NCBI GenBank assembly: GCA_031291825.1
Contig: JARLIG010000008.1
Coordinates: 5,674-69,673 of the forward strand
From: Minisyncoccota bacterium
GTDB taxonomy: Bacteria > Patescibacteriota > Minisyncoccia > Phycocordibacterales > UBA9973
Length of the DNA stretch: 64,000 nt
Reading direction: 5' to 3'
The position numbers were made by a program, and so were the translations under genes. The notes beneath the pieces are model-generated. The model was not told the origin of the DNA. It saw nothing but the letters and a program-made list of their open reading frames with translations, and ran no database searches. Below are positions 1 through 64,000 of this stretch, in pieces (within the stretch, counting starts at the first letter, position 1; every line of letters begins with the position of its first letter).

Positions 1-747
1 TCCACTAGCGGCATTTGTGCTGAGGTTTGCCCAAATGTAAGGCACCGACGAAGCACCTGAACCACCTACTGTCGTGAATTGAAGTTGTCCAAGAGGAACT
101 GAGTATGGCTGTGAACCAGTATTTGTGGTTCCAGTTTTAATATTAAAGGATAGAGTTTGATTAACTGATGCTGTAACAGCAACTTGGTCGCTATCTAAAA
201 TAGGAACAGTAAATGAACCAGAATCAGAAGGTGTGACGATGGTTATATTAGGTGTTGCGGTGGATGAAGGGTTTGTGAGGTGCGCGTTAGAAATGAAAAC
301 AGTAATTACATCGCCAGCATTGAGTGGATAAGTAGGAGTACCTGTAGGCGCAGTAAGGGTCAATGTGTTAGATCCATATGAAGCACCCCAGATAGTCGTT
401 GCACCAGCGGATGAAGCCATCGTTTCACCAGCGGCTGCACAAAAACCAGCAGCACTTGAAGTACCGTGCTCCAGACCAGTCGGACCGTGACAGACGTTTA
501 CATCACCGAAAACTGGCGTACCCGTAAAGGTGGCAAAGTTTATCGCGATTGTACCGCCGGCGGCAATTGCTGCAGTAGTTTTAAAAGCTATCGTATGTGA
601 TGACAGCGTGCTGACTGCTTGACGCGACATCGTATCTGATATTTTTGACAACGGACCCGTAGCATAGGTAAGTTGTGGACCGACAAGGAATACAAACAAG
701 GCGACTATCGTAAATGCACTAACAAACTTTGCAAATATATTTTTCAT
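1..747 (-). CDS. Secreted Gly/Thr/Ser-rich hypothetical surface protein; 5' part, truncated at the window edge
   Basis: Open minus-strand frame with ATG at 745-747. The N-terminal sequence MKNIFAKFVSAFTIVALFVFLVGPQLTYA looks like a signal peptide, followed by low-complexity T/S/G-rich sequence. It is absent from the ORF track because it runs off the window. Confidence 0.5.
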   Translation of the reverse strand, partial: MKNIFAKFVSAFTIVALFVFLVGPQLTYATGPLSKISDTMSRQAVSTLSSHTIAFKTTAAIAAGGTIAINFATFTGTPVFGDVNVCHGPTGLEHGTSSAAGFCAAAGETMASSAGATTIWGASYGSNTLTLTAPTGTPTYPLNAGDVITVFISNAHLTNPSSTATPNITIVTPSDSGSFTVPILDSDQVAVTASVNQTLSFNIKTGTTNTGSQPYSVPLGQLQFTTVGGSGASSVPYIWANLSTNAASG

Positions 748-847
748 TTTTTTAAAGATAATAATAATAACTCTACACATAATACTACTTTGCTTAATTT
801 TAAGTAAGTAAAAATATACATAAACTGTGGATAACTCCACAGACAAT

Positions 848-893
848 CCCAGACGTTGGACGTCTGGAAGAATACAGACGTCCAACGTCTGGG
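848..893. repeat. Palindromic repeat element: two inverted CCAGACGT-arm hairpin units, intergenic
   Basis: CCCAGACGTTGGACGTCTGG followed 9 nt later by GACGTCCAACGTCTGGG. The same family occurs at 34177-34224, 44772-44819, 54452-54499 and 61520-61537. Confidence 0.8.
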
Positions 894-897
894 AAAT

Positions 898-2592
898 TTA
901 AAATGTACTCGTCGCGATAAAATTAAGTGTATCGCTATAGTCATTGTGGGCGGGAGTAGCGGTACTGTTTTCTGCATTTACCATAATTTCCGCGCGTCCA
1001 GAATATAGTGCCGCATTTCCGGTATTGTAAATAATTTGTGGTGAAGTAGTGACCACTCCGACAGTATTTACATGTCCGGTTGTACAAGTTGCACCATTGA
1101 AAGGGGAAACCATATTAAAAGTTCCACTACCGTTTACGAGATTATCTTTGTCACAAATTCCATAATTGGCAACTCCAGGTGTCATGGTTGCGGTGGCAGA
1201 TGGGATAGTATCACTAGGCTTTGAAATAGATTTCAATGCGCCATTGGCTGACGAGACACTGACAACAGCTCCACTGCTTGCGTTGGTTGTCAGGTCAAAC
1301 CAAATAGAATTGATACTGCTTTCGTCGGAGTTGGAAGCTTGCGCAGTGGAAAGTATTCCTAAACCTACAGAATATGGAGCATAAGTTTCAGCGCTGGTTG
1401 ATGATGTGTCGTAAGTGCTTAATTTAAATGTGATGACTTGCGAAACAGTGGCTGAGGCTTCATTAGAAGTTCCAATAACATTACCGAATGCGTCTAAAGT
1501 CTGGACTACATAATAATATGTACCTGGAGCAAGACCTGTGTATGAATAGCTCGTAGCACTTCCGACAGAAGTGTAGGTGTAAGGACCGCCCGAAGTGCTT
1601 GACCATCCGACATTGTATCCAGAGACTGTCCAACCACCGACCGCGGTGGACGCAGGCCAGTTCAGATTTACTTGAGTGGCGACGGGTGTAGCAGTCAAAG
1701 TGCCGAGCGTGACTTGTGGATAATATAAAAATCCAAAATGCCCGATGAAATTTGTCGAAGACGCAACGTCAGTGAAAATAGTGTCACTGGAATCAATCAG
1801 TTGGAAGTTGGTGGATGTGCCATAATCGCCCATGGTGTTCATTACTGGGTCTTTGATAATAAAAGTTGAACCAGTCATACTGTCACTATCTATTGCTGTT
1901 GTCACTGCTTTAAAAGCAACGATATTTGTGTCGCTATTACTAGAAGCAGATAATGTTCCTGTGTTGTTGTAAGAACCAGCTGGTTGACTTATACCTTGTA
2001 CAATATAAGTAATCCATCCATGTGCACCAAAACTATCAGAAATAATTTGTGAAAATGGAGAATCAGGAGTAATAGATGATGTATCAGGCTTCAATTCTCC
2101 AAGAATTAAATCACTGCTACCAGTCGTAGTAATACTTCCACTTGAATAACTTGTAGAAGATGAAGTAAGGTTCACATTTCCGCCGTCATATGGATCTGCC
2201 GTTTTTAAGACACCACTATATTCCAAACACGACATAGTAATTATATTACTTGCAAACCCAGACATAGTTATTGCAGTGTTTCCTGCGGTAGTGTTGTAGG
2301 CATAAGCTACACCTACGTATGCATCAGACGAAGCAGTAACTTTTGTAAAAGAATCTCCTTGTGTGTCAGAAAAACTTATTCCAGATATACCTTGAAAATT
2401 AATTCTATACATCACCAACAAAAGATCACCAGCTCCTGTTGAAGAAAGAGAACACGTTGCAGTAGTGCTATTCACATCAACGGTTGTAGATTGGACTAGA
2501 TTTATAGATGCATGGGCTTTTGGTGCGTCAACAAAACCCATAGCAAAAATTAGAGAAAATATTATGATTGAAGGAATTATTTTTTTTATCAT
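898..2592 (-). CDS. Secreted Ser/Thr-rich hypothetical cell-surface protein
   Basis: 564-aa ORF with an N-terminal signal peptide (MIKKIIPSIIIFSLIFAMGFVDAPKAHA). The rest is low-complexity S/T/G-rich sequence with no recognised catalytic motif. Confidence 0.6.
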   Translation of the reverse strand: MIKKIIPSIIIFSLIFAMGFVDAPKAHASINLVQSTTVDVNSTTATCSLSSTGAGDLLLVMYRINFQGISGISFSDTQGDSFTKVTASSDAYVGVAYAYNTTAGNTAITMSGFASNIITMSCLEYSGVLKTADPYDGGNVNLTSSSTSYSSGSITTTGSSDLILGELKPDTSSITPDSPFSQIISDSFGAHGWITYIVQGISQPAGSYNNTGTLSASSNSDTNIVAFKAVTTAIDSDSMTGSTFIIKDPVMNTMGDYGTSTNFQLIDSSDTIFTDVASSTNFIGHFGFLYYPQVTLGTLTATPVATQVNLNWPASTAVGGWTVSGYNVGWSSTSGGPYTYTSVGSATSYSYTGLAPGTYYYVVQTLDAFGNVIGTSNEASATVSQVITFKLSTYDTSSTSAETYAPYSVGLGILSTAQASNSDESSINSIWFDLTTNASSGAVVSVSSANGALKSISKPSDTIPSATATMTPGVANYGICDKDNLVNGSGTFNMVSPFNGATCTTGHVNTVGVVTTSPQIIYNTGNAALYSGRAEIMVNAENSTATPAHNDYSDTLNFIATSTF

Positions 2593-2631
2593 GAATAAAT
2601 ATTCTGGTTGATATTATATTGTAAAATATTT

Positions 2632-2660
2632 TTGCAAAATAGGCAAAAATACACTAAGAT
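2632..2660 (+). promoter_or_regulatory. Putative sigma70-like promoter for the tRNA cluster
   Basis: TTGCAA at 2632-2637, a 17-nt spacer, then TAAGAT at 2655-2660, about 10 nt upstream of tRNA-Thr. Confidence 0.3.
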
Positions 2661-2669
2661 AACCAAGTC

Positions 2670-2745
2670 GCCGTTGTAGCTCAGTTGGTAGAGCACGTCA
2701 TTGGTAATGACGAGGTCATCGGTTCAATCCCGATCAACGGCTCCA
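2670..2745 (+). tRNA. tRNA-Thr (anticodon GGU)
   Basis: Cloverleaf by eye: acceptor GCCGTTG/CAACGGC, D-arm GCTC-AGTTGGTA-GAGC, anticodon arm CGTCA-TTGGTAA-TGACG, T-arm ATCGG-TTCAATC-CCGAT, and an encoded CCA. Confidence 0.85.
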
Positions 2746-2750
2746 TCTTT

Positions 2751-2809
2751 GCCGACGTAGCTCAGCTTGCCCCGCCTTGGCGGGGTGAAGTAGAGCATGA
2801 GAATTAGAA
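2751..2809 (+). pseudogene. tRNA-like 5'-half fragment (acceptor plus D-arm) with an inserted GC hairpin; not a complete tRNA
   Basis: GCCGACGTAGCTCAG resembles the 5' end of the upstream tRNA-Thr. It is followed by the hairpin CCCCGC-CTTG-GCGGGG and then GAAGTAGAGCA. No anticodon arm or T-arm can be built. Confidence 0.3.
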
Positions 2810-2883
2810 GCCGATATAGTTCAGTGGCAGAACACTACTTTCGTAAAGTAGGAACATGGGTTCGATTCCCATTCTCGGCTCCA
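2810..2883 (+). tRNA. tRNA-Thr (anticodon CGU)
   Basis: Acceptor GCCGATA/TCTCGGC with one mismatch. D-arm GTTC-AGTGGCAG-GAAC, anticodon arm CTACT-TTCGTAA-AGTAG, T-arm ATGGG-TTCGATT-CCCAT, and an encoded CCA. Confidence 0.8.
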
Positions 2884-2893
2884 AGAAAAAATT

Positions 2894-3784
2894 ATGGCAG
2901 AAGAAAATAATTCAACAATAGATGAACAAATAAAAAAGCTGGAGGAAGAAATGGTTAGTCCAGATTTTTGGAGTGACAAAATAAGAGCGCAAAATGTTTT
3001 AAGGGAACTGGCGGAATTGAAAGAAAAAAAAGAAGGCGTGAATAAATACGATAAAGGTAACGCCATCGTCACCATTATTTCCGGTGCGGGCGGAGACGAC
3101 GCCGAAGATTTTTCCAGTATGTTGCTTGCCATGTATATGAAATATGCCACGAAGAGAGGTTGGGGAATTTCTTTTGTGAGTGAACACAAGAACGACCAAG
3201 GCGGATATCGTAATGTTTCTTTTGAAGTCGAAGGGAAAAATGCTTATGGCACCTTAAAAAACGAAGGCGGAGTGCATCGTCTCGTACGCGTTTCACCTTT
3301 CAATGCAAAAAAATTACGGCATACTTCTTTTTCTTTAGTGGAAGTCTTGCCGAAGTTTTCCAAAATGGAAGAGCGCGACGTTGTATTGTCACCGGACGAT
3401 TTAAAAATAGAATTTGCGCGTTCCGGTGGTCCCGGCGGACAAAATGTAAACAAAAGAGAGACAGCTGTTCGCATCGTTCACATTCCGACAAACATTGCCG
3501 TTAGTGTTCGTACGGAACGTTCACAAGAACAAAACAAAGAACAAGCGCTCGCGATTCTTCGCGCAAAAATTTTCAAAAAAGCGGAAGCAGAAAAGAAATC
3601 GGTCGAAGAAAGTATGAAGCTGACTAAAGATACAGAGATTGAATGGGGCAATCAGATACGTTCTTATGTTTTGCATCCATACAAAATGGTCAAAGACCAC
3701 CGCACCGGCGCGGAGACATCAAACGTAGATGAAGTTTTGGATGGCAACTTAGATATTTTCATTGAGGCTGAGAAAAATTTGTGA
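2894..3784 (+). CDS. prfB: Peptide chain release factor 2
   Basis: Contains the SPF tripeptide (RVSPFNAKKLRHTSF) and the GGQ motif (SGGPGGQNVNKRETAVRIVHIPT). At 296 aa the N-terminus is short. There is no upstream frameshift segment, because a tRNA sits immediately 5'. Confidence 0.9.
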   Translation: MAEENNSTIDEQIKKLEEEMVSPDFWSDKIRAQNVLRELAELKEKKEGVNKYDKGNAIVTIISGAGGDDAEDFSSMLLAMYMKYATKRGWGISFVSEHKNDQGGYRNVSFEVEGKNAYGTLKNEGGVHRLVRVSPFNAKKLRHTSFSLVEVLPKFSKMEERDVVLSPDDLKIEFARSGGPGGQNVNKRETAVRIVHIPTNIAVSVRTERSQEQNKEQALAILRAKIFKKAEAEKKSVEESMKLTKDTEIEWGNQIRSYVLHPYKMVKDHRTGAETSNVDEVLDGNLDIFIEAEKNL

Positions 3785-3796
3785 TAAGATGAGTAA

Positions 3797-4465
3797 GTGA
3801 TTTATTTTAATAACGTTTCTAAAATTTATAAAGATGCCACTGCGCTTCTCGATATTACTTTTACGGTTGAGGCAGGGGAATTTGTTTCTATCGTCGGACA
3901 TTCCGGCGCCGGCAAGACGACTCTCACAAAAATGATTTTAGCGGAAGAGAATCCAACGGATGGAACTGTTTTTTTTGAATCAATCAATGTGCATAAACTA
4001 AAAAGCAAAGATTTGACCAAGCTGAGGCGTCGTATTGGCGTCGTTTTTCAGGATTATAAATTGCTCTCAAATAAGACTGCTTATGAAAACATCGCTTTTG
4101 CGATGGAAGCAGTCGGTAAAACAGAAGAAGAAATTGCTTCCGATGTTCCACATGTTTTAGAACTGGTGGATTTGAGTCATCGGGTGAGTCATTTTCCACA
4201 CGAAATGTCTGGTGGAGAACAACAGCGTCTAGCAATTGCACGTGCTATCATCAACCAACCAGAACTGATTATTGCTGATGAGCCGACGGGGAATTTGGAC
4301 CCAGTGAACACGCATGAGATAGTGCAGATTCTAAAAAAAATAAATGATTTGGGTACAACCGTGATTTTAACCACTCATAATCGCGGAGTAATTGATTCGC
4401 TTAACAAGAGAGTCATTACGATGGAGAATGGTAAAATTATTCGAGACACCAAGACTAGCAAGTAA
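3797..4465 (+). CDS. ftsE: Cell-division ABC ATPase FtsE
   Basis: GTG start. Walker A GHSGAGKTT, ABC signature LSGGEQQRLAIARA and Walker B IIADEPTGNLD. It sits immediately upstream of ftsX. Confidence 0.9.
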   Translation: MIYFNNVSKIYKDATALLDITFTVEAGEFVSIVGHSGAGKTTLTKMILAEENPTDGTVFFESINVHKLKSKDLTKLRRRIGVVFQDYKLLSNKTAYENIAFAMEAVGKTEEEIASDVPHVLELVDLSHRVSHFPHEMSGGEQQRLAIARAIINQPELIIADEPTGNLDPVNTHEIVQILKKINDLGTTVILTTHNRGVIDSLNKRVITMENGKIIRDTKTSK

Positions 4466-4480
4466 TGATATAATTCACTT

Positions 4481-5404
4481 ATGCCCATGACCAAATTTAA
4501 AAGAATAATCAAAGGCGGGTTCATAAACTTCAAAAGAGGTGGGATCGTTTCTTGGGCAGCGGTTTTAGTAGTCACCATTACTCTTTGTGTCATCACCTTA
4601 ATTATTCTTTTTCAAGCAGTTTTGCATTTTTCTCTTGACCAAGTCGAAAATAAAGTTGACGTGACGGTTTACTTCACTGTGGGCGCTCCGGAAGACCAGA
4701 TTCAAGCATTAAAAACTTCCTTGGAACAAATGCCGGAAGTGGCTTCTGTCGACTATACATCCGCCGACGATGCTTTAGCGCTTTTCCGCACTCGTCACGA
4801 AAATGATTATCCGACAATTCAGGCCTTGGATGAAATAGGAGAAAATCCACTCGGTGGATATTTGAACATTAAAGCTAAACAAGTTTCCGAATATGGAGAC
4901 ATCGCAAATTTCTTACAATCCGATAATGTGCTTTCTCTAAACTCAGCTTCGATTATTGATAAAGTAGATTATAATCAAAATGAGTTAGTGATTGATAGGT
5001 TAAATACGATTATTTCTAATGGACAAAAATTAGGCTTTTTAATCACTTTGATTTTGATAATTATTTCTATAATTGTTACTTTTAATACAATTCGCTTAAC
5101 AATTTTTATTTCCAAAGAAGAAATCGGGGTGATGGGTTTGGTTGGTGCCTCTAGAATGCACATTCGCGGACCGTTTATGATTGCTGGAGCAATTTACGGA
5201 ATTCTGGCGACGATTATTACCTTACTGCTTTTTTGGCCAGCAACTCTCTGGCTTGGACACAATATGACTGCTTTCCTAGGAATCAATATGTATGACTACT
5301 ATTTAGCCAGTTTCTTCCAAATTTTTACAATTCTTTTGTTATCGGGTATACTACTGGGAGTTATTTCGAGTTTCTTGGCAGTCAGGAAGTATTTAAATAA
5401 ATAA
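4481..5404 (+). CDS. ftsX: Cell-division permease-like protein FtsX
   Basis: 307-aa membrane protein with the FtsX topology: one N-terminal TM, a periplasmic domain, then three C-terminal TMs. It is adjacent to ftsE. Confidence 0.85.
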   Translation: MPMTKFKRIIKGGFINFKRGGIVSWAAVLVVTITLCVITLIILFQAVLHFSLDQVENKVDVTVYFTVGAPEDQIQALKTSLEQMPEVASVDYTSADDALALFRTRHENDYPTIQALDEIGENPLGGYLNIKAKQVSEYGDIANFLQSDNVLSLNSASIIDKVDYNQNELVIDRLNTIISNGQKLGFLITLILIIISIIVTFNTIRLTIFISKEEIGVMGLVGASRMHIRGPFMIAGAIYGILATIITLLLFWPATLWLGHNMTAFLGINMYDYYLASFFQIFTILLLSGILLGVISSFLAVRKYLNK

Positions 5405-5409
5405 AAATA

Positions 5410-7065
5410 ATGGCGATTAAAAAAGAAACAAAATATATTTTCGTGGTGGGTGGCGTTATTTCCGGAGTTGGGAAAGGTGTTACTGCCTCCTCCTTAGGAC
5501 TTATTTTGAAAAATCGCGGACTCAATGTTACTGCTATAAAAATCGACCCTTATATCAACGTAGATGCCGGTACGATGAATCCGACCGAACACGGAGAAGT
5601 CTTTGTGCTTTCTGATGGAGATGAAACAGACCAAGATATGGGCAATTATGAAAGGTTCATGGATTTAAATTTAACCCGTATAAACTATATGACGACGGGC
5701 CGAGTGTACAAGACAGTTATCGAAAAAGAACGAAATTTGGAATACAAGGGAAAGTGCGTGGAAGTCGTGCCGCATATTCCGCTTGAAGTTATCGGGCGCA
5801 TCAAGAAAGCTGGCGAGATGGCGAAAGCGGATGTCGTGATTGTGGAAGTAGGAGGCACTATCGGAGAATACCAAAATATTTTATTCTTAGAAGCTGCTAG
5901 AATGTTAAAAATGGAAAGTCCCAAGGATGTTATTTTTGTGATGGTTTCTTATTTACCGACGCCTGGTAAAATTGGCGAAATGAAAACCAAGCCGACTCAA
6001 TATGCTGTGCGAACTTTAAATGCCTCAGGTATCCAACCCGATTTTTTAATTGCTCGAGGCGAGTCAAACTTAGACGAAAAGAGAAAAGAAAAGCTTTCTA
6101 TTTTTTGCAGTATGCCATGTGAGAGAGTTATTTCTGCTCCGGACGTAGATAGTATCTATGATATACCTATTAATTTTGAAAAAGAAAAATTATCTGATAA
6201 GTTGTGTGATATCTTAGGTGTGGCTTGTAAAAAACCAGATGCAAAATTGTGGAATGCTTGGAAAAATTTTGCAAAGTATTCGCACAATGGTAAAGAAGTT
6301 GTAAAAATCGGAGTGGTGGGAAAATATTTTGATTCAGGAGACTACATGCTTTCTGATTCATATCTTTCCGTGATTGAAGCGATAAAATATTCGGCCTACT
6401 CACAGGGCAGGAAGCCAATAATCTCTTGGTTAAATTCTGTTGATTATGAAAAACATCCAGAAAAACTTAAAGAATTAAAAAAATTTGACGGGATTGTTGT
6501 GCCGGGGGGTTTTGGTTCACGTGGAGTAGAAGGGAATCTAAAAGTTGTAAAATTTGTACGAGAAAACAAAATTCCTTACTTTGGACTTTGTTATGGTATG
6601 CAAATGATGGTCATCGAATACGCGCGCAATGTTCTTGGTTTAAAAGATGCGCACACAAGAGAAGTCAGCCCAAGCTCAAAGCACCTAGTGATTGATATCA
6701 TGGAGTCTCAAAAGGAAATTTTGAAAAATAATTTATACGGAGGTTCGATGCGTCTCGGGAATTATGATGCAGTCTTGCGCGATGGGACAATTGCCAGAAA
6801 TAGTTATGGAAAGAAAGAAATAGTTGAAAGACATCGTCATCGCTATGAGGTCAATCCTTCATTTATCGGAGACTTGGAACAAGCTGGTCTAGTTTTCTCT
6901 GGACGTTCACCAGATGGACACTTGATGGAGATATGCGAATTACCAAAGAATAAACATCCATTTTTCTTGGGTACACAATTTCATCCTGAATTTTTAGCGC
7001 ACCCACTTCGTCCACATCCACTTTTCACGGCTTTTATCAAAGCTTGTATTCCAAAGAAAAAATAA
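5410..7065 (+). CDS. pyrG: CTP synthase
   Basis: The N-terminus YIFVVGGVISGVGKGVTASSLG matches the synthetase domain. The C-terminal class-I glutamine amidotransferase shows GLCYGMQ and a conserved His/Glu region. Length is 551 aa. Confidence 0.95.
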   Translation: MAIKKETKYIFVVGGVISGVGKGVTASSLGLILKNRGLNVTAIKIDPYINVDAGTMNPTEHGEVFVLSDGDETDQDMGNYERFMDLNLTRINYMTTGRVYKTVIEKERNLEYKGKCVEVVPHIPLEVIGRIKKAGEMAKADVVIVEVGGTIGEYQNILFLEAARMLKMESPKDVIFVMVSYLPTPGKIGEMKTKPTQYAVRTLNASGIQPDFLIARGESNLDEKRKEKLSIFCSMPCERVISAPDVDSIYDIPINFEKEKLSDKLCDILGVACKKPDAKLWNAWKNFAKYSHNGKEVVKIGVVGKYFDSGDYMLSDSYLSVIEAIKYSAYSQGRKPIISWLNSVDYEKHPEKLKELKKFDGIVVPGGFGSRGVEGNLKVVKFVRENKIPYFGLCYGMQMMVIEYARNVLGLKDAHTREVSPSSKHLVIDIMESQKEILKNNLYGGSMRLGNYDAVLRDGTIARNSYGKKEIVERHRHRYEVNPSFIGDLEQAGLVFSGRSPDGHLMEICELPKNKHPFFLGTQFHPEFLAHPLRPHPLFTAFIKACIPKKK

Positions 7066-7068
7066 ATT

Positions 7069-7689
7069 TTATTTCTTTTCTTCCTTCTTGTTTTTCTTAA
7101 TTACCTTTTTCTTCTTCTTTATTACCTTCTTGTCTACGAGGATTTCCTTCTCTAATTTTTTGATTTGCTTCTCTAATTTTTCTGTGCGGTCTGTCATTGC
7201 ATCTTTAAATTTATTAGTATGAACATTCAACATATCCGCGACATCCATCATGTCGGTGATATCTTCAATTGCCAGCAATATCAACGGTTTCATTTTCAAT
7301 TCTTCCTTGAGATGCATCTGTCGGGCATTCAAAATCATTACCTTGCGTCCGATTAAGGGAAATTTATGAATAACCTCGAAGCCTTTGAAGAAGGTATTTT
7401 TAGGTAGAATTTCTTCGAGTAGTCTACGCAGGTCAGGAATGTCCCATTGTCCATTTCCTAATTCATAAACAACCTTCTTTTCGGTATCTTTGGCTTCTAC
7501 TTGAAATGTGCGATAAAAAGGTTCATTGGCGGCCAAGACTCTTAAGTCTTTATCTAAAATTAAAACTGGCTCGCGAACGACATCTACGACTGTTTTGATG
7601 TAGGTCCAGCTTTCGTCCCAAAAACGTCCCACAAGGTCGATGGGTTCAATTTCAGAGCTTTTACTAGTCTGTGTTTTTTTTGCTTTCAT
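7069..7689 (-). CDS. PAS-domain protein with a lysine-rich C-terminal tail
   Basis: PAS-like core (EPVLILDKDLRVLAANEPFYRTF...GRKVMILNARQMH). The C-terminus is KKKKKVIKKNKKEEKK. Confidence 0.55.
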   Translation of the reverse strand: MKAKKTQTSKSSEIEPIDLVGRFWDESWTYIKTVVDVVREPVLILDKDLRVLAANEPFYRTFQVEAKDTEKKVVYELGNGQWDIPDLRRLLEEILPKNTFFKGFEVIHKFPLIGRKVMILNARQMHLKEELKMKPLILLAIEDITDMMDVADMLNVHTNKFKDAMTDRTEKLEKQIKKLEKEILVDKKVIKKKKKVIKKNKKEEKK

Positions 7690-7855
7690 ATCAATTTAGA
7701 CGTTTTAAAATATCAGTCATTACATTAACATTATTATTTAAAATATGCTATACTGCGTGTAGTAATATATACTCGTTTTATACGTTATATTTTTTCCTCT
7801 TGTAATAAAAATATACCTCACACGGCTCCATCTATACTGCTTTATCAACACGGCA

Positions 7856-8368
7856 ATGAACAAAAAAGAAGAAGAAAGGCAGCAGGCCATACTAACCGTA
7901 GCGCATCGCGATTACGAGAAAGGCCTAAATGCGCGAGCTTTTTTTAAAATTAGCAATCGTGAAATTAGTGAAGATTTAGTGCAAGATACTTTCATTAAAA
8001 CTTGGACCTATTTAGTGAAAGGAGGGAAGATTGAAATAATGAAAGCTTTTCTTTATCACGTCCTAAACAATTTGATTGTCGACCAATATCGAAAACATAA
8101 AACCAGTTCACTCGACTTGTTGATGGAAAAAGGTTTTGAACCTGTAGACACTGAGGCGAAAATTTTCTCTGAAATTTTAGATGGTAGAAAAGCTCTACTG
8201 CTTATCGCACGACTGCCAAAAAAATATCAAAGAGTTATGCGAATGCGTTATGTGCAAGACCTGACACTTAAAGAAATGTCGATGATTACTGGAAAATCAA
8301 AAAACACACTTGCCGTGCAGGCTTTCCGGGGACTCGAATTACTTAAAGCTTTACATAATACAGAATAA
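7856..8368 (+). CDS. RNA polymerase sigma factor, sigma-70 family (ECF-like)
   Basis: Region-2-like sequence (DLVQDTFIKTWTYL...YRKHK) and a region-4 helix-turn-helix (LPKKYQRVMRMRYVQDLTLKEMSMITGKSKNTL). Confidence 0.8.
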   Translation: MNKKEEERQQAILTVAHRDYEKGLNARAFFKISNREISEDLVQDTFIKTWTYLVKGGKIEIMKAFLYHVLNNLIVDQYRKHKTSSLDLLMEKGFEPVDTEAKIFSEILDGRKALLLIARLPKKYQRVMRMRYVQDLTLKEMSMITGKSKNTLAVQAFRGLELLKALHNTE

Positions 8369-8380
8369 AATTTGCATAAA

Positions 8381-8410
8381 AAAACTCCACTGGTTAGTGG
8401 AGTTTTTTTA
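8381..8410. terminator. Bidirectional rho-independent terminator
   Basis: Hairpin ACTCCACTGGTTAGTGGAGT followed by TTTTTTT. It lies between convergent genes. Confidence 0.7.
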
Positions 8411-8427
8411 TGCACAAGTTACTAATC

Positions 8428-10341
8428 TTATTGATTTAAAGCTGCTCGGGTTAATGGTCCGACAACTCCATCACCGCTTAAGTTGTGAGCTAGTTGGAAT
8501 TTAATTAGAGCTGCTTTGGTGTTGGCACCAAATACTCCATCAGTCAATAAACTGTAATTTAAAGATGCATTTAATAATGTTTGTAGTTCTGTAACAGCTG
8601 TGCCATTACTGCCACTTACGAGCAACGCAGTACCTAGGTTGTAAGTCGGTGCAACTCCAGCTATGGGTAGTTCTGGCGTGGTGTTATTATAACAAGTTTG
8701 ACCTGTGACTGTGCTAAATCCAACAGTCCCAAAACAGCCAACAATTATGTTGGTAGTATTACCAAAACATGATTGTCCAGTAGTCGTACTGAAGCCAACT
8801 GCTCTGTTGTCACAACCGAGAATCACCACCGGAAGTGTATTTGTTATTGTATTAACACCAGTATTTGGTAAGGTTGGAGTAGTTGTTGGTGTAGAAACTA
8901 CAGTTGTTGGATTCGTGCTTGAGCCACCATACAATTGTCCTCCGCCACCTCCCTGAGGAGAAACTGTCGCTGGAGGCGTTGAGGCTACTGTTACCGTAGC
9001 TGCCGCTCCAGCTGTAAAACCTGCAGAGAAGGTTGCTTGAACGGGTAATATTGTATAAGTATTTCCTAGAACGGTAGTACCGCTTACTGTGACTGTTGCG
9101 ACTGTGTTTCCTGAAGACAAAACAACGTTTGAAATAGTTCCCAAGTCAGTTACATTCGTTCCACCAAGTGTCCAATTACTATTCACTATGCCAGCTGTAG
9201 GGTCAAAAGTTCCTGTAGTTAATGTGTAAGTAATTACAGAAGTGCCTTGTGTGGTAGTCGCTGTGCCAATAGATAAAACTGGACTAACTACTGATGGATC
9301 AACAACAGTATTACCAATTAATGAAACGTCTGTTTGTCCTAAAGCTCGTCCTTGTAAGGTTGCACCATTTTGCATAGCAATAGTTGAAGACCCTGGACCA
9401 GCCAGAATGTTTCCTTCAAAAGTAGATGTGGTTTGTAGAGTAGATGTTCCAGCTACCGCCCAGAAAATATTCGCAGGTACAGCCCCGCCACTTAAAATAA
9501 CACTTTTCGCAGAACTGATATCAAGATTTCCGGGTATTTGAAATATCCAAACAGCACTCGAGCTTCCTGAAAGAGTAAGGTTGGTTGCAATATTTACGTC
9601 TCCAGAACCATCAAAAGTATAAACACCCGGAGCAAGTGTTAAACCGCCCAAGTTACAGGTGCCGCTGACACAGGCTCCTGCATCAAGCACGGTGGTGGCT
9701 GGAACGAGAGCGTTGTTGTATGCAGTAGTTAGGTCACTAGAAGCAGTTTGTTCTTTAGTTGGAGTTGGAACATTGTAATCGTACGCATATACATTTCCAG
9801 AAACTAAAGATGAAGTAGTGTAGGTTGTTGGGGGAACAGATAAAGCAAAACCAGTAATAGCAGTACTTGTTACTCCAGGACCCGTTCCAATATCTCCAGT
9901 GATGGCACTCGTACCAGTATTAGAAATTCCAGTATTAGAAAAAACGGCAAAATTAGTTAGACTTCCCAAGTTTACCGCCGTTGGTGCTACCACATAAGTG
10001 AATCCTCCAGTGGAAGTGATTGTCCCGGTATCAGTATTTGTCACCACAACGTTCTTCGCGCCGACCGTGCCGACAGGAGTAAGCGCTGTAATTTGCGTAG
10101 TGCTTACTACTACAACACTAGTCGCTGCAGTACCACCGACGGTAACAGTTGCGCCGGATGCAAACTGTGTTCCAGTAATGGTTATTGAGGTTCCACCGTT
10201 TACAATACCAAAAGCGGGAGCAATGCTGCCGATAGTGGGAGAGGAGGCAGCGAAAACCATATTAGGCACAACTGAAATAATAAACGCAAAAACTAGCACA
10301 AAAAGACCCATTCCTATCAAACTTTTATTAATATGTTTCAT
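8428..10341 (-). CDS. Secreted surface protein: IPT/TIG-like domain, DUF3494 ice-binding-like beta-helix domain, Cys-motif repeats, and a C-terminal peptidoglycan-binding domain
   Basis: Signal peptide, then an Ig-like segment (PTIGSIAPAFGIVNGGTSITITGTQF). DUF3494 hallmarks are NFAVFSNTGISNTGTSAITGDIGTGPGVTSTAITGF and ANIFWAVAGTSTLQTTSTFEGNILAGPGSSTIAMQNGATLQGRALGQTDVSLIGNTVV. An SPQGGGGGQLY motif and two GFSTxTGQxC repeats follow. The PG_binding_1-like C-terminus is LQTLLNASLNYSLLTDGVFGANTKAALIKFQLAHNLSGDGVVGPLTRAAL. Confidence 0.8.
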   Translation of the reverse strand: MKHINKSLIGMGLFVLVFAFIISVVPNMVFAASSPTIGSIAPAFGIVNGGTSITITGTQFASGATVTVGGTAATSVVVVSTTQITALTPVGTVGAKNVVVTNTDTGTITSTGGFTYVVAPTAVNLGSLTNFAVFSNTGISNTGTSAITGDIGTGPGVTSTAITGFALSVPPTTYTTSSLVSGNVYAYDYNVPTPTKEQTASSDLTTAYNNALVPATTVLDAGACVSGTCNLGGLTLAPGVYTFDGSGDVNIATNLTLSGSSSAVWIFQIPGNLDISSAKSVILSGGAVPANIFWAVAGTSTLQTTSTFEGNILAGPGSSTIAMQNGATLQGRALGQTDVSLIGNTVVDPSVVSPVLSIGTATTTQGTSVITYTLTTGTFDPTAGIVNSNWTLGGTNVTDLGTISNVVLSSGNTVATVTVSGTTVLGNTYTILPVQATFSAGFTAGAAATVTVASTPPATVSPQGGGGGQLYGGSSTNPTTVVSTPTTTPTLPNTGVNTITNTLPVVILGCDNRAVGFSTTTGQSCFGNTTNIIVGCFGTVGFSTVTGQTCYNNTTPELPIAGVAPTYNLGTALLVSGSNGTAVTELQTLLNASLNYSLLTDGVFGANTKAALIKFQLAHNLSGDGVVGPLTRAALNQ

Positions 10342-10392
10342 ATCAATAAAGGCGTTGCAGGAATCAAACTATTACAATGATACCTATGTCTT

Positions 10393-10764
10393 TTACTTAA
10401 TATTGAATTTGTTTTTGAGCACTAGCAAATGTATGTGAAAATGGTCAGGAATAGATTTTCTTTTATTTGTTGTTTCTACCATGTGTCCGTAGTTTTTTTC
10501 GAGATAGCTAGCTTTAATAAAATCAAATTCTTTTCTCTCTGCTTGGTTTAATTTTTCGTAAGTTGTGTGTCTTTTGGAAACAAGAATGTGATTTATTTTA
10601 GCGATAAGGTCCCAAGGATATTCATTGTTGATAATTTTCCAATATTTAAATTTTTTAATTGGCTTTATCTGACAGAGACGACAGCCATGATCCAAAAGTC
10701 CATTTGCTCGCATGCGCATATATTTGTCGTAAGTTTTTTTAGTTCTTAGGTCTTGGCTAGGCAT
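10393..10764 (-). CDS. HIT (histidine triad) family protein
   Basis: An N-terminal CRLCQI (C-x-x-C) and a C-terminal histidine triad DHFHIHLLV. Confidence 0.55.
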   Translation of the reverse strand: MPSQDLRTKKTYDKYMRMRANGLLDHGCRLCQIKPIKKFKYWKIINNEYPWDLIAKINHILVSKRHTTYEKLNQAERKEFDFIKASYLEKNYGHMVETTNKRKSIPDHFHIHLLVLKNKFNIK

Positions 10765-10836
10765 GTTTTTATTCTAGCAAATATAAAAAATAAATGCTGC
10801 GGATTTTCTCCATATCTATCGAATAGGGGATAATAT

Positions 10837-10992
10837 TTAAAAACCAGAATCTACGTCACTTACACCCTGGATGCTATTATCTGTTTTTGGAGATAGCGCT
10901 ATTTGTTGTTCGACTGAAATAGCGTAGAGATATATTGTAACCACGAGTAGAACAACTACTAGCACTGTTGTAATTTTAGATTTTTTTGACAT
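10837..10992 (-). CDS. Small hypothetical membrane peptide (51 aa)
   Basis: ORF not in the track: MSKKSKITTVLVVVLLVVTIYLYAISVEQQ... It has a single TM helix and lies in an otherwise empty 380-bp gap. Confidence 0.25.
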   Translation of the reverse strand: MSKKSKITTVLVVVLLVVTIYLYAISVEQQIALSPKTDNSIQGVSDVDSGF

Positions 10993-11080
10993 AGACTATA
11001 TATATTTAATATTACTTATATTAAATAAGCCGTAAAAAATTCAAAGCTATTACGTAAAAAATATGGGGAAGTAAGGTTTC

Positions 11081-11143
11081 AAAAACAACAAAACCCGTCC
11101 GCAAGGATGGACAACAGTCTCGTTGTCGCCCTGCGGCGGGTTT
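11081..11143 (-). terminator. GC-rich rho-independent terminator (minus strand)
   Basis: Long imperfect stem AAACCCGCCGCAGGGCGAC...GTCCATCCTTGCGGACGGGTTT followed by TTGTTGTTTTT on the minus strand. Confidence 0.6.
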
Positions 11144-11315
11144 AATGCAAATGATGGTGATTGAGCTCCGCACTGAGCTGGTTTATTTTATTTTGGGTAA
11201 TTGGGCTTACAAGCCACAACCCCACCAGAAGGAAACAGGCTGCGACTGCGACAATGAGAATGTATACCACAGCACAAACCCCAACCAACTTCTCATTATT
11301 GTTAGAAGCGGTCAT
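11142..11315 (-). CDS. Small hydrophobic peptide (57 aa) with a His-rich C-terminus
   Basis: Minus-strand ORF MTASNNNEKLVGVCAVVYILIVAVAACFLLVGLWLVSPITQNKINQLSAELNHHHLH with one TM helix. A strong terminator lies directly downstream. The sequence is GC-rich compared with its surroundings. It overlaps track ORFs 11145..11351 and 11161..11397 on the opposite strand. Confidence 0.35.
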   Translation of the reverse strand: MTASNNNEKLVGVCAVVYILIVAVAACFLLVGLWLVSPITQNKINQLSAELNHHHLH

Positions 11316-11450
11316 TTTTACACCTCTTCACAAAAAATACTACGTTTTTAATAAAAGTCAATTGATGCATTACCCTCCGTTGGACAAAAAAACATAGAAA
11401 ATGTTGTTTTTATCGTTGAGCCTGAAGTTCGTGAAGCAAAATCAGAAGAG

Positions 11451-11714
11451 ATGCACATTAAAAGGGGACAACTATTGCTCGGACTCTATGAAGGTGTGTC
11501 AAAAGCCAATCGAGGCGACGGATATTTCGGTGTGTTGCCAGACAAGATAACAATATTTCAACGTCCGATTGAATCACTCGCCATGGGTAATCCTGAAAAA
11601 TTAAAAGAAATTGTTTTTGGTGTAGTACGCCACGAAGTGGGACACCATCTTGGTTTTGATGAACCAGGCATACGGGCTCATGAAAAAGCACGTGATGAAA
11701 AAGAAAAAAATTAA
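11451..11714 (+). CDS. Zincin_1 (DUF1025)-like putative zinc metallopeptidase family protein; its N-terminus is apparently truncated
   Basis: LGLYEGV...LPDKITIFQRPIE...VVRHEVGHHLGFDE matches the family core. The reading frame stays open and homologous-looking back to 11355 (KSIDALPSVGQKNIENVVFIVEPE) but contains no ATG, GTG or TTG. Two consecutive TAA stops sit at 11349-11354. Confidence 0.65.
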   Translation: MHIKRGQLLLGLYEGVSKANRGDGYFGVLPDKITIFQRPIESLAMGNPEKLKEIVFGVVRHEVGHHLGFDEPGIRAHEKARDEKEKN

Positions 11715-11740
11715 ACACGATACTAAAAAGTTTAAGTATG

Positions 11741-11926
11741 TTATTTCTTAACTGAAAACCACTTCATTCTTATATACATATAGAGCATCCCAAGCGCGAA
11801 ACCCGCAGATACCGAGATAAAGGTCTGGAAGAGTGCAGCGTTTCCGAAAGACCATACCACAGTAAGGATAATCGCCCAGAGAACAGCAACTCCGCTTACG
11901 TATATGTACAATGGATATTTTTTCAT
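11741..11926 (-). CDS. Small two-TM membrane protein
   Basis: 61-aa ORF with two hydrophobic helices. Confidence 0.4.
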   Translation of the reverse strand: MKKYPLYIYVSGVAVLWAIILTVVWSFGNAALFQTFISVSAGFALGMLYMYIRMKWFSVKK

Positions 11927-11954
11927 AACTATATTATATCAAACTTTTCTGATG

Positions 11955-12025
11955 CTGGGAGACTTGGACTCGAACCAAGATAATATCCTCCAGAGGGATA
12001 TGTCCTACCATTAGACGATCTCCCA
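11955..12025 (-). tRNA. tRNA-Gln (anticodon CUG)
   Basis: Minus-strand cloverleaf: acceptor TGGGAGA/TCTCCCA with the U1:A72 pair typical of bacterial tRNA-Gln, anticodon arm TATCC-CTCTGGA-GGATA, T-arm CTTGG-TTCGAGT-CCAAG. CCA is not encoded. Confidence 0.85.
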
Positions 12026-12039
12026 ATACTTTAGGAAAC

Positions 12040-12068
12040 TTGCCTCGCCATTGAAGCGATCTCCCAAA
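12040..12068 (-). pseudogene. Duplicated 5'-half fragment of tRNA-Gln
   Basis: The minus strand reads TTGGGAGATCGCTTCAATGGCGAGGCAAG. This copies the acceptor and D-arm of the adjacent tRNA-Gln (TGGGAGATCGTCTAATGGTAGGA). Confidence 0.3.
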
Positions 12069-12138
12069 ATGGTACTCTAACTTTCTAAACTTAACACATT
12101 TTAACTTGAATTAGAAGTGATATATTGAAAATATGAAA

Positions 12139-12717
12139 TTAATGCATCAAGGCGACTCGGATGAATTCTACACCGATGGCCATTAAGATGAGCCCCATCA
12201 TATTGGCGAAAACCATTATTTCTTTTTTTCCGAATATTTTTAGAATATAAGGAGCGAGTAGGAAAATAATATAATTCAAAAGTAAATTACTTAAGACGCC
12301 CGCTAGTGTGAGCATGTAGCCGTATTCTTTGGCAAAGATGATGACGAGGCTTATCGTGCCGGGTCCAGCGATGAGGGGAGTGGCGAGTGGCATAATGCTC
12401 GGCTCTTCTTCGTGTTTGTGTTCTCGGTCTTCTTGTTTAAAGTCCAATCCGAAAAGTATTTTTATTCCTATGAGAAGTAGGGCGATACCGCCAGCGATAC
12501 GAAAGCTGTCCATGGAAATCTGAAAAAGATTTAAAATGCCGTTGCCTAAAAACATGAAAACTATCAGGATACTGCCAGCGTAAAGTATTGCTGAACGCGC
12601 GAATTTTCTTTTTCCAGCTTTATCGAGGGGGCTCGCAAAAGCGAGAAAAAACGGCACATTGCCGAGCGGGTCCATCACGCCGAAAACGGCGAAGAAAATT
12701 TGTATGAAATAAAGCAT
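12139..12717 (-). CDS. MarC family integral membrane protein (UPF0056)
   Basis: 192 aa, six TMs. The N-terminal MLYFIQIFFAVFGVMDPLGNVPFFL is typical of MarC/UPF0056. Confidence 0.8.
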   Translation of the reverse strand: MLYFIQIFFAVFGVMDPLGNVPFFLAFASPLDKAGKRKFARSAILYAGSILIVFMFLGNGILNLFQISMDSFRIAGGIALLLIGIKILFGLDFKQEDREHKHEEEPSIMPLATPLIAGPGTISLVIIFAKEYGYMLTLAGVLSNLLLNYIIFLLAPYILKIFGKKEIMVFANMMGLILMAIGVEFIRVALMH

Positions 12718-12721
12718 TTGT

Positions 12722-13624
12722 TTGATTCTAGCACAATTCTCTTTTCTAACAAAAATTTTTACTTTCTGCTATAATCATTTCGTGAAATTTTTTAAGAGTA
12801 AAATATTCAAAATAATCATTTATATCTTTGCCGCCATTGGCTTTGTCTTCACGATGGTTTTTATTGGTATGCAGTTCGGCATTTTTAATGTCCCTGGGTC
12901 CAATGCGGCTCGCAATAAGTCGCTAAACATTCCGAAGACAGCACCTCCAGAAGATTGCACTGATGCGGCGGAACAAAAATGTGATTGGAATAAAACCGTC
13001 GAATGGGATGTGCTAAAAACTGCTTTTACTAAAGATGCGCCAATCATAAACCAAGTTTCCACACAGGTAGGCATCTCGCCAATGATGCTCGTCGCAACCA
13101 TTTCACCCGAACAAATTCGTTTTTTCACTTCTAATCGCGAAAGTTTTAAAAAATATTTTGAGCCGCTGAAAATTTTAGTCTCACTTTCTCAATTCTCTCT
13201 CGGCATTTCGGGTATCAAAGAAGATACTGCCAAACAAATAGAAGCCTATGCGAATGACCCGACTAGTCCGTTTTACCCAGGAGCTGGCGCGGTAGCGCTC
13301 ATCGCTTATCCGCCAAATGTCGACCATGACACTGAACTTTTCAATCGCCTGACCGATGAACATAACCATTATTATTCTTATCTCTACACCGCGCTCTTTA
13401 TCAAAGAGATTGAGAGTCAGTGGGGGAACGCAGGCTTTGACATCACACAGCAACCAGAAGTTATCGCCACACTTTTCAATCTAGGCTTTGACCAGTCCGT
13501 GCCAAAAGCAAACCCTGTCGTTTCTGGTTCGCCGATTACGCTGGCGGGTAATACCTATATCTATGGTGAACTCGGAGCGCTTGTCTATAACTCAAACGAA
13601 TTTGATATGATTTTTACTAGATAG
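12722..13624 (+). CDS. Hypothetical membrane-anchored extracellular protein
   Basis: Long ORF. An in-frame GTG at 12782, preceded by TATAAT at about 12765-12770, is a more likely start. The N-terminal TM anchor is followed by a soluble domain of unknown family. Confidence 0.55.
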   Translation: MILAQFSFLTKIFTFCYNHFVKFFKSKIFKIIIYIFAAIGFVFTMVFIGMQFGIFNVPGSNAARNKSLNIPKTAPPEDCTDAAEQKCDWNKTVEWDVLKTAFTKDAPIINQVSTQVGISPMMLVATISPEQIRFFTSNRESFKKYFEPLKILVSLSQFSLGISGIKEDTAKQIEAYANDPTSPFYPGAGAVALIAYPPNVDHDTELFNRLTDEHNHYYSYLYTALFIKEIESQWGNAGFDITQQPEVIATLFNLGFDQSVPKANPVVSGSPITLAGNTYIYGELGALVYNSNEFDMIFTR

Positions 13625-13675
13625 TACAAAGCCATTGTTTTATAAAAAATTTTAAGGTGTATAATTATAATAGTT

Positions 13676-14086
13676 ATGAAATTCCCAGAAATATTTAAGC
13701 GAAAAGAGCCTGGTATTACTGGCAAGGAAAAGCCTATCGCAGAAAGATATCCGAGCGCTAGCCCTATGATGTTAGAATTTTTAGCCTTCAAAGAAGGACG
13801 AATTTCCTTAGAAGAATTATCTAATGATGCACTAATTCTGGTATATAAAGAAAAACAAAAATATTATGAGTATGAAGCAGAAAGATATAATGTCGTTAGG
13901 CATCCTGCAGATTTCAACGGTAGGGCACGTTCAGAATTTATTGGCAGTAGTGCTCACAATAAAACAGTGAAAGAGCAAGATGACAAAACTGCAAATGCAA
14001 GGCAGGAATTAAATAAAGTTCTTGCGGTGGTTAGAAAAAGAGGTTTACCAGAAGACCAACCTGATTTAAAACAAGACGTATATTAA
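13676..14086 (+). CDS. Hypothetical protein
   Basis: 136-aa ORF with no recognised motif. Confidence 0.45.
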   Translation: MKFPEIFKRKEPGITGKEKPIAERYPSASPMMLEFLAFKEGRISLEELSNDALILVYKEKQKYYEYEAERYNVVRHPADFNGRARSEFIGSSAHNKTVKEQDDKTANARQELNKVLAVVRKRGLPEDQPDLKQDVY

Positions 14087-14183
14087 AAATATTTTCCAGC
14101 TCTATTGACTTTTTCTATTTTTAGTTTAAAACAATGTAGTAAGTTCTTCAAACTAACTGGCGAGTACGCAAAAGGAGACAACG

Positions 14184-14438
14184 ATGGTTGTTTTAGAATC
14201 GCTTCGCATGGTTGGGCTTGTCTTGAGCCTAATCGGGCTAGGTATGTTTGCTGGGTCTTTTGTGGGCAGTAGCGCGTACAGAGGAATAACGCTGGTTTTC
14301 GCCGTTTTGGTGATGGTCGCTGGTGTTGGTTTAATGTACTGCACCATCATTATCATCCGTCGTCACAACCGTCCACCTTCTACGACGCCTAAACCAAGAC
14401 CACCTCTTCTGAAAAGGAGGACTGGATGGTTTGATTAA
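14184..14438 (+). CDS. Small two-TM membrane protein in a GC-rich islet
   Basis: Strong SD site (AAAGGAGA) 7 nt upstream of the ATG. Local G+C is clearly above the genome background. A hairpin plus T-rich tract at 14440-14485 lies downstream. Confidence 0.5.
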   Translation: MVVLESLRMVGLVLSLIGLGMFAGSFVGSSAYRGITLVFAVLVMVAGVGLMYCTIIIIRRHNRPPSTTPKPRPPLLKRRTGWFD

Positions 14439-14523
14439 AAAACATCACAGTCCCAACGGAGACCGCCACGTCTCTGACGGGGCTGTTTCTGTTTTATTCA
14501 CATGAAACTGATATAATAGAGAT

Positions 14524-15057
14524 ATGAAAAATATTAAAACTGTTTTGGTTGTTTTGGTTCTAGTGGCTCTGGTGCTACTCGGAGCTTATCTGATTTTTTT
14601 TCAAAACAAAACGACAACTCCGCCGATAGCGCCCACCAATCCAAATTCTCCAGTTGACACTTCCATAATATACAACAATACAATTTACGGGTTTACCTTT
14701 TCCTTGCCTAGCGATTGGAAAGGATATTCAATTATGAAAAATACATGGAATGGTCAACCACAGAATAATAATACTTCTGCGCAAACGGGACCCGAACTAT
14801 TGATAAGGAATCCAAATTGGACTGCAACCACACATTACGAAGATATACCTATAATGGTGTTTACCATATCACAATGGAATTCTTACGTGGCTGGAAATTT
14901 TGCCACATCCGCCGCGCCGTTTCCTGCAGCTGAACTTGGGCGAAATAATATTTATGTTTTTGCTATTCCTCCACGTTGGGATTATGACTACAGCCAAGGA
15001 TTTCAAGAAGCAGATACGATTGTAACTTCAAAACCTTTGCATCCTTTTGATTTATAA
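14524..15057 (+). CDS. Secreted hypothetical protein
   Basis: Signal anchor MKNIKTVLVVLVLVALVLLGAYLIFF followed by a TTPP linker. Confidence 0.5.
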   Translation: MKNIKTVLVVLVLVALVLLGAYLIFFQNKTTTPPIAPTNPNSPVDTSIIYNNTIYGFTFSLPSDWKGYSIMKNTWNGQPQNNNTSAQTGPELLIRNPNWTATTHYEDIPIMVFTISQWNSYVAGNFATSAAPFPAAELGRNNIYVFAIPPRWDYDYSQGFQEADTIVTSKPLHPFDL

Positions 15058-15058
15058 A

Positions 15059-15385
15059 ATGCAAGAACAAGCGCCACAAAATAAAAAAGAATCTTTGGAA
15101 CACATCCCGACGCTCGAAGAAGTGCGTTCGATTTTCAGGAGGTTAACAGAAAAAAAATTTAAAGAAGTTCGTCAGATTAATGACGAGAAAGGTCTTTACC
15201 TTTTTGATATTACTGCGCCAGGAGAATTGGAAGGCGAAGTCACAGAATATTCTTATCGCAGAGGGCAGACAGATAAACATGCAAATCCAATAGATTCAAT
15301 TCAAGTCACGTATTATGAATATGACAGACCAATCAGTGGCACGACTGTGGCAGAAATTGTGGATGGGGAGTGGAAGATTCTTTAA
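15059..15385 (+). CDS. Hypothetical protein
   Basis: ORF track 15047..15385. The ATG at 15059 avoids overlap with the upstream gene. Confidence 0.45.
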   Translation: MQEQAPQNKKESLEHIPTLEEVRSIFRRLTEKKFKEVRQINDEKGLYLFDITAPGELEGEVTEYSYRRGQTDKHANPIDSIQVTYYEYDRPISGTTVAEIVDGEWKIL

Positions 15386-15423
15386 TTTGTGTAAAGAAAA
15401 TTCTTGCGTAAGAAAAAAATATT

Positions 15424-15669
15424 ATGTACCACCTCTATATTTTAAAGTGTGCGGATAAAAGTTTATATACTGGCATCACTACTGATTTAAAACGCCGAGT
15501 GGGGGAACACAATAGCTCAAAATTGGGCGCGAGGTATACAAAGTCTAGGCGACCAGTCCAGTTGGTTTATTCTAAGAAATTTAAAAACAGGTCTTTGGCA
15601 TCCATTGCCGAAGCGAAAATTAAAAAATTATCGAGGGCAGAAAAATTAAAACTAATCAAAAGTAAGTAA
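15424..15669 (+). CDS. GIY-YIG nuclease family protein (small UPF0213-type)
   Basis: LYILKCADKSLYTGITTDLKRRVGEHN shows the GIY-YIG motifs. Length is 81 aa. Confidence 0.8.
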   Translation: MYHLYILKCADKSLYTGITTDLKRRVGEHNSSKLGARYTKSRRPVQLVYSKKFKNRSLASIAEAKIKKLSRAEKLKLIKSK

Positions 15670-15771
15670 TTTCCAATTCTTGCTTTTTATAAAATATTGT
15701 GTTATTCCGTAAAGGAACATCAGTACCCCGTAGCCGCAGAGAGTGGACGGGTAAAGAAAGGAAAATAAGTC

Positions 15772-16227
15772 ATGAATCTGTTGCTTGAAGCGCAGCAAAG
15801 TGTCACACCAGAGGAGGTTGCCAAGGTGGACCAATCGTTGCCAGCTGCTGACAAAGAGAACTCCGCGGATTTCATCGGAACTCTGCCGGCTGAATTGCAG
15901 AATCTTTGGACCTTCATGCAGAGGATGGTTGCAGAGATAGAAGCCGATACGGAAATCCTTGAGCGTAAAGCTACCTCTGTATTTTTCTCATCGGACTACG
16001 AAGAGAACCTGCCAGCCATCTTTCGTAAGAAGGTAGTCCTGACAAGAAAACTCAATTGCGCGAAGAAGGTCTTCTGGGCGGAAGTGGAAGCCCAGTTTGG
16101 TCTGAAGGAAGGCCAACAGGGTCTCGCTTTGCGGAAGGGGTGGGCGGTGGTGCATTATCTATACCCGCTCTGCGTCGTCGAACTTCGCCCCGCCAAGAGG
16201 GGTATCTTCGCTCGTCTTTTCAACTGA
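15772..16227 (+). CDS. Hypothetical protein encoded in a GC-rich island
   Basis: 151 aa with no recognised domain. Local G+C is far above background; one 60-bp stretch is ~58%. A hairpin terminator follows at 16270-16318. Confidence 0.5.
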   Translation: MNLLLEAQQSVTPEEVAKVDQSLPAADKENSADFIGTLPAELQNLWTFMQRMVAEIEADTEILERKATSVFFSSDYEENLPAIFRKKVVLTRKLNCAKKVFWAEVEAQFGLKEGQQGLALRKGWAVVHYLYPLCVVELRPAKRGIFARLFN

Positions 16228-16269
16228 CGAGAGTCGAACAACCAAACAATAAGAAAGGAGCCATCTATC

Positions 16270-16318
16270 GACCGCTTGTGAGAGGACCGCAAATCCTGCA
16301 AGCGGTCTTCTTATTTTT
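16270..16318 (+). terminator. Rho-independent terminator
   Basis: Stem GACCGCTTG...CAAGCGGTC followed by TTCTTATTTTT. Confidence 0.6.
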
Positions 16319-16436
16319 GGTGTAGTTTTTTTTAAATTACTAAACGTGTGCTTCTTTGTCTTTCGTAAATATAAAAGTTCCGTCTTTGTTGCTTGTGAAT
16401 TCAAATCGGTTAGTGTGTCTAATAAATAAAAAGAGT

Positions 16437-16470
16437 GAGGCCACGGTTTTTGGAAAACCGTGGCCTTTTG
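16437..16470 (-). terminator. Rho-independent terminator for the minus-strand island gene
   Basis: Perfect stem GGCCACGGTTTT/AAAACCGTGGCC. On the minus strand it is followed by a T-rich run. Confidence 0.65.
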
Positions 16471-16487
16471 AAGATGGTGCATGCGCG

Positions 16488-17006
16488 TTAGTTTGGGTGA
16501 ATTAGATATCGCTCTTCACGCATAGCCCTGCTGGCTCTTTGGCAGGAGTACGTCCATACAGGGAAGTGTTGGGAAACATCCCACAACATGGCGGATTTTG
16601 TTTCCTCCTTTGAGTAAGCGCTTGCCCTAAGGAAAAAACCTTTTCCGATTTGGTCGTACCACCTGATATTGTGGCGTCTAGTGTTTCTGACTTGGTCGCG
16701 AAAAAAGCCGACCAGCAAGAGTGTTTGAGAACCAGCAATTTCCAATATTTCTGGGTCTGGTGCTCCATAGAAATTCTCTGTGAGTGTTGGGATAACAAAG
16801 TTATCCAAAATCTCACAAAGGCTAACTGCTGGTCCCATAGTGTCCTCTTCAAAACGAGAGGTTTGCGCGTAATGCGCTAGGATGCTCGCAATGTAGAGTG
16901 TTTCCTCTCGACCCATACCTACTGGTGCGTTGTTTCGCAAGTGGTTGTAGAAGAACTGCATTGTTTGAGCTGAACCTACCGCCAGAAGTTCTCTAAGGTC
17001 ACTCAT
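16488..17006 (-). CDS. Hypothetical protein encoded in a GC-rich island
   Basis: The track ORF runs to 17084. The likely start is the ATG at 17004-17006, preceded by GGAGG. The 173-aa product begins MSDLRELLAVG and has no recognised domain. Confidence 0.5.
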   Translation of the reverse strand: MSDLRELLAVGSAQTMQFFYNHLRNNAPVGMGREETLYIASILAHYAQTSRFEEDTMGPAVSLCEILDNFVIPTLTENFYGAPDPEILEIAGSQTLLLVGFFRDQVRNTRRHNIRWYDQIGKGFFLRASAYSKEETKSAMLWDVSQHFPVWTYSCQRASRAMREERYLIHPN

Positions 17007-17160
17007 GCTTTGCCTCCAATGGATTTTGTTGCTTTCAAAATTAGTATAGATTATTGAGCTAAATATGCAAATAAAGTTACTCAATGGCTAGACTAGTTTT
17101 AATTTAAACAAAGTTGTATAGTTTAAGAGAAGTAACGCTCGTTATTTGAAAGGGGTTGGA

Positions 17161-17476
17161 TATGCCAGAGCCAGAGTCAAATAAGCAAGAGCTGCAAAAA
17201 CACTCCATGCCCGTGAAGTGCGTGACATGTGGGAAAGAGGAAGGGTTCCTTTACGTTGACACTATGGGCAATGCAGCAGGAGATATTTTTTTATACCTGC
17301 GTTGTTCAAAATGCGACACAAAATTGGTCATTCCACACAACTCTGTCAAGACGGGTATCTACTGTACCGGTCGAGATATTCAGATGGCTTCGAAGCAGAA
17401 GATGCTAACTGCTAAGGTGACCGATGACTTCGCCACATTCATGCTTGCCATCGGCATGCCCAACTCCCAACAATAA
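17161..17476 (+). CDS. Small zinc-ribbon protein (CxxC...CxxC) in a GC-rich island
   Basis: CVTCGKEEG ... CSKCDTKL. The SD-like AAAGGGG sits upstream of the ATG at 17161. Confidence 0.5.
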
Positions 17477-17501
17477 ACAACCCCAGTTTACAGAGAGCCT
17501 C

Positions 17502-17538
17502 GAGGGAGCAAGATTCGTTCTGCTCCCTCACTTTTTTG
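17502..17538 (+). terminator. Rho-independent terminator
   Basis: Stem GAGGGAGCAAG...CTGCTCCCTC followed by ACTTTTTTG. Confidence 0.7.
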
Positions 17539-17590
17539 TCTAGTAAGAAATATGGTATGCTTAGAACGCTTTTACAGTTAGTAAAAACAG

Positions 17591-19333
17591 ATGAAAATTC
17601 TCTACAATTATTTAAAAAAATATTGGAAGCTTTGTTTTTTAGTATTAATTTTGGCGGCCGTTAATCAAACCTTTTCTTTATTAGACCCGCTGATTTTTCG
17701 GCACGTGATAGATGACTATGCGGTAAAGTTTGATGCGCTAACATTACGACAATTTGCAGAAGGGGTTCTCTTTTTACTCGGGCTTGCGGTCGGAGCAGCT
17801 TTTGTCTCGCGCACCGCCAAGAATTTTCAAGATTATTATTTAAATACGGTGACGCAACGGCTCGGAGCGAAAATTTACAATGATGGCATCGAACATTCGC
17901 TTGCTTTGCCGTATGAAGTCTTTGAAGACCAACGAAGTGGAGAAACGCTCGGCATTTTGCAAAATGTGCGTCTAGCGAATGAAACATTTATGACTTCGTT
18001 TATCAACGTACTTTTTGTTTCGTTGATTGGTTTTGCTTTTGTCACGGTTTATGCGCTTTATATTTTTTGGGGAGTGGCTTTGGTTTTTGCTTTAACTGTA
18101 CCGATTATTGGCATCGCTAGTTATGTACTAACCAGCAAAGTAAAAAAAATTCAAAAAATAATATTGAGTGAAACGACGGCGCTAGCTGGCTCGACGACAG
18201 AATCTTTGAGAAATATTGAACTCGTCAAAAGTCTAGGTTTGGTAGACCAAGAAATTTTACGTTTGAATACCACGACGGACAAAATTTTAAAACTTGAGTT
18301 GAAAAAGTTGCGATACATCAGGAGTGTCAGTTTTGTGCAGGGAACACTGATTAATTTTATGCGTACCTGTATTTTGGGTTTTCTTTTGTATTTGGTTTTC
18401 ATTCATCGGGTGACTTTCGGAGAATTTTTCTCGCTCTATATTTATTCATTTTTTATCTTTGGTCCATTGCAGGATTTGGGAACAGTTATCAATAATTATC
18501 GTGATGCGGAAGTGTCGCTCGGAAAATTTAAAGAGATAATGGATGCGCCAGTTGAACCCGTGCCAGCTATTGCCGAGGAAATTGGTAAAATAAAAGCCCT
18601 AGAGTTCAGAGATGTTTCTTTTCAATACAATAGCGCCAAGCAACCTGCGCTTGATGATGTTTCTTTTAAAGTGCAAGCGGGGGAGACGATTGCCTTTGTC
18701 GGTCCATCTGGCGCTGGTAAGACGAGCTTGTTAAAACTTTTGGTTGGTTTATATGAACCCAAAAAAGGAAGCGTCCTCTATAACAATATTTCTGGCAAAG
18801 ATGTAAATTTAAATGAATTACGTGCGCAGTTTGGATTTGTCACGCAAGACACGCAACTTTTCGCTGGTTCTATAAGAGAAAATTTGCTTTTTGTAAATCC
18901 CAATGCGACCGAAGCGGAATGTTTAGAAGCACTTCAAAAAAGCGCAGCGAACTCGTTGCTCGCTCGTGCTGATAAAGGCATGGATACCGTAATTGGCGAA
19001 GGCGGAGTGAAAGTTTCTGGCGGAGAAAAGCAAAGACTTTCTATTGCTCGTGCTCTCTTACGCAAGCCCTCAGTTTTAATTTTTGATGAAGCGACTTCTT
19101 CCCTTGATTCTATTACTGAAGAAGAAATAACTAAAACGATTCGCGATGTGACGACAGGAGCGACGCGTATCACCATCTTAATTGCGCACCGACTTTCGAC
19201 GATTATGCATGCCGACCGAATTTATGTTTTAGAAAAAGGATTCTTGGAGGAAGTCGGCACACACGCGGAATTACTTAATAAAAAAGGCTTATATTACGCT
19301 ATGTGGCGTCAGCAAATTGGAGAAAGGATTTAA
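17591..19333 (+). CDS. ABC transporter, fused permease/ATP-binding (type I exporter, MsbA-like)
   Basis: Six N-terminal TMs. Walker A GPSGAGKTS, signature VSGGEKQRLSIARAL and Walker B LIFDEATSSLD. Confidence 0.9.
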   Translation: MKILYNYLKKYWKLCFLVLILAAVNQTFSLLDPLIFRHVIDDYAVKFDALTLRQFAEGVLFLLGLAVGAAFVSRTAKNFQDYYLNTVTQRLGAKIYNDGIEHSLALPYEVFEDQRSGETLGILQNVRLANETFMTSFINVLFVSLIGFAFVTVYALYIFWGVALVFALTVPIIGIASYVLTSKVKKIQKIILSETTALAGSTTESLRNIELVKSLGLVDQEILRLNTTTDKILKLELKKLRYIRSVSFVQGTLINFMRTCILGFLLYLVFIHRVTFGEFFSLYIYSFFIFGPLQDLGTVINNYRDAEVSLGKFKEIMDAPVEPVPAIAEEIGKIKALEFRDVSFQYNSAKQPALDDVSFKVQAGETIAFVGPSGAGKTSLLKLLVGLYEPKKGSVLYNNISGKDVNLNELRAQFGFVTQDTQLFAGSIRENLLFVNPNATEAECLEALQKSAANSLLARADKGMDTVIGEGGVKVSGGEKQRLSIARALLRKPSVLIFDEATSSLDSITEEEITKTIRDVTTGATRITILIAHRLSTIMHADRIYVLEKGFLEEVGTHAELLNKKGLYYAMWRQQIGERI

Positions 19334-19397
19334 TTAAATTAATCTTTTCATTACAACTTCACTTGCATTTGATATAATCCAAATGATAATTTAAATT

Positions 19398-19694
19398 ATG
19401 TCCGCGAACAGAAAACAATCACAGCAGGGTTTTGTTCCAGTATTTATCATCGCAATTATTGTGGTGCTTCTTGGCGGTTTTACAATATACAATTTAGAAA
19501 AAAACAATACTGGTATAACGGTGCAAAATCAAACCGCGGCTTCGATACAGTCTACGGGAAATACGCTTTCAGTAAAAAACAATACCCAAACTAAACCAGC
19601 GGTTACAACTGCCAAAGCCATGACGACCAAAACCAAGGTCTACAAAAAAGCTAGACATACGACTGCTAGTGATGACAGGGACGATGACGACTAA
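19398..19694 (+). CDS. Small membrane-anchored hypothetical protein
   Basis: TM anchor, a T/S-rich region and an acidic C-terminal tail (DDRDDDD). Confidence 0.4.
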   Translation: MSANRKQSQQGFVPVFIIAIIVVLLGGFTIYNLEKNNTGITVQNQTAASIQSTGNTLSVKNNTQTKPAVTTAKAMTTKTKVYKKARHTTASDDRDDDD

Positions 19695-19724
19695 ACTCTG
19701 CTATAATGTGTTCGTTATCTATTT

Positions 19725-20306
19725 ATGAACTTATATATAGTTTATGTGCTCAATATTTTGATTATCGCCCTACCGTTAGCAATTTTTGAAATTGTCATTG
19801 AGAAAAGTCATGGATGGGGAAGCGGTTGGCACAAAGACAGTTGGCATACTAAGCAATTTTTACCGCACAATCGTCTGGTAATATTTTTAGTAAAAATATT
19901 CAAAATCCCTCAGCCACTAAATTATCATTTTCTAATTTTCATTATCATGATTCCGTTTGTTTTTGCGCTCGAATATTATTATTCGCCTTACAATGCGATG
20001 TTTTTCTTGGCGATTTTTCTTGGTGTTTTAGTTGCCGAAGATTTTTTATGGTTTTTGCTTAATTGGCATTTTGATTCGCGCAAGCAGTTGTTGAAAGGTC
20101 CAAACGGCTCTATCTGGTGGCACAAGAATTGGATAAAAATTTCTAAGAATTATTATTTGCCAGTTTGTTACTTTTCTGCCTTGGCGCTAAGTATAATTAT
20201 TTTCTTTATTGCTAAGAGTGATACGTATGCGAACATTTCAAACAAGGTGACCACAGAAGTTAAACAACCCTTGACTGCTATCCGAAGTAAAATAAGCACG
20301 AGATAA
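19725..20306 (+). CDS. Hypothetical integral membrane protein
   Basis: 193 aa with multiple hydrophobic helices. Confidence 0.5.
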   Translation: MNLYIVYVLNILIIALPLAIFEIVIEKSHGWGSGWHKDSWHTKQFLPHNRLVIFLVKIFKIPQPLNYHFLIFIIMIPFVFALEYYYSPYNAMFFLAIFLGVLVAEDFLWFLLNWHFDSRKQLLKGPNGSIWWHKNWIKISKNYYLPVCYFSALALSIIIFFIAKSDTYANISNKVTTEVKQPLTAIRSKISTR

Positions 20307-20324
20307 ATTTGTTATAATTGTAGT

Positions 20325-20642
20325 ATGCAAACTTTTAGTGAACGGGTAGTCAAAATAGCGCTGGATATTCCTAAAGGTCGAGTCACGACTTATGGTCGGA
20401 TTGCGCGTGCGGCGGGCGCGGGTCCGATGGCCTCGCAAAGTATTACCGCGATTTTAGGCAAAGCTTACGAGCAAGGCGAAAAAAATATTCCTTTTCATCG
20501 CATCGTTTATGCTGATGGAACAGTTTGGCTTTCTGATAAATATAAAAAGAAAAGATTGGCTTTATACAAAAAAGAGGGAATTAAACTAGACAAAAATAAT
20601 CGTATTGTAAATTTCCGCGATATTTTATTTGAGTTTAATTAG
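20325..20642 (+). CDS. MGMT-family DNA-binding domain protein (alkyltransferase-like; the active-site Cys is replaced by Phe)
   Basis: TYGRIARAAG...NIPFHRIV aligns to the Ogt/Ada C-domain motif PCHRV. The nucleophilic Cys is substituted, as in Atl proteins. Confidence 0.65.
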   Translation: MQTFSERVVKIALDIPKGRVTTYGRIARAAGAGPMASQSITAILGKAYEQGEKNIPFHRIVYADGTVWLSDKYKKKRLALYKKEGIKLDKNNRIVNFRDILFEFN

Positions 20643-20651
20643 AAAGAAGTC

Positions 20652-21239
20652 TTATTCTTTTTCTAGAACTTCTATAATTTCTTCTGTGCTGCGTACCAAG
20701 CCAAGTCTTGGCAATATTTTTCCGACAGTGTGTTCGTGTTCTTCTTTAGACATGGCAGACATAGCATCTTCGGCAAAAATTTGATTGTATCCGTATTCAT
20801 AAGCGAATCGAGCGGTGCTCTCTACTCCCATGTGTGTGGCGATTCCACACAAGACAATTGTGTCTATTTTTCTGCGTCGTAACTGCAGTTCAAGTTCGGT
20901 TCCATAAAATGCTCCCCATTGTTTTTTGATGATAATTACTGCATTTCTTTCAGGCGAGAGTTCTGGAACTATTTCTGCCCAATCATCGGGCATCTGTCTG
21001 CTGCTATTCCAAGTGACGTCCGTTATTAGATTTAATCTTTCCTTGGGATCGGATCCAAAAGTAACTCTCACTAAAAAAATAGGCATATTATTTTTACGGA
21101 ATATCTTTAATAGTTGCGCAGTTTTTTCAATCACATCTTTGGCTGAATGTGGATATGTTTCTCCCGAAGTAATGCCTTTTTGTAAATCAATCACGACGAT
21201 GGCAGTTTTTATTTTATCAATAGTGAATGGCGTTTTCAT
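20652..21239 (-). CDS. Isochorismatase-family cysteine hydrolase
   Basis: TAIVVIDLQKG ... IDTIVLCGIATHMGVESTARFA shows the catalytic Asp, Lys and Cys pattern. Confidence 0.8.
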   Translation of the reverse strand: MKTPFTIDKIKTAIVVIDLQKGITSGETYPHSAKDVIEKTAQLLKIFRKNNMPIFLVRVTFGSDPKERLNLITDVTWNSSRQMPDDWAEIVPELSPERNAVIIIKKQWGAFYGTELELQLRRRKIDTIVLCGIATHMGVESTARFAYEYGYNQIFAEDAMSAMSKEEHEHTVGKILPRLGLVRSTEEIIEVLEKE

Positions 21240-21459
21240 AAATTTTATTTTTTAAGCAAGTAAATGTCTTTTAATATTTCAAGACCATGATGTTCAGGGT
21301 CTACTTTCGGATAAACTTTTTGTATCATACCATCTGGACCGACGAGATAGGAGATTCTTTTGTTGAAAAGTTCATATGTTTTTTATTTCAAGAATATTTA
21401 AAGTATAGCATACTAAAGCAATTGACATTTTGACTAAAATGTAGTAACGTATTTTTCAT

Positions 21460-22323
21460 ATGATTAAAAAGATAACAAGGGGCCATGTTTTCCCAAAAAT
21501 AAACAATTATTATAACTTATTATTAGCTGTAATCATGGTTTTAGTTACTGGAAGTATCTTTATTGGCACTGTTAAAGTCTTTGCGGACAGTACATCTCCA
21601 GTTGGCGATGTACAATTGTCTTCGGCTATCAATATAGTTTCTCCAAATGGAGGTGAGCAATGGGGAGCCGGAAGCACTTATTCGATTACTTGGATTGATA
21701 CAAGTCCTATATCAATGATTTGCAATGTCGGTGTCTCTCCTTGCGGTCTTGTCCAGAAATACGATATTTCTTACACTCCAGTCGGAGCGACAACCCAAAA
21801 TATTACTACAGCTGTTTCTGGAACTTCATATAATTGGACAATTCCAAGCAGTCAAGCAATTGGTTCTTATTCCATAAAGGTTTGTAAAACTGGTACCACC
21901 ACCTGCTCTACTAGTAACAGTTTTAGTATTGTCGCTGCTGGAAATGGGACTGTTTCAAGTTCTCCCCAAGGAGGCGGTGGTGGACAACTTTACTATCCTG
22001 TGACTGTTGCTCCAACTCCAACAACACCTACGACACCAGTAACCCCAACAACACCTCCAACTCCAGTTCCACAGGTTCTTGCCGCAGAAAAGTTTCACTT
22101 TACACTTTATCTTATGATGGGTATTCCATATAAAATGCCCGCACAGGTTAATGAAGTGACAGAACTTCAAAAATTCTTAAATGTTGCTGGATATTATCCT
22201 GGACCAATCGATGGAAAATTTAGTGCAACCTTGAAGGCAGCAGTCGTTGAATTCCAACTTGCTAATAATTTAGTCGGGGATGGAATTATCGGGCCATTAA
22301 CTCGCGCAGCGCTAAATAAATAA
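21460..22323 (+). CDS. Secreted protein with a C-terminal peptidoglycan-binding domain
   Basis: Signal anchor and an SPQGGGGGQLY motif, a PT-rich linker, and the C-terminal LQKFLNVAGYYPGPIDGKFSATLKAAVVEFQLANNLVGDGIIGPLTRAAL (PG_binding_1-like). Confidence 0.65.
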   Translation: MIKKITRGHVFPKINNYYNLLLAVIMVLVTGSIFIGTVKVFADSTSPVGDVQLSSAINIVSPNGGEQWGAGSTYSITWIDTSPISMICNVGVSPCGLVQKYDISYTPVGATTQNITTAVSGTSYNWTIPSSQAIGSYSIKVCKTGTTTCSTSNSFSIVAAGNGTVSSSPQGGGGGQLYYPVTVAPTPTTPTTPVTPTTPPTPVPQVLAAEKFHFTLYLMMGIPYKMPAQVNEVTELQKFLNVAGYYPGPIDGKFSATLKAAVVEFQLANNLVGDGIIGPLTRAALNK

Positions 22324-22342
22324 TATTGTTATAATAGAAACC

Positions 22343-23314
22343 ATGACTTCTTGGCTTAAAAAAATTTTTATACCAAACGTAGCAAATGAGAACTGCCCTT
22401 ATATATTAAGGAGTGAAAGCACTAAGAATATTATTGCAATTGTTATCTTTTTAGAGATTTTTACTTTTCTCATACCAGTTTTTACTCATCTCAATATGTC
22501 GGGAAACATGGCGACTGTTCTGCCAGGTATATTAGCTGATTTGACCAACCAAGAACGTCAAGATCAAAATCTTCCAGCTCTGATTGTCAGTCCATTGTTG
22601 AATGAAGCAGCACAAATGAAAGCCAACGATATGGCAGAAAATAGTTATTTTGCGCACACGAGTCCAGATGGTAAAACGCCATGGTATTGGCTTACACAAG
22701 TTGGATACAACTATCAATACGCTGGAGAAAATTTAGCTATTAATTTCAGTGATTCGCAGGATGTCGCAAATGCTTGGATGGCAAGTCCGGCTCATCGAGC
22801 TAATATTGTAAAAGGTAATTATACCGAAGTTGGGACTGGTGTGGCCACAGGCGTGTATCAAGGGCAGGAGACAACTTTTGTTGTTCAAGATTATGCGAAT
22901 CCTTTGCCCCCAGTTGTGGCAGAGACTACACCTGCACCCATAAAAACAGGAACAAAAACTACTAGTAATGTAGTGGTAAAACCAGCGACAAATGTTTTAG
23001 GAGCGGAAACTTTATCGACTCCAACCATAGTTGTAATTTCAGTATCTAATCCGACTTTTTGGCAAAAATTAATTGCTTCACCACGTAATACCACAAACAT
23101 TATTCTTGACACATTCTTTCTGTTGGTGCTGATTTCCTTAATTTTATATTTCTTTACAAAAATAAGAAATCACAATTTTGGTTTAATCACAAATGGCTTA
23201 ATGTCTCTCGTGGTTATCGGAGCTATTTTCTCTTTTAATTACTATGCTAGTTATCACAACATGGTTATTACTCAAAGTTTAGATTATAGATCAGTGGCTG
23301 TTTCTAGTTTGTAG
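22343..23314 (+). CDS. CAP-domain (SCP/PR-1/YkwD-like) protein with a C-terminal membrane anchor
   Basis: LTNQERQ...LNEAAQMKANDMAENSYFAHTSPDG...ENLA...AWMASPAHRANIV matches CAP-domain signatures. Confidence 0.75.
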   Translation: MTSWLKKIFIPNVANENCPYILRSESTKNIIAIVIFLEIFTFLIPVFTHLNMSGNMATVLPGILADLTNQERQDQNLPALIVSPLLNEAAQMKANDMAENSYFAHTSPDGKTPWYWLTQVGYNYQYAGENLAINFSDSQDVANAWMASPAHRANIVKGNYTEVGTGVATGVYQGQETTFVVQDYANPLPPVVAETTPAPIKTGTKTTSNVVVKPATNVLGAETLSTPTIVVISVSNPTFWQKLIASPRNTTNIILDTFFLLVLISLILYFFTKIRNHNFGLITNGLMSLVVIGAIFSFNYYASYHNMVITQSLDYRSVAVSSL

Positions 23315-24002
23315 TCTGTTGTGTCGTGACTGTAACCGTATAGTCTTGTATTGAGCCATCTTGCGCGGTGACGGTATAAATGACGGGATTAGTAAAGTCT
23401 TGTGCTGTGCCAGAATTTGGATAAATAGTTGCATTGTCAGAGATATCGACAGTTGGAGTTAGTGTAGTTAAATCTGTTCCAGCAGGAACCACGAGATTTA
23501 CTTGATATCCAGTGTTGTCGACTGAGCCATATACTTCTGGACTTAATCCTGCAAACGTAAAGGAGTTTATTAACTTATCTGAACTCAAGGTGGTTGTAGT
23601 TGGCTGGTCGGTAGACACAGTGGCTGTGTAACTTTGCGTGGAGCCATCTTCTGCTGTGACTGTATAAATTACGGGATTAGTAAAGTCTTGCGCGATATCC
23701 GAAGCTGGAGAGATGGTTGCGCCGTCAGACACAGAAATAGTTGGGATAAGTTTTGTTAGGTCCGTACCAGTTGGCACCACTAGATTGACTACATAATTAG
23801 TGTTATCAACAGCTCCATCTTCTTCTGGATTTAATCCAGAAAAAATAAAGGAGTTGATTAATTTATCAGAACTTTTTACTGTGCTTGTATTTATTGCAAT
23901 GCTTGTAGTCACAGTACTGGTCGTGCTTAAATACCAGATTCCCAAAGCCACAAAGACTACAACAATTATTGAAACATATAAGATTTTTAAACGTTTTGTC
24001 AT
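23304..24002 (-). CDS. Secreted protein with two tandem ~95-aa Ig-like repeats
   Basis: Near-identical repeats: SDKLINSF.F.GL.PE..G.VDNT.Y.VNLVVP.GTDLT.L.PT...SD.ATI.P.S..AQDFTNPVIYTVTA.DGS.Q.YT.TV. Confidence 0.6.
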   Translation of the reverse strand: MTKRLKILYVSIIVVVFVALGIWYLSTTSTVTTSIAINTSTVKSSDKLINSFIFSGLNPEEDGAVDNTNYVVNLVVPTGTDLTKLIPTISVSDGATISPASDIAQDFTNPVIYTVTAEDGSTQSYTATVSTDQPTTTTLSSDKLINSFTFAGLSPEVYGSVDNTGYQVNLVVPAGTDLTTLTPTVDISDNATIYPNSGTAQDFTNPVIYTVTAQDGSIQDYTVTVTTQQTTN

Positions 24003-24089
24003 AGTAGTTTATACGTATTTATTTACTGTCTTGGTTCAATTATCATAATTAGGATTATCAGCTCCAGCAATAAATGTTATAATTATATT

Positions 24090-25181
24090 ATGTCTTTTTT
24101 TGAAATTACTCGCAACTGGTATGGACGTTTTGAACGCCCAATTTCTTCTTTGTCCTTGATTGCGGGCTTCGTTTTTGATGCGTTGACCTTAAAAAGAGTA
24201 GATACATTATGGGAGAATTGTTGGATTATTGCGCATTTGATCATCGTGGGAGTTTTTATCGCCTTGATTCATCTGAAGAAAAATGAAGTGGGTGATGAAA
24301 AAAATCCCAGCAAGGCGCATTTTTGGTTTGTAAATATTTTGCAGTTCTTTTTTGGAGGACTGCTTTCAACTTTCTTGGTATTTTATTTCCGTAGCGCGGA
24401 TATCTTTGTTACTTGGCCGTTTATTTTATTATTAGCTTTGGCTTTTATTGCTAACGAATCTTTGAAACGTCATTATATTCGGTTTAGTTTTCAAATCAGT
24501 TTGTTCTTTCTTTCAGTTTATTCTTTTTCAATTTTTTTATTGCCCGTAATTTTACACCAAATCGGTCCACGAATATTTTTACTTTCCGGATTAGTTAGTT
24601 TGATTTTCATTACATTATTTGTTTTTGTTATATTTATTTTTATCCGAGATAGATTTAATGAGAGTAAAAAATTAATTTTCTTTTTGATTTTGGGCATATT
24701 TTTGATGGTCAATTTTTTGTATTTTACAAATTTGATTCCACCGATTCCGCTTTCTCTCAAAGATGGAGGTATTTACCATAGTCTAATCAAAGACGTGGAT
24801 GGGAATTACGATGTTTCCTATGAGGATTATGGTTGGAAGGGATATTTCCAAATGTATCCAAATTTTAGTGAAGTGGCCGGCGCTCCTGTGTATGCTTATA
24901 GTGCTGTTTTTTCTCCAACTAATTTAAATATTACGATTATTCATCAGTGGCAATATTATGATGATGCTCAGGGTAAATGGATTACTGACTTTACGATAAA
25001 CCTTCCAGTGGTCGGAGGACGGGGGGGTGGATTTAGGACTTATTCCGAAGACTCAAATCCAACGCCGGGGCATTGGCGGGTAAATATCATGACCACACAA
25101 GGGCAAATTATTGGTCGTTTGCGTTTCAATATTTTACCAGTCTTCACTCTACCATCATTTTCTTATGCTATAAAGCAATAA
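24090..25181 (+). CDS. Hypothetical polytopic membrane protein with a C-terminal extracellular domain
   Basis: 363 aa, at least seven TMs, and a soluble C-terminal ~130 aa. Confidence 0.5.
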   Translation: MSFFEITRNWYGRFERPISSLSLIAGFVFDALTLKRVDTLWENCWIIAHLIIVGVFIALIHLKKNEVGDEKNPSKAHFWFVNILQFFFGGLLSTFLVFYFRSADIFVTWPFILLLALAFIANESLKRHYIRFSFQISLFFLSVYSFSIFLLPVILHQIGPRIFLLSGLVSLIFITLFVFVIFIFIRDRFNESKKLIFFLILGIFLMVNFLYFTNLIPPIPLSLKDGGIYHSLIKDVDGNYDVSYEDYGWKGYFQMYPNFSEVAGAPVYAYSAVFSPTNLNITIIHQWQYYDDAQGKWITDFTINLPVVGGRGGGFRTYSEDSNPTPGHWRVNIMTTQGQIIGRLRFNILPVFTLPSFSYAIKQ

Positions 25182-25233
25182 GTTAAGCACCAATGTCTTT
25201 GTAATATTTAAAATCTTTAGTAAGATAGAATAT

Positions 25234-25797
25234 ATGATGGAAAAATTAAAATTTGCGTTATTTTCAATTGTTGTTTTAGCCCTAGTTGGAATTTTGGGAT
25301 ATTGGGCGGTTGCGACTATCAAATCGGGAAGTGAATTTGCCGCGACCCAAAAAATCGGAGAATTGCAACAACAAAACGAAGATTTAACCAAACAAATTGC
25401 TGACCTGACACAGCAACTTAACAATTCAGAGGCTCAGGTAGTAAGTCTGACACCAGCGCTGACGCAAACCGTCACTCCATCTACAACGCCCAATACATCG
25501 ACAAAAACTTCTACTAAGACAACTACTTATAAAAATCAAACACTCATAAATCAACTACAGCAACTTATTACGGATAACATCAACATGAAATTAAATTCGA
25601 CTGGCACTAGAGTCGGCACGGTGCAAACTTTCTTAAATCTTTACAACAATACTTCTAATAAGGTTGATAATGACTATGGAGCCAGTACCGTAAAAGCAAT
25701 TTCTGCTTTTCAAAAAGCTCAAGGTTTGACGGCCGATGGACAAGCTGGTGCTAGTACTTTTAATAAAATGATTAGTTGGCTCCAAAAACAGGGTTAG
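25234..25797 (+). CDS. Membrane-anchored coiled-coil protein with a C-terminal peptidoglycan-binding-like domain
   Basis: TM, then a coiled-coil (QQQNEDLTKQIADLTQQLNNSEAQ), then VQTFLNLYNN...YGASTVKAISAFQKAQGLTADGQAGASTFNKM. Confidence 0.55.
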   Translation: MMEKLKFALFSIVVLALVGILGYWAVATIKSGSEFAATQKIGELQQQNEDLTKQIADLTQQLNNSEAQVVSLTPALTQTVTPSTTPNTSTKTSTKTTTYKNQTLINQLQQLITDNINMKLNSTGTRVGTVQTFLNLYNNTSNKVDNDYGASTVKAISAFQKAQGLTADGQAGASTFNKMISWLQKQG

Positions 25798-25802
25798 TTT
25801 AA

Positions 25803-26912
25803 ATGATAGAATTTGCAAAAAAATATAAATTAATAATATTTAGTTGCTTAGGCGTTTTGATTATCGTTAGCGTTTTTGTTTTTTTCTTTACAAAGAAGCC
25901 AATAGTTAAAAAAACAACACCAATTGCCATAGTGACGACTCCGACTGCACCAGTTGTTACCACTACAAAACCAAACACTCCTGTAACTACCACATCCGTA
26001 AAACCAGTTCCACCACCTCCACCACCAGTAGGCACAGATAGATTTATTGTTTCTTTGACTGATACGCCAGATACTATCTCAGCTAATTTATTGAGTGGGG
26101 GATACATCGCTGACGCTACGGCTTTTTCTAATTTAATCGGCACAAAAATAATTTCACCAGGTGGTTATAAAATTTCGCAAGGCTGGACCACTGCGCAAAT
26201 GTTACAAGTGCTTTCCGGTAAACCATATATGAAATGGGTTTTGATTCCTCCGGGACTACGCAAAGAAGAAATCGCTGCACTGCTCGCTTCTACTTTGGGC
26301 TGGACTAAAAAACAAACCACTTATTTTATTACCAAAGACACGACCACCAAGCCGGAATATGTTGAAGGTGTTTACGCGCCAGATACTTATTTGATTCCAG
26401 TCGCAGAGACCACTACGCAAGTTACCACTAGATTGATTAATCAATTTAATCAAAATTTTTCTCCTTATCTTCCGCAATTTACCGCTAAAGATGTTAAGTG
26501 GACTTCGGCATTAACCCTTGCATCCATTGTGCAGCGTGAAGCGGCCAATGCAGCCGATATGCCACTCATCGCGGGAATTCTTTGGAACCGATTAAATCAA
26601 GGCATGCAGCTGGATGTAGATTCAACTTTGCAATACGCACGTGGAAATACAGGGAGTGGCTGGTGGGCGCCGATTACGGTGGCGGATAAAAAAATCGATT
26701 CTCCTTACAATACGTATATCCATACTGGTTTGCCTCCGCATCCGATTTCAAATCCAAGCATTGATGCGATTTCTGCAGTTCTAAATCCAGCCACCACAGA
26801 CTGCATATATTATTTACATGATAATAACCACATCACACACTGCTCGGTCACTTATGCCGAACAAGAAGCGAATGTGCAAAAATATCTTATAACTCCCCCT
26901 ACAACCAACTAA
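25803..26912 (+). CDS. mltG: Endolytic murein transglycosylase MltG (YceG family)
   Basis: N-terminal TM. YceG core LQYARGNTGSGWWAPITVADKKIDSPYNTYIHTGLPPHPISNPSIDAISAVLNP...YYLHD...HCSVTYAEQEANVQKY. Confidence 0.85.
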   Translation: MIEFAKKYKLIIFSCLGVLIIVSVFVFFFTKKPIVKKTTPIAIVTTPTAPVVTTTKPNTPVTTTSVKPVPPPPPPVGTDRFIVSLTDTPDTISANLLSGGYIADATAFSNLIGTKIISPGGYKISQGWTTAQMLQVLSGKPYMKWVLIPPGLRKEEIAALLASTLGWTKKQTTYFITKDTTTKPEYVEGVYAPDTYLIPVAETTTQVTTRLINQFNQNFSPYLPQFTAKDVKWTSALTLASIVQREAANAADMPLIAGILWNRLNQGMQLDVDSTLQYARGNTGSGWWAPITVADKKIDSPYNTYIHTGLPPHPISNPSIDAISAVLNPATTDCIYYLHDNNHITHCSVTYAEQEANVQKYLITPPTTN

Positions 26913-26939
26913 ATTTGCGCTTAAATAGAAATTTATTAA

Positions 26940-28127
26940 TTGGGGTATAATGGGTATATGGAACCTCTAGCTTCAAAAATACGCCCGAAAGTTTTAAAGG
27001 ATTTTATCGGCCAAGAGCATCTCGTGGGTGCTGGAAAGCCTTTGCGTATCGCAATAGAAAAGAAACATTTGTTTTCTTTTCTTCTTTGGGGTCCGCCAGG
27101 TGTTGGTAAGACGACACTGGCTCGGATGTATGCTGAAGCTCTCGACGCGGACTTTTTTCAGCTTTCTGCCGTTTCGGCGGGGAAGGATGACATTCGAAAA
27201 ATTATCGACCCCGATAGCAGAGCGAAGCTCGCTACGGGGCAGGAGAAGGAAAAAAAGCCCAAAGTACTTTTCTTAGATGAGATACATAGATTCAATAAAA
27301 GCCAGCAAGATTTTCTCTTGCCTTTTGTGGAGTCAGGGGAGTTGACCTTAATCGGCGCGACGACGGAGAATCCGAGTTTTGAAGTTATCTCTCCGCTTCT
27401 TTCACGTTGCCGAGTTTTTGTCTTGAATGAACTTTCAAATGACGAGATGTTGCTCATCATCGCACGAGTGGAAAAAAGTGAAAAAATAAAATTAGATGCC
27501 GCTTCAAAAGATTGGCTCGTAATGATGGCAAACGGCGATGCGCGCCAAGCCATCGCGATGTTCGAAGCCACTTTGCGTTTATATGGAAAAATAAATGTGG
27601 AAAATCTAAAAGAAACTTTGCAGTCAAAATTTTTGCGTTACGACAAAAGAGGCGAAGAGCACTACAACACCATCAGCGCTTTTATTAAAAGCATGCGCGC
27701 CAGCCAGCCTGACGCCGCGCTCTACTATATGTGCAGGATGATTGAATCTGGGGAAGACCCGATTTTTATTGCTCGACGAATGGTGGTTTTTGCGAGTGAA
27801 GATATTGGGCTCGCGGTGCCGACAGCGCTTGTTGTCGCGAACGCGGTTTTTCGTGCGGTGGAAACTATCGGTTTGCCAGAATGCGCGGAGAATTTAGCGC
27901 ACGGCGTGGTTTATTTGTCGCAAGCGAAAAAAGACCGCTCTGCTTATAATGCTTACCTCGCAGCTATGGAAGATGTAAAAAAATTCGGCAATTTGCCTAT
28001 ACCGCTCAATATCCGTAACCCAGTCACGAAGCTCATGAAAGAATTAGATTATGGAAAAGGTTATGAAAAATATACCAAAGAAGACCTTTTGCCCGAGAAA
28101 CTTAAAAAGAAGAAATATTTAAACTAA
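26940..28127 (+). CDS. rarA: Replication-associated recombination protein A (AAA+ ATPase RarA/MgsA)
   Basis: Walker A GPPGVGKTT, Walker B VLFLDEIHRFNKSQQD and sensor motifs. The C-terminal MgsA helical domain is present. Confidence 0.9.
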   Translation: MGYNGYMEPLASKIRPKVLKDFIGQEHLVGAGKPLRIAIEKKHLFSFLLWGPPGVGKTTLARMYAEALDADFFQLSAVSAGKDDIRKIIDPDSRAKLATGQEKEKKPKVLFLDEIHRFNKSQQDFLLPFVESGELTLIGATTENPSFEVISPLLSRCRVFVLNELSNDEMLLIIARVEKSEKIKLDAASKDWLVMMANGDARQAIAMFEATLRLYGKINVENLKETLQSKFLRYDKRGEEHYNTISAFIKSMRASQPDAALYYMCRMIESGEDPIFIARRMVVFASEDIGLAVPTALVVANAVFRAVETIGLPECAENLAHGVVYLSQAKKDRSAYNAYLAAMEDVKKFGNLPIPLNIRNPVTKLMKELDYGKGYEKYTKEDLLPEKLKKKKYLN

Positions 28128-28150
28128 TTTTAAAATGTTATAATGGGTGC

Positions 28151-29338
28151 ATGGAAAAGAAAAGATTTTTAGGTGTGGACCCGGACGTTGTCAGGTTGGG
28201 GTGGGTGAGCTTTTTGACAGATATCAGTTCGGAAGCAATTTTTTCTGTTTTCTCTATATTTTTCACAGTTATTTTAGGTGCTTCGGCGGCGTTGCTTGGG
28301 CTAGTGGAAGGGTTTGCCGATTTTTCGGCATCTTCACTCGATTATCTTTCTGGTTGGCTCTCGGATAAATCTGGTAAAAGAAAACCGCTTGCATTGATTG
28401 GTTATGGTTTTTCCACTTTAGCCAAAGCGATACTATTAGTGGCGACATCAGTCTCAGCGCTTGCTGCTTTTCGTATCATTGAACGTCTAGGGAAAAGTTT
28501 CCGTGGTCCGCCGAGAGATGCTTGGCTCGCTTCTGTCGCCGAAGAATCAAATAAAGGTTACGCTTTTGGTTTGCACAATGCGATGGATAAAGCAGGCGCA
28601 ATTTTGGGGCCACTCGTCGCTTACTTTTTACTTTTATGGATGGGGCAGGGTATGGGCACTTTTAAATTAATTTTTATTATCTCAATGTGTGGCGCAGTTG
28701 CGGCGGTTTTGGTTTTATTTTTCATGAAAGACCGCCCGGGAGCAACGCATGAAAAAGAAAATATTTTTAAAGCTTGGAAAACTTTGAGTGCTGGATTTAA
28801 AAGATATTTAGTTTCAGCTGGGATTTTTTCTTTAGCTTATTTCAGCTTTGGTTTTCTTTTGCTTAAAGCTTACAAAATCGGTTTTTCGATTAAAGATGTC
28901 GTTTTACTTTATGCGCTTTTCAATACTTCTTTTGTGGCGCTGTCAGTACCAATAGGGAAGCTGGGAGATTTTATTGGAAGAAAATATATCATTGTTTTGG
29001 AATATCTTATTTACATAACGATGTCCCTCGGTTTCGTTTTTGCCAAATCAAAAGCAGAAGTGATTATTTTATTTTTGATGTTTGGAATTTTTTACAGTAT
29101 CGATGAAGCACAAAGTAAAGTTTTTATCACTGACATCGAAAAAGATAGGCGAGCGACGGCTATCGGGATGTATAATTTTGTGACTGGTTTGATTTATCTG
29201 CCGGCGTCAGCTATTGCGGGATTCCTGTGGATTTTAAATCCAGCTTACGCTTTCATCTTTGCTGCCGCGGTGACCTTTATCGCGATGTGTGTATTTATTG
29301 TCCTTAAATCTTGGCGTAAACCAATATTATCAATATGA
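28151..29338 (+). CDS. MFS transporter
   Basis: 395 aa, 12 predicted TMs, and an MFS loop motif (GWLSDKSGKRKPL). Confidence 0.8.
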   Translation: MEKKRFLGVDPDVVRLGWVSFLTDISSEAIFSVFSIFFTVILGASAALLGLVEGFADFSASSLDYLSGWLSDKSGKRKPLALIGYGFSTLAKAILLVATSVSALAAFRIIERLGKSFRGPPRDAWLASVAEESNKGYAFGLHNAMDKAGAILGPLVAYFLLLWMGQGMGTFKLIFIISMCGAVAAVLVLFFMKDRPGATHEKENIFKAWKTLSAGFKRYLVSAGIFSLAYFSFGFLLLKAYKIGFSIKDVVLLYALFNTSFVALSVPIGKLGDFIGRKYIIVLEYLIYITMSLGFVFAKSKAEVIILFLMFGIFYSIDEAQSKVFITDIEKDRRATAIGMYNFVTGLIYLPASAIAGFLWILNPAYAFIFAAAVTFIAMCVFIVLKSWRKPILSI

Positions 29339-30006
29339 GTCTAAACATCAAAACAACTACAGACGAAGGAGAGGTGGCGAATTTTGTCGCTTCGGCGGTG
29401 CTTGATAAATTGCAATCAGGCAAGTGTGTTTTACTTTTTTTAACTGGCGGTTCTTCTATTTCTATTGGCGTAAAAATTGCCGATATCTTAAAACAAAAAG
29501 ATAAGAATTTACTAAAAAATTTAGTAGTTACTTTAACCGACGAAAGGTATGGTCCGGTGGACCACTTTAATTCAAACTTTTTTCAACTCACCGAAAAAGG
29601 TTTTTCATTGCCGAATGCAAAAATTATTCCTGTTTTAATTGACGATGATCGCAATATCACCACGGAAAAATTTGCGATACATCTTAATGAAGAATTCACC
29701 AAAGCGGAGTATAAAATAGGTCTGTTCGGTGTTGGCGTAGATGGTCACACCGCAGGAATTTTGCCGAATTCGGAAGCGACGCACGCGGATAAATTGGCTT
29801 TCACCTATGACACGGCGACATTTTCCAGAATCACGATGACTTTTAAGGCGATAGAGAAACTGGACGAAGCAGTTGTTTGGATGCAGGGCAAAGAAAAATG
29901 GCCTATAATAGAAGACCTTAAGACAGAGATAGATATCATAAAGCAACCAGCGCAAATTTTGAAAAAAGTTACATTATTAACAATCTTTAGTGATTACAAA
30001 AATTAA
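29335..30006 (+). CDS. pgl: 6-phosphogluconolactonase (NagB/Pgl family)
   Basis: LLFLTGGSS...FGVGVDGHTAGILPNS. It is the first gene of the pgl-gnd-zwf cluster. Confidence 0.7.
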   Translation: MSLNIKTTTDEGEVANFVASAVLDKLQSGKCVLLFLTGGSSISIGVKIADILKQKDKNLLKNLVVTLTDERYGPVDHFNSNFFQLTEKGFSLPNAKIIPVLIDDDRNITTEKFAIHLNEEFTKAEYKIGLFGVGVDGHTAGILPNSEATHADKLAFTYDTATFSRITMTFKAIEKLDEAVVWMQGKEKWPIIEDLKTEIDIIKQPAQILKKVTLLTIFSDYKN

Positions 30007-30011
30007 AAAAC

Positions 30012-30920
30012 ATGAAAATAGCGATTGATGGTTTGGGAAAAATGGGAGCACAGATTGCGAAAAAATTGCATGAAGGTGGGCATGAGGTGATTGTTTACAA
30101 TCGCAGTCCAAAATCTATCGATGAGATGGCTGCTTTGGGGATGAAACCAGCTTACGAAAAGGAAGATGTGGCAAAATATTTTGAAGGCGAGCAAGCGATT
30201 CTGTGGATAATGATACCATCTGATGCTGTTGACCAAGAGTTAGCGGAGTGGATGAAAATTTTACCGAAAGATAGTATTTTAATCGACGGAGGAAACTCTG
30301 ATTTTCGTCTGACGAAAAAACGCGCAGAATTAGTTGCACAAAGTGGCTCTGTTTTAATGGACGTCGGCACGAGTGGGGGAGTTTGGGGTTATCAAAACGG
30401 ATTTTGTATGATGGCGGGTGGAGATGCTGAAACTTTTAAAAAGATTGAATCGATTTTAAAAACATTAAAAAATCCTACTGGTGACTATCGCTATTTTGGA
30501 GAATCTGGCGCGGGGCATTATGTGAAAATGACGCACAATGCAATTGAGTATGGAATGATGGAAAGTTTGGCAGAGGGTTATCGTCTTTTAAAGGAAGGTC
30601 CGTATAAAAATTTGGATTTAGTTTCTGCCGGAGAAGTTTGGCAACATCATAGTGTCATAACTTCTTGGTTGAATGAGTTGACAGTCGGTGCTTTGAAAGA
30701 AAATTCAGAATTAAAAGATGTGGAAGGTGTGGTCGTAGAGTCTGGCGAAGCGCGTTTTGCATTAGAAGTTGGTAAAGAGTTTCAAATAGAAATGCCTTCT
30801 ATTCAAAGTGCTTTTGATGTACGAATTGCTTCACAAAAAGGAAAAATTAATTTTGCGACTAAATTATTGGCTTTGATGCGTAATGCTTTTGGCGGACATA
30901 AAATAAATGAACAAAAATAA
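30012..30920 (+). CDS. gnd: 6-phosphogluconate dehydrogenase, decarboxylating (short form)
   Basis: Rossmann motif IDGLGKMGAQIA and GESGAGHYVKMTHNAIEYGMM. Confidence 0.8.
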   Translation: MKIAIDGLGKMGAQIAKKLHEGGHEVIVYNRSPKSIDEMAALGMKPAYEKEDVAKYFEGEQAILWIMIPSDAVDQELAEWMKILPKDSILIDGGNSDFRLTKKRAELVAQSGSVLMDVGTSGGVWGYQNGFCMMAGGDAETFKKIESILKTLKNPTGDYRYFGESGAGHYVKMTHNAIEYGMMESLAEGYRLLKEGPYKNLDLVSAGEVWQHHSVITSWLNELTVGALKENSELKDVEGVVVESGEARFALEVGKEFQIEMPSIQSAFDVRIASQKGKINFATKLLALMRNAFGGHKINEQK

Positions 30921-31929
30921 TGATACAACCTTTATAATTTTTGGTGCCTCAGGAGATCTGGCTAAGCGTTATATATTGCCAGCGCTTCAAAACATGGATT
31001 TCCAAGGTGAGATTGTACCCATTTCTCGTAAAGATTATGGAAATTTAAAGAATCTAATTAGAGGAGATGGAGAAAAAATTTTTCATCTGGCGGTGCCTCC
31101 AGAAGCTGTGTCGGATGTCGTAAAATTAATTAGTGATAATTTTAGCGGAGACAAAATAAAAATAATGCTTGAGAAACCCTTTGGCAGAGATTTAGAATCT
31201 GCCAGGGTGTTGATTGAGCATATTGATAAATATTTTTCAGAGAATCAGATTTATCGAACCGACCATTATTTAGCAAAGCAGTCACTAGAGAGGGTGGTGA
31301 ATGAAAATTGGGAAAAAAAAGGAATTAGCAAGATAGAAATTATTGCCAGTGAGAAAATAGACATAGAAGGCAGAGTTAATTTTTATGAACAGACTGGAGC
31401 GTTGAAAGATTTTTTACAAAGCCATCTACTGGAAATGCTTGCCGTAGTGCTTTCTCAGTCATTTAATGAATCTCGTCGCTATGATGCCTTAAAGAATCTT
31501 CAGATAGTTTGCGATATAAAAAAACATGAGTGCGTAAAAAGAGGGCAGTATGAAGGATATCGCAAGGAGGTTGATAATGAGGAAAGTATGACGGAAACTT
31601 TTGTTTCGGTTAATATAATTTCACAAGACCCACAATGGCTTGGAGTGCCGATGGTTCTTTCTACCGGTAAAGCTTTATCAGAAAAATTTACGGAGATAAG
31701 AATCGAATACAAAGATAGCAGTAAAAAAGTTTTTAGTATCGAGCATGAGCCCGATGCTTACGGGCGAGTTATTAGAGCCGTTCTCGAAGGTAATCATGAC
31801 TTATTCATTGGCAGTGGTGAAATTCTAGAGACTTGGAGAATATTGGATTCCATCCAGCAATCTTGGAAAAATTCCAAAGAAAATTTAATCATCTATAAAA
31901 AAGGGAGTGCTGTTAATGAAATATTATGA
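30907..31929 (+). CDS. zwf: Glucose-6-phosphate dehydrogenase (short form)
   Basis: IFGASGDLAKRYILPAL is the NADP-binding motif, and RTDHYLAKQ matches the catalytic RIDHYLGKE motif. Confidence 0.7.
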   Translation: MNKNNDTTFIIFGASGDLAKRYILPALQNMDFQGEIVPISRKDYGNLKNLIRGDGEKIFHLAVPPEAVSDVVKLISDNFSGDKIKIMLEKPFGRDLESARVLIEHIDKYFSENQIYRTDHYLAKQSLERVVNENWEKKGISKIEIIASEKIDIEGRVNFYEQTGALKDFLQSHLLEMLAVVLSQSFNESRRYDALKNLQIVCDIKKHECVKRGQYEGYRKEVDNEESMTETFVSVNIISQDPQWLGVPMVLSTGKALSEKFTEIRIEYKDSSKKVFSIEHEPDAYGRVIRAVLEGNHDLFIGSGEILETWRILDSIQQSWKNSKENLIIYKKGSAVNEIL

Positions 31930-31939
31930 GTGAAATTTT

Positions 31940-33055
31940 ATGATTGCGATTTTTGTTCTCGTCATTTCAATATTTCTCGGACTGATGCATCTCATTATTT
32001 ATGAGGCACTTATTTCACTTTTTACTTTATCCACGACAGGGCAATTAATTCTCGGAATTATTCTAGTGGTGCTATGTTTTAGTTTTGTTTTGTCTTCGGT
32101 TTTTAATTTTAATTTCAATAATTTATTTACCAGAATTTATTATCGTATATCGGCGGCATGGCTCGGGATGGCTTTTTATTTGTTTCTAGTTTCTTGTCTG
32201 TATGTTTTAGCCCTTTCGGTTTTACCGACTTCTAGCGTGTCTATTTTGAACAATTTCGGAATTTTATTTTTTGCCTTGGCTGTCGTCGTTAGTATTTATG
32301 GTTTTTTTCATGCTCGCAATATTTTAATTAAGAATGTAAATATTGTCTTACCAAATTTGCCCAAAGGTTGGGAAGGTAAAAAAGCCGTTTTTATTAGCGA
32401 TATACATCTAGGCGCAGTCAATGGAGAAAATTTTGCTAAAAAAATTGTCACCAAAATAAATGAGCTCAATCCAGAAATGGTTTTAATCGGTGGAGACCTT
32501 TATGATGGGGTAAAAGTCAATGAATTAGCAATAGTAAAACCATTTGCAGATTTACACCCAACCCTTGGAACATATTTTGTGACAGGTAACCACGAGGAGT
32601 TTCGCGACAATAGCCTTTATCTTAAAGCTATTAGAAATATTGGGATTAGTGTTTTAACCAATGAAATATTAACCATAAACGGTTTACAGCTGGTTGGTGT
32701 AGATGACCGTGATTCGATAAATGCCGAAAAATTTAAAGTTATTCTTGAAAATTTAAAAATTGATAAAAATAAACCAACCATTCTTTTAAAGCACCAGCCA
32801 TTGCAACTTGATATAGCTGAGAAAGCAGGAATAAATTTACAAATTTCTGGGCACACACACAAAGCGCAAGTTTTTCCGCTTAATATTTCCACTCATTTTA
32901 TTTTCAAAGGTTATGATTATGGTTTTCGTATGTTGAAAAAAATGGCTGTTTATACTTCGAGCGGGGTAGGAACTTGGGGTCCGCCACTTCGCGTCGGCTC
33001 CGACAGTGAGATTGTTGTTTTAACTTTTACCACACCAGCTGAACCAAAGAAATAA
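31940..33055 (+). CDS. Membrane-anchored metallophosphoesterase (calcineurin-like)
   Basis: Four N-terminal TMs, then FISDIHLG...GGDLYDG...VTGNHEE...GHTHK, the metallophosphatase motifs. Confidence 0.8.
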   Translation: MIAIFVLVISIFLGLMHLIIYEALISLFTLSTTGQLILGIILVVLCFSFVLSSVFNFNFNNLFTRIYYRISAAWLGMAFYLFLVSCLYVLALSVLPTSSVSILNNFGILFFALAVVVSIYGFFHARNILIKNVNIVLPNLPKGWEGKKAVFISDIHLGAVNGENFAKKIVTKINELNPEMVLIGGDLYDGVKVNELAIVKPFADLHPTLGTYFVTGNHEEFRDNSLYLKAIRNIGISVLTNEILTINGLQLVGVDDRDSINAEKFKVILENLKIDKNKPTILLKHQPLQLDIAEKAGINLQISGHTHKAQVFPLNISTHFIFKGYDYGFRMLKKMAVYTSSGVGTWGPPLRVGSDSEIVVLTFTTPAEPKK

Positions 33056-33659
33056 TTATTACCAAGCAGACTTGAATAATAATATTCATTAAGACAAATG
33101 TGACCGCGAGCATTCCCAAATGATTAAAGAATTGCCAAGGGATAAAGACCAGCAGAATTATCAAAACCCAGACATTTTTTAAATCTTGCACCGATGGACC
33201 AATCATCGCTCCCATATTTAATAATAAAAATATTAAAACCCAATCTTTCCACAGAGTGAGATTGACATGGCTGAGAAATTTAAAGAAATCATTCAGGAAA
33301 AATTTCCAGTTAGTAAATGCCGGCATGATAAACTGATTCGCCAGAAAAAATTTATTGACTAAAAATAAAAAACCTATTCCTCCCAAAATCGGTGCGATAG
33401 AAATAAGTAAATTTCCCAATATCGGAACTTTTGGATTCGAGTAGGTGACTTGTGGCTGAATAGAGATGACTGTGTATTTGTGAATTTTTGCGCCCATCAA
33501 AAGAGCGAGAAGGGCGTGAGAACTTTCATGGATAAATGCTCCGAAATAGTAGAGTAAATGATTTATTTTGTAATTCAAAAAATGCCAGTTGAGCCAATTG
33601 CTGACATATCCGAGTGCGCTAATGATGATAATAATTATTCCGATCGTAAACTCCTGCAT
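33027..33659 (-). CDS. Polytopic membrane protein with an HExxH motif (putative membrane metalloprotease-like)
   Basis: AFIHESSHALLALLMGA lies within a TM region. Confidence 0.45.
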   Translation of the reverse strand: MQEFTIGIIIIIISALGYVSNWLNWHFLNYKINHLLYYFGAFIHESSHALLALLMGAKIHKYTVISIQPQVTYSNPKVPILGNLLISIAPILGGIGFLFLVNKFFLANQFIMPAFTNWKFFLNDFFKFLSHVNLTLWKDWVLIFLLLNMGAMIGPSVQDLKNVWVLIILLVFIPWQFFNHLGMLAVTFVLMNIIIQVCLVIIISLVQLVW

Positions 33660-33712
33660 CTTCTAAGATTAGCATGTTTATCTTTTTATTTTAAATTTGC
33701 TATAATACACTT

Positions 33713-34150
33713 ATGAAAATCGAATGGAACAAAGTAACTTGGTATTCTAAATTAATAGCCGTAATTTTATTTGTCGTGGTTTTTTATTTTGGTTTTTCTT
33801 TAGGTAAAGAAGCAGGGGAAATAGTGCCGACTATTCCGGTGCAAATACCTGTAGTAAAACCTATCAACACTGTCTCTTATTCTTGCGATGCAGGTAAGAC
33901 TATCGTCGCAGCTTTTTATCAAGGAGTAGCTAAACCAGTCGCAGCTGGAGATATGCCTATTCCGACTGGAAGTGTGGTTTTGAAGCTAAGCGATGGACGT
34001 TCCATGACCTTACCACAAACAATTTCCGCAGACGGAGGAAGGTATGCAAACAAAGACGAATCTTTTGTTTTTTGGAGTAAGGGCAATGGAGCTTTTGTAA
34101 CCGAAAGTGACCCAAATATCCAAACTTACAGCAATTGTGTTACAAAATAA
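33713..34150 (+). CDS. MliC-family (membrane-bound lysozyme inhibitor of C-type lysozyme)-like protein
   Basis: TM anchor, then YSCDAGKTIVAAFYQG...LSDGRSMTLPQTISADGGRYANKDESFVFWSKGNGAFVTESD...NCV, which matches the MliC pattern with two Cys. Confidence 0.6.
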   Translation: MKIEWNKVTWYSKLIAVILFVVVFYFGFSLGKEAGEIVPTIPVQIPVVKPINTVSYSCDAGKTIVAAFYQGVAKPVAAGDMPIPTGSVVLKLSDGRSMTLPQTISADGGRYANKDESFVFWSKGNGAFVTESDPNIQTYSNCVTK

Positions 34151-34176
34151 TTAATATTATATAGGTGTGGATAAAC

Positions 34177-34224
34177 CTCCAGACGTTGGACGTCTGTAAG
34201 CTTACAGACGTCCAACGTCTGGAG
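34177..34224. repeat. 48-bp perfect palindrome of the CCAGACGT repeat family (intergenic)
   Basis: CTCCAGACGTTGGACGTCTGTAAGCTTACAGACGTCCAACGTCTGGAG is its own reverse complement. Confidence 0.85.
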
Positions 34225-34324
34225 TCAATGCTTCATGAAATAAATTTCATTGAATCTTCATTTAAGAGGTGTATAATGTGCTAAGCAAAGGTCAAATTAA
34301 CAGTTAATTATTATTAATAAATTT

Positions 34325-34663
34325 ATGGAAAATATGGATAAAAAAGAATGTGGATGCGCAGAAGGTAAGTGTGCTTGTGGTTCTATGGGTCATATGCATG
34401 GTTGTCATGGTGGAATGTATCATCTTCTAAAAGTAGTTTTGAAGATTTTCATCCTAATCATTATCTTTTGGTGTGGATTCCAGCTTGGTCAAGAATCTGG
34501 TTTAATCAAGGCAGAATATGGACGCGCTATGATGATGAGTCAAAGAGGAGGTGCTTCTAATTTTGGAATGATGGGTGGTAATAGTGGTTGGAACAATAAT
34601 ACTTCTGGTGTTATGATTCCAGCAACCAACGCTACTCCTGTAGTGCCAACACCAGCTAAATAA
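34325..34663 (+). CDS. Small Cys/His-rich membrane protein with a Gly/Met-rich tail
   Basis: N-terminus CGCAEGKCACGSMGHMHGCHGGMYH, one TM, then GMMGGNSGWNNN. Confidence 0.45.
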   Translation: MENMDKKECGCAEGKCACGSMGHMHGCHGGMYHLLKVVLKIFILIIIFWCGFQLGQESGLIKAEYGRAMMMSQRGGASNFGMMGGNSGWNNNTSGVMIPATNATPVVPTPAK

Positions 34664-34684
34664 TTTTCAAATTAATATTTGAAT

Positions 34685-34730
34685 AAGATAAAACAAAAAC
34701 CCTCCAATTGGAGGGTTTTTGTTTTATCTT
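34685..34730. terminator. Bidirectional terminator (46-bp perfect palindrome)
   Basis: AAGATAAAACAAAAACCCTCCAATTGGAGGGTTTTTGTTTTATCTT between convergent genes. Confidence 0.75.
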
Positions 34731-34739
34731 ATTAATTAA

Positions 34740-35579
34740 TTAGAAACCGAAGATGTGAGAGAAGAATGAACCAATGGCACCAAAGAATCCCTTTGGTTGT
34801 GGAGTTGTAGCTGTTGTGCTCGTTGATGCTTTTTGATCAATTACGCTTGAGGCGGTAACTGAATTTCCATTTACTGTTCCTTGGACGACGACATTGTCAC
34901 CGACAGCTATATTTGAAATGGTAATGGTTGTTTGTCCTTGGATAATTTTTGCGTTTGTTACATCAACAGTATAGGTCACATTGCTCTTGTTTGTGATAGT
35001 AAGCGTATTACCACTTAAAGAGGTGACTGCTCCAGCAACTACGGGTTGTCCGTTGCCAGTGATTGGTGAAGTCTGGTTTTGACCTGGTTGGCCATTATTA
35101 CTTGCGCCTGGTGTTCTTGCCATAACGCCATCACGAATTGTCGTAGCGACAAGATTGGTTCCGGTTAATGTACCTTGGGCCATAATTGTATCCCCGACAA
35201 CGATGCTAGAGATTGTTCCTGCAGCGTTACTTTTTGTAATCGTTGCATTTGTGGCATCTACTGTGTAAGTGGTGGTTGTAGGAGTGGCACTAGTGGTTGT
35301 TGAACCAGTGGTGTTTGGTCTCATTCCATGGGTACTAGTAATAGTTATGATACTTCCATTTATAGCAGAAACTGTACCGAACACGCTAGGCTTCATCATG
35401 CTCTTCATTCCGCCCATATGACCAGCTCCTCCCCAAGCATGGGGTTGGCCAGCGTACGCGCCATTATTAGGTCCTCCTGTTGGAGTGGTTGTCGTTTGTG
35501 CGAAAGCGGGAACAGCCATAGTTAAAACTGCTAATGCTGCTAAACCTATAAAACTAGAAACATATTTTTTATTTTGCAT
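34740..35579 (-). CDS. Secreted Thr-rich protein with an N-terminal His/Met-rich motif
   Basis: Signal peptide, then GQPHAWGGAGHMGGMKSMMKP, then T/S/G-rich repeats with duplicated VGD.I/V..QGT segments. Confidence 0.5.
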   Translation of the reverse strand: MQNKKYVSSFIGLAALAVLTMAVPAFAQTTTTPTGGPNNGAYAGQPHAWGGAGHMGGMKSMMKPSVFGTVSAINGSIITITSTHGMRPNTTGSTTTSATPTTTTYTVDATNATITKSNAAGTISSIVVGDTIMAQGTLTGTNLVATTIRDGVMARTPGASNNGQPGQNQTSPITGNGQPVVAGAVTSLSGNTLTITNKSNVTYTVDVTNAKIIQGQTTITISNIAVGDNVVVQGTVNGNSVTASSVIDQKASTSTTATTPQPKGFFGAIGSFFSHIFGF

Positions 35580-35749
35580 ATATTAATTAGATTAATTATT
35601 AATTAGTAAACTTAATGAAGTAAACAATATATAACTTATAATAAACAGAATACGACATTTTCTGTGTGCTAATATATACGTGATATGTGAGGTAAATGGT
35701 GCATAACTTTGATGCACCATTTTTAATTATTTTGGCGTATAATATATAT

Positions 35750-37696
35750 ATGATGAAAATATTTAAAAAATCTAATTTGTTTCTATTTTCTTTTTTAGTA
35801 ATTATGTTTTCTATGTTTTCTATGTTTATTTCCACAGCCCACGCTACCGTGACTCCGACTCTTTCAGTGGCAGCTACTGGAGATGGAAATTCAGTTCAGG
35901 TTAATGTTATGGGAGACCCAAATGCCAGTGTTTTTATGGTTTATGTAAAAAGTGGTGCTGGACAACAGATACCTTTAATTGGAACTACCAGTGCCAGTGG
36001 ATTTTTGACTACCACCATCAGTAGCTCCTCTTATGGAATTGTTTCTGGCGCTCCAGTTTATGTCATATTGGATAATATCAATGGTCCGCAATCTGCCAAT
36101 GTGACTTGGCCAGCGGTGACTTCCTTGCTCTCTAGCGGTAACATGATTTCTCTCAGCCAAACCGGTTTGGTTTTGACAGTTGGACAATCATCAACAATTA
36201 CTGCTAGCAATTTAAATGGTAGTTCTTTATATTTATCCAGTAATTCTAATCCACTCATCGCCAATTTTAGTGTCAGTGGCTCTCAGATAACTGTTTTAGC
36301 TAATGGTTATGGCTCTACTACTGGAACGGTATGTTTAGTTAACAATACTACAAACTGTGCAAGCATCTATGTCATGGTTCAAAATAGTAGTGCAGTGCCA
36401 CTTAGTTTTAGTCAAAACAGTATTTCCTTGTCATCTGGACAATCTGTAGCTGTTCAGATTTCTGGTGGTTCTGGATCTTATTCTGTGCTTAGTAATTCTA
36501 GTCAAGGTGGCGCTTTAGTAACTACCAGTATTTCTGGACAAATTATTACTTTGACCACGGCTAGCACGAGTGGTTCTTCATCAATCACTGTTTGTTCTAC
36601 AAATATGAATTCTTGTGGAATTGTAAATGTTTCAATCGGTACGACTAATTCCACAACTACGGCAATTTCTTTTAGTCAAACAAATCCGACTGTAACTATC
36701 GGACAGAGCTCTAATATTAGTATCTATGGTCCCACCAGTAGTCTCTTTTATGTTTCTTCAAATTCAAATCCTAGTATTGTCCAAGCCAATTTATCTGGTA
36801 GTGTTCTGACCTTGCTTGGTATTGCTAATGGAACTTCCACAATAAGTGTTTGTTCTTCCTCAAGTAATTGTGGAACCTTAACTGTAACCGTCAGTCCTAA
36901 TTACAGTACAAACGGTGGAAATATTACACTAAGCCAAGACACTATCTCTCTTTCTGTTGGTCAGAATTCAAATATTACAGTTTCTGGTGGAACCATGCCC
37001 TATACCACTTTGATTACACCCAATAATATTTTTCAAGCGACGCTCAACAGTAACATATTGACGATTTATGGTCTTGCAGCAGGTTCGTCTTCGATGAGTG
37101 TGTGCTCAAACGGAACATGTGCTTCTGTTACTGTCACAGTTCTAGGAACAGGTTCAACTAGTTCTTATTTACCGGTGGGCTGTTACTCCACTGTCGGCTA
37201 TAGTCAAACGACAGGAATGTCTTGCTCGACAGTTGTTTCTGCCAACACCAGTACTATTTATCCAGCGGGTTGTTACTCTACTGTTGGTTATAGTCAAACT
37301 AGTGGCTTACCTTGTAGCTCTACATCTACTGCCACAACACCGACGGTGCCAGTTGATTGTACCGGAGCAGTCTATAGCATCTCCACTGGTCAAGCTTGTC
37401 CTGTCAGCACTATAATAACTACCCCAGTTGTCGCAACACCCACGACTGTTGCTACACCTACACCCGCATCAACAAATACCGCTTTTATTTTTACCACTCA
37501 ACTGAAGCTAGGTTCCACTGGTACTGCAGTAATTCAATTACAGAAAAAATTAAAAACATTAGGATTTTACAAAGGGAAAATTGATGGGGGATATGGAGCA
37601 GCAACAGAATTAGCGGTTAAGGCACTTCAAAAAGCTCATAAACTTTCTCAAGTAGGTGTCGTTGGTCCACAGACAAGAGCAATTTTAAATAAATAA
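35750..37696 (+). CDS. Large secreted surface protein: about five Big_2-like Ig repeats, Cys-motif repeats, and a C-terminal peptidoglycan-binding domain
   Basis: The track ORF starts at 35696. The signal peptide MMKIFKKSNLFLFSFLVIMFSMFSMFISTAHA begins at 35750. Repeats follow the pattern LS.SQ..ISLS.GQS..V.ISGG. The motifs GCYSTVGYSQTTGMSCS, GCYSTVGYSQTSGLPCS and CTGAVYSISTGQACP follow, then the C-terminal LKLGSTGTAVIQLQKKLKTLGFYKGKIDGGYGAATELAVKALQKAHKLSQVGVVGPQTRAIL. Confidence 0.75.
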   Translation: MMKIFKKSNLFLFSFLVIMFSMFSMFISTAHATVTPTLSVAATGDGNSVQVNVMGDPNASVFMVYVKSGAGQQIPLIGTTSASGFLTTTISSSSYGIVSGAPVYVILDNINGPQSANVTWPAVTSLLSSGNMISLSQTGLVLTVGQSSTITASNLNGSSLYLSSNSNPLIANFSVSGSQITVLANGYGSTTGTVCLVNNTTNCASIYVMVQNSSAVPLSFSQNSISLSSGQSVAVQISGGSGSYSVLSNSSQGGALVTTSISGQIITLTTASTSGSSSITVCSTNMNSCGIVNVSIGTTNSTTTAISFSQTNPTVTIGQSSNISIYGPTSSLFYVSSNSNPSIVQANLSGSVLTLLGIANGTSTISVCSSSSNCGTLTVTVSPNYSTNGGNITLSQDTISLSVGQNSNITVSGGTMPYTTLITPNNIFQATLNSNILTIYGLAAGSSSMSVCSNGTCASVTVTVLGTGSTSSYLPVGCYSTVGYSQTTGMSCSTVVSANTSTIYPAGCYSTVGYSQTSGLPCSSTSTATTPTVPVDCTGAVYSISTGQACPVSTIITTPVVATPTTVATPTPASTNTAFIFTTQLKLGSTGTAVIQLQKKLKTLGFYKGKIDGGYGAATELAVKALQKAHKLSQVGVVGPQTRAILNK

Positions 37697-37700
37697 AAAT

Positions 37701-39197
37701 TTATTCTACGTGTACTTTAATATCGGTCCGTTCGTTTTTTAGGTTGAGGAAAAGTATTGTAAATGAACCTAAAAATATTATTATTGAAGCAACCCAAAAT
37801 ACATAATCGTATGCGTCTATTTGAGCTTTTAACTCTATTAGAGTAATGTATTTTTGAATATCGAGAGGTATGTGGCTAGCAAGTCTACTGAAACTATTAA
37901 TAGCAAAGACATTTGTATTTGTTCTATCATTCAAGATTGTCGCAAAAATTGCGATACCGAACGCGCCAGCGATGTTTCGTACCAATGCGAGAATCGATGA
38001 AGCCACACCGATTTCGTGTTGTGGCACTACTGAGGCGATAATGTTTGTGCGTTGCGCCATTCCGAATCCGAGTCCGAAAGCCATGATTCCAAGTGGAAGC
38101 GCAATGTCGAGCGCAGTTGATTTAGCATCCATTCCAGTTAACATGAAAATACCAAGCGCGGCAACCAATGTACTGGCAAAGATTACATATTTAGATTTTA
38201 CTTTACCAGTCAGCATGCCACCAATCGGCGCCGCCACCATGATTGCTATTGCCATGGGCACAAAAAGATATCCTGATTGAGTGGCGTTATAACCTAAGAA
38301 AGTTTGCGCAAAAATCGGTATTAAAAATACACCACCCATCATTCCCATGAACACCACAAAGTTATTTACCAATGCATTCACAAATGCCGGAATTTTAAAG
38401 AATTTCAAGTCGACGATTGGCTCGGGAACATTTTGTTCTATTTTGATAAAGACGCCCAGTAGTATCACGACAAAGAAATAACATATTAAACTGTCGATTG
38501 CCATCCAGCCCCAAGTGGACCCTTGGTCTAAGACCAACACAAGAGCAGAAAGCATACCACCTAGAACAATCGCACCCCACCAGTCAAAATAAGTAGTTTT
38601 CTGTTCTGAACGTGATTCATTGATGAAACGGATAGCCATAAGCATACCCAAAATTCCGATAGGAAGGTTTATTAAAAAAACCGAACGCCATCCAAAGTTA
38701 TCAATCAACGGTCCTCCAATTAATGGTCCGAAGACTATCGCGGCGGCAAAAGAAGATGACCAGATGCCGAGCGCTTGTGCGCGCTCCTTGCCTTGTTTAA
38801 AGGTGATGGCTAATATCGCCATGGCGGTCGGATAGTCCGCGCTACCAGCGATTGATTGAATAATACGAAAAACAATCATCGAGGGAAGATTCCAAGAAAG
38901 TCCCGCCAAAACGGAGCCTAAAATAAAAATACTAAAACCCAGAACGTAAACTTTTTTACGCCCAATTGTATCTCCAAGTTTTCCCCAAATTGGTACGAAA
39001 ACAGCGTTGGCTAAAATATAAGCTGTGGCAATCCAGCCGGCAGCTGAGACAGTAATACCGAAATCACTGATTATTTTAGGTAATGCCAAATTAACAATCG
39101 TTTGGTCGAGTCTACCCAAGAATGTTCCGATAATAACAGTTAGCAATATCCACCAACGTAAATTTGATTCCTTTTTTTGACTTTTTTCTTCTTCCAT
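37701..39197 (-). CDS. MFS drug:H+ antiporter, DHA2 (EmrB/QacA-like, 14 TM)
   Basis: WWILLTVIIGTFLGRLDQTIVNLALPKI...GKLGDTIGRKKV are the DHA2 signature motifs. Length is 498 aa. Confidence 0.85.
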   Translation of the reverse strand: MEEEKSQKKESNLRWWILLTVIIGTFLGRLDQTIVNLALPKIISDFGITVSAAGWIATAYILANAVFVPIWGKLGDTIGRKKVYVLGFSIFILGSVLAGLSWNLPSMIVFRIIQSIAGSADYPTAMAILAITFKQGKERAQALGIWSSSFAAAIVFGPLIGGPLIDNFGWRSVFLINLPIGILGMLMAIRFINESRSEQKTTYFDWWGAIVLGGMLSALVLVLDQGSTWGWMAIDSLICYFFVVILLGVFIKIEQNVPEPIVDLKFFKIPAFVNALVNNFVVFMGMMGGVFLIPIFAQTFLGYNATQSGYLFVPMAIAIMVAAPIGGMLTGKVKSKYVIFASTLVAALGIFMLTGMDAKSTALDIALPLGIMAFGLGFGMAQRTNIIASVVPQHEIGVASSILALVRNIAGAFGIAIFATILNDRTNTNVFAINSFSRLASHIPLDIQKYITLIELKAQIDAYDYVFWVASIIIFLGSFTILFLNLKNERTDIKVHVE

Positions 39198-39868
39198 TAT
39201 TTATTAGTATAAACAGTTATTTTTGCAGACATTCCACTTTTCAATTCTGGATAATCAGAGACATTGAAACGGACTTTTACATCAAATTTTTCGATTGGAC
39301 GCTGGTCAGAAATATCAAAGAGCACACCAGTATCGTCAGAAACAGGGCTGACTTCATCAACAATCCCTTCATAAGTTTTTCCTGGAAAAGCGTCAACAGA
39401 AAAAGTCGCTCGTTGACCAGCCACGATATTTTTTAATCCTTTTGTTTCTTCTAATTGTCCTACAACTTTCATTTCAGTTACGTTTACGATAGAAACGACA
39501 GTTTGTCCAGGAGAGAAATAAGAACCTAAGACTTCTGGTGCGTAAGAAATAACTCCGCCATCTTTTGCGGAAATTGTTTCTGAACCTACTAGGGCGATAG
39601 GAGAGTTTGGTGTAACAACATCTCCCTCTTTAACATATAAAGCATTTAATACTCCAGGCGCAGAAGGCGCTAAGTTGATAATTGGCGCTTCAAGGTTTGA
39701 GTTTTCAATAAAAACACTATTTTTTTCCACCTGCCAGAATAGAAATAATCCAAGCAAGCCAAAAATAACTACAAATGAAAACAAACTATGCAACCAAGGT
39801 TTTTTGAAAAGATTTTTTTCTTTTGAAACGGTTTCGTGAATACTTTTTTCTTTTTTTTCTTCGTGCAT
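39197..39868 (-). CDS. HlyD-family membrane fusion protein (short form, no coiled-coil)
   Basis: TM anchor, a lipoyl-like segment VLNALYVKEGDVVTPNSPIALV, and a beta-barrel domain. Confidence 0.75.
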   Translation of the reverse strand: MHEEKKEKSIHETVSKEKNLFKKPWLHSLFSFVVIFGLLGLFLFWQVEKNSVFIENSNLEAPIINLAPSAPGVLNALYVKEGDVVTPNSPIALVGSETISAKDGGVISYAPEVLGSYFSPGQTVVSIVNVTEMKVVGQLEETKGLKNIVAGQRATFSVDAFPGKTYEGIVDEVSPVSDDTGVLFDISDQRPIEKFDVKVRFNVSDYPELKSGMSAKITVYTNK

Positions 39869-39876
39869 ATAATATA

Positions 39877-40974
39877 TTAGTTATTAGTAATAGAAGAATC
39901 GCTTGTAAAGTCAATGGCAGGAGAGTTTGGAGTAGCTATTTGTCCTGGCGTGATGGCAACTGATACAACAGTACCATTATCTGGAGCGGTAATTATTGTG
40001 TTTTCATAAGCAGCTTGCGCTATTTGCACTGCGCCTTCTGCGTTATCCATTTGCGCTTGAGCTGCAGCCACATCTTCTGGTCGAGCAGCGGTTACTAGAG
40101 CATCAAGAGATGCATTTGCTTGGTCAAGAGTGGCTTGGGCATTCGAAACTGCCTGAGTCTGTGTCTGTAGAGCTGACTGATAAGCATTGTAGTTAGCTAG
40201 GTAATTTGGTGCAGTATTGTTTGGTATTGGTATATTCCAAGTAGTGCCTAAATAAGAAGTGCCTGTAGGAAATTCCACATAGAGTCCAGTGCTTAGAATC
40301 GGTTCAGGAGTCGTTGTGCTGACAATTCCTGTTCCGTTTACAATACCTGAGATTGAGAAATACCCACTTTGACCTCCTTGGTTGATAACTAGATTGATTG
40401 TTCCTTCTGTGCTTCCCGCGTATGTCCCCGTGATCGAAGGTGCAGGTAAAGAAACATCTGTATTTGATTTTGCCACAATAGTAGAGTTTAAAAGATTTGC
40501 ATAAGCATTTGCGACTAAAAGTTTCTGTTGTTCGGTAACTCCACTTAAGTTCACTTGCGCAGAGTTCACAGCAGCCTTCGCAACATCGATAGCTGAGCTT
40601 GTAGCTCCGTTTATGATTTTTTGATAACTTGCCTTGGCTGATTCATAGGCGGCTTGTGCTTGAGCGAGGGCGCCTTGGGTATTTCCTGCATCTAGGGTTG
40701 CTAGAACTTGTCCTTTGACAACCTTGTCACCAGCTTTAACAGAAATAGAGTTGATTCTACCACCAGCTAGGAATCCTAAAGAAATATCCTGTGGCATCGA
40801 AGGATTGCTGCCTCCTTCAATTACATCTGCGTTAGTATTGTCTTGTATCACGGGCGTAGGTATATACTTATTTATTTTTTGATAACCGTAAACTCCTATA
40901 ATAGCTGCAATTACTAGGGAAATTATAATTATCTGTTTAGGGTGATTTAGTAACGATTTCATATGATTTTTCAT
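39877..40974 (-). CDS. HlyD-family membrane fusion protein (long form with coiled-coil)
   Basis: TM anchor, RINSISVKAGDKVVKGQVLATLD (biotin-lipoyl-like), and long Ala/Gln-rich coiled-coil segments. Confidence 0.75.
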   Translation of the reverse strand: MKNHMKSLLNHPKQIIIISLVIAAIIGVYGYQKINKYIPTPVIQDNTNADVIEGGSNPSMPQDISLGFLAGGRINSISVKAGDKVVKGQVLATLDAGNTQGALAQAQAAYESAKASYQKIINGATSSAIDVAKAAVNSAQVNLSGVTEQQKLLVANAYANLLNSTIVAKSNTDVSLPAPSITGTYAGSTEGTINLVINQGGQSGYFSISGIVNGTGIVSTTTPEPILSTGLYVEFPTGTSYLGTTWNIPIPNNTAPNYLANYNAYQSALQTQTQAVSNAQATLDQANASLDALVTAARPEDVAAAQAQMDNAEGAVQIAQAAYENTIITAPDNGTVVSVAITPGQIATPNSPAIDFTSDSSITNN

Positions 40975-40980
40975 AATTAA

Positions 40981-41403
40981 TTAATTTGTTATTAAAATTC
41001 TAATAATACGTTCAAAATTTTCATAATCTTTTTTGTTTAGTTTTGAAAGCATCTTTTTAAACATTAATTCCTTTTGTTTACATAACGATACGGAAAGCTT
41101 TTTTGAGGAAGTGGAGAGAACAATAAAAACGATACGCCTGTCTTTTTTATCATCAATTCTTTTTATCAGACCCTTCTTTTCCATTTCTTTCACAATCTCG
41201 GTGGCGGACGGGGGAGTGATTCCTAGGTGATCAGCAATACTCTTCATTGTCTCTTTCCCCGTCGGTCCGATGAAACCAAGAAGTTCAACTTGAGAAAAAG
41301 TTAAATCATGTTCAAATCCTTCTCTCTTAATGCTTTTTAAGATATTCTTTCTGAAGTTAAAAATTAAATCCGAAAGGCTAGATTTTGAATAAGTGTTTGA
41401 CAT
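40981..41403 (-). CDS. MarR-family transcriptional regulator
   Basis: Winged helix-turn-helix LTFSQVELLGFIGPTGKETMKSIADHLGITPPSATEIVKEMEKKGLIKRIDDKKDRRIV. It is the first gene of the efflux operon. Confidence 0.85.
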   Translation of the reverse strand: MSNTYSKSSLSDLIFNFRKNILKSIKREGFEHDLTFSQVELLGFIGPTGKETMKSIADHLGITPPSATEIVKEMEKKGLIKRIDDKKDRRIVFIVLSTSSKKLSVSLCKQKELMFKKMLSKLNKKDYENFERIIRILITN

Positions 41404-41495
41404 ATATTTATATAACTAATAGTTAGGTAGACTAAGTATATTCTATTTATAGTCTTTTGTCAAATAGCTTAACTTAGTGCTATAATCTATGGGTC

Positions 41496-41894
41496 ATGGA
41501 ACAAAATTTACAAGGATCAAATACTACTTTGCCGAATTTTTCATTTTCTGGCGTTTGTTCTGTTTGTCATCAGCCGATATTACCTCAATATTATTTTTGT
41601 CCAAATTGTGGAGCGAAGATAAATACCGCTCCGCTTTCTACCACACCACAAACTCAAGCTTGGATATATCTATTTAGTATCATTTTGCCACTGATAGCTT
41701 TTCTTTTTATTACTAGATGGCCTGGCGTAAAATACTATAAATCAAAAGACCCTAAGACGCATCGTATTGGACAAATAGCCTGGGCGCTTATTATCATATC
41801 CAGCTTGGTAACCATTGGGCTTGCATGGTATTGGACACAGCAGATGATTCAAAGCCAAATTCAGAGTATTAATACTGACTTTAGCGGAATATAA
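41496..41894 (+). CDS. Zinc-ribbon domain membrane protein
   Basis: CSVCHQ...CPNCG followed by two TM helices. Confidence 0.5.
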   Translation: MEQNLQGSNTTLPNFSFSGVCSVCHQPILPQYYFCPNCGAKINTAPLSTTPQTQAWIYLFSIILPLIAFLFITRWPGVKYYKSKDPKTHRIGQIAWALIIISSLVTIGLAWYWTQQMIQSQIQSINTDFSGI

Positions 41895-43051
41895 TGAATA
41901 AAAGACTTTGGACCTTCGTCGCAATTGTAATACTTGTATCAATTTCTGCTTTTTTTCTGTCGGGATTTTTTGCTGATGCGGTGACTTATAATAAAAGTGC
42001 TCCAGTAGTAAGGGTAGCTCAAACTACATCAGTTCTAGCTACTGCGCCAGTTGTCGTCACAATTCCACCACTTGACATCGCACTCTATGACAAAAAATTA
42101 AATATTCTTGCCAACAATCCTCCCGATCCTATTGTATATACTACCGTTAAAACAGTCACACAAAATTCAAAAGGTAAATCAATTACAACTATTACCAAAG
42201 TACCCGTTTCTCCACAGCCAGTTCCAGTTCATCTCTGGCCAGTCAAAACTGTTTATCCAAATGCTGGAGTGCTTTTGCCATTTAATCGTATCGTGGCTTA
42301 TTATGGAAATTTGTATTCAACTAAAATGGGAGTACTGGGAGAATATCCAGAAGATCAGATGTTGCAAATGTTGGAAGGGGAAGTAAAAAAATGGGAAGTA
42401 GCTGACCCGTCCACGCCAGTTATTCCAGCGCTTCAATATATAGCAGTGGTGGCACAGGGTAGTCCGGGAGCTAGTGGGATGTATCGAGCACGTATGCCAT
42501 TTTCGGAAATAGACAAAGTGATTGCGATGGCCGCAAAAATTAATGCGATTGTTTTCTTGGATGTGCAAGTTGGACTTTCCAATGTGCAGACAGAGGTTCC
42601 GCTTTTACAAAAATATTTAAAAATGCCAAACGTAGAGCTGGCGATTGACCCGGAGTTTTCGATGAAGACCGGCGCTCATCCAGGGACTGTCATTGGTACT
42701 TTTGATGCGACCGATATAAATTTTGTTTCAAACTATTTAGCTAATCTAGTAGACCAGAATAATCTCACCCCAAAAATTCTTGTTGTGCACCGTTTTACGG
42801 AAGGGATGATTACAAATTACAAACAAATTAAAACAACACCAGAGGTGCAGATTGTGATGAATATGGATGGTTGGGGAGACCAAGCTCATAAAATAGCCAC
42901 TTATAAGGAATTTATCTATGAAGAACCTGTACAGTTTACGGGAATAAAATTATTTTATAAGAACGACCTAACCGTTCCAGGTAGTGCGATGTTGACCCCA
43001 GCCCAGATTTTGAAACTAAATCCAGAGCCGATATATATTCAGTATCAATAA
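41894..43051 (+). CDS. Secreted hypothetical protein (possible TIM-barrel hydrolase-like fold)
   Basis: Signal anchor. No confidently recognised motif. Confidence 0.45.
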   Translation: MNKRLWTFVAIVILVSISAFFLSGFFADAVTYNKSAPVVRVAQTTSVLATAPVVVTIPPLDIALYDKKLNILANNPPDPIVYTTVKTVTQNSKGKSITTITKVPVSPQPVPVHLWPVKTVYPNAGVLLPFNRIVAYYGNLYSTKMGVLGEYPEDQMLQMLEGEVKKWEVADPSTPVIPALQYIAVVAQGSPGASGMYRARMPFSEIDKVIAMAAKINAIVFLDVQVGLSNVQTEVPLLQKYLKMPNVELAIDPEFSMKTGAHPGTVIGTFDATDINFVSNYLANLVDQNNLTPKILVVHRFTEGMITNYKQIKTTPEVQIVMNMDGWGDQAHKIATYKEFIYEEPVQFTGIKLFYKNDLTVPGSAMLTPAQILKLNPEPIYIQYQ

Positions 43052-43057
43052 GCGTTC

Positions 43058-43456
43058 TTGTGCTATAATTTTATTATGGATTCTCCAAAAGAAAAAAAAG
43101 CTTTTTCTCTCGTTGCTCGAATGAAAAGCGTTACGCATGCATGGCGTGGTGTTTGTGTATTTTTTAAAACGACTCATAATGTTTGGGTGCAGAGTTCTTG
43201 TTTCCTTTTCGAGATAATCTTAGCAATTATTCTGCGTATTTCAGGTATTGAATGGATTTTAGTTATTCTTTCAGGAGGTTTGTTGATAGTAGCTGAAGCG
43301 TTTAACACGGCTATCGAGATTGACATTGATTTAACTTCCCCTAATTATCATCCTTATGCCAGAGACACAAAAGATATCGCGGCGGGCGCAGTTTTGCTGA
43401 TGTCAATAATTACCGCCATTGTCGGATTAATCATTTTCTTGCCAAAGATTTTTTAG
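43058..43456 (+). CDS. dgkA: Diacylglycerol/undecaprenol kinase (DgkA family)
   Basis: EAFNTAIE...ARDTKDIAAGAVLLMSIITAIVG is the prokaryotic DAGK signature. The alternative ATG at 43076 is possible. Confidence 0.8.
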   Translation: MCYNFIMDSPKEKKAFSLVARMKSVTHAWRGVCVFFKTTHNVWVQSSCFLFEIILAIILRISGIEWILVILSGGLLIVAEAFNTAIEIDIDLTSPNYHPYARDTKDIAAGAVLLMSIITAIVGLIIFLPKIF

Positions 43457-43519
43457 ATGAATTTTAGATTAAATAGACTATTGCCTAATTTTTCTTAAAT
43501 TGATAGAATGTGAACACCT

Positions 43520-43921
43520 ATGAACAATCAAGTAAAAATTTTTCTTTCGATTATTGGTCTTCTAATTTTGGGTACAATTGCTGCGGTTTTATTACAACCT
43601 AAAAGCACGCCAGCGGCTCCTGGTAAATATGAGGCTCTAGCGCAATGTATAAAAGATTCTGGCGCTACTTTCTATGGAGCTTTTTGGTGTCCACATTGTC
43701 AGGCCGAAGAAGCAGACTTTCAAATGACCCGTCAAGCATTAGCAGCAATAGGTCTTTATACTGAATGTTCTACTGCAGATGGAACTGCGCAGACACAAGT
43801 ATGTATTGATAAAAAAATCCAGAGTTATCCAACTTGGGTGTTTAAGGATGGTTCAACCTTAACAGGCACAATTCCACTCGCTCAACTAGCGCAAAAAACT
43901 GGTTGTACAGTGCCACAATAA
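43520..43921 (+). CDS. Membrane-anchored thioredoxin-fold thiol:disulfide oxidoreductase (DsbA-like, CPHC active site)
   Basis: FWCPHCQ active-site motif after a TM anchor. Confidence 0.65.
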   Translation: MNNQVKIFLSIIGLLILGTIAAVLLQPKSTPAAPGKYEALAQCIKDSGATFYGAFWCPHCQAEEADFQMTRQALAAIGLYTECSTADGTAQTQVCIDKKIQSYPTWVFKDGSTLTGTIPLAQLAQKTGCTVPQ

Positions 43922-44484
43922 ATATGAATCCTGATGCCATCAATGATCTGAATATTGTTCTCGGACTTGGAGCTATCATGCTTCAGATTCTTTCTGTGAT
44001 TGCTTTGTTTTTGCTTTTTTTCCGTTCTAAGGATAGAAGCCGAAATTTTTATTTAGATTTTATTGATAAACATTTTTTGATTTTAGCCTTTTTGATTTCT
44101 TTGTTTTCTTCTATTTTTCCTTTAGTCTATTCTGAGATTATTAATTTTTTGCCGTGTGTGCTGTGTTGGTGGCAGAGAGTGTTTATGTTTCCAACTCTTT
44201 TTCTTTTTGCCACGGCGCTTTGGGATAATGACCGAAGAGTTGTTCGCTACGCTGCACCCTTGTTATCAATTGGCTTTTTAATTTCCGTTTATCATAATTT
44301 TAATTATTATTTTGGAGAGACTTCCAGCGCTCCTTGTGATGCGACAGGAGTGTCTTGTTATCAGCATTTAGTTTCGGTATTTGGAGGATATATTTCAATT
44401 CCCATGATGGCGCTTTCGTCATTTGTTGCGCTTCTGACACTTCTAGCTGTTGCTCATTTTTATAAAAAAGAAATAAAGGTTTAA
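43903..44484 (+). CDS. Disulfide bond formation protein B (DsbB/BdbC-like)
   Basis: Four TMs, a first-loop CVLCWWQR pair, and a second Cys pair in APCDATGVSC. It is adjacent to the DsbA-like gene. Confidence 0.65.
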   Translation: MYSATINMNPDAINDLNIVLGLGAIMLQILSVIALFLLFFRSKDRSRNFYLDFIDKHFLILAFLISLFSSIFPLVYSEIINFLPCVLCWWQRVFMFPTLFLFATALWDNDRRVVRYAAPLLSIGFLISVYHNFNYYFGETSSAPCDATGVSCYQHLVSVFGGYISIPMMALSSFVALLTLLAVAHFYKKEIKV

Positions 44485-44505
44485 TTATTAATTAACTACA
44501 AATCA

Positions 44506-44571
44506 CATGGGAAAGGGAAATAACGCATATCGAAAGGATGTGAAGAAGCCAAAAAAGGAAAAAAAGAAATA
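44506..44571 (+). CDS. Very small Lys-rich ORF (21 aa); speculative
   Basis: MGKGNNAYRKDVKKPKKEKKK followed directly by a strong terminator. No clear SD site. Confidence 0.15.
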
Positions 44572-44580
44572 GTTTAAAAA

Positions 44581-44612
44581 TCCCTCCGATTTATCTCGGA
44601 GGGATTTTTTGT
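44581..44612 (+). terminator. Rho-independent terminator
   Basis: TCCCTCCGATTTATCTCGGAGGGA followed by TTTTTTG. Confidence 0.75.
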
Positions 44613-44644
44613 TTAAAATTAATATAGATGATACAATCTTAAAA

Positions 44645-46234
44645 ATGCAAGAAATTAACACCCAAATATTAATTATTGATTTAGGTTCTCAATACACGGA
44701 AATAATCAGACGCAGTTTGCGTTATTTGGGATTTCGCTCAACCATAATTTCTCCGGAGGAACTTTTAGAGGCTCCAGACGTTGGACGTCTGGAAGCTTCC
44801 AGACGTCCAACGTCTGGAGCGGGAGCCAACTTGAAGAGCATTATTTTATCTGGTGGTAGCGCCAGTGTCTATGATGGAGATGCTCCTAAAATTCCAAAAG
44901 AAATATTAGATTTAGGTATTCCAATTTTGGGCATTTGTTATGGAATGCAATGGTTGGCTTATGTCAACAATCCTGACTCTGTGCATAAAGTTAAAGAGGG
45001 TAAATCATATGGTCCTGTTGAAGTGACTTTAAGCAAAAGCAAACTTTTTGAAAATTTAAGCGAAAAGAATAATGGAAAGATAAATGCATGGTCCAGCCAT
45101 GGAGATTCAGTAAAAAAAGTTCCAGCTGACTTTAGTATTATTGCTACTTCCAAAGACGGTGTAGTGATTGAAGGTATGGAGTGTCAGGCGAAAAATATTT
45201 ATGCTGTGCAGTTTCATCCAGAAGTGGAGCAAACCGAAGATGAAAATATTATTTTAAATAATTTTGCTTCAAAAATTTGTAATTGCATTTTAGATTATGA
45301 CAAAAAAAATATCATAGAAGAAATTAGAACAAATACCAAAAAAATATTAGGTAATGGCACGGCAATTATTGGAGTCTCCGGCGGAGTTGATTCTACGACC
45401 TTGGCTGCTATTTTGGCGCCAGCACTAGGTGAGCAATTGAAAGCATTTGTGATTGATACTGGCGGAATGCGCAAAGATGAAGTTGAGAGGGTAAGAGAAA
45501 TCGCTAAAAAAGCAGGTGTAAACCTGGAAGTAATTGATAGGTATAAAAATAAATTTGTGGAAAGTGTGGGGAAGAGCATTGATGCTGAAGAAAAACGTGC
45601 TCACTTTCGAGCAGTTTACGGGGAAGTATTTCAAGAAGTGGCGAAATCCTATGGTGCAACCCATATGATTCAAGGAACTTTGGCGACTGATTTGATTGAA
45701 TCTGGTGGTGCCGGAAAGTCTGCTTTAATTAAGACACATCACAATGTTGACCTTAAACTTGGATTGAAGGAAATAATACCATTGTCTGATTTTTTCAAAT
45801 TTGAAGTGCGAGAACTAGCACGTGAATTTGGATTGGAAGAATTATTAACTAATCGTCAGCCTTTCCCAGGCCCAGGTTTGTATTTGCGAATTGTTGGAGT
45901 AAAAGTCACAGAAGAATTATTGGAGATTGTTCGAGAGGCAGATTATGAAGTGACACAAATTCTAAAAAAACACAATGTTTATAAGGATATTTCTCAAACT
46001 ATTGTGGCGCTCCTCGGAGTAAATACTGTGGGAGTAAAAGGCGATGGCAGAGTCTATGGATATTCTTTGGTGGTGCGTACCGTGGAGACAATTGATTTTA
46101 TGACAGTCAAGGGATTTTACTTAGAGAAAGTTATCTGTGAAGAAATAACTAGCGCGTTGGTCAAGCATCCAAAAATTGTTCGAGTGTTTTTTGATTGGAC
46201 GACCAAACCTCCAGCAACGACTGAATTTGAATAA
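44645..46234 (+). CDS. guaA: GMP synthase (glutamine-hydrolysing), carrying a 16-aa in-frame palindromic-repeat insertion
   Basis: The track ORF starts at 44609, but a terminator overlaps it, so the ATG at 44645 (MQEINTQILIIDLGSQYTE) is preferred. GATase signature GICYGMQ, ATP-PPase P-loop GVSGGVDSTT, and C-terminal KPPATTEFE are present. Confidence 0.95.
   Translation: MQEINTQILIIDLGSQYTEIIRRSLRYLGFRSTIISPEELLEAPDVGRLEASRRPTSGAGANLKSIILSGGSASVYDGDAPKIPKEILDLGIPILGICYGMQWLAYVNNPDSVHKVKEGKSYGPVEVTLSKSKLFENLSEKNNGKINAWSSHGDSVKKVPADFSIIATSKDGVVIEGMECQAKNIYAVQFHPEVEQTEDENIILNNFASKICNCILDYDKKNIIEEIRTNTKKILGNGTAIIGVSGGVDSTTLAAILAPALGEQLKAFVIDTGGMRKDEVERVREIAKKAGVNLEVIDRYKNKFVESVGKSIDAEEKRAHFRAVYGEVFQEVAKSYGATHMIQGTLATDLIESGGAGKSALIKTHHNVDLKLGLKEIIPLSDFFKFEVRELAREFGLEELLTNRQPFPGPGLYLRIVGVKVTEELLEIVREADYEVTQILKKHNVYKDISQTIVALLGVNTVGVKGDGRVYGYSLVVRTVETIDFMTVKGFYLEKVICEEITSALVKHPKIVRVFFDWTTKPPATTEFE
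44772..44819. repeat. 48-bp perfect palindrome (CCAGACGT family) inserted in-frame inside guaA
   Basis: CTCCAGACGTTGGACGTCTGGAAGCTTCCAGACGTCCAACGTCTGGAG translates as (A)PDVGRLEASRRPTSG. Removing exactly these 48 bp gives a contiguous canonical GATase loop. Confidence 0.85.
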
Positions 46235-46247
46235 TTTTTTTTTAAAA

Positions 46248-46946
46248 ATGATTACAAAAATTTTAAAAGAGATAGAATCAAAGAAAAATAAAAAGAAAGA
46301 CAAAACGCTTTCTAGGTTTTTTAAGACGGGCAAAGGGGAATACGGAGAGGGAGATATTTTTTGGGGTTTAACTGTTCCAGTTTCCCGCCAGATTGCTTTG
46401 AAGCATAAAGATTTGCCGTTGTCAGATGTAAATTTATTGTTAAAAAACAAAGTTCACGAAGTGCGTTTGATTGGCTTACTTGTATTAGTGGATAAATATA
46501 AACGTTCGTCATTTTCTGAAAAAGAAAAAATAGCTAAATTTTACTTAAAAAATACTAAATATGTGAACAATTGGGATTTAGTTGATTTATCCTCACATTA
46601 TATTTTGGGTGATTATTTATTAAGTCAGCCTAAAAAAGATATTTTGGTTCAATTAGCAAAATCAAAAAATTTATGGGAACAAAGAATTGCTATTGTCTCC
46701 ACCTATGCATTTATTAGGCGCGAGAAGTTAGATGAAACTTTTAAAATTGCGAAGATGTTTTTAGGACATGACCATGATCTGATTCACAAGGCGACTGGTT
46801 GGATGCTTCGTGAGGCGGGTAAGAAAGATGAAAAAGCCTTGCGTAAATTTTTAGACGCCAATCTTTCTAAGATGCCTCGTACGATGCTTCGTTATGCAAT
46901 AGAAAAATTCGGAGAGGATATTCGGATGGAATATTTAAAGAAATAA
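46248..46946 (+). CDS. DNA alkylation repair protein (AlkD-like HEAT-repeat glycosylase family)
   Basis: FFKTGKGEYGEGDIFWGLTVPVSRQIA...NNWDLVDLSSHYILGDYL...NLWEQRIAIVSTYAFIRR...HDLIHKATGWMLREAGKKDE...MPRTMLRYAIEKF closely matches the DNA_alkylation family. The track ORF starts at 46176, inside guaA. Confidence 0.85.
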   Translation: MITKILKEIESKKNKKKDKTLSRFFKTGKGEYGEGDIFWGLTVPVSRQIALKHKDLPLSDVNLLLKNKVHEVRLIGLLVLVDKYKRSSFSEKEKIAKFYLKNTKYVNNWDLVDLSSHYILGDYLLSQPKKDILVQLAKSKNLWEQRIAIVSTYAFIRREKLDETFKIAKMFLGHDHDLIHKATGWMLREAGKKDEKALRKFLDANLSKMPRTMLRYAIEKFGEDIRMEYLKK

Positions 46947-46971
46947 ATTTTTGTGATATACTGGTTTTATT

Positions 46972-47217
46972 ATGGCAGATAAAGCAATCAAAGATGATAT
47001 TAAAGACCAAACGACTAGTTATGTGACAGCAGCGCTTGGATTAGTGGCTGGTTTGGCTTGGAATGACGCAATTAAGTCTTTAATTGAGGCTGTTTTTCCG
47101 TTTGCGGCGACTGGTATTTTTGCGAAATTTCTATACGCAATCATTATAACCTTAGTAGTTGTTTTTATCAGTAGGTCAATATTACGCACATCTTCTTCAG
47201 CTACAATGAAGAAGTAG
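46972..47217 (+). CDS. Small two-TM membrane protein
   Basis: 81 aa. Hydrophobic segments GLVAGLAW and FLYAIIITLVVVFI. Confidence 0.4.
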   Translation: MADKAIKDDIKDQTTSYVTAALGLVAGLAWNDAIKSLIEAVFPFAATGIFAKFLYAIIITLVVVFISRSILRTSSSATMKK

Positions 47218-47228
47218 AAATTAATTTT

Positions 47229-48896
47229 TTAAAAAATTCTCCTCAAGAGACTCATGAACCAGTTTTTGTGTATAGGTTCTATTTGAGTTATGGTAACCGG
47301 AAACACAGTTGCATTTATTGCACTGGCTATGTTTTGTACTGCTGGATTTTCTGACTTTACAATTGTTGCAACTTCCTTTTTTGGAATATTTTTAATAACT
47401 GATACAGTGTTTGTATTTTCTCCATTAATGATAGGTGGAGTCGTTTCACCTACAGATGTAATATTCATCGCAACATTTTGTTTTTCAAAAGTTTGCATTG
47501 CTTGGTTCCAAGTTTTTCCAGATAACGCAGAATTGACATAAGCAGTTTCCCAAATTTTAGTTTGAAGGTCTGCGTCTTTCACTCCACCATCAATATCTTG
47601 AATAGTGGCTAAGTAATCAAGTGGAGTTTTTGGAGCAGTGCCGTCTGTGGGTTTGGTTAACCAATCTGCTGGTTTTTCATTTTGCGCCAAAATTCCTTCT
47701 ATGGCCCAAGCGGTTGAAGAAGCATTGTCATTCCAACTGCCATCCGCCCTCTCACTTTGTTCTAAGAAATTTTCTGCATTTGCCAGAGCGTCTTTTACTT
47801 GTCCGACTTGATTGAAAGCAGATAGAGCCTCCATCGCCGCGCCAGTCATATCTACACTATCGCTATCCCAAGAGCCATCACTACCTTGTTTGCTTAATAT
47901 AAAATTTATATCACTACTTATAATTGGGTCACTCTGCGTGTATCCAGCATTTTGTAAAACGATTAGAGCAAAAATATCATCATTGTCTTCGTTTGGGTCG
48001 CCGAATTGTTTTCCGTCAAAACTCGTAACTATTTTTCCAATATAATTTTCTCCATTCGTGTCGTAAGGATTGAGTCCAAGAGCCATCAACGCCATCGCGC
48101 GTCTTTCATAGTCGGTTAAGATTGGGTTTTCCATTGTCTCTCCATCAAGATATTTTGTTAACTTTATTGTTTGTGATTCATAATTTCCTGAAGCAAGAGC
48201 TATAGCTGCCCAGTCAGTGTATAAATCTCCGTCAAAAGAACCGTCAGTTCCTTGTTGGGCAGTTAGAAAATCAAAAGCTTTTCCCGTATCAAAAGTCGGG
48301 GTAGTTGTTACTATTGGCGTAGGTATAGATGCGATTGTTGCTACTGTGGAAGGCGCTGCTGGTGTGGTTGTAGATGTATTTGAAGGAGTATTGTCGTTCA
48401 ATTGTCCGCCTCCAGAACCAACTGGAGCGGGTGGAATTAACGAATTAATATTAATTGTAACTTGGTCTCCTAAACTATTATTATTAAAATCATCAAGCTG
48501 GAACATGATCGTGTCTCCAGCAGAGATTGGTAACTCAGTTGCTCCAAAATTAGCTGAAGTGCCGTTTTGATAAATTGCCCAATATTGGCTACTGGGGTCA
48601 GCAGCCACATTATTAATTGCAGTAATAAAAAGGCCATACTGAGGATCATTTGAAAATTGTGGATTAGATATAGCACCATTATTTTCTGCTGCCTCTAGTG
48701 CACAAATGGCAAGATATGAGTTTGTAAAACCCGCTTGTGGATAATTGTGAACTACTCCGTTCGTGTCGGTGACAGAGCAACTAGATGGTACATCTACTGA
48801 GGTTGTAATATTTAACCCTGCTGCATGAACAGTATTAAAAAAACCAAAAATAACGAAACTTGCTAAAACTATAAATATACTTATTTTATTTTTCAT
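47229..48896 (-). CDS. Secreted protein with an N-terminal DUF4430 beta-domain and a prenyltransferase/squalene-cyclase-like alpha/alpha-toroid repeat domain (transcobalamin-like domain set)
   Basis: Signal peptide. DUF4430-like GLFITAINNVAADPSSQYWAIYQNGTSANFGATELPISAGDTIMFQL. An SGGGQL motif. Repeated Q..DGS(W/F) segments (GTDGSFDGDLYTDWAAIAL, QGSDGSWDSDSVDMTGAAMEAL, RADGSWNDNASSTAWAIEGIL) are typical of alpha-alpha toroid prenyltransferase/terpene-cyclase repeats. Confidence 0.75.
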   Translation of the reverse strand: MKNKISIFIVLASFVIFGFFNTVHAAGLNITTSVDVPSSCSVTDTNGVVHNYPQAGFTNSYLAICALEAAENNGAISNPQFSNDPQYGLFITAINNVAADPSSQYWAIYQNGTSANFGATELPISAGDTIMFQLDDFNNNSLGDQVTININSLIPPAPVGSGGGQLNDNTPSNTSTTTPAAPSTVATIASIPTPIVTTTPTFDTGKAFDFLTAQQGTDGSFDGDLYTDWAAIALASGNYESQTIKLTKYLDGETMENPILTDYERRAMALMALGLNPYDTNGENYIGKIVTSFDGKQFGDPNEDNDDIFALIVLQNAGYTQSDPIISSDINFILSKQGSDGSWDSDSVDMTGAAMEALSAFNQVGQVKDALANAENFLEQSERADGSWNDNASSTAWAIEGILAQNEKPADWLTKPTDGTAPKTPLDYLATIQDIDGGVKDADLQTKIWETAYVNSALSGKTWNQAMQTFEKQNVAMNITSVGETTPPIINGENTNTVSVIKNIPKKEVATIVKSENPAVQNIASAINATVFPVTITQIEPIHKNWFMSLLRRIF

Positions 48897-48910
48897 GATT
48901 TAAAAACTAA

Positions 48911-49378
48911 TTAATAATCTGACTTCTCATATTTCCAAGAGACGACATCTCCAGGGTTTATCTTATAATTTGAAATACCAATTTGTGCTTCTATACCGTT
49001 CACATAGTAAATCCAAACCAAGCTATTACTATTTTTTATTCCGTTTATTTCATTTATAAATTTACCCATACTCATATAATTTTGTTCGGTGAAATTTATT
49101 TTTCCTTCACTTCGGAGCTGGCTCATAAAATCATAGACACTCATTTTCTGTGTAATGGCATCTTCATAGCTGACTCCGTTTATTTCTAAAACAGTTTCAA
49201 TTGTTTTGGTCTGGCTGACAGGTTTATTTGCTGTGGTATTTAGATTTAAATTTTCTGAAATGGCAGGAAGGTTAGTCGTCTGTTGTTTTGGAGCTCCGTG
49301 TGGAATAAAGAAAAATAATCCTAATAATATTAAAACTATGATGACCACTATAATTATTTTTATTTTTTTATTTTTCAT
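48911..49378 (-). CDS. Membrane-anchored DUF4430 domain protein
   Basis: TM anchor, then VYDFMSQLRSEGKINFT...MGKFINEINGI...LVWIYYVNGIEAQIGISNYKINPGDVVSWKYE matches the DUF4430 consensus (YW.Y.VNG....G.S.Y.L..GD.I.W.Y). Confidence 0.7.
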   Translation of the reverse strand: MKNKKIKIIIVVIIVLILLGLFFFIPHGAPKQQTTNLPAISENLNLNTTANKPVSQTKTIETVLEINGVSYEDAITQKMSVYDFMSQLRSEGKINFTEQNYMSMGKFINEINGIKNSNSLVWIYYVNGIEAQIGISNYKINPGDVVSWKYEKSDY

Positions 49379-49394
49379 AAATTAAGCACAAAAA

Positions 49395-49590
49395 AAATCC
49401 TGCCAGATAGAATCCAGAGCAGAATTTGGGGTCCTTCAAATAAAGAGATAAATGAAGGCAAAGAGACTTTTGTCCTGCTCGGGAATACATGAAACGATTG
49501 GTATTCGGACTTGTCTTCGACCTAGGTCGAAGCTTACCGTAGCGGCACTGTACTGGAATCAAACCAGTTTCCCCAATAGTTTCTTTTCGT
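49395..49590 (-). ncRNA. Candidate cobalamin riboswitch in the leader of the DUF4430 operon
   Basis: The minus strand reads UAUUGGGGAAACUGGUUUGAUUCCAGUACAGUGCCGCUACGGUAAGC...(hairpin)...GAAGACAAGUCCGAAUACCAAUCG. This matches the B12-element core GGGAA-n3-GGUG-nAAnUCC...CnG-nCCCGCCACUGU and the 3' AAGUCAGGAUACC block. An expression-platform hairpin and U8 tract lie at about 49391-49420. Confidence 0.4.
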
Positions 49591-49632
49591 TTTCAAATGA
49601 ACTCACTCTAGTATATACTTACCCTATATCTT

Positions 49633-50070
49633 ATGTCAAAGAAAAGTGTGGAAACAAAAAAAAAGAAAATTATGGTCTTTGGAACTTTCGACGGTCTACA
49701 TAAAGGTCATGTTGATTTTTTTAAACAGGCTAAAAACTTCATAAAAAATTCATTTTTAATTGTTTCAATAGCTAGAGATAAAAATGTTTTAAAAATAAAA
49801 GGGGAGTATCCAAGTTTAAAAGAGGGAGAACGGGTCGCCTTAGTTGAAAGTTGTAAACTAGCTGATAAAGTTATTTTGTCTGGTACAAAAAACCATATTC
49901 CACATATTGTGAAAATCCGTCCAGATATTATTGCTCTAGGTTACGACCAAAAAGCCTATGTGAAAGATTTAAAAAAAGATTTAAAAAACAAGGGTGTTTT
50001 AGTTAAAATCATACGTCTTAAACCTTACAAGGAACATGTTTATAAGAATCACTTGCTAAAAATTAAGTGA
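49633..50070 (+). CDS. Cytidylyltransferase-superfamily protein, closest to archaeal-type FAD synthase RibL (FMN adenylyltransferase)
   Basis: (H/T)xGH motif GTFDGLHKGH. LIVSIARD...LKGE.P...ERV..V...K.ADKVILG...IRPDIIALGYDQ parallels RibL. The start may be the ATG at 49672 (MVFGTFDG). Confidence 0.6.
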   Translation: MSKKSVETKKKKIMVFGTFDGLHKGHVDFFKQAKNFIKNSFLIVSIARDKNVLKIKGEYPSLKEGERVALVESCKLADKVILSGTKNHIPHIVKIRPDIIALGYDQKAYVKDLKKDLKNKGVLVKIIRLKPYKEHVYKNHLLKIK

Positions 50071-50086
50071 TAAATATAATAATTAT

Positions 50087-51391
50087 ATGCAAGAAATAGA
50101 TATCATAAAATTCATCAAAAAACATTTTGCTCACACAGATTTTCTAAAGGTTTTTCTTTTTAGTTTTTTCTTCTTTCTGGTTTTCGTGTTAGTTGGGGCG
50201 GGTGTATTGTGGCATTACAGAGCCAAGGTATTTGGATTTTTAGGTAAAGAATATATGCAAGAAATTCAAAATGAAAATGCTTCCAGTGTAGGAAGTCCGA
50301 CCACTCCAGCTTTTTCACAAGATTCTTTTGTGATTGGCGCAGTAAAAAAGACTAATCCAGCCGTAGTGTCAGTGATTATTTCTGAAAATGTTCCAAAGTA
50401 TGATGAATATACTGATCCGAATCAACAAACCAATCCATTTGGAGATCTATTCCCTGGTTTTAGTTTTAACGTACCAGAATATAAACAGGATGGAACACAA
50501 AATGAAGAAGTTGGAGGTGGTTCAGGATTCTTGATTTCCAGCGATGGTTTGATTGTTACTAATAAGCATGTTGTTGACCAGACTGGAGCTACTTATACTG
50601 TTTTCACCAATGATGGAAAAAAGTATGCTGCTAAAATTGTTGCAAAAGATCCAGTACTGGATATTGCTTTGATTAAAATCACACCGCCGATTGGCGTGAG
50701 GTTTCCTTATTTGACGCTCGGTAATTCGGATAGTTTGCAGTTAGGGCAGAGTGTTATTGCTATTGGTAATGCACTCGGAGAATATAAAAATTCTGTTTCC
50801 GTTGGCGTCGTATCTGGACTATCAAGGTCTATTACGGCTGGAGATGAATCATCTGGAACTTCTGAAGTTTTAGATCACGTTATTCAGACAGACGCAGCAA
50901 TTAATCCTGGAAATTCTGGCGGTCCGTTGCTGGACTTATCTGGAGAAGTTATCGGGGTAAACGTTGCTGTGGCAGAAGGTTCACAGAGCGTTGGCTTTGC
51001 TTTGCCGATTAATAGTGTAAAGAGCGCGATTCTTTCAGTGGAAAATACTGGTAAAATCATTCGTCCATATTTAGGTGTTCGTTATGTGCAAATAGATGCA
51101 GCGATGCAACAAGCCAATAATCTTTCTGTTGCTTATGGGGCTTTGATAAAGGCTGGGGATAATGCAGACGAGTTGGCAGTAATTCCTGGTTCTCCGGCAG
51201 ATAAAGCTGGTCTCGTAGAAAACGACATCATTTTAGATGTTAACGGTGTAAAGCTAGACGACACCAACAGTCTTTCTGATGTTATTCGTGGTGACACCGT
51301 TGGACAAGTAATTACTTTGACTATCTTACACAAAGGAGTTCAAAAAACAGTCTCAGTGACTCTAGAAGCTGCACCAGATACTACTTCATAA
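50087..51391 (+). CDS. htrA: HtrA/DegP-family serine protease with a C-terminal PDZ domain
   Basis: Catalytic triad context TNKHVV, D(IALIKI) and GNSGGPLLD. PDZ motif GLVENDIILDVNGVKL. N-terminal TM. Confidence 0.9.
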   Translation: MQEIDIIKFIKKHFAHTDFLKVFLFSFFFFLVFVLVGAGVLWHYRAKVFGFLGKEYMQEIQNENASSVGSPTTPAFSQDSFVIGAVKKTNPAVVSVIISENVPKYDEYTDPNQQTNPFGDLFPGFSFNVPEYKQDGTQNEEVGGGSGFLISSDGLIVTNKHVVDQTGATYTVFTNDGKKYAAKIVAKDPVLDIALIKITPPIGVRFPYLTLGNSDSLQLGQSVIAIGNALGEYKNSVSVGVVSGLSRSITAGDESSGTSEVLDHVIQTDAAINPGNSGGPLLDLSGEVIGVNVAVAEGSQSVGFALPINSVKSAILSVENTGKIIRPYLGVRYVQIDAAMQQANNLSVAYGALIKAGDNADELAVIPGSPADKAGLVENDIILDVNGVKLDDTNSLSDVIRGDTVGQVITLTILHKGVQKTVSVTLEAAPDTTS

Positions 51392-51394
51392 TGT

Positions 51395-52558
51395 TTAAAT
51401 ATCAGCCTTGCGAATAGTTGAGGCGAGGTAAACTCCAAAAAGCATCATCAACCCCAAGACGGGGAAGATGAAATTAAATTTCGGTAGAAAAATAAAAACC
51501 ATTAAGGCCACAATCGGTCCAGTAATGTAAGCCAAAGGACTTGTGCTACGGTAAATTCCGACAAATTCTTCATTTTCTGGTTTGATGTGTTTAAAAAAAT
51601 ACGAGTCACTCATGACTTCGACAGTTGCGGCGCCGACTCGAGTCAAGAAAAGCAATGCTGCCCATATCCAAATCTCTGGTTTTTGAATAAAGAACAGAGA
51701 AATGGTTGAAATAGAAATAATAAAAAATCCAACCATCAACATTTTTCTTTCACCGACCTTATCTGAATATCTTCCCATTGAAGACTCAATCAACACAAAA
51801 GGTAAGAGCATTATGGTAAAAATTATAGCAATATCTTTCCAAGTGAAACCTAAATAAGAATATAGATATATAGGTGTATAAATAATCATCCAGCAATAGA
51901 AGAACTGCAGAAGAAAATCTATACTATATGAACGTAAAAGATTTTTATTTTTTATAAAATCCTTAACATAACTTAAGATTTTTAATCTGTCGTATTTTGG
52001 GTCTGGAATATTTTTGAGTCCAAATAAAGATAATAGGAAAAATAATATCATTATAAAAAAAGCAATGATATAAATTGTTTTCAAGGGAAAATTTCCAAAA
52101 ACTGTTCCGGATAATAATTGTGCCACGACCCAAGCAAAATTACTTAAAGCAAGATAGATACCTCTAATTCTTCCAGTTGCTGATTCCTTAGAAAATATCT
52201 TTAATAATTCATCCAACGAAAAGAAAACTACGATATTTAAGGCAAAGCCAAGAACAAAAGAACATACAGCAGAAAAAGCATTAGTAGATAATGCCAACCA
52301 CAGTATCGATAGAGTATTAAGTCCAATTACTAACAATAAAAATCTATGCCCTCCAATTTTTCTAAAAACCCTTGGAGCAAACAAAAGCATCAAGATAGAA
52401 ACGAGTGAACCTAAGGTATAAACTAATCCAACAAATCTCTCACCGATAAACGGTGAGAGAAAACTGGAGTTTATATAAGACATCAACGCTATTGGAATTG
52501 ATGCCAAGAAACCCGCAAAGTATATAATTATTCTGTCACGCTTCATATTTTTAAACAC
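51395..52558 (-). CDS. MFS-type transporter
   Basis: 387 aa and 12 TMs. Confidence 0.65.
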   Translation of the reverse strand: MFKNMKRDRIIIYFAGFLASIPIALMSYINSSFLSPFIGERFVGLVYTLGSLVSILMLLFAPRVFRKIGGHRFLLLVIGLNTLSILWLALSTNAFSAVCSFVLGFALNIVVFFSLDELLKIFSKESATGRIRGIYLALSNFAWVVAQLLSGTVFGNFPLKTIYIIAFFIMILFFLLSLFGLKNIPDPKYDRLKILSYVKDFIKNKNLLRSYSIDFLLQFFYCWMIIYTPIYLYSYLGFTWKDIAIIFTIMLLPFVLIESSMGRYSDKVGERKMLMVGFFIISISTISLFFIQKPEIWIWAALLFLTRVGAATVEVMSDSYFFKHIKPENEEFVGIYRSTSPLAYITGPIVALMVFIFLPKFNFIFPVLGLMMLFGVYLASTIRKADI

Positions 52559-54578
52559 TCAAGATTACAGGAATGACTAGAGGTCTCTTGGCAGTTTTTT
52601 GGTATAAGAATTTTGAAATATTTTCTCCCAAGTTGGCTTTAATGTGGTCAAAATCCATATTGTTTTCACCCTGATTTAAGGAAAGGGGAACCTTGGCAGT
52701 CATATCTTCGATTGATTTTTTAATAATGATTCTAACCTGACGCAGAAGTTCTTGATTTTCTTTTAAGTAAACAAATCCTCTGGAAATTAAGTCTGGAGAT
52801 TTTTTGAGCTTTCCAGTTTTTTGGTCAAGCAAAGCAATGATGACAAACATACCATCTTGTGAAAGCATCTGACGGTCTCGGATGACGACATCTTGGGTGT
52901 CAGAGACGGAAGTGCCGTCCACCAACATTGGTCCACTTGGAGCTGTTTCTTTTCTTCTTGTTATTTTTTGTCCATCAGCGGATATTTCAATTATTGAACC
53001 ATTGTCTGGTACGACAATATTTTCTTCTGACATCCCCAGTTCCATTGCTAGCTCTTTGTGTTTTTCCAAAAAAGAATGATTTCCATGAATTGGAATAAAG
53101 AATTTTGGATGAGTCTTGTGGTGAAGCCATTTAATGTCTTCTTGGTTGCCGTGACCAGTCGCGTGAACAAAGTCTTCTCCAGCAGTGCGGTAACTGATAA
53201 TTTTTACACCCTGTCTAGTTAAACCATCTTTCATTTTTTGAACCTTAAGTTCATTACCTGGAATGATGGAGGCAGAAAGAATGATTGTATCACCTTTGTG
53301 GAGTTTAAATTTAGTGTGTGATTTATTGGCTGCGCGATTGAGTGAAGCAAATTCTTCGCCTTGCGCGCCAGTCATTAAGATAATGACTTTATTTGGAGGA
53401 TAATTATCAGCATCTTCAATTGGAATAATCGTGCCCTTTTTTGGGGTGAAAAGTCCAGCTTCAATTGCTACATCGATGTTTGTTTTCATCGAACGTCCAT
53501 CCAAAACTATTTTTTTACCCATGGTCTCTGCAAATTTAACAATATGAGCCAATCTGGTAATATGTGAAGCGAAAGCGGCAATAATCATTCGACCTTGTAC
53601 TTTTTTTATTAAATTCTCAAGTCCTTGGTGGACTTTTATTTCCGGTAGAGAAAAACCTTCATTTTCGATATTAGTGGAATCAGTCATCAAAAGAAGCACT
53701 TTAGCTTTGTCGAAAATTGAATATTCTCTTTCTTCATCTTTGGCGACGACTCCGTCTACTTGGTCTAGCTTATAATCTCCCGGAGTGACAATCCAGCCGT
53801 TGGCGGTTTCGATAATTATTCCCATTGAGTCTGGAATAGTATGGGTGACACCGAAGAATCGGATTTTTATTTTTCCACAAGTTATAACTGAATCTTTTTC
53901 TACAATAACTTCTTTCATGGGTGCTAATTGTGGAAATTCTGCTTGACGTTTTCGCATCATCAAGATAGAAAGATTTCTAGAATAAACTGGTGGGTTTCCA
54001 ATGCGTGAAAGTACCAATGGTACACCACCAATGTGGTCTAAGTGCCCGTGAGTAATCAAAAGCGCACGAATTTTATCTTTGCGTTCTTCTAGATAAGTCG
54101 TATTTGGTATCACATAGTCAACTCCAGGGGTGGCTTCAGTAGAAAAAAGCATACCAGCATCAATAATAACGATGTCGTCATCGATTTCGATAGCAGTCAT
54201 ATTTTTCCCAATTTCTTCTACTCCGCCGAGCGGGATAATACGCACCACGCCTTTTTCTGGTGGGGGAATTTTTGCCATGTTAGCGTTCTTGTATTGATTT
54301 TTTTGAGGAAAAGAGCCAGTGGAAGAACTTGGTCCAAATCTTTTTTTGGTATATTGATATGTAGAACTTTTTAAGTTTCTTTTATTTTGCGTGTTTCTTC
54401 CAGGTGTCCCGTGTTTTTGGATGACAGATGTTCCACGTCTTGATAAATTACCTCCAGACGTTCCACGTCTGGAAGCTTCCAGACGTGGAACGTCTGGAGA
54501 AGCTGAGTTTGTACCTTTGTTTTCCTCCTTAGTGTCCTTTGTTATAGACGAGAAAGAGAGTCTTGTTTTTTTTGTCAT
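52551..54578 (-). CDS. rnj: Ribonuclease J (metallo-beta-lactamase/beta-CASP), with a repeat-containing N-terminal extension
   Basis: HxHxDH motif LITHGHLDHIGGVP and beta-CASP motifs. The track ORF is 675 aa. The canonical RNase J body starts at M101 (MAKIPPPEKGVVRIIPLGGVEEIGKN; ATG at 54276-54278). The preceding 100 aa contain a CCAGACG palindrome copy. Confidence 0.9.
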   Translation of the reverse strand: MTKKTRLSFSSITKDTKEENKGTNSASPDVPRLEASRRGTSGGNLSRRGTSVIQKHGTPGRNTQNKRNLKSSTYQYTKKRFGPSSSTGSFPQKNQYKNANMAKIPPPEKGVVRIIPLGGVEEIGKNMTAIEIDDDIVIIDAGMLFSTEATPGVDYVIPNTTYLEERKDKIRALLITHGHLDHIGGVPLVLSRIGNPPVYSRNLSILMMRKRQAEFPQLAPMKEVIVEKDSVITCGKIKIRFFGVTHTIPDSMGIIIETANGWIVTPGDYKLDQVDGVVAKDEEREYSIFDKAKVLLLMTDSTNIENEGFSLPEIKVHQGLENLIKKVQGRMIIAAFASHITRLAHIVKFAETMGKKIVLDGRSMKTNIDVAIEAGLFTPKKGTIIPIEDADNYPPNKVIILMTGAQGEEFASLNRAANKSHTKFKLHKGDTIILSASIIPGNELKVQKMKDGLTRQGVKIISYRTAGEDFVHATGHGNQEDIKWLHHKTHPKFFIPIHGNHSFLEKHKELAMELGMSEENIVVPDNGSIIEISADGQKITRRKETAPSGPMLVDGTSVSDTQDVVIRDRQMLSQDGMFVIIALLDQKTGKLKKSPDLISRGFVYLKENQELLRQVRIIIKKSIEDMTAKVPLSLNQGENNMDFDHIKANLGENISKFLYQKTAKRPLVIPVILSV
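54428..54499. repeat. CCAGACGT-family palindrome (loop variant TTCCA/TGGAA) plus an upstream half-unit, within the rnj 5' region
   Basis: CTCCAGACGTTCCACGTCTGGAAGCTTCCAGACGTGGAACGTCTGGAG at 54452-54499, preceded by ATGTTCCACGTCTTG at 54429-54443. In the long rnj frame it translates as SPDVPRLEASRRGTSG, the same frame as in guaA. Confidence 0.85.
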
Positions 54579-54592
54579 TAATTATTTTTTTA

Positions 54593-56347
54593 TTACTTAC
54601 TAAATATTTTCCAAACGTTTTCCGTCTCGGTATACCATGAATATACGTTTGAAAAACGATCTTCAGCAGAAGTGATGTTCTCGATAGAAATCCCTTTTAC
54701 TTTTGGCGACACTACATATATAAATTTTGGACTGTATAGAAAGACGGCAGGCATGTCTTGTTCGATATCAGTTTCAAATTGAGTGTAATCTTTAATTTGG
54801 GCTTGTTCGTTGATGTTTGTGGCGGCATCTTCTAAAAGTTTATCCACTTTAGCGTTGGTATACATGGCGACATTTAGTCCAGGATCGTTTCGTTCTGAAG
54901 AATTCCAGAAAGCCAACAGGTCCGACGCATGATTGATGATTTCTCCAAACAAGAGAGCATCATAATCCCTAGGACGGATGACGCTTTGATTTAGATTACC
55001 GATTTCAAAAGTCTTGATGTCGACTTTTATTCCAACCGTCGCTAAATCTTGCTGTATCAATCCAGCGGTTTGTACGAGTTCTGGAGCATCACTGGTTGAA
55101 ATAGAAAATTCCAAAGGCGTGAGAGTTTTCTTTTTATTTTTATCAATCATTGTTTTCTGCAAGAAGCCGCTAGTACCCATCGTCCAGCCGTCTTTAGCCA
55201 AGTTGCTTTTTACGTTTTGTAGAATCTGGTCGCGACTCATATTGTTCGTTCCACTCAGTACCTGATAAGACATGATGCTTGGCGGTATCGGATTGTCAAT
55301 CACGACGCCATATCCAAACAATACTTGATTTACTATATTGTCTTTGTCGATAACTTGGTCGATAGACTTAGTGACCACTTTGTCGGTAAAAATTCTATTT
55401 TGATTTTGATTAAAAAATAGTCCAAAAACTCTTGGAAGCACAGAGGAATCTATTTCGTAATTTCTTTCTTTTAAAATATCTGCGTTTAAAGGAGTAATCG
55501 AACTTATCTGGTCTACTGTCCCATTCTCAAGAGCATTTATTAATCCGTCTTCGTCGGAATAAAAATACATATTCATGTCTTTGATATATGGTTCACCTAA
55601 AATAAATCTGCTAAAGGAGGTTAATTGATAAGAATCGATAACCCCTGATGATTCTTTGTTCACATTTTTAACCATATAAGGGCCAGAGCCGATAGGATTT
55701 ATGTTGGCGCTATTTAATTCTACTGCTGAATTTCCCCAGATAGACGCTGGCATGATGCCAAGTGTTGCGCTATCAAGAAAATCAGGATAAGGTTGTTTTA
55801 AAGTGAACTCTATGGTCTTATCGTCTATTTTGCTTGCAGTCACACCCTCCCAGTCAACTTCGCGAGGACTTTGGATAATAGGGTCCTTGGCTTCATTTAC
55901 TGTAAAGACAACATCGTCGGCAGTTACTGGTTCTCCGTTTTGGAAATATATTTTATCTTTTAGGGTGAAAGTATAAGTGAGGCCATCTTTGGACATCGTA
56001 TAATTTGCTGCCAAGTCAGGAGTGATTGTTCCATCAGAATTTTTTCTCATTAGCCCGGAATAAATGAGCGATACCATATCTAGGTCAGCAGGAGAGCTGG
56101 CGAGGATGGGGTTGATAAAACGTGGAGTTCCGACAATGCCTTCCGAGAGAGAGCCACCGTGGAGCGGAACACTCACCATCATCATTTTATTAATACTTTC
56201 TAAGATACATGCCGTGCTGATAATGAGTATTAAAACTAGCGCAGCGAAAATGATACGTTCCTTTTTAGAGAAAATATGAAAAACTGAATTAATTTGATCT
56301 TTTTTAGGCAATTTAAAATTGCGGATCTGACTATAAAATTTTCCCAT
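54593..56347 (-). CDS. Extracellular solute-binding protein family 5 (oligopeptide/dipeptide ABC substrate-binding, OppA-like)
   Basis: 584 aa, N-terminal TM anchor, and SBP_bac_5-type fold motifs. There is no adjacent permease within the window. Confidence 0.8.
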   Translation of the reverse strand: MGKFYSQIRNFKLPKKDQINSVFHIFSKKERIIFAALVLILIISTACILESINKMMMVSVPLHGGSLSEGIVGTPRFINPILASSPADLDMVSLIYSGLMRKNSDGTITPDLAANYTMSKDGLTYTFTLKDKIYFQNGEPVTADDVVFTVNEAKDPIIQSPREVDWEGVTASKIDDKTIEFTLKQPYPDFLDSATLGIMPASIWGNSAVELNSANINPIGSGPYMVKNVNKESSGVIDSYQLTSFSRFILGEPYIKDMNMYFYSDEDGLINALENGTVDQISSITPLNADILKERNYEIDSSVLPRVFGLFFNQNQNRIFTDKVVTKSIDQVIDKDNIVNQVLFGYGVVIDNPIPPSIMSYQVLSGTNNMSRDQILQNVKSNLAKDGWTMGTSGFLQKTMIDKNKKKTLTPLEFSISTSDAPELVQTAGLIQQDLATVGIKVDIKTFEIGNLNQSVIRPRDYDALLFGEIINHASDLLAFWNSSERNDPGLNVAMYTNAKVDKLLEDAATNINEQAQIKDYTQFETDIEQDMPAVFLYSPKFIYVVSPKVKGISIENITSAEDRFSNVYSWYTETENVWKIFSK

Positions 56348-56433
56348 AAATTAAAAATACATTGCAAGCACGAGAAATTCTTTTAGTAAAAAAAATCAGT
56401 ACTCTACAAACATTCTTTCGTTCTTACTAGTTT

Positions 56434-56676
56434 TTAAATCTGCGCTTTGATAATTATAGACAAAAGTGCCAAAAAAGCAAAAAGGAAGGCACAAACAATA
56501 GACAAATAAAAGAGGAACTTTTCAAAGCCTCGACGGGTGTGATGAAAAGCGCTGGAGTCATCTCCACCGAGCGCACCACCCATACCAGCAGCTGATTGCT
56601 GAAGCAGAATAGCTGTTACCAATATAACTGAAACAATAATCTGCACATAAGGCAGAAACTTAGCTAACAAATTCAT
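56434..56676 (-). CDS. secG: Preprotein translocase subunit SecG
   Basis: LLQQSAAGMGGALGGDDSSAFHHTRRG...LSIVCAFLFAFLALLSI shows the SecG Gly-rich loop between two TMs. The track ORF starts at 56754. The ATG at 56674-56676 (MNLLAKF) is preferred and avoids overlap. Confidence 0.7.
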   Translation of the reverse strand: MNLLAKFLPYVQIIVSVILVTAILLQQSAAGMGGALGGDDSSAFHHTRRGFEKFLFYLSIVCAFLFAFLALLSIIIKAQI

Positions 56677-56686
56677 ACAGAGATTA

Positions 56687-57742
56687 TTGCATATTTGGAG
56701 TAAAGATGCAATACATGATATAATTTTTGATATGAAAAACGACAAAAATAACAATCAGCTTTCAATATTAGGTTTGTTCGAGAAATTATTCCATAATTTT
56801 AATGCTCGCGCGATGAAGGATGCGACACTCGCTTTCAAGAAGCATCTAGATGACGGCGGCAAGATGTTTCTCGCGATGGGCGGAGCGATGTCTTCTGCTC
56901 AGATGGGTATCACGCTTGCTTCTATGATTAAAGAAAATAAGATTCATGCGATTTCTTGCACTGGCGCAAACTTGGAAGAATCTGTTTTTCGTCTTGTGGC
57001 GCACAATAGTTATAAAGATTATCCAGATTATCGATATTTTACCAAGGAAGATGATGAGGCGATTTTAAATCGCGGAGAACGTCGCGTGACCGATACTTCC
57101 ATTCCCGAAGAAGAAGCTTTCCGTGTGGTGGAGCCGATTATTTTAAAACGTTGGAAAGAAGCGGAAAAAAACGGCGAGCGTTTTTTTCCGCATGAATATT
57201 TTTACCAAATACTTTTGTCGGATGAATTAAAAGGTAAATACGAGGGCAGTCCAGAACATTGCTGGCTCTTGGAAGCGGCGAAGAAAAATTTACCGATTGT
57301 GGTGCCAGGTTGGGAAGACTCTACTTTGGGAAATATTTTTGCTGGATATTGTAAGGCAGGAGAAATTAAACCTAGTGTCATGAAGACAGGAGTGGAATAC
57401 ATGATGTATCTTTACGACCGATACACTGAGCTTGCGGCGGGAGGTCCAGGACTTGGCTTCTTCCAGATTGGTGGAGGAATTTCTGGAGACTTTCCGATTT
57501 GTGTCGTGCCTTCTATAAAATATGATTTGAAAAAACCAGTGCGACCTTGGGGATATTTCTGCCAGATTTCTGATAGTACCACTTCTTACGGTTCGTATTC
57601 TGGAGCGACTCCAAATGAAAAAATAACTTGGGATAAACTCACTAAAGAAACTCCAATGTTCGTCATCGAGTCGGATGCCACCATCGTCGCTCCTCTGATG
57701 TTTGAAGCCATTTTAGACCGCTACACTTTATCCCTCAAATAG
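56687..57742 (+). CDS. Deoxyhypusine synthase-like protein
   Basis: FLAMGGAMSSAQMGITLASMIKENKIHAISCTGANLEE and the C-terminal region match the DHS family. The start may be the downstream ATG (MKNDKNNN). Confidence 0.8.
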   Translation: MHIWSKDAIHDIIFDMKNDKNNNQLSILGLFEKLFHNFNARAMKDATLAFKKHLDDGGKMFLAMGGAMSSAQMGITLASMIKENKIHAISCTGANLEESVFRLVAHNSYKDYPDYRYFTKEDDEAILNRGERRVTDTSIPEEEAFRVVEPIILKRWKEAEKNGERFFPHEYFYQILLSDELKGKYEGSPEHCWLLEAAKKNLPIVVPGWEDSTLGNIFAGYCKAGEIKPSVMKTGVEYMMYLYDRYTELAAGGPGLGFFQIGGGISGDFPICVVPSIKYDLKKPVRPWGYFCQISDSTTSYGSYSGATPNEKITWDKLTKETPMFVIESDATIVAPLMFEAILDRYTLSLK

Positions 57743-57756
57743 TTCATAATATAAAC

Positions 57757-58293
57757 ATGAAAGAGGAAATAGACGACAATGTCATAGACGATATTTTAGT
57801 CGCAGCCTATCCTGAATATAAGACTACTTTTCCTGAGCGTTATATTGACCATTACTTAGAACAATATAGAATCTACCTACTCATCTTTGATAATCTTTCC
57901 GACCGTCGTCAAAAGTCCAACGAATTTTTTCTTGCAATCAATACCGCTATTATGGGCATTATGGGATATTTTGAAATCAAAACTATTTCTGATTCGCAGA
58001 CAATTTTTGTTTTAGTTCCGCTCGTCGGTATGGCGATTTGTTTTTGCTGGTATCGAATGATTTTATCTTACAGTCAGTTAAATCGTGCAAAATTTAAAGT
58101 CATTCATACGCTCGAACAGAAATTGCCAGCTAAGCTTTTTGATACTGAGTGGCAGATTTTAGGCGGTGGGAAAAATCGCAGTAAATATTTTCCACTTTCA
58201 CACGCGGAGAGATTCATTCCGATAATTTTCATCGTGCTATATATCATTATTTTTATAGTAAATTCTCCCGTCGCCAAGTTTCTTAGTCTTTGA
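57757..58293 (+). CDS. Hypothetical two-TM membrane protein
   Basis: 178 aa. A soluble N-terminus is followed by a TM, a W-Y-R...SYSQLNRAKFKVIHTLE segment, and a C-terminal TM. The family is uncertain. Confidence 0.45.
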   Translation: MKEEIDDNVIDDILVAAYPEYKTTFPERYIDHYLEQYRIYLLIFDNLSDRRQKSNEFFLAINTAIMGIMGYFEIKTISDSQTIFVLVPLVGMAICFCWYRMILSYSQLNRAKFKVIHTLEQKLPAKLFDTEWQILGGGKNRSKYFPLSHAERFIPIIFIVLYIIIFIVNSPVAKFLSL

Positions 58294-58333
58294 AATCTTG
58301 AAATAAAAACTCTCCTCATACGGCATAACTTAC

Positions 58334-58486
58334 ATGTTAATAACAATCGCAGTTATTTTGTTGGTTCTATGGCTTCTAGGTTTTATGAGTGGCTATGTTT
58401 TAGGAGGATTTATTCACGTTCTCTTGGTTGTAGCGATCATTCTATTTTTGATCCGTATCATTCAAGGCAGAAATCCACTTAAATAA
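58334..58486 (+). CDS. lmo0937-family small membrane protein (50 aa)
   Basis: MLITIAVILLVLWLLGFMSGYVLGGFIHVLLVVAIILFLIRIIQGRNPLK matches the typical family sequence. It is not in the ORF track because it is under 60 aa. Confidence 0.55.
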   Translation: MLITIAVILLVLWLLGFMSGYVLGGFIHVLLVVAIILFLIRIIQGRNPLK

Positions 58487-58525
58487 TCTAGACAAAATAA
58501 ACACTCTAGGTGTAATATTTAGTAT

Positions 58526-59623
58526 ATGAAAAAAATACTATTGTTTTGTGCAATGGTTTTTTCGTTTCTATTTTTACAAACTAATCAGGCGCAAGCTTCG
58601 TATCATTTCTCAAATTATAAAGGCCGGCCACCGATACATGTTTTGGGTGGAGCGACAAAAACTCCAAGCGGAATCACTCCCTCGCAAATAAAAAATTTCT
58701 ATAATCTTCCGACTTCTGGCGGACACGGCACGATTGTAATCATCGGTGCTTATGATGATTCGGCAATTGAAAAAGATTTAAATATTTTTAGTACACAATT
58801 TAATTTACCAAGTTGCACGACTGCTAATGGATGTTTTACTAAACATAAAATGTCTGCGACGGTGAAAAGCAATAGTGGTTGGGCGATGGAAACTAGTCTG
58901 GATATTGAATGGGCACATGCGATTGCTCCAAATGCAAAAATTATGCTAGTGGAAGCTGTTACTCCTTCCGGCGCGAATTTATTAAAGGCGGTGGATTATG
59001 CGGCCAGTGTAAAAGATGCAAGTGCAATTTCTATGAGTTGGGGTGGAGCGGAATTTCCCGAAGAAACAAATCTTGATTCACATTTCCAAAGTGTTTCTGG
59101 CGCGCCGTTTTTCGCTTCGTCGGGAGACAACGGCGCGGGCGCATCTTGGCCGGCAGCTTCGCCCGATGTTATCGGTGTCGGTGGGACGACAATAGCTGTA
59201 AAAAGTGATGGAACATTTTCCAAAGAAACAGCTTGGACGGGAAGTGGAGGTGGGGTCAGTGCTTATGAAAAAGAACCAACTTTTCAAAATGGATATTCAA
59301 TACCGAAGGCGGGAGGTATGCGCGCGGTTCCTGATGTTGCTTATGATGCGAATCCCACTTCTGGTTTTCCGATTGAGCGAGGTGGAAAATGGTATGTCGT
59401 GGGTGGAACATCAGCTGGCGCGCCGCAATGGGCGGCCATTGCGGCGCTAGGAAGTGGAATAAATTTAAATAATCTTTACGGAGATAAAAATGGAGATAAC
59501 AACGGAAAATATTTTCGTGATATTACAGCCGGTTCCAACGGCGATTGCGGATATTATTGTTCAGCACGAAAACATTATGACTATATTACGGGTTTAGGCA
59601 GTCCATTGACAGACAGCTTCTAG
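58526..59623 (+). CDS. S53 (sedolisin)-like or S8-like serine peptidase
   Basis: Pro-domain-like ITPSQIKNFYNLP. GHGTIVIIGAYDDSAIEKDLNIFSTQFNLPSCTTANGCF. Catalytic Ser context GGTSAGAPQWAAIAAL. Confidence 0.75.
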   Translation: MKKILLFCAMVFSFLFLQTNQAQASYHFSNYKGRPPIHVLGGATKTPSGITPSQIKNFYNLPTSGGHGTIVIIGAYDDSAIEKDLNIFSTQFNLPSCTTANGCFTKHKMSATVKSNSGWAMETSLDIEWAHAIAPNAKIMLVEAVTPSGANLLKAVDYAASVKDASAISMSWGGAEFPEETNLDSHFQSVSGAPFFASSGDNGAGASWPAASPDVIGVGGTTIAVKSDGTFSKETAWTGSGGGVSAYEKEPTFQNGYSIPKAGGMRAVPDVAYDANPTSGFPIERGGKWYVVGGTSAGAPQWAAIAALGSGINLNNLYGDKNGDNNGKYFRDITAGSNGDCGYYCSARKHYDYITGLGSPLTDSF

Positions 59624-59678
59624 GTGTTGCATTTTGCTAGGTTTTTGGTAAGGTTTGGGTGAGAGGAGTACCAATCAA

Positions 59679-59879
59679 ATGAACATCCCTGGGAGTGTGG
59701 ACTATCGCAGGTTTGAGAGTGAGGGGGTCTGTGTGTTTACAACTTCTTCGGGTTTTACTGGAGAAGGAGCCTCCTTAAACGCAGCTGTAAAAGCTGCACA
59801 AGCAAAAGAAAAGGAAGGAGGGTTACTCAGTGAGCAAGTTGCAAACAGAGAAGTCATTTGCGGAAGCATCCTTGCCTGA
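59679..59879 (+). CDS. Small hypothetical protein (66 aa) in a GC-rich islet
   Basis: The ATG is preceded by GAGAGGAG. It overlaps the next small ORF by about 50 nt in a different frame. Confidence 0.3.
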   Translation: MNIPGSVDYRRFESEGVCVFTTSSGFTGEGASLNAAVKAAQAKEKEGGLLSEQVANREVICGSILA

Positions 59880-60072
59880 AGAGCAACCTGCTTTGAGGCC
59901 GAAGTGCTCGCTCCCAATAGTTATTTCCATTTTTGGAGACGAGGGTGACGGTGCAGTCAGTAGTGCCATGCAACGCAGAAAAAACTTCAGAGCTCTTCTC
60001 GTAGCATTCACACAACATTTCGATGGGGTTACTGTCGAAGAACTTGCCGAAGAAAAAGGGGAAAAGTTTTAA
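59830..60072 (+). CDS. Small hypothetical protein (80 aa) in a GC-rich islet
   Basis: A GTG start with the perfect SD site AAGGAGG 7 nt upstream. A hairpin lies at 60086-60118 downstream. Confidence 0.35.
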   Translation: MSKLQTEKSFAEASLPEEQPALRPKCSLPIVISIFGDEGDGAVSSAMQRRKNFRALLVAFTQHFDGVTVEELAEEKGEKF

Positions 60073-60190
60073 ATCATTTGTGTGCCGGGGTAGCGAATTG
60101 AAAAATCGCCCCCGGCATTCGCTTGTCTAATAAATTTATTTTGATTTTATATATGAACTCTGTCATAGTTTAAGAGAAGGGAGACGTACC

Positions 60191-60406
60191 ATGAACAACA
60201 AAAAGATTGACCCGCCGTTACCGCCTGTCAATTTCGAGTTGGTGAAAGTTGACGGCGTGCAGATGTTTGAAGTATGCCTCCCGATTTACGGGGAGGTCAG
60301 GGCTGTTGGGGCTAACTACTCAGAAGCTCTCGCGAGTGCTTCTTTCTTGAGAGAGATGGCGAAAAGTCTTATCGAAGAACTTTGCGGTCCAGGACCGCAC
60401 AACTAA
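60191..60406 (+). CDS. Small hypothetical protein (71 aa) in a GC-rich islet
   Basis: SD site GGGAG 7 nt upstream of the ATG, with a perfect 16-bp hairpin immediately after the stop. Confidence 0.45.
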   Translation: MNNKKIDPPLPPVNFELVKVDGVQMFEVCLPIYGEVRAVGANYSEALASASFLREMAKSLIEELCGPGPHN

Positions 60407-60410
60407 AACC

Positions 60411-60446
60411 ATGCCGACGAGAACTCAGAGAGTTCTCGTCGGCATA
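60411..60446 (+). terminator. Perfect 16-bp stem hairpin (terminator-like)
   Basis: ATGCCGACGAGAACTC aga GAGTTCTCGTCGGCAT. The downstream T-tract is weak. Confidence 0.5.
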
Positions 60447-60473
60447 AAACTATCTGCGTGCTAGAATAAACAG

Positions 60474-60728
60474 ATGAATTACATTCACGTCGCTGTCACT
60501 GCTGGCGCCAAAAAAGAATCTTTCTCGCCCCGTCGCTCGGGAGCGACAGGGGTAAAACCTTCAAAGGACCATTTTGAAATTTCTGTCAAAGAAAAAGCCG
60601 AGCGCAACATGGCAAACACTCGCGTGTTAGAAATCATCGCCGAACATTTTAATGTGCCGAAAAACAAAGTCCGCATAATCAACGGTCACAGACATCCCTC
60701 AAAACTTTTAGTGATAGAAGAAGATTAA
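60474..60728 (+). CDS. DUF167/YggU-family protein
   Basis: HVAVTAGAKKESFSP...HFEISVKEKAERNMANTRVLEIIAEHFNVPKNKVRIINGHRHPSKLLVI matches the YggU (UPF0235) pattern. Confidence 0.7.
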   Translation: MNYIHVAVTAGAKKESFSPRRSGATGVKPSKDHFEISVKEKAERNMANTRVLEIIAEHFNVPKNKVRIINGHRHPSKLLVIEED

Positions 60729-61012
60729 ACGACTGGAGGTTTCTTTATATTTCTGTATCTGATAACTAGGAAAATCGTGATGCTCATCGTCACCAAGCTC
60801 ACAAAATTTGAAATAGCCGAGCCGAAGTCATGATGCAGGGAAGTATCGACAACCACGATGCCGACAGCGACCCAAGTCAAAAGATACATAGATAGAGAAA
60901 TGTCGTTTGAACTTTTGGTTTTAATTAACTTATAGATTTGTGGAACTCCAGAAATTAAAAACAAAATTGCTGGTAAGTAAAAGATATACTGCATTTGAAT
61001 ACTATACATCAA
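60725..61012 (-). CDS. SemiSWEET / PQ-loop family membrane protein
   Basis: 95 aa, three TMs, and the PQ motif LISGVPQIYKLIKTKSSNDISLSMY. Confidence 0.6.
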   Translation of the reverse strand: MMYSIQMQYIFYLPAILFLISGVPQIYKLIKTKSSNDISLSMYLLTWVAVGIVVVDTSLHHDFGSAISNFVSLVTMSITIFLVIRYRNIKKPPVV

Positions 61013-61034
61013 ATTTTAAAAAATAAAAATTAAA

Positions 61035-61073
61035 GAGACGTCGGTATCCTGCGAAGCAGGAGCCCGACGTCTG
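61035..61073. repeat. GACGTC-containing 9-bp-stem palindrome with a nested hairpin, in a divergent intergenic region
   Basis: AGACGTCGG tatCCTGCgaaGCAGGag CCGACGTCT. It is related to the CCAGACGT repeat family. Confidence 0.5.
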
Positions 61074-61092
61074 GGCTGTGCTAAACTAGTGA

Positions 61093-61515
61093 GTGCTTAA
61101 AAATAAAATTTACAATTTTTTTGGCAGGCGATATGTCGTCAGACGCAGAGTGATACGCGTTGCAGGGCCAAAGAAAATTCTCGGCCATCTCACGGCAAAA
61201 GATTTTAAGGAAAATAAAAAGGCATCGTATGCGCTCATAACCGAGAGGATTGCATATTTCAATCAATCGGGAGAATTTCCGGTAGGGAAGATATTTATAA
61301 AAAATCAAAAGACCAGATGGGGCAGCTGCTCAGGAAAAAGAAATTTGAGTTTCAATTACAAACTCCTTTTTCTGCCGGAAAATCTAAGAGACTATATTAT
61401 CATTCACGAACTCTGCCATCTAAAGGAAATGAATCATTCCAAAAATTTCTGGTCCCTCGTCGCCCTCCAAGTGCCAAATTACAAATCCCTCCGCAGACAA
61501 ATCAAGCCTTACTAG
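61093..61515 (+). CDS. YgjP-like (DUF45) putative metal-dependent hydrolase / metallopeptidase
   Basis: YIIIHELCHLKEMNHSKNFWSLV matches the family motif HELcHl.e.nHs..FW. Confidence 0.75.
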   Translation: MLKNKIYNFFGRRYVVRRRVIRVAGPKKILGHLTAKDFKENKKASYALITERIAYFNQSGEFPVGKIFIKNQKTRWGSCSGKRNLSFNYKLLFLPENLRDYIIIHELCHLKEMNHSKNFWSLVALQVPNYKSLRRQIKPY

Positions 61516-61519
61516 AATT

Positions 61520-61537
61520 CCAGACGTCCAACGTCTG
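61520..61537. repeat. Single CCAGACGT hairpin unit immediately after a stop codon
   Basis: CCAGACGTCCAACGTCTG begins 5 nt after the TAG of the YgjP-like gene. Confidence 0.7.
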
Positions 61538-61616
61538 TAGGTTTATCCACATTTAGATATTACTATATAGTATATATACAAATATAATGTTTTAAATTCA
61601 TGGTATTATATATTAT

Positions 61617-62621
61617 ATGAATAGGGTATTAGCTAAAAAACAAAGCTTAGGTCAGTTTTTCACAACAAATGATTTTTGGCTCAAAGATCATGTCTTGAAA
61701 TTTATAAAATCTACAAAAGCTGAGATTGCTTTTGACCCTTTTGCTGGTGATGGTGATTTATTAAGAGTAGCAAAAAAAATTGGTTTTAAAAAAATAAAAG
61801 GATTAGATATAGATAAAAATCTGAAGTGGGAATACAATGATAGCCTTTTGAGTATTCCAAAAATAAAAAAATCAATTATCATCACTAATCCACCGTATTT
61901 AACCAACTACAGCGCCAAGAGGAAGGGAGTTTACGAGGATGTTAAGAAATATTTTGATATTTGTAATTATGATGATATATACCAACTAGCCATTGAAAAA
62001 TGTCTAGAGAATGAATTTGGAGTAATGATTATTCCAGAAACTTTTATAAATTCAAAATTTCCAAAACATCGCTTAGTAAGTATTACAATAATTGAAGAGC
62101 AACTATTTAATGACACAGAAAATCCTGTTTGTGTCATATGTTTCAATGGCGAAGAGAAAAATTACGAAGATGTAAAAGTTTACAAAAATGAGAAATTTCT
62201 TGGAAGCCTGGGTTTTTTTGAAAAAATGAGAAAGATACCAAGCAAGAATACTTACGTAAAATTTAATTCTCTAAAAGGACAAATTGCCTTAAGAGCAGTA
62301 GATACAACAAATCCCCAAAGACCTATTTCTTTTATGAAACCAGAAGAAATGGACTATGATCTGACAACTATTAAACATAGTTCAAGATTGATTACACTAA
62401 TTGAATTAAATGCCACAAAAGATACAATAGATAAAATAATTATTTATAGCAATAAAGCACTTTTTGATTTTAGAAAAAAGACATCAGATGTTTTACTGTC
62501 TCCGTTTAAGGGGAATAAGAAAAATGGTGAAAGGAGAAGGAGGCTTGATTATTTGACAGCAAGAGCAATCTTAGAAGAAGCACATGATTTTACTCAAACA
62601 GGTAAATTATTTCCTTTGTAA
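61617..62621 (+). CDS. Type II N6-adenine DNA methyltransferase (gamma-class amino-methyltransferase)
   Basis: Motif X-like LGQFFTT, motif I DPFAGDGDLL, and motif IV ITNPPY. Confidence 0.8.
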   Translation: MNRVLAKKQSLGQFFTTNDFWLKDHVLKFIKSTKAEIAFDPFAGDGDLLRVAKKIGFKKIKGLDIDKNLKWEYNDSLLSIPKIKKSIIITNPPYLTNYSAKRKGVYEDVKKYFDICNYDDIYQLAIEKCLENEFGVMIIPETFINSKFPKHRLVSITIIEEQLFNDTENPVCVICFNGEEKNYEDVKVYKNEKFLGSLGFFEKMRKIPSKNTYVKFNSLKGQIALRAVDTTNPQRPISFMKPEEMDYDLTTIKHSSRLITLIELNATKDTIDKIIIYSNKALFDFRKKTSDVLLSPFKGNKKNGERRRRLDYLTARAILEEAHDFTQTGKLFPL

Positions 62622-62624
62622 AAA

Positions 62625-63599
62625 ATGAAAAACAATTTAGAATTATTTGAATACTCGCTTAAGAAACCTGAGCCTCTTATTGATGAAGCCTATGTTAAAT
62701 CACAGGATTTAGTTATTTCTGTTAATGATAAAAAACCAAATAGTTTAATGAAAAGCAATTTGGAGTTGCTAGAAAATATTTCTGCCTACAAAATTTCTCA
62801 AAAATCAAAAAATTTGAAAATGCTCAAACAAATAATTGATAATATTAGGTCATGTTTAAATACACCAAATATTAATTACTCAGAATTTTCAAGTTTTTGG
62901 TCTGTCACAGATGTATCTTACAGTTCATATAAGAAATTATCGGAAAACGAACAGATACATTTTCTTGAGGAAGTTATAAAAAAATATATAGAACACAGAC
63001 ATGGTATGTATTTGGGTTATGGTTATACACCTGTGACATTACAAGTAAGCAAGGATGCGAAAGCGCACAAACAGAGTGGTCCTCTTGGTGTAAAAAAAGT
63101 AGGATCAATTTTAAGAACACACGGTTTTAAACCACTTGAAGGATTAAATTTAAAGAATTTTTTATCACAAAATCTTGTTTACATTGATACAGATAAAACT
63201 GGTAAAAAACTATTTAAAGAAATTATTAAAGAAAATAATTTAAATTTTAAATGGGGTAAAAAATCAGACAATAAGATGCCAGACGTTTTGTTTAAATATA
63301 AGGGAAATCTGTTTATTGTTGAACACAAACACATGAAAGAAGGGGGTGGTGGACAAAACAAACAAGTAAACGAAGTTATTCAATTCATAAATTATTCAGA
63401 GAATAATTCAAAAATTAAAGTGCACTATGTAACATTTATGGATGGTAGATATTTCAATATGTTCAGTGATAAAAGTTTCAGAGAAAAAAGTAAAATTCCT
63501 ACTCAGGTAGCTAATATAAAAAATGCTTTGAAAAATAATCCGAATAATTATTTTGTTAACACGGATGGTTTTAAAGAACTATTAAAAAGTATAATATAA
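62625..63599 (+). CDS. Putative type II restriction endonuclease (PD-(D/E)xK), partner of the upstream methyltransferase
   Basis: MPDVLFKYKGNLFIVEHK provides a PD...(E)xK catalytic arrangement. It starts 4 nt after the methyltransferase stop. Confidence 0.55.
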   Translation: MKNNLELFEYSLKKPEPLIDEAYVKSQDLVISVNDKKPNSLMKSNLELLENISAYKISQKSKNLKMLKQIIDNIRSCLNTPNINYSEFSSFWSVTDVSYSSYKKLSENEQIHFLEEVIKKYIEHRHGMYLGYGYTPVTLQVSKDAKAHKQSGPLGVKKVGSILRTHGFKPLEGLNLKNFLSQNLVYIDTDKTGKKLFKEIIKENNLNFKWGKKSDNKMPDVLFKYKGNLFIVEHKHMKEGGGGQNKQVNEVIQFINYSENNSKIKVHYVTFMDGRYFNMFSDKSFREKSKIPTQVANIKNALKNNPNNYFVNTDGFKELLKSII

Positions 63600-63606
63600 T
63601 AAATTA

Positions 63607-63777
63607 CATGTTAGCTAAATTATTTACAAAAGATAATAAAAAAGATTCAGAATTCTCTAAGTTTATCAGAGAAGCTTCTTCGAGTAAGAAGAAGAAAGTT
63701 TTCATGGATGTTTTAAAAAGGGCAACCGAAGATCAAAGAAAAATTCTAAATGAACCAATAACAACAAAAACCGCATA
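63607..63777 (+). CDS. Small hypothetical protein (56 aa)
   Basis: MLAKLFTKDNKKDSEFSKFIREASSSKKKKVFMDVLKRATEDQRKILNEPITTKTA, with a terminator overlapping the stop. Confidence 0.3.
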
Positions 63778-63796
63778 ACAGCGGTTTTTGTTTTTC
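63766..63796 (+). terminator. Rho-independent terminator
   Basis: AAAAACCGC ataaca GCGGTTTTT followed by GTTTTT. Confidence 0.7.
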
Positions 63797-63815
63797 ATCT
63801 ATGTTATAATCCTCC

Positions 63816-64000
63816 CATGATTACCAAAGAACAATACATAGAGAGTTTAGTGAAGGAGATTGAGATTATTAAACATTTAGCAGGGAAGATTGATGCGAGT
63901 AAGTTGGATTATCGGCCAACAGAGAAACAGCGAACCACGCTGGAGCTTTTGCAATACTTGGGGCAGTTTGCGCACACAGGCATCAGTGCATACATTGCAG
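63816..64000 (+). CDS. DinB/YfiT-like family protein (partial, runs off the window)
   Basis: MITKEQYIESLVKEIEIIKHLAGKIDASKLDYRPTEKQRTTLELLQYLG. The N-terminal pattern is typical of DinB_2-like four-helix-bundle proteins. Confidence 0.4.

Follow-up and report, generated by a model that had tools for sequence, protein, structure and literature searches.

A compact predicted cobalamin riboswitch and its probable role in transcription termination upstream of a DUF4430 gene pair in Paceibacteria

What does the leader of a DUF4430 gene pair sense, and how might the signal be passed on to the genes? The pair considered here lies on the minus strand of the window, i.e., the whole stretch of 64,000 nucleotides that was analysed, and is separated from a divergent gene by a gap of 254 bp. 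An initial annotation had rightly placed a minus-strand leader in this gap, although it gave the length as 255 bp, and had proposed a cobalamin riboswitch at 49395-49590. The element is found there, with a functional unit that extends slightly beyond both ends of that interval and includes a promoter. From comparison of related sequences we identify the minus strand at 49390..49604 as a cobalamin riboswitch and a member of the cobalamin clan (Rfam CL00101; RF00174), and we consider it very probable that this corrinoid-responsive element represses the two-gene operon by premature transcription termination. The locus has the following parts.

49633..50070, plus strand: divergent gene, bordering the 254-bp gap
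49610..49639, minus strand: sigma-70-type promoter, 11 of 12 consensus matches
49639..49634, minus strand: -35 box TTGACA, with an 18-nt spacer to the -10 box
49615..49610, minus strand: -10 box TATACT, near-consensus
49390..49604 together with the promoter at 49610..49639, minus strand: functional unit, wider than 49395..49590
48911..49378, minus strand: gene 1, 155 aa, with an N-terminal membrane helix, a disordered linker and DUF4430
47229..48896, minus strand: gene 2, 555 aa, with a signal peptide, DUF4430, a disordered Pro/Thr-rich linker, an alpha/alpha toroid and a C-terminal helix

Identity of the leader element and its family

The cmsearch with RF00174 that the initial annotation had recommended gives, when Rfam is run over the whole 64-kb window, a match at 49479..49621 on the minus strand with 40.0 bits, above the gathering score of 31.5 (E = 1.2e-6). 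A better fit to another RNA family, which the same annotation had named as evidence that would speak against its proposal, did not appear, as a permissive Rfam scan of the region brings up no other family with more than 16 bits. Some 9 of the 40 bits are contributed by promoter DNA that is aligned as P1 and P2, and the transcribed part alone scores 31.1 bits, just below the threshold of 31.5. From this follows that the Rfam match taken by itself is marginal, and that the security of the riboswitch call rests on comparative evidence.

That part of the match is promoter DNA can be seen from the boxes listed above. They recur at fixed spacing in 51 of 75 related leaders, and the -35 box shares nucleotides with the divergent gene's start codon. 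Transcription would start near 49603, and what Rfam aligns as the outer P1 (49621..49605) therefore belongs to promoter DNA; as an RNA helix it was rejected, since it coincides with the conserved -10 box. A DnaA-box-like sequence, TTATCCACA, is found upstream of the -35 box. It lies inside the first codons of the syntenic divergent gene and was discarded as a regulatory site, its conservation being likely to reflect coding constraint.

For the comparison, 80 genomic loci were fetched, each encoding relatives of the DUF4430 protein in Paceibacteria/Patescibacteria. In 30 of the 40 loci that were scanned with Rfam, a match to the cobalamin clan lies just upstream of the ortholog and on the gene strand. 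The best clan model in these loci is mostly RF00174, as it is for the window copy, with five cases of RF01689 and one of RF01482 (L021, with a score of 51.7 against 50). A covariance model of our own (R1), built from 24 of the related leaders, matches the window with 145.9 bits and also 75 of the 80 loci, always upstream and on the gene strand, so that the proposed riboswitch recurs in front of the orthologous gene; for the remaining five loci little or no upstream sequence was available.

The compensatory base pairs that had been suggested as a check on homologous leaders are present. In an alignment of 77 sequences, 97.1% of the pair cells hold standard pairs, and 22 of the 27 pairs are changed on both sides. 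In 500 column shuffles these values of pairing and covariation were never reached, and when, as a control, the 3' partners are slid by one to three columns, the pairing falls to 20-59%. Changes on both sides are seen in 10 of 10 pairs of P1/P3, in 3 of 5 of P4, in 2 of 2 of P5 and in 4 of 4 of the P6 hairpin; the P6 base (CGG/CCG) is invariant in the family. The helices of the P3-P6 four-way junction are, in other words, retained through compensatory changes, and the conserved core, consisting of GGGGAAAC (with GGGAA in J3/4) and AAGUCCGAAUACC, is present and nearly invariant across the family.

These comparative data already refute a chance or decayed resemblance without regulatory function, to which we assign a probability close to nil. 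Such a reading could draw on the marginal Rfam score of 31.1 bits, but it does not account for an element that 75 related loci share, in which every variable helix shows compensatory changes, and which comes with a promoter, a terminator and an antiterminator that are conserved as well. Taken by itself, calling the element a cobalamin riboswitch is routine, and standard Rfam annotation would flag it.

Architecture and class of the aptamer

The aptamer of the window can be divided as follows, all on the minus strand.

49491..49583: cobalamin aptamer, from RF00174 and R1
49583..49573: 5' strand of P1/P3, GAAAC-U-AUUGG, pairing with 49501..49491
49572..49552: J3/4 and P4/L4
49549..49541: P5/L5, AG-UGCCG-CU
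49543..49547: L5 loop, UGCCG, invariant in the family and proposed partner of L13
49539..49537 with 49508..49506: P6 base, CGG with CCG, invariant
49532..49515: P6 hairpin CUUCGACCUAGGUCGAAG, with arms CUUCGACC/GGUCGAAG, covarying
49512..49500: B12 box AAGUCCGAAUACC, the 3' block
49501..49491: 3' strand of P3/P1, CCAAU-C-GUUUC, in a covarying helix
49584..49604: AU-rich 5' leader GAGUUCAUUUGAAAACGAAAA, aligned by Rfam as P2

The sequences quoted in the initial annotation do lie on the minus strand and in the proposed order, with the first block, UUGGGGAAACUGGUUUGAUUCCAGUACAGUGCCGCUACGGU, at 49576..49536, the hairpin CUUCGACCUAGGUCGAAG at 49532..49515, and the second block, AAGUCCGAAUACC, at 49512..49500. 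The label "B12 box", put on GCCGCUACGGU, was misplaced. This sequence consists of L5/P5 and the 5' strand of the P6 base, while historically the name B12 box refers to the 3' block AAGUCCGAAUACC, in accordance with published switches, where the box is located after P6 (PMC11260477). The box had also been called divergent. Both blocks do differ from the consensus, but the two differences amount to one compensated pair at the P6 base, where U-A is replaced by G-C and the canonical ACUG...CA(G)G becomes ACGG...CCG. The comparison with the RF00174 consensus holds for the shared core, but the window carries a compact, class-II-like form and not the long consensus.

P1 and P3 form an 11-bp continuous helix, which in the window has a single U-C mismatch and in most relatives is uninterrupted, with standard pairing in the P1/P3 junction column for 20 of the 25 relatives in the alignment. 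A bulged J1/3 segment, which is the mark of class IIa, was seen in none of the aligned relatives. L4 has 7 nt and L5 has 5 nt in the window, and P6 is a hairpin of 7-12 bp in almost all relatives, the exception being L034 with an insertion of about 110 nt. With class I switches of RF00174, such as those of E. coli btuB and T. tengcongensis, the window element shares the GGGAA of J3/4, the P4 hairpin, the B12 box and the four-way junction. It differs from them in that the 52 model positions of the P6 extension are replaced by 5 nt, so that the large P7-P11 extension is absent, in that the loop-stem-loop P2 module between P1 and P3 is missing, these two helices being continuous, and in that the outer P1 is the -10 box of a promoter.

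Two further pairings were considered and set aside. The P2 hairpin, as aligned by Rfam, has a 3' strand that overlaps the covarying P1, and RNAalifold finds no conserved hairpin in the AU-rich 5' leader of 76 sequences (energy 0.0). An alternative given by RNAalifold, UGCCG-CUA-CGGUA together with GGA/UCC pairs, conflicts with the canonical P5 and P6 base; every column involved is invariant, and the alignment can for this reason not discriminate between the two.

Class IIb, as described in PMC7367189, has a short J1/3 that is mismatched or paired, carries a short hairpin on P6 and binds AdoCbl. The same arrangement of paired or mismatched J1/3 and short P6 hairpin is present in the window element. 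Judged by its architecture, the aptamer is of class II and closest to IIb, belonging neither to class I nor to class IIa, and its compact form falls between the three Rfam models of the clan. To exemplify, the class IIb switches of eut type (RF01482) have, as here, a short paired or mismatched P1-P3 junction without a P2 module, a P6 capped by a short hairpin, a P3-P6 four-way junction and a kissing loop between L5 and L13 (PMC7367189). The window and most of its relatives differ from them by scoring best with RF00174 or RF01689, and by their context, which is DUF4430 genes in Paceibacteria instead of eut genes in Firmicutes. The class IIa switch env8HyCbl (RF01689), on the other hand, is like the window element in being compact, in having no P6 extension and in keeping unpaired nucleotides on the L13 side (PMC5028336), but its J1/3 is bulged and touches the ligand, where the window has a paired junction.

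This likeness to two subclasses bears on the identity of the ligand. It is quite conceivable, if not the reading that we favour, that the aptamer senses hydroxo- or methylcobalamin, as class IIa does, or corrinoids broadly, and not AdoCbl specifically. The large P6 extension and the P2 module, which build the adenosyl pocket of class I, are lacking; five family members score best with RF01689 (AdoCbl-II), which we take to be the env8-type model; and the core ACGG...UCCGAAUNCC is common to the window aptamer and env8HyCbl. Selectivity is, moreover, known to form a spectrum (PMC7367189; PMC9600662). These observations have to be weighed against a P1-P3 junction that is paired or has a single mismatch, and not the bulged, ligand-contacting J1/3 of class IIa, against the fact that a paired junction combined with a short P6 hairpin is the published, AdoCbl-binding class IIb (PMC7367189), and against one relative (L021) for which RF01482 gives the best score.

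Expression platform and its coupling to the aptamer

Downstream of this class-II aptamer, closest to IIb, the minus strand contains the parts of a putative expression platform.

49485..49490: J1/13 linker AUGUAU, 6 nt, leading from the aptamer to P13
49473..49484: P13/L13 mini-hairpin UCC[CGAGCA]GGA (loop in brackets) of the block UCCCGAGCAGGA, which is invariant in about 70 loci
49481..49476: L13 loop CGAGCA, on the UCC/GGA stem
49483..49473: 5' strand of the antiterminator, CCCGAGCAGGA, within the invariant block
49433..49458: variable hairpin CCUUCA...UGAAGG, lying inside the antiterminator helix and of varying sequence in relatives
49414..49424: 3' strand of the antiterminator, UUCUGCUCUGG, overlapping the 5' strand of the terminator
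49390..49427: intrinsic terminator, made up of AAAUUCUGC at 49427..49419, a 15-nt loop, GCAGGAUUU at 49403..49395 and U8 at 49397..49390

The full leaders share one order of elements: aptamer, short linker, UCCCGAGCAGGA, variable hairpin, AAAUUCUGC, short loop, GCAGRAUUU and U7-8. The hairpin with a U8 tract that had been noted just before the start codon is borne out as a conserved intrinsic terminator, the U8 of which ends 11 nt before the ATG. An equivalent terminator is found in 68 of the 71 loci that have the block, mostly in the form of AAAUUCUGC, loop, GCAGRAUUU and U7-8, with a mean folding energy of -12.7 kcal/mol; for the window terminator RNAfold gives -11.1 kcal/mol. A consensus terminator scanner called no terminator in the window leader, because it accepts loops of up to 8 nt and the loop of the window has 15 nt. 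This loop is unusually large.

We consider it rather unlikely that the same riboswitch acts mainly on translation, with a ligand-stabilised hairpin by the start codon blocking the access of ribosomes, instead of or besides termination. The terminator does end 11 nt before the ATG, so that the hairpin abuts the start codon, and in several relatives (e.g., L012, L014 and L041) the U tract runs into the start codon. With the hairpin in this position and the ATG at 49378 not preceded by an evident Shine-Dalgarno sequence, translation may contribute to the control. Among class-II switches, furthermore, well-studied ones such as env8HyCbl act on translation (PMC5028336). However, 68 of 71 loci have a stem that contains G+C and runs into U7-8, which is the signature of a terminator and would be superfluous for occlusion. 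The L13 of the window, furthermore, has no ribosome-binding site, while L092 and L152 do carry GGAGG in the loop or stem; in env8 the ribosome-binding site is hidden in L13, and the output of the window element is a terminator.

The invariant block is complementary to the 5' strand of the terminator. The duplex between the two has a mean energy of -11.6 kcal/mol over 71 loci, compared with -4.9 kcal/mol for shuffled blocks, and in 79% of the loci at most 5 of 200 shuffles equal the pairing of the real block. In the window, the duplex of CCCGAGCAGGA with UUCUGCUCUGG has 11 pairs and -16.2 kcal/mol, and none of 200 shuffled blocks does as well; in the proposed antiterminator, CCCGAGCAGGA pairs with UUCUGCUC. 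The complementarity is also found where the terminators themselves are different, as in L015, L016, L065 and L072, in each of which the block is complementary to the terminator of its own leader. The 3' strand of the terminator repeats the GCAGGA of the block, which is expected when two helices compete for the same partner. Folding calculations give the same picture: the platform of the window, when folded alone, adopts the antiterminator (-23.5 kcal/mol), P13 alone with its 3 base pairs has about -1 kcal/mol, and when the block is made unavailable the terminator forms.

The direction of regulation may be read from the same complementarity. When the block is complementary, and not identical, to the 5' strand of the terminator, the arrangement is a repressing one. 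An activating switch, in which the ligand prevents termination, has one precedent among cobalamin riboswitches, that of A. halodurans cobT (PMC10327014), but we give it hardly any credence at this locus. In cobT the terminator's 5' strand has the same sequence as the 3' side of P13, and here the block is complementary to that strand; the block is instead identical to the 3' strand (GCAGGA), which again corresponds to repression. The genes, in addition, look like genes for B12 capture, which are normally repressed by B12.

How could a repressing platform learn that the aptamer is occupied? The usual coupling, in which the 3' strand of P1 forms part of the antiterminator, was considered and is not applicable, since the stretch that separates P1 from the block differs in sequence between loci and in some cases contains an inserted hairpin. 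The variable hairpin and the loop of the terminator were rejected as L13, their loops being unconserved. The loop CGAGCA inside the block, by contrast, is invariant within the family, as is L5, and duplex prediction gives for L5 (UGCCG) and L13 (CG[A]GCA) five Watson-Crick pairs with one bulged A. A cognate loop, CG.GCA on a hairpin stem of at least 3 bp, is found in 56 of 57 dereplicated loci, compared with none or one for non-cognate motifs. The kissing loops of known cobalamin switches always leave one or more nucleotides unpaired on the L13 side, and L13 needs to be presented on a stem-loop (PMC5028336); both features are seen in the computed structure of the window element.

As L5 and L13 are both invariant within the family, covariation between them was sought in other lineages, where it was found in five or six sequences (L198 was read by eye). 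In L072, from Wildermuthbacteria, L5 is CCCCG and P13 is UCUUU[CGCGGG]AAAGA, the 3' side of which is complementary to its own, different terminator. Metagenome switches with L5 = CCCCG have CCUC[CGAGGG]GAGG and CCUU[CGUGGG]AGGG, and one with L5 = ACGCG has CGG[CGACGU]CCG. Three pairs of the loop-loop helix are thus changed on both sides between lineages, with the bulge at a constant position. The metagenome scan for L5 variants gave 120 stretches, of which about 15 are real riboswitches and most were dismissed as chance matches, e.g., to tRNA T-arms or coding DNA; among the class-I-like switches of this sample the simple rule of a 6-nt loop is not obeyed.

The length of the J1/13 linker is most often 6 nt in the family, and 4-11 nt in 58 of 71 loci; a hairpin is predicted in all ten linkers that reach 21 nt or exceed it, and three of 13-15 nt are without predicted structure. 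A mode of 6 nt, with long linkers folded into hairpins, agrees with what is known of loop docking, which depends on the length of the linker (PMC5028336). The single-stranded linker of env8HyCbl is of nearly the same length, 7 nt as against 6 nt in the window (PMC5028336), but its kissing loop contains two bulged purines and an A-G pair, where the window has one bulged A and five Watson-Crick pairs.

These elements can be combined in the following scheme, the ligand binding, sensed corrinoid and regulatory direction of which we infer from sequence and predicted structure. Transcription would begin near 49603 at the near-consensus promoter, and the RNA would fold into the P1-P3 helix, the P3-P6 four-way junction and the short P6 hairpin. 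When a corrinoid is bound, L5 would pair with the loop of the weak, 3-bp P13 and hold the block in P13. With the block held in this way, the terminator AAAUUCUGC...GCAGGAUUU with its U8 would form, and the polymerase would stop 11 nt before the ATG. When no ligand is bound, P13 would be too weak to persist; CCCGAGCAGGA would then pair with UUCUGCUCUGG in the 5' strand of the terminator, and with the antiterminator formed, transcription would continue into both genes. Plentiful B12 would, most likely, stop transcription of two transcobalamin-like surface proteins.

The same logic of P13, antiterminator and terminator has been proven by mutagenesis for Priestia megaterium metE (PMC10327014). There the aptamer is of class I, P13 is longer and has an internal loop, and the kissing loop pairs CCG with CGG. 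In the window P13 has only 3 bp, and most of L13 lies within the strand that forms the antiterminator.

The gene pair and its possible function

The product of gene 1 matches Pfam PF14478 (E = 3.5e-13), and its AF2 model has a pLDDT of 81. DUF4430 is the C-terminal region of TCN proteins (PMC4350170). Of the fold matches in the PDB with E <= 1e-3, all 19 are transcobalamin, haptocorrin, intrinsic factor or the DUF4430 structure 3u7z, and the comparison with the isolated TC beta domain 5no0 gives a TM of 0.76 and an rmsd of 2.4 A. A search with the sequences of this small protein family against the PDB gave no match, so that the link to transcobalamin is seen only through the comparison of folds. 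A homolog search finds an identical DUF4430 protein, listed at NCBI, in a Candidatus Pacebacteria MAG, as well as hundreds of homologs in Paceibacteria/Patescibacteria, although an exact-sequence lookup of the gene 1 product returned no entry.

Gene 2 matches Pfam PF14478 and PF13243, with an AF2 pLDDT of 78. For its toroid the best match is to class II terpene cyclases (E = 9e-6), and transcobalamin and intrinsic factor follow with E = 7e-4 to 7e-3. The order of its domains, beta and then toroid, is reversed in comparison with the transcobalamin family, in which an alpha6/alpha6 barrel comes first and, jointly with the beta domain, clamps B12. A DxDD-like motif, DNDD (residues 304-307), is conserved in the gene 2 family, and an enzymatic role for the protein is thereby possible. 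One gene 2 homolog has a Pfam Cobalamin_bind match. The pair is conserved: in 76 of the 80 loci a homolog of gene 2 follows downstream, with the same orientation.

The riboswitch is thus found in the leader of genes with the predicted fold of the B12-binding beta domain of TC, HC and IF. Neither a B12-dependent enzyme nor a B12 transporter turned up in those ORFs of the window that were checked. Both proteins presumably capture corrinoids at the cell surface, this being the most economical reading of a conserved, riboswitch-controlled pair. In a literature search of incomplete coverage we found no paper that links riboswitches, cobalamin and Patescibacteria, and, within the same coverage, none on bacterial DUF4430 proteins under control of a B12 riboswitch.

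More tentatively, the riboswitch may mark a Paceibacteria-wide module, in which two cell-surface proteins jointly scavenge corrinoids from a host or the environment, as a prokaryotic counterpart, and possibly a relative, of transcobalamin and intrinsic factor; we regard this as a real possibility, though less likely than not. If true, the module would consist of a membrane-anchored protein resembling the transcobalamin beta domain and a second protein with beta domain and toroid in permuted order, and it would belong to ultra-small bacteria unable to make B12. The 3-bp P13 with its invariant loop would, if our scheme is correct, place the platform among the most compact corrinoid-responsive ones described. 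With about 215 nt, a 6-nt linker and one bulged A, the element is a very small and highly conserved example of a kissing loop coupled to an antiterminator and a terminator, and it may be of use as a convenient model or as a part for engineered corrinoid sensors. For the organisms, it provides evidence at the level of RNA that Paceibacteria (CPR) sense and economise corrinoids, and it suggests a B12-related role for a widespread, uncharacterised DUF4430 gene pair, the products of which resemble, by predicted fold, the B12 carriers of animals.

Variable elements in the related riboswitch leaders

The family of compact cobalamin riboswitches that precede DUF4430 genes includes structural variants. 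In one related locus (L034:2555-2794) helix P6, a short hairpin in the family, is enlarged by an insertion of about 110 nt, and in several others (L022, L001 and L047) an extra hairpin of 20-40 nt takes the place of the 7-nt loop L4. A further hairpin, CCCGUAsU...AsUACyGGG, of about 35-70 nt, recurs as an insert in several related leaders, either in J1/13, the linker between the aptamer and P13 (L008, L025, L051, L057, L060), or after the terminator and before the start codon (L001, L022, L054, L058). This insert, which is absent from the window, has the appearance of a small element that is mobile or repetitive.

Two metagenome loci, L092 and L152, have compact cobalamin switches in which L5, the loop of P5, reads CCCCG, and in each of them the cognate CG.GGG loop is found on two successive hairpins, as exemplified by CCUC[CGAGGG]GAGG and CCU[CGAGGG]AGG with a spacing of about 55-60 nt. 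In these hairpins, the loop and the 3' stem together form a Shine-Dalgarno-like GGAGG or GGGAGG. The double hairpins could be duplicated copies of L13, the proposed kissing-loop partner of L5, or one of them could be a decoy.

A palindromic repeat in the window

A palindrome of about 44-48 nt, with the consensus CTCCAGACGTyssACGTCTGGAAGCTTCCAGACGTssrACGTCTGGAG, occurs four times in the window, where the number expected by chance is zero. Two copies lie in frame within unrelated genes.

849-892: palindrome copy
34179-34222: palindrome copy
44774-44817: palindrome copy
54454-54497: palindrome copy
44609..46234: guaA-like gene, in-frame copy encoding PDVGRLEASRRPTSGAG
52551..54578: RNase J-like gene, in-frame copy encoding PDVPRLEASRRGTSGG

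The repeat is reminiscent of the Rickettsia palindromic elements, which insert into coding sequence.

Protein genes of the riboswitch operon and its surroundings

49633-50070 (+): CTP_transf_like gene, 145 aa, divergent from the riboswitch operon
8428-10341 (-): large secreted protein, C-terminal peptidoglycan-binding domain
35696-37696 (+): large secreted protein, C-terminal peptidoglycan-binding domain

The divergent gene, syntenic in 50 of the 80 loci, is assigned to the adenylyl-/cytidylyltransferases at the level of the family, without an equivalog-level name. The start codon of this gene and the -35 box of the riboswitch promoter overlap, and the gene's first codons contain a conserved, DnaA-box-like motif, TTATCCACA. 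The two secreted proteins, one of which also has an ice-binding-like and a TIG domain, resemble the surface proteins typical of CPR bacteria and seem to have no connection with the riboswitch.

In the 555-aa protein encoded by the second gene of the operon (47229-48896 (-)), residues 304-307 form a DNDD motif that is nearly invariant in the alpha/alpha toroid. Class II terpene cyclases have DxDD as their catalytic motif, which DNDD resembles, and this fits with terpene cyclases, not transcobalamin, being the best fold matches of the toroid. The toroid of the 555-aa protein may therefore have an enzymatic role.

Follow-up and report, generated by a model that had tools for sequence, protein, structure and literature searches.

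The RNase J gene and its N-terminal extension

The window, that is, the whole 64-kb stretch of DNA analysed here, comes from an uncultured Paceibacteria bacterium and carries on its minus strand a gene for RNase J (rnj) whose first codons contain a long palindrome. The features of this locus are as follows.

52551-54578, minus strand: full RNase J ORF, 675 aa, with the Pfam domains RNase_J_b_CASP, RNase_J_C and Lactamase_B
54276-54578, minus strand: N-terminal extension coding region, codons 1-101; clade-specific, translated (ortholog conservation, codon-position pattern) and modelled as disordered
54549-54578, minus strand: conserved start motif MTKKTRLSFS, holding the true start codon (54578-54576)
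54452-54499, minus strand: rnj doublet (the palindrome), ORF nt 80-127, encoding S27-G42 (SPDVPRLEASRRGTSG)
54424-54442, minus strand: degenerate third half-unit, CAAGACGTGGAACATCTGT, 2-3 mismatches, ORF nt 137-155, encoding SRRGTSV
54333-54371, minus strand: conserved motif KSSTYQYTKKRFG, codons 70-82, the 3' boundary of a hypervariable linker
54276-54278, minus strand: ATG of M101, an alternative start that is not conserved among orthologs

MDR3519537.1, a protein of a Ca. Pacebacteria MAG, matches the encoded protein at 100% identity. Of the 120 closest orthologs of this RNase J (630-675 aa), 119 have the N-terminal extension, and an alignment of 40 sequences revealed invariant residues in both conserved motifs (K3, R6, L7, F9 and S10; K70, S72, T73, Y74, Q75, Y76, K79 and G82). 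At the DNA level, all 13 third codon positions of KSSTYQYTKKRFG vary, as against only two first and four second positions, and the codon of the conserved Ser of KKTRLSFS alternates between TCN and AGY among orthologs. The linker between the two motifs is hypervariable and holds other repeat-like peptides as well, such as PARNxxHSxAGGE. Residues 1-101 have a pLDDT of 23-31 and no secondary structure in a model of mediocre overall quality (mean pLDDT 58), so that the palindrome-bearing linker is probably disordered, as far as the model can be trusted.

The original prediction offered two readings of this region: translation from ATG 54578, with the element read as SPDVPRLEASRRGTSG, or a start at M101 (MAKIPPPEKG...), which would make the palindrome a long leader hairpin, within the 5' UTR of rnj, with a possible role in controlling the message. 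The second reading draws on the position of the canonical fold, which starts near residues 101-113, from where alone the solved RNase J structures align, on the great stability of the hairpin, on one database protein (P0035) that begins at the M101 equivalent, and on the suggestion that many N-terminal REPs elsewhere are possibly extragenic (Di Nocera et al., PMC3733652). However, the extension is conserved as protein in nearly all orthologs, with invariant residues and third-position variation, whereas many of them have S, I, V, T or some other residue in place of M101. A Shine-Dalgarno sequence was looked for before M101 and none was found, while the upstream SBP gene stops 14 nt before ATG 54578, in a gene order that is conserved in relatives. 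Ortholog N-termini with a conserved non-repeat extension had been named beforehand as the finding that would speak against a leader hairpin, and they are indeed what we observed. The 5' UTR reading fails because nearly all orthologs start at the upstream Met with conserved motifs, and we regard it as extremely improbable. The third-position variation in MTKKTRLSFS and KSSTYQYTKKRFG, together with the variability of M101, thus indicates that the palindrome is translated. Judged by these sequence comparisons, the RNase J extension is translated from ATG 54578, and annotators should not trim its ~100 residues. The 705-residue RNase J chain 8cgl_A likewise has ~100-140 extra residues before the canonical fold; the Paceibacteria extension has its own conserved motifs.

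The rnj palindrome and its repeat family in the window

The rnj doublet is a perfect 48-nt palindrome, CTCCAGACGTTCCACGTCTGGAAGCTTCCAGACGTGGAACGTCTGGAG on the rnj (minus) strand, with two arms of 24 nt (54452-54475 and 54476-54499) that are 100% complementary and separated by a 0-nt spacer. Each half forms a small hairpin of its own, CCAGACGT-NNN-ACGTCTGG, so that the whole consists of two inverted 19-nt units with the centre AAGCTT. The rnj copy is a loop variant, with TCC/GGA in place of the TGG/CCA found elsewhere; the change is symmetrical and leaves the palindrome perfect. Both its sequence and its loop-variant status are as originally described. The RNA is predicted to fold into a 23-bp stem (dG -62.2 kcal/mol for a 201-nt region, z = -7.1). 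The degenerate half-unit, which has the orientation of the second unit of the doublet and of which remnants also occur in the relatives L006, L007 and L093, exists as predicted, but it had been placed upstream; it has lower plus-strand coordinates, yet lies 3' of the doublet in the mRNA (nt 137-155 versus 80-127).

Several other identities of the rnj hairpin were rejected. A terminator scan flagged it owing to a weak T-run, GTAATTTATC, but orthologs have no T-run after the hairpin and the site is inside a conserved ORF. No Rfam 15 family reached its gathering score at the site, the matches in the window being three tRNAs and a cobalamin riboswitch only. An assembly artefact was ruled out, since the palindrome keeps the reading frame and palindromes occur at the same site in independent assemblies.

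The 19-nt unit has 19 matches over the two strands of the window against 0.02 expected, and the stem pattern has 10 against 0.13. These make up five loci, rnj and the following four.

847-894, no strand assigned: intergenic doublet, 3 nt past the stop of the minus-strand ORF 898-2592; head motif at 826-834
34177-34224, no strand assigned: intergenic doublet with centre TAAGCTTA, between two plus-strand ORFs; head TGTGGATAAACCT at 34166-34178
44771-44820, plus strand: guaA copy (APDVGRLEASRRPTSG), inside a GATase-domain loop
61520-61538, no strand assigned: intergenic single unit, with head to 61551 (reverse complement TGTGGATAAACCTACAGACGTTGGACGTCTGG), 5 nt past the stop of ORF 61093-61515

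Inverted doublets account for four of the five loci, with arms of 20-25 nt that are 100% complementary. Three loci are intergenic, 3-26 nt past a stop codon, and two are intragenic, in what is a small sample. A 13-nt head, TGTGGATAA(A/C)CCT, is present at 11 of 13 intergenic loci. Further copies of the family were found in a second, related MAG.

The guaA copy reads APDVGRLEASRRPTSG and forms an insertion of ~15 residues in the GATase-domain loop, just before the IILSGG strand, where it aligns to a gap in the solved GMP synthase 7mo6_A; L006 has a diverged palindrome at the orthologous guaA site. Both intragenic insertions in the window are thus in frame and at places where the fold tolerates them, the 7mo6_A gap in guaA and the inter-motif linker (pLDDT <31) in rnj. 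The 48-nt core starts at the second codon base in both genes, in agreement with the prediction of a common reading frame. Its extension to all ORF-internal copies holds for three of three genes, the third being a glycerate-kinase-like gene of a relative with a related palindrome in the same phase, but at a chance of about 1 in 9 this agreement is not statistically compelling. The doublet centre is GAA in the intragenic copies versus TAA in most intergenic doublets, and TAA is a stop codon in this phase.

By its anatomy the family looks like a REP/REPIN-type repeat. The exact doublet was found in only 1 of 185,579 reference species, a pattern search of viral contigs did not detect it, and a literature search on REP or RAYT in Patescibacteria/CPR returned nothing pertinent. 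The repeats look mobile, but they showed neither an insertion polymorphism nor a target-site signature. There is no RAYT gene within the 64-kb window. In the one reference genome with the exact doublet, a related MAG (L005), a doublet with its head motif (3883-3930) is located 74 nt upstream of a gene (3078-3809) that encodes an HUH motif and a conserved Tyr, with H84-F-H86, Y108 and Y111 invariant. This protein scores below the cut-offs of both Pfam Y1_Tnp (22.8 bits, cut-off 23) and NCBIfam REP_Tyr_transpos (27.7 bits, cut-off 80), and sequence and profile searches against the PDB gave no match to solved RAYT or TnpA chains. A fold search with its moderately confident model (pLDDT 63) retrieved, as the top 30 matches, exclusively IS200/IS605-family transposases (IS608, ISDra2 TnpA, IS200-type) and the E. 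coli RAYT 4er8 (E 1e-5 to 5e-3), and JGI labels homologs of the protein 'REP element-mobilizing transposase RayT'. An 80% identical homolog, MDR3519412.1, is 125 accession numbers from the RNase J of the window, MDR3519537.1; judging from this proximity, it very probably comes from the window's own MAG. Beside a second RAYT-like paralog there is a palindrome too, which is specific to that gene and differs from the one described here. We infer from these observations that a RAYT-like transposase most likely mobilised the repeats.

Palindromes at the rnj site of orthologs

To follow the rnj copy through the clade, we compared ten orthologs with a palindrome at this site (the window together with L006, L007 and L088-L094), which were picked because their peptides looked palindrome-derived. 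Each palindrome is near-perfect and each differs in sequence, with stems of 14-24 bp. Under a single long hairpin, 89% of the cells are paired and both sides have changed in 11 of 20 pairs; the covariation score was reached by none of 500 shuffles, and slid controls gave 0-3 doubly changed pairs. RNAalifold independently found the long hairpin, with 18 pairs, 10 of them with compensatory changes. A model of two small hairpins was discarded for the long one because it gave no covariation. In these sequences, then, the two arms of the palindrome co-evolve, and their changing together points to maintenance of the long palindrome.

Several features show that the rnj copy is old and common to relatives. 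The TCC/GGA loops of the window copy recur in the rnj copy of L006 and differ from the other copies in the window, which argues for vertical descent. L007 and L094 have the same imperfections, L090 and L093 have the same variant, and the architecture of a doublet with a third unit is common to the window, L006, L007 and L093. In the ~20 kb around rnj in five relatives, no family copy other than that in rnj was found, and no matching intergenic copies were detected near rnj in L088-L093. When metagenomes were scanned for relatives of rnj, the genes retrieved were mostly distant and none had a linker palindrome.

These shared details bear on the idea that each genome inserted its own repeat variant independently into a permissive rnj linker, so that the apparent compensation would only mirror divergence of the family. 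Bearers of the palindrome are indeed scattered on a rough ortholog tree, the linker with its other repeat-like peptides is hypervariable, and REPs of related species can accumulate at a shared place within a gene, as in recB of Xanthomonas (PMC3733652). Set against this are the loop variant, the common imperfections, the common architecture and the lack of matching copies nearby, and we therefore consider independent insertion possible but unlikely.

The paired changes could also be explained by a cis-acting RNA structure in the early coding region of rnj, a co-opted repeat kept by selection for expression control, which may work as a target of RNase III or RNase J, as a block to decay by 5'-exonucleases or as a translational speed bump. 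A perfect duplex of at least 20 bp is a classical RNase III substrate. Such a role would be in line with arm co-evolution over ten orthologs, with the preservation of a 14-24-bp stem despite sequence turnover, and with the persistence of the rnj copy in five relatives that have no family neighbours within ~20 kb. However, a palindrome-like peptide is kept in only 18 of 119 orthologs (~15%), many others having decayed remnants; in P0002, the nearest relative, one palindrome arm is gone. That so few orthologs keep the palindrome speaks against an essential role. Moreover, G-T combinations among the unpaired cells of the ten orthologs (6) are not above A-C combinations (11), giving no sense-strand RNA signature; the T-run is not conserved; and the family also occurs in guaA and in intergenic DNA, so it is not tied to rnj. 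A cis-acting structure thus appears rather unlikely, and its more specific form, in which the long hairpin, as part of the first 130 coding nt of rnj, was co-opted and selected in a subset of Paceibacteria to tune the RNase J level, for example as an RNase III/RNase J site, quite unlikely.

It is very unlikely that the peptide, PDV(P/G)RL...SRR(G/P)TS, is itself what selection retains, as an RNA-binding or phosphorylation site in the RNase J tail with palindromy as an incidental property. The encoded segment is basic and Ser/Thr-rich, plausible for a disordered RNA-binding tail, and every intragenic copy uses one phase. The peptide is not conserved, however, and most orthologs do not have it. 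Its G/P swaps follow nucleotide complementarity (7 G/P and 5 P/G of 18 peptides), and a protein-database search with the concatenated three-frame peptides returned 33 candidates that share short words, none with E <= 10.

A probable tolerated in-frame repeat and its relation to known elements

Taken together, these results are probably best explained by a tolerated, in-frame REP/REPIN-like repeat in the probably disordered linker of RNase J rather than by a 5' UTR hairpin. The lineage-specific family has a 19-nt hairpin unit that forms 48-nt perfect palindromes when two units are inverted, and it would, most likely, have arisen and spread through a RAYT-like HUH/Y1 transposase that acts on single-stranded hairpins. 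The 48 nt make up 16 codons, and the rnj repeat is translated as ~26 hydrophilic filler residues, namely SPDVPRLEASRRGTSG plus SRRGTS from the decayed third unit. The repeat is tolerated in RNase J because its place, flanked by two conserved motifs, is not part of the catalytic fold. Either hairpin-templated correction (or gene conversion) or selection that acts on the hairpin would then keep the long palindrome intact. Template-switch correction of quasipalindromes, known from mutagenesis in E. coli, copies a change in one arm into the other. It would offer a DNA-level route to paired changes without selection on RNA, but it is a mutational mechanism and not a repeat family.

The family resembles the REP/REPIN and RAYT systems of Pseudomonas fluorescens and E. 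coli (PMC3116915, PMC2817692, PMC3479197) in its short, G+C-rich, multi-copy hairpin units, in the inverted pairs that can fold into one long hairpin, in the occurrence of single units beside doublets, apparently, in this small sample, in the intergenic position of most copies near gene 3' ends, and in the HUH/Y1-like gene of a relative that is flanked by a copy. It differs in that the window doublet is only 48 nt long with a centre of 6-8 nt, copies are few, with 5 loci in 64 kb, its head reads TGTGGATAA(A/C)CCT and not GTAG, two of the five loci are intragenic, the transposase-like protein represents a divergent clade and scores under the curated threshold for RAYT, and the host is a member of the CPR/Patescibacteria. 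Neither a GTAG nor a terminal CGTC tag was found: unlike in GTAG/CGTC REPs, CGTC is located within the stem rather than beyond it, and A/T pairs are missing from the beginning of the stem.

Intragenic REP dimers encode 20-30 aa, often near N-termini (PMC3733652), and in-frame RPEs occur in Rickettsia genes (PMC10969869). Like both of these, the present repeats are in frame in housekeeping genes, contribute ~16-30 residues, often N-terminal, at fold-compatible positions, and occupy the same gene position across related species. In contrast to both, the N-terminal rnj copy is shown here to be coding, with arms that co-evolve across ten species. The RPEs first described had a length of ~150 bp, versus 48 nt here, and their host phylum differs. 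We conclude that the element is of a known kind, comparable to intragenic REPs or to the RPEs of Rickettsia, while its host and its form are new.

The leaders of E. coli rne and rnc contain autoregulatory hairpins. The rnj palindrome is like them in being a stable hairpin near the 5' end of a ribonuclease message, but they are untranslated and gene-specific, whereas the rnj hairpin is part of the translated sequence, is one copy of a dispersed family and has disappeared from most orthologs. If the cis-regulatory reading were true, control of a ribonuclease gene would run through a palindromic repeat that is itself translated.

In-frame palindromic insertions in housekeeping enzymes are best known from Rickettsia. 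Our findings add CPR bacteria, with their tiny genomes, to the hosts of such insertions and of REP/RAYT-like repeats, and they settle the RNase J gene model of the clade as one with an upstream Met start and a conserved extension of ~100 residues. The series of rnj palindromes is also a compact natural data set on how the symmetry of an in-gene palindrome is kept, by templated correction or by selection, and it could reveal how a disordered protein tail takes in sequence that stems from a repeat.

The rnj palindrome and its translation

The palindrome in rnj, the RNase J gene, consists of two 24-nt arms that are 100% complementary with no spacer, and each half is a small hairpin in its own right (CCAGACGT-NNN-ACGTCTGG). 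RNA folding of the 201-nt region gave a 23-bp stem (dG -62.2 kcal/mol, z = -7.1). The accompanying half-unit, which the original prediction had placed upstream, is a third unit located 3' of the doublet in the mRNA.

54499-54452, minus strand, rnj palindrome, reading CTCCAGACGTTCCACGTCTGGAAG joined directly to CTTCCAGACGTGGAACGTCTGGAG
54442-54424, minus strand of rnj, degenerate third unit CAAGACGTGGAACATCTGT

ORF 52551-54578 encodes an RNase J that matches MDR3519537.1 of a Candidatus Pacebacteria MAG in every residue. We indeed observed that 119 of the 120 closest database proteins carry the N-terminal extension, which starts M(T/I/K)KKTRLSFS and has KSSTYQYTKKRFG ~30 residues ahead of the canonical IIPLGG; K3, R6, L7, F9, S10, K70, S72, T73, Y74, Q75, Y76, K79 and G82 are invariant in a 40-sequence alignment. 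Where ortholog DNA was available (ten genes), every one of the 13 third codon positions of KSSTYQYTKKRFG varies, against only 2 first and 4 second positions, and the conserved Ser of KKTRLSFS is encoded by TCN as well as AGY codons; judged from the codons, this pattern is that of purifying selection on the protein. In addition, Met101 gives way to other residues in many orthologs, and the upstream solute-binding-protein gene stops 14 nt short of ATG 54578, a gene order kept in relatives. Taken together, the conserved extension and motifs, the loss of M101 and the synteny support translation from ATG 54578 and refute the alternative start at M101, which would have made the palindrome a 5' UTR hairpin; a conserved extension in orthologs was the refuting condition set out in the original prediction. 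Within this clade the extension (MTKKTRLSFS ... KSSTYQYTKKRFG) is encoded at 54276-54578 (minus strand), and weaker SSYQY-type motifs extend to relatives of 64-71% identity (L018, L021, L022 and L024).

The translated palindrome (S27-G42, SPDVPRLEASRRGTSG), to which the third unit adds SRRGTS, falls in a hypervariable linker flanked by the two conserved motifs. Alignment with solved RNase J structures begins only at residue about 101-113, and residues 1-101 have pLDDT 23-31 and no secondary structure in an AlphaFold model that is mediocre as a whole (mean pLDDT 58). Other lineages have different repeat-like linker peptides, PARNxxHSxAGGEHK and PARPDDSGHSSGE (orthologs P0016, P0031, P0040, P0045, P0048, P0083, P0110 and others), which resemble translated copies of other palindromic repeat families; in L095, the sole DNA checked for them, a palindrome above score threshold 8 was not found.

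A dispersed family and its likeness to REP/REPIN repeats

The hairpin unit was found at five window loci against about 0 expected. Two loci are intragenic, namely the rnj doublet and one in guaA, the GMP synthase gene; the three intergenic loci lie 3-26 nt past a stop codon.

847-894, intergenic doublet
34177-34224, intergenic doublet
61520-61538, intergenic single unit
44771-44820, doublet inside guaA

A 13-nt head, TGTGGATAA(A/C)CCT, abuts the TGG-loop side of the unit at 11 of 13 intergenic loci of the window and the related genome. Its first part, TGTGGATAA (i.e. TTATCCACA), is a perfect DnaA-box consensus; half of the six perfect DnaA boxes in the window are family heads (826-834, 34166-34174 and 61543-61551), and such heads also occur in family loci of L001, L002, L003 and L005. 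This head could serve a transposase for recognition or cleavage, or be a genuine DnaA-binding site. Family copies in the window and in relatives have Eco57I/MmeI-type restriction-modification genes nearby (window 61617-62621, plus strand; L006 1-2667; L090 1-127).

Of 10 intergenic doublets in the window and the related MAG, 5 have the centre CTGTAAGCTTACAG, among them 34177-34224; this centre becomes a TAA stop if read in the phase used by rnj and guaA. Both intragenic copies have CTGGAAGCTTCCAG. The 48-nt core begins at codon position 2 in both genes, which confirms their predicted common frame. An equivalent phase was found for a related palindrome type, GATGTTGGACAYCTGC-TAAA-GCAGRTGTMCAACATC, in a relative's glycerate-kinase-like gene (SPDVGHLLKQVSNVG) and in guaA of L006, so that the shared phase is real, with three independent genes as its basis. 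The GAA-centre form is open in all three phases, and the phase used yields the most hydrophilic peptide. The guaA repeat corresponds to a ~15-residue gap in solved GMP synthase, directly ahead of the amidotransferase-domain strand IILSGG. Copies of the related type lie at L002 6710-6749, L006 19377-19415, and L005 895-945 and 4225-4260; guaA of L006 is apparently split into two ORFs.

Among 185,579 reference species, the exact doublet pattern was present in only one, a Candidatus Nomurabacteria MAG; it was absent from viral contigs. In this MAG, a 243-codon gene has a doublet with head 74 nt upstream of it. In the gene product and its homologs the HUH motif (H-F-H) is invariant and tyrosines are conserved. 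The product scored 22.8 bits with Pfam Y1_Tnp, just under the cut-off of 23, and a weak 27.7 bits with the NCBIfam REP-associated tyrosine transposase (cut-off 80); the best structural matches of its model were IS608 TnpA, ISDra2 TnpA and E. coli RAYT 4er8. More than 3,200 homologs exist, mainly in Paceibacteria, several of them called RayT by JGI. One, MDR3519412.1, is 80% identical and, being 125 accession numbers from the window RNase J, very probably belongs to the same MAG. The related MAG also encodes a second RAYT-like paralog, which has a different flanking palindrome of its own, GTTAAACAC-nnn-GTGTTTAAC (L002 1-545: at 21-41 inside the coding region and at 522-542 just after it); the latter precedes a putative tRNA gene, judged by sequence appearance.

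The family anatomy appears to match REP/REPIN repeats in its hairpin units, inverted dimers and sites near 3' ends, and in the Y1-transposase-like neighbour beside the doublet of the related MAG. The head is neither of the tags, GTAG or external CGTC, by which the super-families are classified. Copy number is low, and mobility is hypothetical.

Other palindromes and neighbouring elements

A second coding-region hairpin conserved across relatives, with a 13-bp stem (GCGGAAAAAAACG-n5-CGTTTTTTTCCGC; peptide AEKNGERFFP), lies in a deoxyhypusine-synthase-like gene, and L089 shows a paired change in it, AAACG/CGTTT to AAGCG/CGCTT. An imperfect palindrome of the window, AGACGTCGGTATCCTGC / GCAGGAGCCCGACGTCT, has its two arm variants exchanged relative to L006, which resembles an inversion of the whole palindrome.

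57161-57191, within ORF 56687-57742 (plus strand), deoxyhypusine-synthase-like palindrome; also L006 7466-7496, L089 6867-6897 and L090 7419-7449
61036-61072, imperfect palindrome; also L006 2755-2791
49479-49621, minus strand, cobalamin riboswitch (Rfam RF00174, 40 bits), 3' of minus-strand ORF 49633-50070 and upstream of ORFs at 48911-49378

Arm co-evolution and history of the rnj copy

A palindrome occupies the same rnj place in the DNA of ten orthologs, each near-perfect and differing in sequence, as in three relatives:

L088, CCAGACGCTCCTCGTCTGG-atc-CCAGACGAGGAGCGTCTGG
L089, GCAGATATCGGACGTCTGGA-t-TCCAGACGTCCGATATCTGC
L006, AGACATTCCACGTCTGC-aaa-GCAGACGTGGAATGTCT

On this alignment, a single long hairpin paired 89% of cells, with both sides changed in 11 of 20 pairs (0-3 in slid controls); its covariation score was matched in 0 of 500 shuffles, and RNAalifold independently recovered the same long helix. 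A model of two small hairpins was without covariation and was rejected.

It is less likely that selection on the hairpin caused this symmetry, since most lineages can do without the element and its family is dispersed. The palindrome-like peptide is kept in only 18 of 119 orthologs. Moreover, among unpaired cells G-T (6) is not above A-C (11), and the sense RNA is thus not singled out; regulation of the rnj message by the hairpin is quite improbable. The most economical explanation is that the arms would be kept symmetric by DNA-level correction of one by the other, or by conversion.

The rnj copy of the window has the loop variant TCC/GGA in common with L006, unlike the other window copies, the L007 and L094 palindromes have identical defects, and several orthologs likewise combine a doublet with a third unit, all of which indicates vertical inheritance. 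Palindrome bearers are scattered over a rough ortholog tree, many other orthologs have decayed remnants (e.g. RPQNRRATS), and the closest relative has apparently lost one arm. Repeated re-insertion at a permissive site, a partial rival to vertical descent, is unlikely to be the history. The evidence best supports an old REP-like insertion, in frame and within a disordered linker, with symmetry maintained where it survives.

Intragenic REP dimers coding for 20-30 residues are already documented, and the coding status of N-terminal copies can be doubtful (PMC3733652); the classic case of in-frame palindromes is the Rickettsia palindromic elements (PMC10969869). Our literature searches gave no REP/RAYT report for CPR bacteria. 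What is new here is a CPR bacterium as host, the distinct head and compact doublet, a divergent RAYT-like clade, and direct evidence of translation for an N-terminal copy together with arm co-evolution across species.
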